From an uncultured virus (IMG/VR IMGVR_UViG_3300021375_000010) (taxonomy: Duplodnaviria > Heunggongvirae > Uroviricota > Caudoviricetes), in the IMG/VR virus record IMGVR_UViG_3300021375_000010: DNA of 20,000 bases. One strand, given 5' to 3'. A model generated the notes under the pieces. It saw only the letters and a list, made by a program, of their open reading frames with translations, did no database searches and was not told the DNA's origin. Positions 1-20,000 of the stretch are shown piece by piece. Numbering within the stretch: the first letter of the stretch is position 1; every line of letters begins with the position of its first letter. The position numbers and the translations under genes are program-made.

Positions 1-1146
1 AACGATAGTAAGATTGTAGCAGCTGCAACGTCATCATCATCCATTCGTGGATTGTCAATTAACCTACTATACCTAGATGAGTTTGCATTCGTAGACGATG
101 CAGAGACATTCTATACTGCAACATATCCCGTTGTGACCTCGGGTAAGGATTCAAAGGTTATTATCACATCTACTGCAAATGGTGTGGGTAATATGTTCCA
201 CAAGATATACGAATCTGCAATACATGAACAATCTGAGTATAAATCATTCACAATCAACTGGTATGATGTGCCAGGCAGAGACGAAGAATGGAAGAAAGAA
301 ACTATTGCAAACACTTCAGAAGCACAATTCGAACAAGAGTACGGTAACAGTTTCTTAGGAACAGGTAATACACTTATCAATTCTAATACACTACTAGGTC
401 TAAAAGCATGGGATGCTGAGTGGTACAAGGATGGTTTTAGTGTGTATCAAAAACCTGTTGAAGACCACACCTATATATGTACAGTAGATGTTGCAAAAGG
501 CAGAGGAATGGATTTCTCTACCATGACTATATTTGATGTGAGTACAGACCCATTCACACAAGTTGCAACGTATCGGGATAGTATGATATCACCTATGTTA
601 TTTCCCGATATTATAAATAAGTATGCAACAGCATACAACACTGCATTAGTTATAATAGAAAACAATGCAGAAGGGTCTATGGTAGCAAGTCAGTTACACT
701 ATGATATAGAATACGACAATGTATTCACACAGGGGATGACTAAAGCTGAAGATATTGGTGTTACCATGACCAAAAAAATTAAAAGAATCGGATGTTCTAC
801 ACTAAAAGAGATATTAGAGGAGAACCGATTAAATTTGATTGACAGAAGCACGATTACCGAGCTTATGACTTTCATAAATAAAGGGATGTCTTTTGAAGCA
901 GATAGAGGATATCACGATGATATGGTTATGAATTGCGTATTATTTTCTTGGTTTATTACAACTGATTATTTTACTCACCTCACAAACCATCAAGTTAAAA
1001 ATCTCTTATACTCAGAGCAACAAAGAGTCATTGAAGATGATATGTTACCAGCTGGAATATTTGGGGGTGACCCATATACAGAGGGCAGTTTTGTAGATGA
1101 GGGTGGAGATAGATGGTTCTTTGAAGCCGAAAGGAACAATCCTTAA
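1..1146 (+). CDS. gp17: Terminase large subunit, 5'-truncated by the window edge
   Basis: Frame is open from base 1 (NDSKIVAAATSSSSIRGLSINLLYLDEFAF), so the TTG at 52 is not the true start. It has Walker B YLDEFAF, coupling motif ITSTANG and RNase H-like nuclease motifs TVDVAKG and HDDMVM. It lies directly upstream of the tail sheath gene. Confidence 0.97.
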   Translation, partial: NDSKIVAAATSSSSIRGLSINLLYLDEFAFVDDAETFYTATYPVVTSGKDSKVIITSTANGVGNMFHKIYESAIHEQSEYKSFTINWYDVPGRDEEWKKETIANTSEAQFEQEYGNSFLGTGNTLINSNTLLGLKAWDAEWYKDGFSVYQKPVEDHTYICTVDVAKGRGMDFSTMTIFDVSTDPFTQVATYRDSMISPMLFPDIINKYATAYNTALVIIENNAEGSMVASQLHYDIEYDNVFTQGMTKAEDIGVTMTKKIKRIGCSTLKEILEENRLNLIDRSTITELMTFINKGMSFEADRGYHDDMVMNCVLFSWFITTDYFTHLTNHQVKNLLYSEQQRVIEDDMLPAGIFGGDPYTEGSFVDEGGDRWFFEAERNNP

Positions 1147-1168
1147 GAATTCTTAGAATCTTTAAAGT

Positions 1169-1176
1169 TATAAATA
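1169..1176 (+). promoter_or_regulatory. T4-type late promoter (TATAAATA) for gp18-gp19
   Basis: Exact TATAAATA in the gp17-gp18 intergenic region, followed by RBS CAGGAG before ATG 1219. Confidence 0.88.
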
Positions 1177-1218
1177 TATCAAGTAAAACAAAACTTTTTA
1201 CATTAACAGGAGAAAAGT

Positions 1219-3192
1219 ATGGCATTTCAAGTATCACCAGGCGTACAGGTCAAGGAAGTTGACCTTACAAATGTTGTGCCCGCAGTATCATCTACAGTAG
1301 GTGCATACGCTGGTTCATTTCAATGGGGCCCTGTTGATGAAGTAGTAACAGTTTCAGACTCAAACGGTTTAATAGAATCTTTCTTCACACCTGCTAACAC
1401 AGATGCTGGTGCAGAAGATTTCTATACTGCTGAGTCATTTCTGAAATATGGTTCATCACTAAGAGTAGTTAGGATTAATACCACAGGTATGTCTAACGCA
1501 AACGCTGCCAATACGGCAAGTAAACTTCTGAAAGGTTCAGAAGACTATGCATCAACATATGAAGGTGGTGCAGGCGGTGTTGGTTCATTTATTGCTAGGT
1601 GCCCAGGCGCTTTAGGTAATAATATAGACGTACACGTATGTGCAACAAGTGATGCATATTTCAAAGGTTCTGCATCTCTCGTAGATAATGTCAGTGGTTA
1701 CGCCGCCGGCGCTACTGTGGTTGCTGTAGACGCTGGAGCTAATTTCCTAGTCAGAGACATTATTACTTTCTCAGGTCACTCAACACAATACAGAATTACC
1801 GCAATCAACACTAACGCTTTAACTATCGAATCAATCGGACAACCAGTTAAAGGTGGTCTAACAACTGCAATTGCAGATAACATTGCAGTCGATAGATATT
1901 GGGAACACTACGCTTTATTTGATAAAGCACCAGGCTCATCAGCTGCTGCCGTTAACGGTGGTATTGCGAATGATGAGATGCACGTAGTTGTTGTCGACAG
2001 AACAGGCGTAATCACAGGAACACCACAGACAGTATTAGAAACATACGGTTTCGTGTCTAAGTGTTCAGATGCTAAAGATTCAGGCGGTCAATTAAACTAT
2101 TACAGAAACGTAATCGCACAAAAATCAGATTGGATTTGGTGGTCAGGTCACGGAACTTCACACGCAGCTGCAAGTACACACTACACTATTGCAGATATTG
2201 CTGGTGGTTCTGCTTTCCCAACACCTGCTTTACCAGTAAAATCAGTTCTTTCAAACGGAAACGATGGTAGTTTACCTACTGCTGGACAAAAGAGTGCTGC
2301 TTACACTGATAACTTCAGTGATGCAGATTCAATAGATGTTTCATTCATGATAGTAGGTTCAACAAGAACACAAGGTTCAGATTCAGTTACAGACCATAAT
2401 ACAATCGTCAATCAGTTAATTCTTGATTGTGAATTGAGAAAAGATTGTATGGTCATTGCATCACCTAGAAGAACTTCAGTAGTTAACGTTTCTTCAGAAT
2501 CATTACAAACAACTAACGTTCTTGCTGATTTCGCTTCAGTAACATCTTCATCATATGCTTCATTCGACAGTGGATGGGTATACCAGTATGATAGATTCAA
2601 CGACAGATATGTATGGGTGCCAGGCAACGGACATACAACAGGTATTATGGTAAGGTCAGACTTACTAAGAGACCCATGGTTCTCACCTGCTGGATTCTCA
2701 AGAGGTCAATACTTAGGTATTACTAAACTTGCTTACAACCCTAAAAAGGCATCTAGAGATGACCTTTATAGACAAAGAGTTAACCCGATTGTAACTTTTG
2801 CTGGACAAGGAACCGTATTATTCGGTGACAAGACTGCTTTAAGTTCGCCTTCTGCATTCGATAGAATCAACGTAAGAAGATTGTTTATCATATTAGAAAA
2901 GGCAATCGCAATTGCTGCTAAGTCTCAGTTGTTCGAATTCAACGATGCATTTACACGTGCTCAGTTTAGGGCTGCGGTAGAACCATTCTTAAGAGACGTT
3001 AAAAATAGACGTGGTCTAACAGACTTCTCAGTAGTTTGTGACGAATCAAATAACACAGACACAGTAATTGACAGAAATGAATTTGTATGTTCTATATTTG
3101 TCAAACCTGCTAGGTCGATTAACTTTATTACTCTCAACTTTGTTGCTGCCAGAAGTGGTGTCGACTTTGAAGAGATTTACAGTGCAGTTTAA
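1219..3192 (+). CDS. gp18: Tail sheath protein
   Basis: N-terminus MAFQVSPGVQVKEVDLT, FQWGP, PWFSPAG..RG, and C-terminal GDKT, FDRINVRRLF, FEFND, KPARSINFITLNF; 657 aa. Confidence 0.98.
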   Translation: MAFQVSPGVQVKEVDLTNVVPAVSSTVGAYAGSFQWGPVDEVVTVSDSNGLIESFFTPANTDAGAEDFYTAESFLKYGSSLRVVRINTTGMSNANAANTASKLLKGSEDYASTYEGGAGGVGSFIARCPGALGNNIDVHVCATSDAYFKGSASLVDNVSGYAAGATVVAVDAGANFLVRDIITFSGHSTQYRITAINTNALTIESIGQPVKGGLTTAIADNIAVDRYWEHYALFDKAPGSSAAAVNGGIANDEMHVVVVDRTGVITGTPQTVLETYGFVSKCSDAKDSGGQLNYYRNVIAQKSDWIWWSGHGTSHAAASTHYTIADIAGGSAFPTPALPVKSVLSNGNDGSLPTAGQKSAAYTDNFSDADSIDVSFMIVGSTRTQGSDSVTDHNTIVNQLILDCELRKDCMVIASPRRTSVVNVSSESLQTTNVLADFASVTSSSYASFDSGWVYQYDRFNDRYVWVPGNGHTTGIMVRSDLLRDPWFSPAGFSRGQYLGITKLAYNPKKASRDDLYRQRVNPIVTFAGQGTVLFGDKTALSSPSAFDRINVRRLFIILEKAIAIAAKSQLFEFNDAFTRAQFRAAVEPFLRDVKNRRGLTDFSVVCDESNNTDTVIDRNEFVCSIFVKPARSINFITLNFVAARSGVDFEEIYSAV

Positions 3193-3205
3193 TAGGAGTA
3201 TATAA

Positions 3206-3703
3206 ATGGCAACAATAGACCAATTTAAAGCAAACCTAATCGGCGGTGGCCCAAGAGCTAACCGATTTAGAGTGTTTGTACCTCGTGCTGGTCAGAGATT
3301 AGAATTCTTGTGTACCGCAACTAAAATACCTGAGAGTACAATTAATACTATTAGTGTACCTTTCAGAGGTCAAAATTTGAAACTTGCTGGTGATAGAACA
3401 TTCGCTGACTGGTCAATTACGGTTATCAATGACCTAGACTTTTCAACAAGAACTGCTCTCGAAGCATGGTCAAATGACATTGCATCTTTATCAACAACAG
3501 AAGCTGCAACTGATACAGACTACTTGCTATCACGTGCATTTGTAGAACAATTACACAAAGATGACTCCGTCCTTGCGAGATATGAATTCTTCAACATGTT
3601 CCCAACATCAATCGGTGAAATTGCACTATCAAGTGCAGAAGCATCTGAAGTTGAGACATTTGAGGTAGGATTCACTTATTCTCACTGGGAAAGAGTTCTT
3701 TAA
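3206..3703 (+). CDS. gp19: Tail tube protein
   Basis: GGGPRANRF, VPFRG..LKLAGDRTFADWSITVIND, FPTSIGEI; follows gp18; RBS AGGAG. Confidence 0.96.
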   Translation: MATIDQFKANLIGGGPRANRFRVFVPRAGQRLEFLCTATKIPESTINTISVPFRGQNLKLAGDRTFADWSITVINDLDFSTRTALEAWSNDIASLSTTEAATDTDYLLSRAFVEQLHKDDSVLARYEFFNMFPTSIGEIALSSAEASEVETFEVGFTYSHWERVL

Positions 3704-3735
3704 TAAAACAGTGAAAAACTACCACATATTGGTGG

Positions 3736-3743
3736 TATAAATA
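3736..3743 (+). promoter_or_regulatory. T4-type late promoter for gp20, 5 nt before the ATG
   Basis: Exact TATAAATA followed by TTAGT-ATG; overlapped by the dyad TACCAC-N6-GTGGTA (3720-3737). Confidence 0.85.
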
Positions 3744-3748
3744 TTAGT

Positions 3749-5284
3749 ATGGATATATTTGGGTTTGAAATTACTCGTAAGAAAGACGAGTTAAGAGTCA
3801 AAGAGGCACCAAACGCTAAGTCGTTTGTACCTTCTCTAGAGGATGACGGTACCCCCGTCATTCAACAACAGAGTGGGTTCATTACAGGCGGAGCTTATGG
3901 TGCTTATGTTGACATGGAAGGCGGCATTAAGAATGAGGCAGAACTCATTCGAAGATATCGTGAAACATCTTTGGTGCCAGAATGTGATTCTGCAATCGAA
4001 GATATTATTAATGAGTGTATCACGTCTGATAGTTCAGATAGAATCGTGACGCTCGACCTCAGAGATGTAAAACTCTCTGAAAGCATCAAGAAAAAGGTGC
4101 AAGACGAGTTTAGTCACATCTTATCTCTAATGAAGTTCAATCAGAACTCTCATGAATTATTCAGAAAATGGTACGTAGATGGAAGAATATACTTCCATAA
4201 AGTCGTTGATGGCAAGAGACCCAAACTTGGTATTGTTGACGTAAGAAATGTTGACCCTCTTAAAATTAAGAAGGTTAGAAACGTAGAAAAAGAAAAGGAC
4301 AAGAAGACAGGAATAGACCAAATCAAGAAGATTGAGGAGTTCTATGTCTTCAATGATAAGGGTTTTGATAAATCCTCATCACAAGAAGGACATGTTGTAA
4401 AGATTGCACCTGAAGCAGTGACATACACTACTTCGGGATTATTAGATTACACTAAGAATGTTGTAATCGGTTATTTGCATAAAGCATTGAAGACTGCAAA
4501 TCAGTTATCAATGATGGAGGATGCACTTGTTATATACCGTATATCAAGGGCTCCCGAGAGAAGAATATTCTACATTGACGTAGGTAACCTTCCTAAAGCA
4601 AAAGCAGAACAGTACCTTGCAGAGGTAATGAACAAGTATAAAAATAAACTTGTTTACAATGCAGACACTGGTGAAATCAAAGATGACAGAAAACATATGA
4701 GTATGTTGGAAGATTTTTGGTTACCAAGAAGAGAGGGCGGAAGAGGAACAGAAATTAGTACACTTCCTGGCGGTCAGAACCTTGCTGACATAGATGATAT
4801 AGAATACTTCAAGAAGAAACTATATCAGTCACTAAACGTACCGTCAACTAGAATGGAAGCAGATAATGGATTCAATATGGGTCGTGCTTCAGAAATTTCT
4901 AGAGATGAACTTAAGTTTAATAAGTTTACAAACAGATTGCAGAAGAAATTTGCTAGGGTGTTTGTAGATATGTTGAGAACACAATTAGTTCTCAAAGAAA
5001 TAATGACAGTGGAAGAGTTCGATAAGAACAAAGACTTTCTACAATTTGATTTTGCAACGGACAACCACTTTACAGAGTTGAAAGATGCAGAGATTATAAG
5101 AGAAAGACTTGATACACTAAGTCAGGCTTCAGAGTATGTTGGTAAGTATTACTCAGACGAATATGTCAGAAAGTATATACTAAGACAAACTGAAGAAGAA
5201 ATAAAGGTCATTGATGCTCAAATCAAATCCGAAGGTGGAAGTGATGACGGCGAAGATGACGAAGATAATTTTGGAGGCTTTTAA
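3749..5284 (+). CDS. gp20: Portal vertex protein
   Basis: WYVDGR, YRISRAPERRIFYIDVGNLPK.KAEQY, EDFWLPRREGGRGTEISTLPGGQNL, ISRDELKF; 511 aa. Confidence 0.98.
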   Translation: MDIFGFEITRKKDELRVKEAPNAKSFVPSLEDDGTPVIQQQSGFITGGAYGAYVDMEGGIKNEAELIRRYRETSLVPECDSAIEDIINECITSDSSDRIVTLDLRDVKLSESIKKKVQDEFSHILSLMKFNQNSHELFRKWYVDGRIYFHKVVDGKRPKLGIVDVRNVDPLKIKKVRNVEKEKDKKTGIDQIKKIEEFYVFNDKGFDKSSSQEGHVVKIAPEAVTYTTSGLLDYTKNVVIGYLHKALKTANQLSMMEDALVIYRISRAPERRIFYIDVGNLPKAKAEQYLAEVMNKYKNKLVYNADTGEIKDDRKHMSMLEDFWLPRREGGRGTEISTLPGGQNLADIDDIEYFKKKLYQSLNVPSTRMEADNGFNMGRASEISRDELKFNKFTNRLQKKFARVFVDMLRTQLVLKEIMTVEEFDKNKDFLQFDFATDNHFTELKDAEIIRERLDTLSQASEYVGKYYSDEYVRKYILRQTEEEIKVIDAQIKSEGGSDDGEDDEDNFGGF

Positions 5285-5287
5285 TAA

Positions 5288-5452
5288 ATGAGCGAAATAG
5301 CGAAAACAATCGTAGACCAAATACAAGATGGTCAGTTACAGGATGCAAAGGATTCTATCAATGATGGAATCAAACAAAAAGCTGCAGAAGTTGTGGACAT
5401 GAAACGTGTAGAGATGCAAGTTGATTGGATGTCACAACCACAGGAAGGTTAG
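5288..5452 (+). CDS. Small prohead core protein, gp67-like (54 aa, missing from the ORF track)
   Basis: My translation is MSEIAKTIVDQIQDGQLQDAKDSINDGIKQKAAEVVDMKRVEMQVDWMSQPQEG*. It has RBS GGAGG upstream and fills the gp67 position between gp20 and gp21. Confidence 0.75.
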   Translation: MSEIAKTIVDQIQDGQLQDAKDSINDGIKQKAAEVVDMKRVEMQVDWMSQPQEG

Positions 5453-5453
5453 T

Positions 5454-5753
5454 ATGAAAACCTTTTCATCAATCTCTAACGAGTTGAGGGAAGCGAAGTA
5501 CACCATTCCTGCTGGATTCTTTCCTATGAGAAGGAATACATTGAGATTTTGTGGAGAGTCAGTTGATGTGGCATTTGTTGTCAGAAAAGGACTCACACAT
5601 ATAGTTTTAAACGGCAACGTCTTAGAGGAGTCCTACGAAGACCTCAAGGTGGCTGAGAGAGAATTTAAACTTATCCGACATATGATGGAAGAGATGGTGA
5701 AAGAGGATATACCTTTTGGAGAAATTATAAATGAAATTAATATCAGAGTTTAA
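5454..5753 (+). CDS. Hypothetical head-associated protein at the gp68 position (99 aa)
   Basis: ATG 5454 is 1 nt after the upstream stop and has GGAAGG upstream, so it is preferred over TTG 5421. The N-terminus MKTFSSISNELRE resembles prohead-protease-processed leaders. It overlaps the gp21 start. Confidence 0.65.
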   Translation: MKTFSSISNELREAKYTIPAGFFPMRRNTLRFCGESVDVAFVVRKGLTHIVLNGNVLEESYEDLKVAEREFKLIRHMMEEMVKEDIPFGEIINEINIRV

Positions 5754-6384
5754 TGATTACAGTGTAACCCCTGTTATTATAGAACAGAACGAAAAGGGTG
5801 AGAAAGAATACTTTATTGAAGGTATTTTTATGCAATCTGAAATCAAAAACAGAAATGGTAGAGTATATCCTAAAGAAGTAATGCAAAAAGAAGTTAACCG
5901 TTACGTTAAGGAATTTGTTGCCAAGGATAGGGCATTCGGTGAGTTAGGACATCCCGAAGGGCCAACAATTAATTTAGACAAAGTGTCACACATGATTACA
6001 TCTTTAGAAGAAGATGGAAATAATTACGTGGGACGTGCAAAGATTTTAAGTACACCAAACGGTCAGATAGTAAGAAGTCTTATCAGTGACGGTGCTAAGT
6101 TGGGTGTTTCATCAAGAGGTTTGGGTTCGCTCGAACAGAAGGGTGGCGCTCAATACGTAAAAGACGATTTCCAACTTGCAACGGCAGGTGATATCGTTGC
6201 AGACCCATCCGCTCCCGAAGCTTTCGTTGAAGGTATTTATGAAGGGGTAGAATGGGTAATGGAGAATGGTATATTGAAGGCAGTAGATATGGAAAGGATG
6301 CAAAATGAGTTAAAGACTGCATCACTAAATAATCTTGAAGAAACCAAACTTAATCTATGGAAAAAGTTTGTTAAAAACCTATAA
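5731..6384 (+). CDS. gp21: Prohead core protease
   Basis: IEGIFMQSE.KNRNGRVYP, GELGHP (catalytic His), GVSSRGLGS (catalytic Ser), DIVADPSAP.AFV. Confidence 0.97.
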   Translation: MKLISEFNDYSVTPVIIEQNEKGEKEYFIEGIFMQSEIKNRNGRVYPKEVMQKEVNRYVKEFVAKDRAFGELGHPEGPTINLDKVSHMITSLEEDGNNYVGRAKILSTPNGQIVRSLISDGAKLGVSSRGLGSLEQKGGAQYVKDDFQLATAGDIVADPSAPEAFVEGIYEGVEWVMENGILKAVDMERMQNELKTASLNNLEETKLNLWKKFVKNL

Positions 6385-6386
6385 TA

Positions 6387-6394
6387 TATAAATA
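6387..6394 (+). promoter_or_regulatory. T4-type late promoter for gp22-gp23
   Basis: Exact TATAAATA in the intergenic region; RBS CAGGAG before ATG 6423. Confidence 0.88.
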
Positions 6395-6422
6395 AAAAAG
6401 TAAACTCAAACAGGAGATAAAC

Positions 6423-7757
6423 ATGGCAGAGTTAGAAAATAACCTAGAAACAGTCTTAGAGGCAGGTCAGCCTGACGCTAAAGCTGAGAAGGGAGATTCA
6501 AAACCAGTCAAACAAGGTTCATCTGATGCCGAATCAATCGAGGCAGGCAAAGTTGAAGTCGTTAAACCTGAAGAAAATCCTGTTGACAAAGCAGTTGACT
6601 CAGTAAAGAAGGCGGAAAATGTTAAGGCAGTCAGTGGTGACGCCCCACAAAAGAATGCTAGTAAAGCTGATAGTCAACCTAAATTGCAAAAAGTTAAAGA
6701 AGAAGAAGAGTCAGAAGAGTCTACTCCTTCTAAAATGGAATCAATAAAAGCTATCGTCAACACTATGAAGGAAATGACAAAGGAAGAACTTCAAACAGTC
6801 TGTAGTGGATTGACAGAAGAAGAAGTTGACGAAAGTTTGACAAAAGCAGAACAAGCTAGAAAGATTGTTGATACTTTAAAAGGTATGGACGAAGAGTCGG
6901 TCGCTGAAGTTTATGGCAAGATGAAGAAGAAAGAAGAAGTAGAAGAAGAAGTCGCTGAAACAGAAGTTGAAGTTGACGAAGAAGTTTCTGCTGAACTAGA
7001 GTCTTCACTCGTTGAAATTGAAATAGATGACGACCTATCCGCAATTTCAGAAGCGCTAGAACTTTCTGAAGAAAATGCTGAGAAGGCAAAGACTATCTTT
7101 AAGGCTGCTGTAACTTCAAAAGTTGCAGAAATTAAAGAATCACTTGAGTCACAGTACTCAGAAGAATTACAAACCACAGTAGAAAAAGTTAAAGGTGACC
7201 TTGCGGAATCCGTAGACAAGTATCTAACATATGTTGCAGAAGAGTGGACGAAAGAAAATGAACTTGCAATTGAACGTGGTTTGAGGTCGGAAATGACTGA
7301 AAACTTTATTGAAGGTATGAAAACATTGTTCGTAGAACATTATGTTGACGTTCCTGAAGATAAGTATGATGTTATTGATGAACTCGCAAATCGTCTCGAT
7401 GAGATGGAACAAAAACTTGACGGTGAAGTAAATAGAAATATGGATGTCACTGAAGAGTTGGATACACTCAAAAGAGCAAACGTGATAAGAGAGGCCTGCG
7501 AAGACCTATCCGAATCACAAAAAGAGAAACTAGTTTCACTTGCAGAAGGAGTAGACTTTAAGACTGAAGAAGATTTCGCTGAGAAAGTTTCAGAAGTTAA
7601 GAATGCATACTTCCCTGTAGATGGTGAAAAACTAGTTGAAGATACTGTTGTTGAAGAAGGTACTGGTGTTATCTCTGAGGAATCAGACGAACCAAGACTT
7701 GCACCTGAAATCGCAACATATGCTAACGCATTATCTAAACTAAAACCATTAGGTTAA
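6423..7757 (+). CDS. gp22: Prohead core scaffold protein
   Basis: Very acidic and coiled-coil-like, with KAKTIFKAAV, VDKYLTYVAEEW..ENELAIERGLRSE and LFVEHYVDVPEDK; lies between gp21 and gp23. Confidence 0.95.
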   Translation: MAELENNLETVLEAGQPDAKAEKGDSKPVKQGSSDAESIEAGKVEVVKPEENPVDKAVDSVKKAENVKAVSGDAPQKNASKADSQPKLQKVKEEEESEESTPSKMESIKAIVNTMKEMTKEELQTVCSGLTEEEVDESLTKAEQARKIVDTLKGMDEESVAEVYGKMKKKEEVEEEVAETEVEVDEEVSAELESSLVEIEIDDDLSAISEALELSEENAEKAKTIFKAAVTSKVAEIKESLESQYSEELQTTVEKVKGDLAESVDKYLTYVAEEWTKENELAIERGLRSEMTENFIEGMKTLFVEHYVDVPEDKYDVIDELANRLDEMEQKLDGEVNRNMDVTEELDTLKRANVIREACEDLSESQKEKLVSLAEGVDFKTEEDFAEKVSEVKNAYFPVDGEKLVEDTVVEEGTGVISEESDEPRLAPEIATYANALSKLKPLG

Positions 7758-7774
7758 TTTAAAGGAAAATAAAA

Positions 7775-9079
7775 ATGTTTCAATCAGAAAACTTACAAGA
7801 AAAGTGGGCGCCAATTCTAGAGCACTCCGATTTACCAAAAATCGAAGACAACTACAAGAAAGCGGTTACTGCAGTAATTCTTGAAAACCAAGAAAAGGCT
7901 CTTAAAGAAGATAGAGCAACTCTTGAAGAAGCTGCACCTTTAAATGCTACTGGGGCACCTATTTCTAACTGGGATCCGATTTTGATTTCATTAGTAAGAC
8001 GTGCTATGCCAAATCTCGTTGCTTACGACATTTGTGGCGTTCAACCAATGACTGGCCCAACTGGTCTGATTTTTGCTATGAAAGCAAGATATCATGACGA
8101 TGTAGACGCTGTTAGAACTGCAGAATCAGAAGCGCTTCACAACGAAGCAAGAACTGGTTACTCAGCAGCAGCACAAACTGCATCCACTTCAGTTGGTACA
8201 GACCATTCAGGCGACCCTTTCAACGGTTCATATGCTTCACAAACCTCTACTGGTATGTCAACAGCAAGTGCAGAAGCACTTGGTGATGCTGCTGGTAATC
8301 AGTTTGCTGAAATGTCATTCACTATTGAGAAGGCTACTGTAACTGCCAAATCCAGAGCATTAAAAGCTGAATATACACTAGAACTTGCACAAGACCTTAA
8401 AGCAATTCACGGTCTTGACGCTGAGTCAGAACTCGCTAACATCCTATCATCTGAAATCCTTGCTGAAATCAACAGGGAAGTAATCAGAAGCGTAAACAAC
8501 CAAGCAAAAACTGGTGCTCAAGGCACTGCTTCTGCTGGTACTTTCAACTTAGATGTTGACGCTAACGGTAGATGGTCAGTTGAAAAGTTCAAAGGTCTAT
8601 TGTTCCAAATCGAAAGAGAATCAAACTTCATCGCTAAAGATACAAGAAGAGGAAAAGGTAACTTTATCCTTTGTTCATCTGATGTTGCTTCTGCTCTTTC
8701 AATGGCAGGTGTATTAGATTACACTCCTGCTTTATCAACAAACTTGTCTGTAGACGATACTGGTAATACTTTTGCTGGTGTTCTAAACGGAAGAGTTAAA
8801 GTCTATATCGACCCTTATGCAAGTGCCGATTACATGACTGTTGGTTACAGAGGTTCAAATCCTTATGACGCTGGTATGTTCTATTGCCCATACGTTCCAT
8901 TACAAATGGTACGTGCTGTTGGTGAGAACACATTCCAACCAAAAATCGGATTTAAGACAAGATACGGTATGGTTTCAAACCCATTCGTTGACACAGGTAA
9001 CGTACAAGACAGAGATGGTCTTGCAACTGCTGGTCTTAACCAATACTACAGAAAAATGGCTGTTTCTAACATCCTATAA
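7775..9079 (+). CDS. gp23: Major capsid protein
   Basis: LVRRAMPNL.AYDICGVQPMTGPTGLIFAM, AKSRALKAEYTLELAQDLKAIHGLDAESEL, FYCPYVPL, FQPKIGFKTRYG. Confidence 0.99.
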   Translation: MFQSENLQEKWAPILEHSDLPKIEDNYKKAVTAVILENQEKALKEDRATLEEAAPLNATGAPISNWDPILISLVRRAMPNLVAYDICGVQPMTGPTGLIFAMKARYHDDVDAVRTAESEALHNEARTGYSAAAQTASTSVGTDHSGDPFNGSYASQTSTGMSTASAEALGDAAGNQFAEMSFTIEKATVTAKSRALKAEYTLELAQDLKAIHGLDAESELANILSSEILAEINREVIRSVNNQAKTGAQGTASAGTFNLDVDANGRWSVEKFKGLLFQIERESNFIAKDTRRGKGNFILCSSDVASALSMAGVLDYTPALSTNLSVDDTGNTFAGVLNGRVKVYIDPYASADYMTVGYRGSNPYDAGMFYCPYVPLQMVRAVGENTFQPKIGFKTRYGMVSNPFVDTGNVQDRDGLATAGLNQYYRKMAVSNIL

Positions 9080-9098
9080 ATCTGAAGTAATTGATTTT

Positions 9099-9127
9099 AA
9101 AAGGTCTCTTCGGAGACCTTTTTTTTT
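9099..9127 (+). terminator. Rho-independent terminator after gp23 with a cUUCGg tetraloop
   Basis: AAAAGGTCTC-TTCG-GAGACCTTTT perfect stem, with the T tract running to 9127. Confidence 0.95.
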
Positions 9128-9128
9128 A

Positions 9129-9136
9129 CCTAAATA
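9129..9136 (+). promoter_or_regulatory. Late promoter variant (CCTAAATA), 5 nt before ATG 9142
   Basis: TAAATA core immediately after the terminator, with the same N5-ATG geometry as at gp20. Confidence 0.65.
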
Positions 9137-9141
9137 TAAGT

Positions 9142-9369
9142 ATGGAAAATAAATATTATAAAGATGTGAAGGTTTTGGAAGGCCCATGGGAAAGAGGAAT
9201 CTTTGAAGACGGTGTTGAAAAAACACATCAAATACTCGCTAGACGAGTCGTGACGACATTCATAGCAGATGGATATCTGTGTGAAGAAGAAAAGACTAGA
9301 ACCTACAGAAATGATGGTGATTACCATGATACTACTGTTAACAAGAGGGTGATGAAGATAGATGACTGA
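9142..9369 (+). CDS. Hypothetical protein (75 aa)
   Basis: MENKYYKDVKVLEGPWERG...KRVMKIDD. ATG 9142 is preferred over TTG 9091, which would read through the terminator. The stop overlaps the gp3 start. Confidence 0.75.
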   Translation: MENKYYKDVKVLEGPWERGIFEDGVEKTHQILARRVVTTFIADGYLCEEEKTRTYRNDGDYHDTTVNKRVMKIDD

Positions 9370-9898
9370 TATTAACAAATCAATATTAAACAAAAATAAT
9401 TTTAGATTACTAATAGAGAAAGTTCCCACTGTTGAATACTATGTTCAGAGTGTTAGCATTCCTAGTTTATCGTTTGTTGAAGTAAGTGTACCAACAAGGA
9501 TTGGTGTTAATGCTTTCTTCCCAGGCGATAAAGTTGAGTTTGGTAATCTAAGTGTATCATTTATTGTAGACGAAGATGTGTCTAACTATAAAGAGATATA
9601 TGATTGGATGGACAGTATCATTCCTATATCAGATACAGTAGACTTCAGTACTCTAACTGGTACTGAAAGAACTAATCTAGGACAATTGGCAGATATCAAT
9701 GATGACCTTCAACAATACTCACAGATTACACTAGTCACTAACACTAACAAAAATATCCCTAACAGATTTTTTAAATTCTATGATGCATTCCCTATATCGT
9801 TGAGCGGTATAGACTTACAAAGTGGTTCAGATGCTGAACCAGCTATATGTACAGTAGAGTTTAGGTTTACACATTTCGATATAGAAACCACTAGTTAA
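9362..9898 (+). CDS. gp3: Tail completion / tube terminator protein
   Basis: NNFRL.IEKVPTVEYYVQSVSIP, PGDKVEFGNLSVSFIVDED..NYKEIYDWM, F.DAFPISLSG; sits in the post-gp23 position typical of marine T4-like phages. Confidence 0.9.
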   Translation: MTDINKSILNKNNFRLLIEKVPTVEYYVQSVSIPSLSFVEVSVPTRIGVNAFFPGDKVEFGNLSVSFIVDEDVSNYKEIYDWMDSIIPISDTVDFSTLTGTERTNLGQLADINDDLQQYSQITLVTNTNKNIPNRFFKFYDAFPISLSGIDLQSGSDAEPAICTVEFRFTHFDIETTS

Positions 9899-9920
9899 TA
9901 TCACCTTTTCGTGATATAAT
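9885..9920 (+). promoter_or_regulatory. Putative early/middle (sigma70-type) promoter for uvsY
   Basis: AAACCAC-TAGTTA-N17-TATAAT with an extended TGn -10. It shares CCACTAG with the gp55 promoter. The dyad ATATCAC/GTGATAT lies at 9898-9917. Confidence 0.65.
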
Positions 9921-9929
9921 ATATACATT

Positions 9930-10373
9930 ATGACTTTAGATGAATTAAAGGCCCAATGGGCATTAGATTGTGAAATTGATGATATTGAATTGGACAACGC
10001 ATCTCTCGAAGTTCCCAAACTTCATGCTAAGTACCAAGACCAACTCACTAATAAATTACTAACACTCAAAAATTGGGAGTTCAAATATGATGAACTTCTC
10101 AAAGATAAGTGGTTGTGGTATAATGGTAAGATGGATTCAGATAGAATCAAAGAACTGGGATGGGCAGATGACCCATTCGATGGTCTTAAGATTATGAAAA
10201 GTGACATGCAATTCTTTTACAATTCAGACTCAGACCTCAGAGAAATTAAAGCTAAAATTGAATACTTAAAAATAACCATCAACTTCCTAAAAGATTGTAT
10301 GCAAAATATCACTTGGAGACACCAAACGATTAAGAATACAATCGATTGGAGAAAATTTATGGCAGGTCAATAA
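9930..10373 (+). CDS. uvsY: Recombination mediator UvsY
   Basis: D.EID..ELD.ASL.VPKLHAKY, KWLWYNGK, I.WRHQTIKNTIDWRKFMAG; lies upstream of uvsW. Confidence 0.93.
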   Translation: MTLDELKAQWALDCEIDDIELDNASLEVPKLHAKYQDQLTNKLLTLKNWEFKYDELLKDKWLWYNGKMDSDRIKELGWADDPFDGLKIMKSDMQFFYNSDSDLREIKAKIEYLKITINFLKDCMQNITWRHQTIKNTIDWRKFMAGQ

Positions 10374-10374
10374 G

Positions 10375-11043
10375 ATGATATTACGAAACAACATGTGCAT
10401 TATTGAAAATGCATTCACAGACGATGAAGTCGAACAGATAAAACGAGTTGCAAAAGGACAAGAAGAAGTCGTAGCAATGGTTGGAGACCCATCCACAGGC
10501 GGTGCAGATGATGCTCAAGTACGCTCGGGTAAAGTTAAATGGTTTATGAACCAAAATATGCAGAACTCGATTCCCGATGTGTATGATAAATTATATAAAC
10601 TTATAGAAGAAGCGAATGTAAGTTCTGAATGGAATCATAAAATTGAATTTGTTGAGAATCTTCAATACACCATATACAATGCTCCCGCTAAAACCAAAAA
10701 AAAGAAGGGAGACTTTTACACTTGGCACACTGATAGCGGGCCAGAACCTTTACCAAATGGTAAGATACGTAAATTAAGTTTAACAGTTCAATTGTCAGAC
10801 CCCGAAGAATATGAAGGTGGTAATTTCCAATGGTTAGAACCTACTCAACAACTAAACGGTATGGGGAAAGGTTTTGGGATGAAGTTGGATATGAATAATT
10901 CTGTTCGAACAGTACCATTCAGTGGTAAGACAAAGGGGACATGTATCATATTCCCATCATTTATATATCACCAAGTAACACCAGTGACACATGGAACACG
11001 TGAATCTCTAGTGGGATGGTTTGCTGGCGACCCATATGTCTAA
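10375..11043 (+). CDS. 2OG-Fe(II) oxygenase, PKHD-type/prolyl-hydroxylase-like
   Basis: HxD (WHTD), RKLSLTVQLSDPEEYEGG, distal His and 2OG-binding Arg in FPSFIYHQVTPVTHGTRESLVGW. Confidence 0.92.
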   Translation: MILRNNMCIIENAFTDDEVEQIKRVAKGQEEVVAMVGDPSTGGADDAQVRSGKVKWFMNQNMQNSIPDVYDKLYKLIEEANVSSEWNHKIEFVENLQYTIYNAPAKTKKKKGDFYTWHTDSGPEPLPNGKIRKLSLTVQLSDPEEYEGGNFQWLEPTQQLNGMGKGFGMKLDMNNSVRTVPFSGKTKGTCIIFPSFIYHQVTPVTHGTRESLVGWFAGDPYV

Positions 11044-12493
11044 CATTGTAAGAGTAGAGAAATGTGATGAAGTATTTCTAAGAGTCCATTGTGATAAAGG
11101 ACTTTCTAGAGACTTGTTTGAATTTTTCTCATTTACTGTACCCAATGCAAAATTTATGCCATCATATAAGAATCGTATGTGGGACGGTAAGGTACGACTC
11201 TTCTCAATTAAAACAAACAAAATTTATATAGGATTACTTCCATACATCGATGAGTTCTGTAGAGAACGAGGATTTGAGTTTGAAGGTGTCCAAGATGTTA
11301 TAGGTGATAAGACTAGAATATCAGATGAAGATGTGGACTTCTTTATCAATGGAGACGACTTAATTCCAGGCTTGGGACTTCCTTTTGCACCAAGAGATTA
11401 TCAAATAGATGCATTCAAATCTACAGTACAGTATGGTAGACAGTTATTATTATCTCCTACTGCTAGTGGTAAGTCATTAATCATTTATATGTTATGCAGA
11501 TGGTTTGAAGGAGAGATGTCTCTACCCAATTGTAAGACTGTAATAATAGTTCCTACTACTTCGTTGGTTGAACAGATGACCAAAGATTTTCAAGAGTATG
11601 GATACAAAGAACCTATTTGTAAAATATACAGTGGACAAGAAGTATTTGATTCCTCTATAACAGTCACAACATGGCAGTCCTTTGCAAAAGCACCTAAAGA
11701 AGTATTACAATCATTTGATGTTGTGGTAGGGGATGAAGCACATTTATTTAAAGCACAAACACTCAAAGGTATTTTAGAGAAGATGAAAACTACTGCAATT
11801 CGTATCGGAACTACTGGTACACTTGATGGCAGTGAAGTTCATAGACTACAACTAGAAGGTTTGTTTGGGCCAGTCAAAAAGGTCATAACCACAAAAGAGT
11901 TAATGGACGAAGGGACGATTGCAAATTTAAATATAGAATGTGTCATACTTCGTCATACCAAACAGAAGAAAATGTCATACCAAGATGAGATGGATTATCT
12001 CGTAGGAAATGATAGTAGGAACGAATTTATATGCAACCTAGTATATTCCCTTAAGGGGAACACACTTGTACTATTTCAATATGTCGAAAAACATGGAGTT
12101 CTTCTACATAATAAGATGACATGTCGATTGGGTGAACAATTACACTATGTCTATGGCGGAACCGATACCAAGGATAGGGAGAACGTAAGGGAAATCGTTG
12201 AGAAAGCAAATGACAACGTCATACTGGCGTCATACGGTACCTTCTCAACTGGTGTTAATATTAAGAAGATTGATAATGTAGTCTTTGCATCTCCTTCCAA
12301 ATCACGAATAAGAAACTTACAATCTATTGGTAGAGGTCTTAGAAAGGCTGATGGTAAAACTGAAATGCGATTGTTTGATATATCAGATGATTTACAATGT
12401 GAGAATCATACTCTCAATCACCTTAAGGAACGTATAAATATATACAACGAAGAGGGATTTGTATATCAAATGAGACAATTCAACATTACATGA
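11036..12493 (+). CDS. uvsW: SF2 DNA helicase UvsW
   Basis: WDGKVRLF, PRDYQ, SPTASGKS, GDEAH, GTTGT, STGVNI, LQSIGRGLR. ATG 11036 is preferred over TTG 11021. Confidence 0.97.
   Translation: MSNIVRVEKCDEVFLRVHCDKGLSRDLFEFFSFTVPNAKFMPSYKNRMWDGKVRLFSIKTNKIYIGLLPYIDEFCRERGFEFEGVQDVIGDKTRISDEDVDFFINGDDLIPGLGLPFAPRDYQIDAFKSTVQYGRQLLLSPTASGKSLIIYMLCRWFEGEMSLPNCKTVIIVPTTSLVEQMTKDFQEYGYKEPICKIYSGQEVFDSSITVTTWQSFAKAPKEVLQSFDVVVGDEAHLFKAQTLKGILEKMKTTAIRIGTTGTLDGSEVHRLQLEGLFGPVKKVITTKELMDEGTIANLNIECVILRHTKQKKMSYQDEMDYLVGNDSRNEFICNLVYSLKGNTLVLFQYVEKHGVLLHNKMTCRLGEQLHYVYGGTDTKDRENVREIVEKANDNVILASYGTFSTGVNIKKIDNVVFASPSKSRIRNLQSIGRGLRKADGKTEMRLFDISDDLQCENHTLNHLKERINIYNEEGFVYQMRQFNIT
12433..12440 (+). promoter_or_regulatory. 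Possible late promoter inside the uvsW 3' end serving the ORF at 12490
   Basis: Exact TATAAATA about 50 nt upstream of ATG 12490, but inside coding sequence. Confidence 0.4.
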
Positions 12494-12951
12494 AGGCAAA
12501 AGACTTGCACACACCACAACAATATGAAGTAGTTAAACTTAAAATTGGTACTGAACTAGTTGCAATGACTAGAGACCGTGCTGATAAATTGGAGTTAACA
12601 CTACCTATGTGTTATACACTCACTCCAGCAGGAGACGGAACAAGTAACACTACCTTCTATCCCTTTGCACCAACTAGTAAAAGCACTAACATAGTTATCG
12701 ATAAAGAAGATATCATGTACAGGGCAGAAGTTAGTGAACAATTCATTCCCATTTATGATAAAGCTTCATCGTCTTGGGCAACGATGTTAGAAGCACAATC
12801 TATTCCCATTTCTACAGGACAAGTTATTAAGTCCCCATCACTTCAGAGAATGCATGAACTACTCGAAGACTACATGGGTGATGCTGAACTTGACGAAGAA
12901 TGGGACGATGATATACTTGATGTTAGTGGAACCCCCAAGATAATTCATTGA
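12490..12951 (+). CDS. Conserved T4-like hypothetical protein downstream of uvsW (possible Sm-like fold)
   Basis: ATGA overlap with uvsW, VVKLKIGTELVA motif, and an acidic tail ending in KIIH. Confidence 0.8.
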   Translation: MKAKDLHTPQQYEVVKLKIGTELVAMTRDRADKLELTLPMCYTLTPAGDGTSNTTFYPFAPTSKSTNIVIDKEDIMYRAEVSEQFIPIYDKASSSWATMLEAQSIPISTGQVIKSPSLQRMHELLEDYMGDAELDEEWDDDILDVSGTPKIIH

Positions 12952-12963
12952 GCAAAAAAGAAT

Positions 12964-12971
12964 ACTAAATA
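12964..12971 (+). promoter_or_regulatory. Putative late promoter (ACTAAATA) for the small membrane ORF array
   Basis: Intergenic TAAATA core, with a second near-match TATAAATC at 12979-12986 and RBS AGGA before ATG 13040. Confidence 0.55.
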
Positions 12972-13039
12972 GTCTGCGTATAAATCAGAGTTATATTTGA
13001 TTATACAATATTTTAATATACAACAACTAGGAAAATACC

Positions 13040-13204
13040 ATGACAACAGCTGCGATAGCTAAGAGCATGGTGCGAAAAACTAAAGAGATTAGAGAGAGTA
13101 AGCAAGTGTGTGTTCTCTGTGATGTTATTGAATTTCTAGCATTCATGACTCTTCCCTTTATAGTACCATTTATGATAATGTATTTTACATTATTAAATTT
13201 CTAA
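13040..13204 (+). CDS. Small membrane protein A (54 aa)
   Basis: MTTAAIAKSMVRKTKEIRESKQVCVLCDVIEFLAFMTLPFIVPFMIMYFTLLNF*. RBS AGGA, basic N-terminus, CxxC and a C-terminal hydrophobic helix. Confidence 0.75.
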   Translation: MTTAAIAKSMVRKTKEIRESKQVCVLCDVIEFLAFMTLPFIVPFMIMYFTLLNF

Positions 13205-13326
13205 TGCGGATACTTATACTTCTTACCATTTTAGGTTCATGGGCAATTCTATATGACCGAGACCCAGGCTCTTTGCGGTCTTTAAGAAATGCCACAGAGT
13301 TTAATAATATGAGTCCAAACTCATGA
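13204..13326 (+). CDS. Small membrane/secreted protein B (40 aa)
   Basis: MRILILLTILGSWAILYDRDPGSLRSLRNATEFNNMSPNS*. TAATG overlap with A; N-terminal hydrophobic segment. Confidence 0.65.
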   Translation: MRILILLTILGSWAILYDRDPGSLRSLRNATEFNNMSPNS

Positions 13327-13415
13327 AGAAGTCATCCAACCTCAAAGACCTCATGGAGATAGGCACACTAGTATCTATCTTCATGATAACCATTCTATCT
13401 TTAGTGGAGGTATAA
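13323..13415 (+). CDS. Small membrane protein C (30 aa)
   Basis: MKKSSNLKDLMEIGTLVSIFMITILSLVEV*. ATGA overlap with B; C-terminal hydrophobic helix. Confidence 0.62.
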   Translation: MKKSSNLKDLMEIGTLVSIFMITILSLVEV

Positions 13416-13416
13416 T

Positions 13417-13617
13417 ATGTACGTACCTTGGTTTACCAAACCCGAGACTGAAAAGAAAGTACTTCAGATAGTCAACCTCTCGCCCAACGAATCAGTTATA
13501 GAAAAACTAACAGATGTACATCCCATGAAACAAATCTTTTGGGCAAGTATAGTACAGGTTTGTGTATTCGGTTTTATGATTCTCTCGTTCGCCGTCATCA
13601 ATAAATTAGTCCAATGA
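13417..13617 (+). CDS. Small membrane protein D (66 aa)
   Basis: RBS GGAGG; starts 1 nt after the stop of C; C-terminal helix IFWASIVQVCVFGFMILSFAVI. Confidence 0.8.
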   Translation: MYVPWFTKPETEKKVLQIVNLSPNESVIEKLTDVHPMKQIFWASIVQVCVFGFMILSFAVINKLVQ

Positions 13618-13763
13618 ACACACTATATAATATAGTAAAACGTAAATTTACAATGTCTTATGAACCGTCTTATATGGAGATATTATTTCACTTCATAGTA
13701 ACGATGTTATTAGGAATGATTCCGCTACTCGTACTATTTCTAATCGTTAATCTCTTTATATAA
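13614..13763 (+). CDS. Small membrane protein E (49 aa)
   Basis: MNTLYNIVKRKFTMSYEPSYMEILFHFIVTMLLGMIPLLVLFLIVNLFI*. ATGA overlap with D; about 27-residue hydrophobic C-terminus. Confidence 0.65.
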   Translation: MNTLYNIVKRKFTMSYEPSYMEILFHFIVTMLLGMIPLLVLFLIVNLFI

Positions 13764-13786
13764 GCTTCCCTGTGGGGACATAAGCT

Positions 13787-13824
13787 ACTTTAACATAGAT
13801 TTTCTAATCCACAAGTGGCTTTTT
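13787..13824 (-). promoter_or_regulatory. Putative leftward (antisense) sigma70-type promoter
   Basis: The minus strand reads AAAAAGCCAC-TTGTGG-N16-TAAAGT with an extended TGn -10. The upstream 10-mer and the spacing are identical to the gp55 promoter. Confidence 0.55.
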
Positions 13825-13871
13825 AAAAAAACTTATCTTTTTTTATTACCAAATAATTTCAAAAAGCCACT
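13814..13871. repeat. 11-bp perfect inverted repeat AGTGGCTTTTT / AAAAAGCCACT
   Basis: Arms at 13814-13824 and 13861-13871, separated by a 36-bp very AT-rich spacer. Confidence 0.85.
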
Positions 13872-13898
13872 AGGAATCCTATAACTAAGGAGTATAAT
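13861..13898 (+). promoter_or_regulatory. Putative early/middle promoter for gp55-gp47-gp46
   Basis: AAAAAGCCAC-TAGGAA-N16-TATAAT, with the ATG 6 nt after the -10. Confidence 0.7.
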
Positions 13899-13904
13899 GT
13901 ATAC

Positions 13905-14468
13905 ATGACTAAGAAAAAAGACCCTAAAACACAGGCGCATTACGTCAACAACAAGGACTTCACAGCGGCAGTTTCTGAGTATGCAATTGCAATCAAAGAA
14001 GCGAAAGAGTCGGAAGGAACTCCACCCCAAATGTCAGAGTACATAGGAGAATGCATCTATAAGATTGCAACAAGACTATCTACTAGACCCAACTTTATCA
14101 ATTACACTTATCGAGATGAAATGATATGTGATGCAATCGAGAATTGTATTCAGTATCTTGGCAACTTCAATGTAGAAAAATCAAACAATGCATTTGCATA
14201 TGTTACACAGATTTGTTACTATGCTTTCTTGAGAAGAATACAGAAAGAAAAGAAACAAGTGTACATTAAACAACAAGCAATTGATGCTACTTCACTCACA
14301 CTCGATGCATTTGATACAATCGATGGAATACACGACCCTACCTTAACCAACACTAACGTGGAATGGATGCAAGAGAATATGAACAGGGTTGCATATGAAC
14401 CAAGAAAATCAAAAAGAACAAGGAAATCTACAAAACAAAACTCACTAGAGAAATTCGAAGATAAATGA
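13905..14468 (+). CDS. gp55: Late-transcription sigma factor
   Basis: HYVNNKDF, YIGECI.KIA..LS.RPNFINYTYRDEMI.DAIENCIQY..NF..EKS.NAFAY.TQI.YYAFLRRIQKEKKQ. Confidence 0.97.
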   Translation: MTKKKDPKTQAHYVNNKDFTAAVSEYAIAIKEAKESEGTPPQMSEYIGECIYKIATRLSTRPNFINYTYRDEMICDAIENCIQYLGNFNVEKSNNAFAYVTQICYYAFLRRIQKEKKQVYIKQQAIDATSLTLDAFDTIDGIHDPTLTNTNVEWMQENMNRVAYEPRKSKRTRKSTKQNSLEKFEDK

Positions 14469-15532
14469 AAATAGCGATATTGAATGACACTCACTGTGGA
14501 GTGAGAGGTGATATGATTGAGATGTCTAATTATCAAGGACGTTTCTATAATGAAGTGTTCTTCCCATACTTAGATGAGCATGATATCAAACACATCATTC
14601 ACATGGGTGACTACTTTGATAGAAGGAAGTATATCAACTTCGCTTCCATGAAAGCAAATATCAAACACTTCATTGAACCTATGACTGAACGTGGTATAAC
14701 CATGGACTTAGTAATTGGTAATCATGACACATATTATAAGAACACCAATGATGTCAATGCTCCCGAATTACTTCTTTACAATCAACCAAACGTATCTGTT
14801 TATTCTGAGTGTGAAGTTAAAGAGTATGATGGGTTTTCTATTGCACTTGTGCCATGGATTAATAGTGATAACTATGCTGACTCAGTAGAATTTTTACGTT
14901 CAGCACCAGCATCTGTTGCTATGGGTCACTTTGAAATAGAAGGTGCATTGATGATGCCAGGCATGACATGTCAACATGGACTAGACCATTCATATTTAAA
15001 ACGTTTTGATAAAGTGTATAGCGGGCACTTCCATCAAAAGTCAGAGGTCAAGAACATTCACTACGTTGGTTCACAGATGGAATTTACTTGGTCGGATTAT
15101 AACGATAAGAAGTACTTCCATATTTTTGATACTGAAGACCAATCCCTAACTCCAATACACAATCCTATTACTATGTTTGAAAAGGGTTTCTATGATGACG
15201 CTAAAGAAACTTTTGAAACTATAAGTGAAAAAGATTATTCAAATTACACTGGTAAGTTTGTGAAAATTATTGTCGTTAATAAAGACAATCCGTATTGGTT
15301 TGATACATTCTTGGACAAGGTACATGCTGCTTCACCTTTACATGTATCGGTTGTGGACGATAATAAACATATGGATTTTTATGGAGATGATGAGGTAGAA
15401 GACATCGAAGACACTCTAACTATCCTATCCAATTACATCGATGGATTAGAAATCCAAGGTAAGAAAAAGCCACTTAACGAATTGATGACAACGTTGTATA
15501 ATGAAGCATTGGATGAACACTCTTATTTATGA
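14465..15532 (+). CDS. gp47: Recombination endonuclease subunit, Mre11/SbcD-like
   Basis: Phosphoesterase motifs NDTHCG, GDYFDRRK, GNHD, GHFE and SGHFH. Confidence 0.96.
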   Translation: MKIAILNDTHCGVRGDMIEMSNYQGRFYNEVFFPYLDEHDIKHIIHMGDYFDRRKYINFASMKANIKHFIEPMTERGITMDLVIGNHDTYYKNTNDVNAPELLLYNQPNVSVYSECEVKEYDGFSIALVPWINSDNYADSVEFLRSAPASVAMGHFEIEGALMMPGMTCQHGLDHSYLKRFDKVYSGHFHQKSEVKNIHYVGSQMEFTWSDYNDKKYFHIFDTEDQSLTPIHNPITMFEKGFYDDAKETFETISEKDYSNYTGKFVKIIVVNKDNPYWFDTFLDKVHAASPLHVSVVDDNKHMDFYGDDEVEDIEDTLTILSNYIDGLEIQGKKKPLNELMTTLYNEALDEHSYL

Positions 15533-17244
15533 TAAACTTCAAAACTGTGAGGTGGAAGAATCTTCTTTCATCAGGCAACAAATATACTGAGATACAATTA
15601 GACAGAAATCAAACAACCCTAGTATTGGGTGAGAACGGTGCTGGTAAATCCACACTATTAGATGCATTGTGTTTCGGATTGTACGGACGTGGATTTCGGA
15701 ATCTAAAAAAAGACTTATTGATAAACTCAATCAATCAAAAAGAAATGATAGTTGAGGTCGAATTTACGATTGGCCGAAGAGAATACAAAGTAATACGTGG
15801 TGCAAAACCTAACAAGTTTGAATTATATGTAAATGATATGTTGGTAGACCAAGACGCTACGGTTAAAGACTATCAAGAACATTTAGAAAAGAACGTACTC
15901 AAAATGAGTTACCGTTCATTCACACAGGTTGCTATCTTGGGGTCAGCAAACTTCACTCCATTCATGCAATTGAAATCGGCAGAGAGACGTAAATTAGTCG
16001 AAGACTTGCTGGACATTTCAATCTTCAGTACCATGAAAGACATTTTAAGGAAGAAAGTATCCGCACATAAGATAGAGTTGAAAGAAACTAACCATGAAGT
16101 TGAACTCATAGAAGAACGTGTGAGTGGTCTCAACGAACAGTTGGAAGCACTGAGAGAAACAAGAGAACTTAAGATACAAAAGTACGAAGATACTGTACAA
16201 GAAACGCAAGATAATATTGATACACTACTAGAAAAGGTAAGTGTTAAAGAAGAAGATGTGGTAAATAAGCTTGAGACCATATCAGACAGAGACCCACAAG
16301 GGGATAGACTTAAACAAGCAGAAGCAGTAGAACAGCAACTTATAACTGCACGTAAGAAAGCACTGAAAGAGATAGAGTTTTATGAAAACCATGATGATTG
16401 TCCAACATGTAAACAGGGGTTAGACCATGAACACAAGACGAAACACATTGAGGAGAAGAAACTTAAGTCAGATGAAATCAAGAAAGCGCTGCTTTCTCTT
16501 GACACCACCCTCGAAGATACCCGAAATCGATTGGCGGAAATCACAGAAGTCCAACGAGAAATAGAATCCATTCAAAAACAGAAAGGTCTTTTACAAACTG
16601 AGATACTTTCAAATCAGAAGTTCATTACAAAGATTCAAAAGGAAATTGAAGAACTAAAAATAGAACAAAATGTAAGTTCTAATGTCCATGAACGAATCGA
16701 AGAATCAGAAGATACACTAGAAATTCTACATCAAAAACATAAGACACTAGTAGACCAAGCACACTACTTTGATATTGCTTCTACTCTATTGAGAGACCAA
16801 GGAGTAAAGGAGAAGATTATTAAACAGTATGTTCCTGTTATGAATAAGATGATTAACAAGTATCTCGCCCAATTAGAATTCTATGTTGGGTTCGAACTCA
16901 ACGAAAGTTTCGAAGAGACTATCAAGTCAAGATTTAGAGACGTGTTTAAGTACGACAACTTCTCACAAGGTGAAAAGATGAGAATCGATTTATCACTTTT
17001 GTTTACTTGGAGAGCAGTTGCACGTATGAAGAACAGTGTAAACACTAACTTGCTTATACTTGACGAAGTGTTTGATTCATCACTAGACGTTAATGGAACA
17101 GATGACTTCATGAAACTATTAAACACCTTGACGGAAAAGACTAATGCATTTATAATTAGTCACAAGGGAGATGCACTGTACGACAGGTTTGAGAATGTAA
17201 TTCGATTTGAGAAACATAAAAATTTCTCACGACTGGCGGAATAG
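15529..17244 (+). CDS. gp46: Recombination ATPase subunit, Rad50/SbcC-like
   Basis: Walker A GENGAGKS, coiled coils with the zinc hook CPTC, signature FSQGE, Walker B LILDEVFD and H-loop ISH. Confidence 0.97.
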   Translation: MINFKTVRWKNLLSSGNKYTEIQLDRNQTTLVLGENGAGKSTLLDALCFGLYGRGFRNLKKDLLINSINQKEMIVEVEFTIGRREYKVIRGAKPNKFELYVNDMLVDQDATVKDYQEHLEKNVLKMSYRSFTQVAILGSANFTPFMQLKSAERRKLVEDLLDISIFSTMKDILRKKVSAHKIELKETNHEVELIEERVSGLNEQLEALRETRELKIQKYEDTVQETQDNIDTLLEKVSVKEEDVVNKLETISDRDPQGDRLKQAEAVEQQLITARKKALKEIEFYENHDDCPTCKQGLDHEHKTKHIEEKKLKSDEIKKALLSLDTTLEDTRNRLAEITEVQREIESIQKQKGLLQTEILSNQKFITKIQKEIEELKIEQNVSSNVHERIEESEDTLEILHQKHKTLVDQAHYFDIASTLLRDQGVKEKIIKQYVPVMNKMINKYLAQLEFYVGFELNESFEETIKSRFRDVFKYDNFSQGEKMRIDLSLLFTWRAVARMKNSVNTNLLILDEVFDSSLDVNGTDDFMKLLNTLTEKTNAFIISHKGDALYDRFENVIRFEKHKNFSRLAE

Positions 17245-17252
17245 GATAAATA
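17245..17252 (+). promoter_or_regulatory. Late promoter variant (GATAAATA), 5 nt before ATG 17258
   Basis: GATAAATA-GTATT-ATG immediately after the gp46 stop. Confidence 0.65.
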
Positions 17253-17257
17253 GTATT

Positions 17258-18661
17258 ATGAAAAGTTTTTCCGAATTTAAAACACCAAAAATAGAAGATA
17301 TAAAGTTAGACTTACCTACAATAAGTGAGTTGACTGTATCTCCATACTACACACAAAGAGGTGTAGCGAATCCGTATTATGATTTAGATATCAGTATGGA
17401 TGCTATCACAGCACAAGTTGGTGAAGGTGATATTAAATTTAAGAATGTTGAGAGTGCAAGTGGACAAGAAATATTTTCTGTAGGGAATGGTAAGTTTTTC
17501 TTCCAAGTAGAAAAGAATGGAAGTGACACTCCATACTATGTAAGGACTACTAAGAGTGCTGTTAAATCGCACTTAGGTATGGGTAAACGAAAGGATTCGA
17601 CAGCTTCATCTAATGTGAATGAGTTATTATCTGTATATTTTTTAGATAAAACCAGTGAGATGAAAATGGACTCCGTGGAATGGGAGATGGTAATAGGTAA
17701 GAAGTCAGGCAAGACTGGTGTGTTACTTGGAGACGGAAGTCCGCTTACCTATGAGACCATGATTCAGTTGATAGATAAAGATGAAACTGCACAAAGAGAT
17801 ATCAAGATTGGTCAACACAATGCTAGAGCAATTCTGCAAGACTTAAGTGGTCAATCAATTAAGAATGTATACTGGACACCACGTGGAAAGCCAGGCGGTA
17901 TCTCAGATAAGAACCCTTCAGATGTTATGGTTGAACTTTCGAGTGGAACGTTCATAGGATACTCTAACAAGATTGCTGCTGGTAAAGATATGACACCAAA
18001 GATGAATGCATCTGCTGTCGCACAGTATAGTAAACTTGGGGATTCAAAACAATTAAAATCAGTTATGAATCACATTGATGTTGCATGGGATGAAGCAGTC
18101 AATAGTGTTAAAAACAAAGAAGTGCAAAAAGAGTTGAAAGTTAAATGGACTTCTAAAGTTAAGAGAGAGAAGTACACAGAAGGTGGTTCAAAAGCATCAT
18201 TCTATAAGATAGGTCAACTATTCACTAAACATGGGTTGAGTTTTTATTCAGAAGATTTCTATTATCCATTTAGAAATTCTGTTATCCAACAGATGTCAAA
18301 ACACTTGTCTAAACCAAATAACCTATTATACATGTTGAACACTATGGGGTATTACACTTATCCCGATGCTAACTCTACACCATGTCCATACAAGTTATTG
18401 ATTGGTTCAGAGAGTGGGTCAAAGATGAAAGACGTAGGTGCTAATGAAGAATTAAAAGCAGTATGTCTCGATGAAAATCCTAAAAATTATGGGAACATCA
18501 AAGTCAATTACGTGAAGGGACAACAAAGTTTTACTTTGTCGTTTGTATATAAACCACTGAAGAAGTATTGTGAACTTCCCATTACTATGAGGACAAGGGC
18601 GTCCGGCGGTTGGGCAGGTAAAGCATTATATATGAGTTCTTCAGGCATTAGGATTAAATAA
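17258..18661 (+). CDS. Hypothetical protein (467 aa) with a putative PD-(D/E)xK-like nuclease core
   Basis: Long ORF; ATG 17258 (MKSFSEFK) is preferred over TTG 17207 inside gp46. Motifs NVNELLS ... NPSDVMV ... IGYSNK. The function is inferred. Confidence 0.7.
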   Translation: MKSFSEFKTPKIEDIKLDLPTISELTVSPYYTQRGVANPYYDLDISMDAITAQVGEGDIKFKNVESASGQEIFSVGNGKFFFQVEKNGSDTPYYVRTTKSAVKSHLGMGKRKDSTASSNVNELLSVYFLDKTSEMKMDSVEWEMVIGKKSGKTGVLLGDGSPLTYETMIQLIDKDETAQRDIKIGQHNARAILQDLSGQSIKNVYWTPRGKPGGISDKNPSDVMVELSSGTFIGYSNKIAAGKDMTPKMNASAVAQYSKLGDSKQLKSVMNHIDVAWDEAVNSVKNKEVQKELKVKWTSKVKREKYTEGGSKASFYKIGQLFTKHGLSFYSEDFYYPFRNSVIQQMSKHLSKPNNLLYMLNTMGYYTYPDANSTPCPYKLLIGSESGSKMKDVGANEELKAVCLDENPKNYGNIKVNYVKGQQSFTLSFVYKPLKKYCELPITMRTRASGGWAGKALYMSSSGIRIK

Positions 18662-19272
18662 TGTATCAATTAGTTGAAGAAGCGAGTAAAGTATTAAGGA
18701 CACGTCCAAATGATTTTGATTTTGAGACAAGGGAAGACGCTGAAGAGATAGAGAGTAAATTGTCGGAGACCATGGAACAATATGGTGGTCTTGGTTTGAG
18801 TGCAAATCAAGTGGGACTAGATGCTAGAGTTTTTGTCATGAGAACACAGGACGGTATTCAAGCATTCTTTAATCCCGAGTTAACTAAAGTGTCTCAAGAA
18901 ACAGACTTAATGAAAGAGGGGTGTTTATCGTTCCCCGATATATACCTTATGATTAAGAGACCCAAAGTGTGTGAACTTAGATGGAGTAACGCTAAGGGCG
19001 AAGAAAACACACAACTATTTGATGGTATCGGTGCAAGATGTATACAACATGAACTAGACCATCTCAACGGTATCTTGTTCTTACAAAGAGCGAGTAAATT
19101 GAAATTAGAACGTGCTTTAAAATCACGTCCTAAAGAAAAACGAAAAAGACTAGATTATGAAAAACGACAAGCATATGCAAGATTCATCCAAGAACAACAG
19201 GAAGCTCAATCTAATAACTCAGAACGAGATGACATCTCCGCAAGAGAATCAGATTCTAATTCAGTGGTTTAG
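18661..19272 (+). CDS. def: Peptide deformylase
   Basis: All three PDF motifs are present: GLGLSANQVG, EGCLS and QHELDHLNG. TAATG overlap with the upstream gene. Confidence 0.96.
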   Translation: MYQLVEEASKVLRTRPNDFDFETREDAEEIESKLSETMEQYGGLGLSANQVGLDARVFVMRTQDGIQAFFNPELTKVSQETDLMKEGCLSFPDIYLMIKRPKVCELRWSNAKGEENTQLFDGIGARCIQHELDHLNGILFLQRASKLKLERALKSRPKEKRKRLDYEKRQAYARFIQEQQEAQSNNSERDDISARESDSNSVV

Positions 19273-19831
19273 AGAAAACTTACAAGACCTTAGAAGTGTT
19301 GGTGATGGTTCCGATTACGTTGGAATCAATATCATACACATACACGACCATTTTATAAGGACACTCCTTAGACGAATTCAATTTGATGCTGTTGCAGAGA
19401 TTTATAAAAGAACTGGTAGTAAACAGTATCCCGAAATGTGTATTATGACAGAGTGGCCAATCGGTGGTTTTCAACGCCCACATAAAGATACCTACTCTTC
19501 AGTTGAACTAATTTACGGTTTAGAGAATGACGACAAACCTAAAAGAGAGTGGACTCTTATATTAAATCTCAATAGCAACTTTGGTGATGGTAAGACATAC
19601 TTCCCCGATGATGACTATACACACGACCCTGTATCGGGACAGGGAGTCCTGTTCCAAGGACTTTATCACGAACATGGTGTACAGAAGGTTCGAAGATGTC
19701 CTCGTTACACTATCGCCATGTGGTTCTCCGCTGACCCAAACAACATGCTTACCGATATGGTCACAAATGACCTTAAAGAAGACCAATTTTCTTTACTAGG
19801 AATGCAATTACCCACTAGACAAAGCCAGTAA
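19157..19831 (+). CDS. 2OG-Fe(II) oxygenase, prolyl-hydroxylase-like (start uncertain: 19157, 19175 or 19229)
   Basis: HxD (PHKD), WTLILNLNSNFGDGKTYF, GQGVLFQG..HEHGVQKV...RYTIAMWF. Confidence 0.87.
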   Translation: MKNDKHMQDSSKNNRKLNLITQNEMTSPQENQILIQWFRENLQDLRSVGDGSDYVGINIIHIHDHFIRTLLRRIQFDAVAEIYKRTGSKQYPEMCIMTEWPIGGFQRPHKDTYSSVELIYGLENDDKPKREWTLILNLNSNFGDGKTYFPDDDYTHDPVSGQGVLFQGLYHEHGVQKVRRCPRYTIAMWFSADPNNMLTDMVTNDLKEDQFSLLGMQLPTRQSQ

Positions 19832-19866
19832 CTTTTTGATACTATAGTATCTGTTGGATTGATTAA

Positions 19867-19943
19867 GTCCTTGTAGCTCAACTGGATAGAGCAACAGCCT
19901 TCTAAGCTGTAGGTTATAGGTTCGACTCCTATCGGGGACGCCA
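19867..19943 (+). tRNA. tRNA-Arg (anticodon UCU)
   Basis: Acceptor stem GTCCTTG/CGGGGAC, D arm GCTC..GAGC, anticodon arm ACAGC-CTTCTAA-GCTGT, T arm ATAGG-TTCGACT-CCTAT and an encoded CCA; 77 nt. Confidence 0.97.
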
Positions 19944-19966
19944 ATCCAAACCCCCCCAAATTAAAT

Positions 19967-19996
19967 TTGACAAAGCCCCTCACTTTTTTGTATACT
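19967..19996 (+). promoter_or_regulatory. sigma70-type early promoter for a gene beyond the window
   Basis: TTGACA (19967-19972), an 18-nt spacer and TATACT (19991-19996), with AT-rich sequence upstream. Confidence 0.72.
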
Positions 19997-20000
19997 ATGT

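What the first reader, a model, noticed from the sequence alone, without database searches (positions are those of the whole stretch)
13040..13763. Hidden operon of five translationally coupled micro-membrane proteins between uvsW and gp55
Seen: the apparent gap is fully tiled by five ORFs of 54, 40, 30, 66 and 49 aa, and the ORF track shows only one of them. They are joined by TAATG, ATGA, TAA-T-ATG and ATGA junctions, with RBSs before the first and fourth. Each has a single hydrophobic segment. A, C, D and E have a polar, Lys/Arg-containing N-terminus and a C-terminal helix, and A has a CxxC just before its helix. Gapless coupling plus a shared architecture is unlikely by chance. I do not recognise any family. 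Inference: this is a co-expressed inner-membrane module, for example a hetero-oligomeric pore or lysis-timing system, superinfection exclusion, or small regulators of host membrane complexes. It could be host-derived.
Basis: partly seen in the sequence, partly recalled or inferred. Interest (0 to 1): 0.8.

Follow-up and report, generated by a model that had tools for sequence, protein, structure and literature searches.

The report
Phage operon of host-derived membrane microproteins
An uncultured marine T4-like phage carries a tightly packed operon of five tiny membrane proteins, and two of them are copies of unannotated SAR86 bacterial microproteins that sit beside exported redox enzymes in the host genome.

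Summary
Five same-strand ORFs of 54, 40, 30, 66 and 49 aa tile window 13040-13763 through TAATG, ATGA, TAA-T-ATG and ATGA junctions. Only 1 of 2000 shuffles tiles as well. All five are under purifying selection (pooled dN/dS 0.24 against a ~70%-identical relative). The coupling is conserved: 106 of 127 junctions in 48 distinct related cassettes lie within -4..+2 nt. A, C and D form the conserved core (66, 77 and 75 of 80 related IMG/VR loci). B and E are lineage-specific.

None of the five matches Pfam, PHROGs, NCBIfam or PDB, and A and D are not found in cultured phages.

The new result concerns C and D, which have chromosomal homologues in SAR86-order genomes. C-like 25-33-aa genes lie 2-32 nt upstream of a glutathione peroxidase gene in 26 of 26 loci. 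D-like ~60-aa genes lie beside a cupredoxin gene in 34 of 36 loci. In 21 of 48 phage cassettes a cytochrome c gene sits between C and D.

My best reading is a micro-AMG module acting on host membrane and periplasmic redox physiology, and it points to SAR86 as the host. The biochemical function is inferred, not shown. Pore, lysis or exclusion roles are not supported.

The parts
12965..12971 (+). CTAAATA motif in the conserved leader upstream of A
   Evidence: One search places it. It is kept in the main group of 25 aligned relatives. It is not enriched in the window: 3 found against 4.6 expected. Reading it as a late-promoter-like element rests on my recall of T4-type TATAAATA promoters.
12978..13006 (+). 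-10-like TATAAAT (12979-12985) inside a conserved inverted repeat (arms 12978-12987 and 12998-13006)
   Evidence: In the alignment of 25 relatives, the 7-pair stem GTATAAT/ATTATAC is 90.8% paired. None of 500 shuffles reaches that, and 2 pairs change on both sides. RNAalifold predicted no structure. An RNA hairpin and a palindromic operator are both still possible.
13029..13032 (+). Shine-Dalgarno-like AGGA before A
   Evidence: TAGGAAAAccATG is conserved across relatives.
13040..13204 (+). A: 54-aa peptide with a basic N-terminus and a C-terminal TM helix carrying conserved P39 and P43
   Evidence: A family is present in 66 of 80 loci. There are 208 clusters in the 5.8-billion-protein database, none with a Pfam domain; most carry no name or 'hypothetical protein', and three carry unrelated JGI names (FliP twice, an actin-like ATPase once). 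dN/dS is 0.38 against L007. No credible SAR86 homologue.
13204..13326 (+). B: 40-aa peptide with an N-terminal hydrophobic segment and a conserved W..L..R.PG.LR..R tail
   Evidence: Present in 13 of 80 loci. dN/dS is 0.26. Found in 0 of 201 SAR86-order genomes. In the L066 group it sits after C rather than before it.
13323..13415 (+). C: 30-aa tail-anchored microprotein, a homologue of a SAR86 microprotein encoded upstream of glutathione peroxidase
   Evidence: Present in 77 of 80 loci. dN/dS is 0.10. Matches in 83 of 201 SAR86-order genomes, against 2 weak hits outside that order in a class-wide sample of 300 scored genomes. hhalign probability 98%, E 2.6e-13. 26 of 26 host loci lie 2-32 nt upstream of GPx.
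13406..13410 (+). Shine-Dalgarno GGAGG before D
13417..13617 (+). D: 66-aa protein with an N-terminal helix, an NLSPxES turn, an HPM(K/R)Q motif and a C-terminal TM helix; the best-conserved member and a homologue of a SAR86 cupredoxin-linked microprotein
   Evidence: Present in 75 of 80 loci at 45-76% identity where tblastn finds it, mostly 59-76%. There are 128 clusters, none with a function name or Pfam domain, and 81 representative clusters among 1.84 billion proteins. dN/dS is 0.31. It is 69% identical to genes in a SAR86 single-cell genome and a Gammaproteobacteria MAG. 34 of 36 host loci lie beside a cupredoxin. The AF2 model has helices 9-19 and 25-65, mean pLDDT 71.5.
13614..13763 (+). 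E: 49-aa peptide with a KRK-containing N-terminus and a long C-terminal hydrophobic helix
   Evidence: Present only in 7 of 80 loci, all close relatives. dN/dS is 0.12. Relatives carry an unrelated 37-45-aa 'MKHYI' peptide in this slot. No credible SAR86 homologue.
13809..13871 (+). Terminator-like hairpin CCAC-AA-GTGG plus T5 (13809-13824) and a long inverted repeat (13814-13828 / 13857-13871) between E and gp55
   Evidence: The arms covary in relatives, for example AAGGGGTTTTTT...AAAAAACCCCTT. The consensus terminator scan found none by its stricter rule.

Best explanation
The 724-bp 'gap' is one translationally coupled transcription unit. It encodes five single-pass inner-membrane microproteins of an uncultured marine T4-like (Kyanoviridae-like) myovirus. 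A, C and D are the conserved core of the slot, while B and E are lineage-specific additions.

C and D are phage copies of two cellular microprotein families confined, in the genomes sampled, to the SAR86 order. In the host, C-type genes sit directly upstream of an exported glutathione peroxidase. D-type genes sit directly beside an exported pseudoazurin-like cupredoxin.

Inferred mechanism: on infection the phage peptides insert into the host inner membrane. There they replace, supplement or compete with the host microproteins that work with these periplasmic redox proteins or with the membrane complexes they serve. This keeps or redirects electron flow and peroxide handling while the phage replicates. 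The cassette would then be an auxiliary-metabolic module made of microproteins.

What is shown: the genes are real, the coupling is conserved, the host homology exists, and the host synteny is conserved. What is inferred: membrane insertion, topology, the partner proteins, and the direction of the effect (support or inhibition).

Sub-confidences: real co-expressed genes 0.9; C and D exchanged with the SAR86 lineage, and hence a SAR86 host, 0.75-0.8; redox-module function 0.35-0.4.
For: Real genes.
- Tiling is beyond chance: 1 of 2000 shuffles reaches it.
- Nei-Gojobori dN/dS against L007 is A 0.38, B 0.26, C 0.10, D 0.31, E 0.12, pooled 0.24. Against L002 it is 0.23 pooled.
- Families occur in 66 (A), 77 (C), 75 (D), 13 (B) and 7 (E) of 80 gp55-anchored IMG/VR loci.
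- 106 of 127 junctions in 48 distinct cassettes lie within -4..+2 nt.
- Where ATG is lost, D starts at a GTG overlapping the stop of the upstream gene.
- Contigs from 4 RNA libraries of 3 studies cover parts of the block. One run covers A through D and, on a separate contig, E. This shows presence only.

Host link.
- D is 69% identical to genes in a SAR86 SAG contig and a Gammaproteobacteria MAG. Both lie in cellular context: CitMHS transporter, beta-lactamase-family protein, exonuclease I, acyl-CoA dehydrogenase and LysR regulator.
- The D profile hits 34 of 201 genomes of that order and 0 of 300 other genomes of the class.
- The C profile hits 83 of 201 in the order. In the class sample of 300 scored genomes it hits only 2 weak matches outside that order.
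- Controls with the other small-TM profiles: B 0 of 201, the 'MKHYI' family 0 of 201, and A and E give only weak hits inside 210-440-aa ORFs.
- hhalign gives phage C against SAR86 C 98% (E 2.6e-13), phage D1 against SAR86 D2 71% (E 3.6e-5), and the cross-control 2%.

Redox theme.
- 26 of 26 host C loci are 2-32 nt upstream of GPx (PF00255). 34 of 36 host D loci are within 250 nt of a cupredoxin (PF00127) on the same strand.
- Both enzymes have signal peptides.
- 21 of 48 phage cassettes carry a ~145-aa gene between C and D, tightly coupled. One representative was verified as cytochrome c, PF00034.
- IscU and an A-type Fe-S carrier occupy the same slot in other relatives.
- An earlier paper proposed SAR86 as host of a T4-like environmental genome from its IscU gene (PMC5332604, section 14 read).
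Against: - No experiment or structure links C or D to GPx, the cupredoxin or any complex. The host microproteins are themselves uncharacterised, with no Pfam, NCBIfam or PDB relative.
- The window's own phage record (95,966 b, ~53% complete) carries no cupredoxin, cytochrome c or GPx. None of the 80 related loci has a cupredoxin or GPx.
- If A, C, D and E are N-in tail-anchored, as their basic N-termini suggest, almost nothing of them reaches the periplasm. Direct docking of periplasmic proteins is then unlikely.
- The slot is a hyperplastic insertion site, so adjacency to cytochrome c may be coincidental packing.
- A, B and E have no host counterpart and no functional lead.
- D1-D2 homology is only moderately supported (71%).
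- The D tree has 74 columns and many unresolved forks.
- SAR86-order genomes are incomplete MAGs and SAGs, so the frequencies are lower bounds.
- RNA-library contigs do not prove transcription.
Confidence: 0.42

Rival explanations
1. The cassette is a host-takeover or superinfection-exclusion set. On this view the small early membrane peptides alter the envelope, for example by blocking DNA entry of competing phages or inhibiting host transporters or divisome parts, as T4 Imm and Sp do. The similarity of C and D to host peptides would then serve as mimicry that poisons host complexes.
For: T4-like phages are known to encode small membrane proteins for exclusion; this rests on my recall of established knowledge about T4 Imm and Sp, not on a call. 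B and E turn over between lineages, and E is replaced by an unrelated peptide, as arms-race genes do. A -10-like TATAAT and a conserved palindrome upstream would fit a regulated early promoter.
Against: No PHROG or PADLOC-type family was hit; PHROGs was searched and PADLOC was not. D is conserved at mostly 59-76% identity, well above its 153-aa neighbour (34-48% outside the close relatives L001-L007), which is unusual for exclusion genes. Host homologues sit in conserved operons with redox enzymes. Cytochrome c and Fe-S assembly genes share the slot.
Confidence: 0.2
2. The five peptides assemble into one hetero-oligomeric pore or channel in the inner membrane.
For: Tight translational coupling favours stoichiometric co-production. 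Polar or helix-breaking residues are conserved inside the TM helices: Q47 and M54 in D, P39 and P43 in A.
Against: Only A, C and D co-occur widely, and B and E are dispensable. In the host, C and D are encoded at two separate loci without A, so they work without the other members there. No test of binding could be run.
Confidence: 0.12
3. The cassette is a lysis-timing system, meaning a holin, antiholin or spanin-like set.
For: Holins and antiholins are small membrane proteins; this is general knowledge that I recall, not a call result. No lysis gene was recognised among the ORFs scanned in this window.
Against: No endolysin is adjacent: the neighbours are uvsW, the 153-aa core gene, gp55, gp47 and gp46. 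The peptides have one TM helix and almost no periplasmic domain, which does not fit i-spanin or o-spanin anatomy. Chromosomal SAR86 homologues beside GPx and the cupredoxin in non-viral synteny are hard to reconcile with a lytic function.
Confidence: 0.06
4. Some of the five, especially B and E, are not functional proteins. They would be young or decaying ORFs kept open by chance or by constraints on the overlapping message.
For: B and E occur only in 13 and 7 of 80 loci, with 5 and 3 distinct sequences. The substitution counts behind their dN/dS values are small, and dS is near saturation for E.
Against: Both keep their frame, length and coupling at ~62-69% amino-acid identity in L007, with dN/dS of 0.26 and 0.12. 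B is also kept at 42% identity in the L066 group at a different position in the cassette.
Confidence: 0.1

Closest known systems
Cyanophage auxiliary metabolic genes for electron transport (plastocyanin petE, ferredoxin, PTOX, hli); recalled from established knowledge, not from a call
   Same: These are host-derived genes in marine T4-like phages, related to membrane or periplasmic electron transfer, kept under purifying selection and placed in hyperplastic slots between core genes.
   Different: Here the transferred genes are 30- and 66-aa microproteins with no cofactor motif and no described family. The host is a heterotroph (SAR86 order), not a cyanobacterium. In this phage the redox enzymes themselves (cupredoxin, GPx) are not carried.
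T4-like environmental genomes with IscU and A-type carrier genes, one assigned to SAR86 (Nishimura et al. 2017, PMC5332604; abstract passage and section 14 read)
   Same: These are T4-like marine genomes near the pelagimyophages with gammaproteobacterial Fe-S assembly AMGs and SAR86 proposed as host. Relatives of this window carry IscU and an A-type carrier in the same slot.
   Different: The passages I read do not mention the small membrane ORFs, cytochrome c or the cupredoxin/GPx-linked microproteins. I did not test whether this window belongs to the same genus-level group.
Bacterial small membrane proteins that modulate larger membrane complexes (review PMC12648545, seen as a search listing and abstract start only; examples such as CydX and CcoQ are recalled)
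   Same: They share the size range of under 70 aa, a single TM helix, and encoding next to the genes of the system they serve.
   Different: No sequence relationship was found: Pfam, NCBIfam and PDB searches were empty or below cut-off. The partner genes here encode soluble exported proteins rather than membrane complexes.
T4 Imm and Sp superinfection-exclusion proteins (recalled)
   Same: They are small membrane proteins of a T4-type phage.
   Different: There is no homology (PHROGs scans). Imm and Sp have no conserved chromosomal host counterparts, which C and D do have.

Membership tests
Auxiliary metabolic gene (host-derived phage gene) | A homologue exists in cellular genomes in non-viral, syntenic context | tested here: met
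   For C, 83 of 201 order genomes match, and 26 of 26 inspected loci lie beside GPx and rpiA. For D, 34 of 201 match, and 34 of 36 inspected loci lie beside a cupredoxin, flanked by a beta-lactamase-family gene or CitMHS and by exonuclease I. This is not met for A, B or E.
Auxiliary metabolic gene (host-derived phage gene) | The phage copy is intact and under purifying selection | tested here: met
   dN/dS is 0.10 for C and 0.31 for D against L007. The genes are intact in 77 and 75 of 80 loci.
Auxiliary metabolic gene (host-derived phage gene) | The gene product takes part in host metabolism | not testable with these tools
   This is inferred only from gene neighbourhood: GPx and cupredoxin in the host, cytochrome c and Fe-S assembly genes in phage relatives.
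Holin / antiholin / spanin lysis cassette | Sequence membership in a known holin or spanin family, or adjacency to an endolysin | tested here: not met
   None of the five peptides hits a PHROG or Pfam family. The neighbours are uvsW, the 153-aa core gene, gp55, gp47 and gp46, and none of the 20 larger window ORFs scanned carries a lysis annotation.
T4 Imm / Sp superinfection exclusion | Sequence homology to Imm or Sp families | tested here: not met
   PHROGs v4 gave 0 families for all five at E<=0.01. For 15 D-family members at E<=1 there were only scattered single hits to unnamed families.
Known small subunits of respiratory or photosynthetic complexes (CydX, CcoQ, CtaJ, Pet/Psb small subunits) | A match to a family model or to a chain of a solved complex | tested here: not met
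   The best hits were NCBIfam CtaJ at E 0.058 (13.8 bits against a cut-off of 43) and PDB PsbM at E 1. All other searches were empty.
Translationally coupled operon | Same strand, stop/start overlaps or gaps of a few nt, conserved in relatives | tested here: met
   The window junctions are -1, -4, +1 and -4 nt. 106 of 127 junctions in 48 distinct cassettes lie within -4..+2 nt.
Translationally coupled operon | A single transcript covers all genes | tested here: inconclusive
   RNA-library contigs bridge A-B-C-D (12987-13593 in one run). E is covered on a separate contig. Contigs cannot show strand, ends or a single molecule, and DNA carry-over is possible.

The most novel reading that the evidence does not exclude
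C and D define two unrecognised classes of SAR86 inner-membrane microproteins. These would be obligatory partners, acting as anchors, docking sites or assembly factors, of the periplasmic cupredoxin electron carrier and the exported glutathione peroxidase. A widespread clade of T4-like myoviruses has captured both and fused them with phage-specific peptides A, B and E into one coupled 'micro-AMG' operon that rewires host respiration and peroxide defence during infection. The exchange has run in both directions: a phage-type D1 gene has replaced the native D2 gene at the cupredoxin locus of some SAR86 genomes. This would give the first gene-level marker tying an abundant uncultured phage clade to the uncultured SAR86.
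Probability: 0.3. Interest if true: 0.8.

Novelty: new variant of a known kind. Interest (0 to 1): 0.66.

Why it matters
Microproteins under about 70 aa are routinely dropped by gene callers, so both phage AMG catalogues and host annotations miss them. This case shows that such peptides can be conserved, exchanged between an uncultured bacterium and its phages, and tied to specific redox enzymes.

If the reading holds, it gives three things:
1. A testable function for two orphan SAR86 microprotein families linked to cupredoxin and glutathione peroxidase.
2. A sequence marker linking a cosmopolitan T4-like phage clade to SAR86, for which no phage had been isolated when Nishimura et al. wrote in 2017 (PMC5332604; I did not check later isolations).
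3. An example of an auxiliary metabolic module built from accessory peptides rather than enzymes.

Tried and rejected
- **Complex prediction.** Hetero-oligomer formation remains untested.
- **Family and structure searches.** Pfam, PHROGs, NCBIfam and PDB sequence searches of the phage and host peptides gave nothing above cut-off.
- **ESM Atlas for D.** The best score was 0.87, below the level that carries weight.
- **Cultured phages.** DNA and tblastn searches of 50,697 records found only the gp55 core in the DNA search, and no A or D. The A and D profiles found nothing in Melnitz, Mosig or P-HM1. Mosig's 36-aa ORF in the same slot is not hydrophobic and is unrelated.
- **Paralogy.** A against D is rejected (4%). 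A against C is ambiguous (40%).
- **AF2 model of D.** Two helices, with low confidence in the N-terminal half. No fold search was made, because a 66-residue helical model would not be informative.
- **Leader structure.** RNAalifold on the leader gave no structure.
- **CTAAATA motif.** It is not enriched in the window, so I make no late-promoter claim.
- **Promoter and terminator scan.** It gave background numbers.
- **RNA contig ends.** Two studies begin at 12987 and 12995, but other runs begin at 13039 or read through from 12400, so I claim no transcription start. Parts without RNA contigs in single runs are not evidence of absence.
- **Genome-contig scan.** The alignment query failed for lack of a conserved stretch. 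I repeated it with the single protein.
- **Earlier findings of this scan.** Nothing was found by place, sequence or words.
- **Literature.** The pelagimyophage paper PMC7029224 has no passage on cytochrome, iron-sulfur, transmembrane, gp55 or IscU (term search). No paper in the library holds both 'SAR86' and 'pseudoazurin'.
- **Unresolved.** Whether L010's 40-aa peptide is an E homologue was left open.
Full report
**1. Observation**

The window is part of a 95,966-base IMG/VR virus record, about 53% complete. Its gene order is:
- terminase, sheath, tube, portal, protease, scaffold and major capsid;
- a gp3-like gene, UvsY, a 2OG-Fe(II) oxygenase and UvsW (11021-12490);
- a 153-aa ORF (12490-12951), then a gap, then gp55 (13905-14468), gp47 and gp46.

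Cultured Kyanoviridae share the order UvsY - UvsW - ~140-aa gene - gp55 - gp47, with only ~100 nt before gp55. The ~140-aa gene is annotated 'methylamine utilization' in Mosig and P-HM1 and 'hypothetical protein' in Melnitz. UvsW is only ~49% identical to these phages, so the window belongs to a separate, uncultured clade.

The five + strand ATG ORFs are A 13040-13204, B 13204-13326, C 13323-13415, D 13417-13617 and E 13614-13763. They are joined by TAATG, ATGA, TAA-T-ATG and ATGA. Shine-Dalgarno-like motifs occur only before A and D. Each peptide has one hydrophobic segment.

A chain of such ORFs covers 723 of the 953 gap bases. Only 1 of 2000 dinucleotide-preserving shuffles does as well on either strand.

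**2. Are they genes?**

I used gp55 as an anchor to fetch 80 related IMG/VR loci with gp55 at 74-100% identity. A tblastn search and then three rounds of profile search over all + strand ATG ORFs of these loci gave the following:

| Family | Loci of 80 | Distinct sequences |
|---|---|---|
| A | 66 | 32 |
| C | 77 | 38 |
| D | 75 | 44 |
| B | 13 | 5 |
| E | 7 | 3 |

. Many loci are near-duplicates and some are cut short upstream, so these counts are descriptive.

Against L007, where the five peptides are 58-72% identical, Nei-Gojobori dN/dS is 0.38, 0.26, 0.10, 0.31 and 0.12 for A-E. The pooled value is 0.24, and gp55 gives 0.06. Against L002 the pooled value is 0.23. The counts are small, and dS is near saturation for C and E.

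Among 48 distinct cassettes holding both A and D:
- 106 of 127 gene junctions lie within -4..+2 nt.
- The architectures are A-C-D (17), A-C-[142-147-aa gene]-D (21), A-B-C-D-E (4), A-C-B-D (4) and A-D (2).
- Where D seemed truncated, it starts at a GTG overlapping the stop of the upstream gene.

Contigs from four RNA libraries of three studies cover parts of the block. One run bridges A to D (12987-13593) and covers E on a second contig. This shows presence in RNA libraries, not proven transcription.

Taken together, all five are real coding genes. A, C and D are the stable core, and B and E are lineage-specific. In relatives the E slot holds an unrelated 37-45-aa 'MKHYI...GD.DRMSR' peptide.

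**3. What are they?**

None of the five matches Pfam, PHROGs or NCBIfam. Profiles of A, C and D match no PDB chain; B and E were not searched against PDB.

D has 128 clusters in the 5.8-billion-protein collection. None has a function name or a Pfam domain. A profile of D finds only 81 representative clusters among 1.84 billion proteins, nearly all small.

A has 208 clusters, none with a Pfam domain. Most carry no name or 'hypothetical protein'. Three carry unrelated JGI names: FliP twice and an actin-like ATPase once.

A and D are absent from 50,697 cultured-phage records by tblastn. Their profiles are also absent from Melnitz, Mosig and P-HM1.

A and D are unrelated to each other (hhalign 4%). 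A and C share a weak K-L-x-D-x-I-E-F/I motif (40%).

The AF2 model of D has a short helix (residues 9-19), the conserved NLSPxES turn, and one long helix (25-65) that includes the TM segment. Mean pLDDT is 71.5 and the N-terminal half is low in confidence.

**4. The host link**

A scan of one genome per prokaryotic species found D in four contigs. Two look viral, with PhoH, an M15 peptidase and small ORFs.

The other two carry a D gene 69% identical to the window's, in plainly cellular surroundings. One is a SAR86 single-cell genome and the other a Gammaproteobacteria MAG. The surroundings are a CitMHS transporter, a beta-lactamase-family protein, exonuclease I, an acyl-CoA dehydrogenase and a LysR regulator. 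In both contigs D lies immediately downstream of a plastocyanin/azurin-family cupredoxin, PF00127.

Profile searches over 201 genomes of that SAR86 genome's order, with class-wide controls, gave:

| Family | Order (of 201) | Comment |
|---|---|---|
| D | 34 | 0 of 300 other genomes of the class |
| C | 83 | outside the order, only 2 weak partial hits among 300 scored class genomes |
| B | 0 | |
| 'MKHYI' family | 0 | |
| A | 8 | weak hits, all inside MarC-family ORFs |
| E | 4 | weak hits, all inside ~439-aa ORFs |

The empty and spurious results for the other four profiles act as specificity controls for short hydrophobic profiles.

Profile-profile comparison gives 98% (E 2.6e-13) for phage C against SAR86 C. 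It gives 71% (E 3.6e-5) for phage D1 against the commoner SAR86 type D2. The cross-control gives 2%.

**5. Host neighbourhoods**

I fetched 26 C loci and 36 D loci. I scored their neighbours with HMMs built from Pfam-verified members.
- In 26 of 26 C loci, the 25-33-aa C-type gene lies 2-32 nt upstream of a glutathione peroxidase (PF00255) on the same strand. Where the flank was scanned with Pfam, ribose-5-phosphate isomerase lies next to it.
- In 34 of 36 D loci, the ~60-aa D-type gene lies on the same strand as a cupredoxin. It is either 3-25 nt downstream of it or 81-144 nt upstream of it.
- The two D exceptions are a locus cut by a contig end and one locus set among Fe2+-transport, DUF411 and DoxX genes.

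Both the peroxidase and the cupredoxin start with signal peptides.

A maximum-likelihood tree of 63 D sequences (74 columns, many unresolved forks) splits D into two types.
- D2 has 16 cellular and 12 phage sequences, with most phage sequences nested (96/99 support).
- D1 has 32 phage sequences, 2 cellular ones and 1 from a MAG contig. The two SAR86 D1 genes nest among the phage sequences, at only 82/63 support.
- At least three changes between the phage and cell labels are forced.

This fits repeated exchange between the phage clade and SAR86. It may include replacement of the native D2 by a phage-type D1 at the cupredoxin locus, but the direction of transfer is not established.

**6. Context in phage relatives**

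In 21 of 48 distinct cassettes, a 142-147-aa gene lies between C and D and is coupled to both. It has an N-terminal hydrophobic segment and a CAACHG haem-binding motif. The one representative I tested is a cytochrome c, PF00034.

Other relatives carry IscU (PF01592), an A-type Fe-S carrier (PF01521) and an EF-hand protein in the same slot.

Nishimura et al. 2017 (PMC5332604, section 14 read) described T4-like environmental genomes near HTVC008M with IscU and A-type carrier genes. From the IscU tree they proposed SAR86 as host of one of them. The passages I read do not mention these small ORFs.

**7. Mechanism**

The following is shown:
- a conserved, coupled operon of five membrane-type microproteins;
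- C and D shared with SAR86 chromosomes;
- conserved host operons pairing C with an exported peroxidase and D with an exported blue-copper electron carrier;
- periplasmic cytochrome c and Fe-S assembly genes in the same phage slot.

The following is inferred. The phage peptides insert into the SAR86 inner membrane and take over, supplement or antagonise the roles of the host microproteins in periplasmic electron transfer and peroxide handling. This would be an auxiliary metabolic module.

Topology is open. The basic N-termini of A, C and E suggest N-in tail anchors. Host D2 has an acidic N-terminal part, which could instead face the periplasm. Whether the effect sustains or blocks host function cannot be told.

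The window's own record carries no cupredoxin, cytochrome c or GPx in the 53% available. If the model is right, its peptides act on host proteins.

**8. Rivals**

- Exclusion or takeover remains possible, mainly for A, B and E.
- A hetero-oligomeric pore is untested, because the predictor was unavailable. It is weakened by the separate host loci of C and D.
- A lysis role is unlikely, given the neighbours and the chromosomal homologues.
- Non-function of B and E is unlikely, given their dN/dS values and the relocation of B within the cassette.

**9. Flanks**

The ~90-nt leader before A is conserved in 25 aligned relatives. It holds CTAAATA, a -10-like TATAA(T/A)T, an inverted repeat GTATAAT...ATTATAC, and TAGGAAAAccATG. 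The inverted repeat is 90.8% paired, no shuffle of 500 reaches that, and two pairs change on both sides.

After E come a terminator-like hairpin with a T run and a long inverted repeat that covaries in relatives. These flanks fit a self-contained transcription unit. Neither the promoter class nor the nature of the palindrome (RNA hairpin or operator) is settled.

**10. Verdict**

The aside about host origin is borne out for two of the five.

The families are new to the databases searched. The phenomenon is a new variant of phage auxiliary genes, built from microproteins. It also yields a host hypothesis (SAR86) that agrees with one earlier, independent suggestion.

Noticed in passing
window 12965-13039: The ~90-nt leader upstream of A is better conserved than the C-terminus of the preceding 153-aa protein. 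It holds CTAAATA, a -10-like TATAAAT, an inverted repeat (12978-12987 / 12998-13006) with compensatory changes in relatives, and a conserved TAGGAAAAccATG. It could be an RNA hairpin or a palindromic operator overlapping the promoter.
   Followed up: partly
window 13764-13904: Between E and gp55 lie three elements: a CCC/GGG hairpin (13768-13777), a CCAC-AA-GTGG hairpin with T5 (13809-13824), and a 15-nt inverted repeat (13814-13828 / 13857-13871) whose arms covary in relatives. A conserved TATAAT (13893-13898) lies only 6 nt before the gp55 ATG, which raises the possibility of a leaderless gp55 mRNA.
   Followed up: partly
L023:2091-2534 (and 20 other distinct cassettes): A cytochrome c gene (PF00034, CAACHG motif, N-terminal hydrophobic segment) is inserted between C and D and translationally coupled to both. 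This looks like a respiratory AMG of this phage clade.
   Followed up: partly
L012:1508-2947: In other relatives the same slot holds an EF-hand protein with a signal-like N-terminus, IscU (PF01592) and an A-type Fe-S carrier (PF01521). This matches the Fe-S AMGs reported for T4-like environmental genomes (PMC5332604).
   Followed up: partly
L086:2181-2829, L087:3511-4177 versus L091-L105: Two SAR86-lineage genomes carry a phage-type D1 gene downstream of the cupredoxin, where most genomes have the native D2 type. In the tree their D1 genes nest among phage sequences with weak support. This may be replacement of a host microprotein by a phage-derived one.
   Followed up: partly
L106:128-2870: One SAR86-order genome has a divergent D-like 55-aa gene among Fe2+-transport (PF10634), DUF411 and DoxX genes instead of beside a cupredoxin. 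This hints at a wider link to periplasmic metal handling.
   Followed up: no
protein P0171 (476 aa, from the profile search): A long protein carries about ten tandem copies of D's N-terminal motif (ILQxVNESPDDSxLDEIIN) ahead of an unrelated C-terminal part. The motif therefore also exists as a soluble repeat module.
   Followed up: no
window 12490-12951: The 153-aa ORF next to the cassette is the homologue of the T4-like core gene annotated 'methylamine utilization protein' in cyanophages and Mosig (phrog_471/527). The cassette therefore lies between this gene and gp55, not directly after uvsW.
   Followed up: yes
L066:919-1002 and L066:1347-1565: The L066 group has an extra 27-aa hydrophobic ORF between C and B, and a 72-aa soluble ORF with no family between D and gp55. 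This further shows the turnover in this slot.
   Followed up: no
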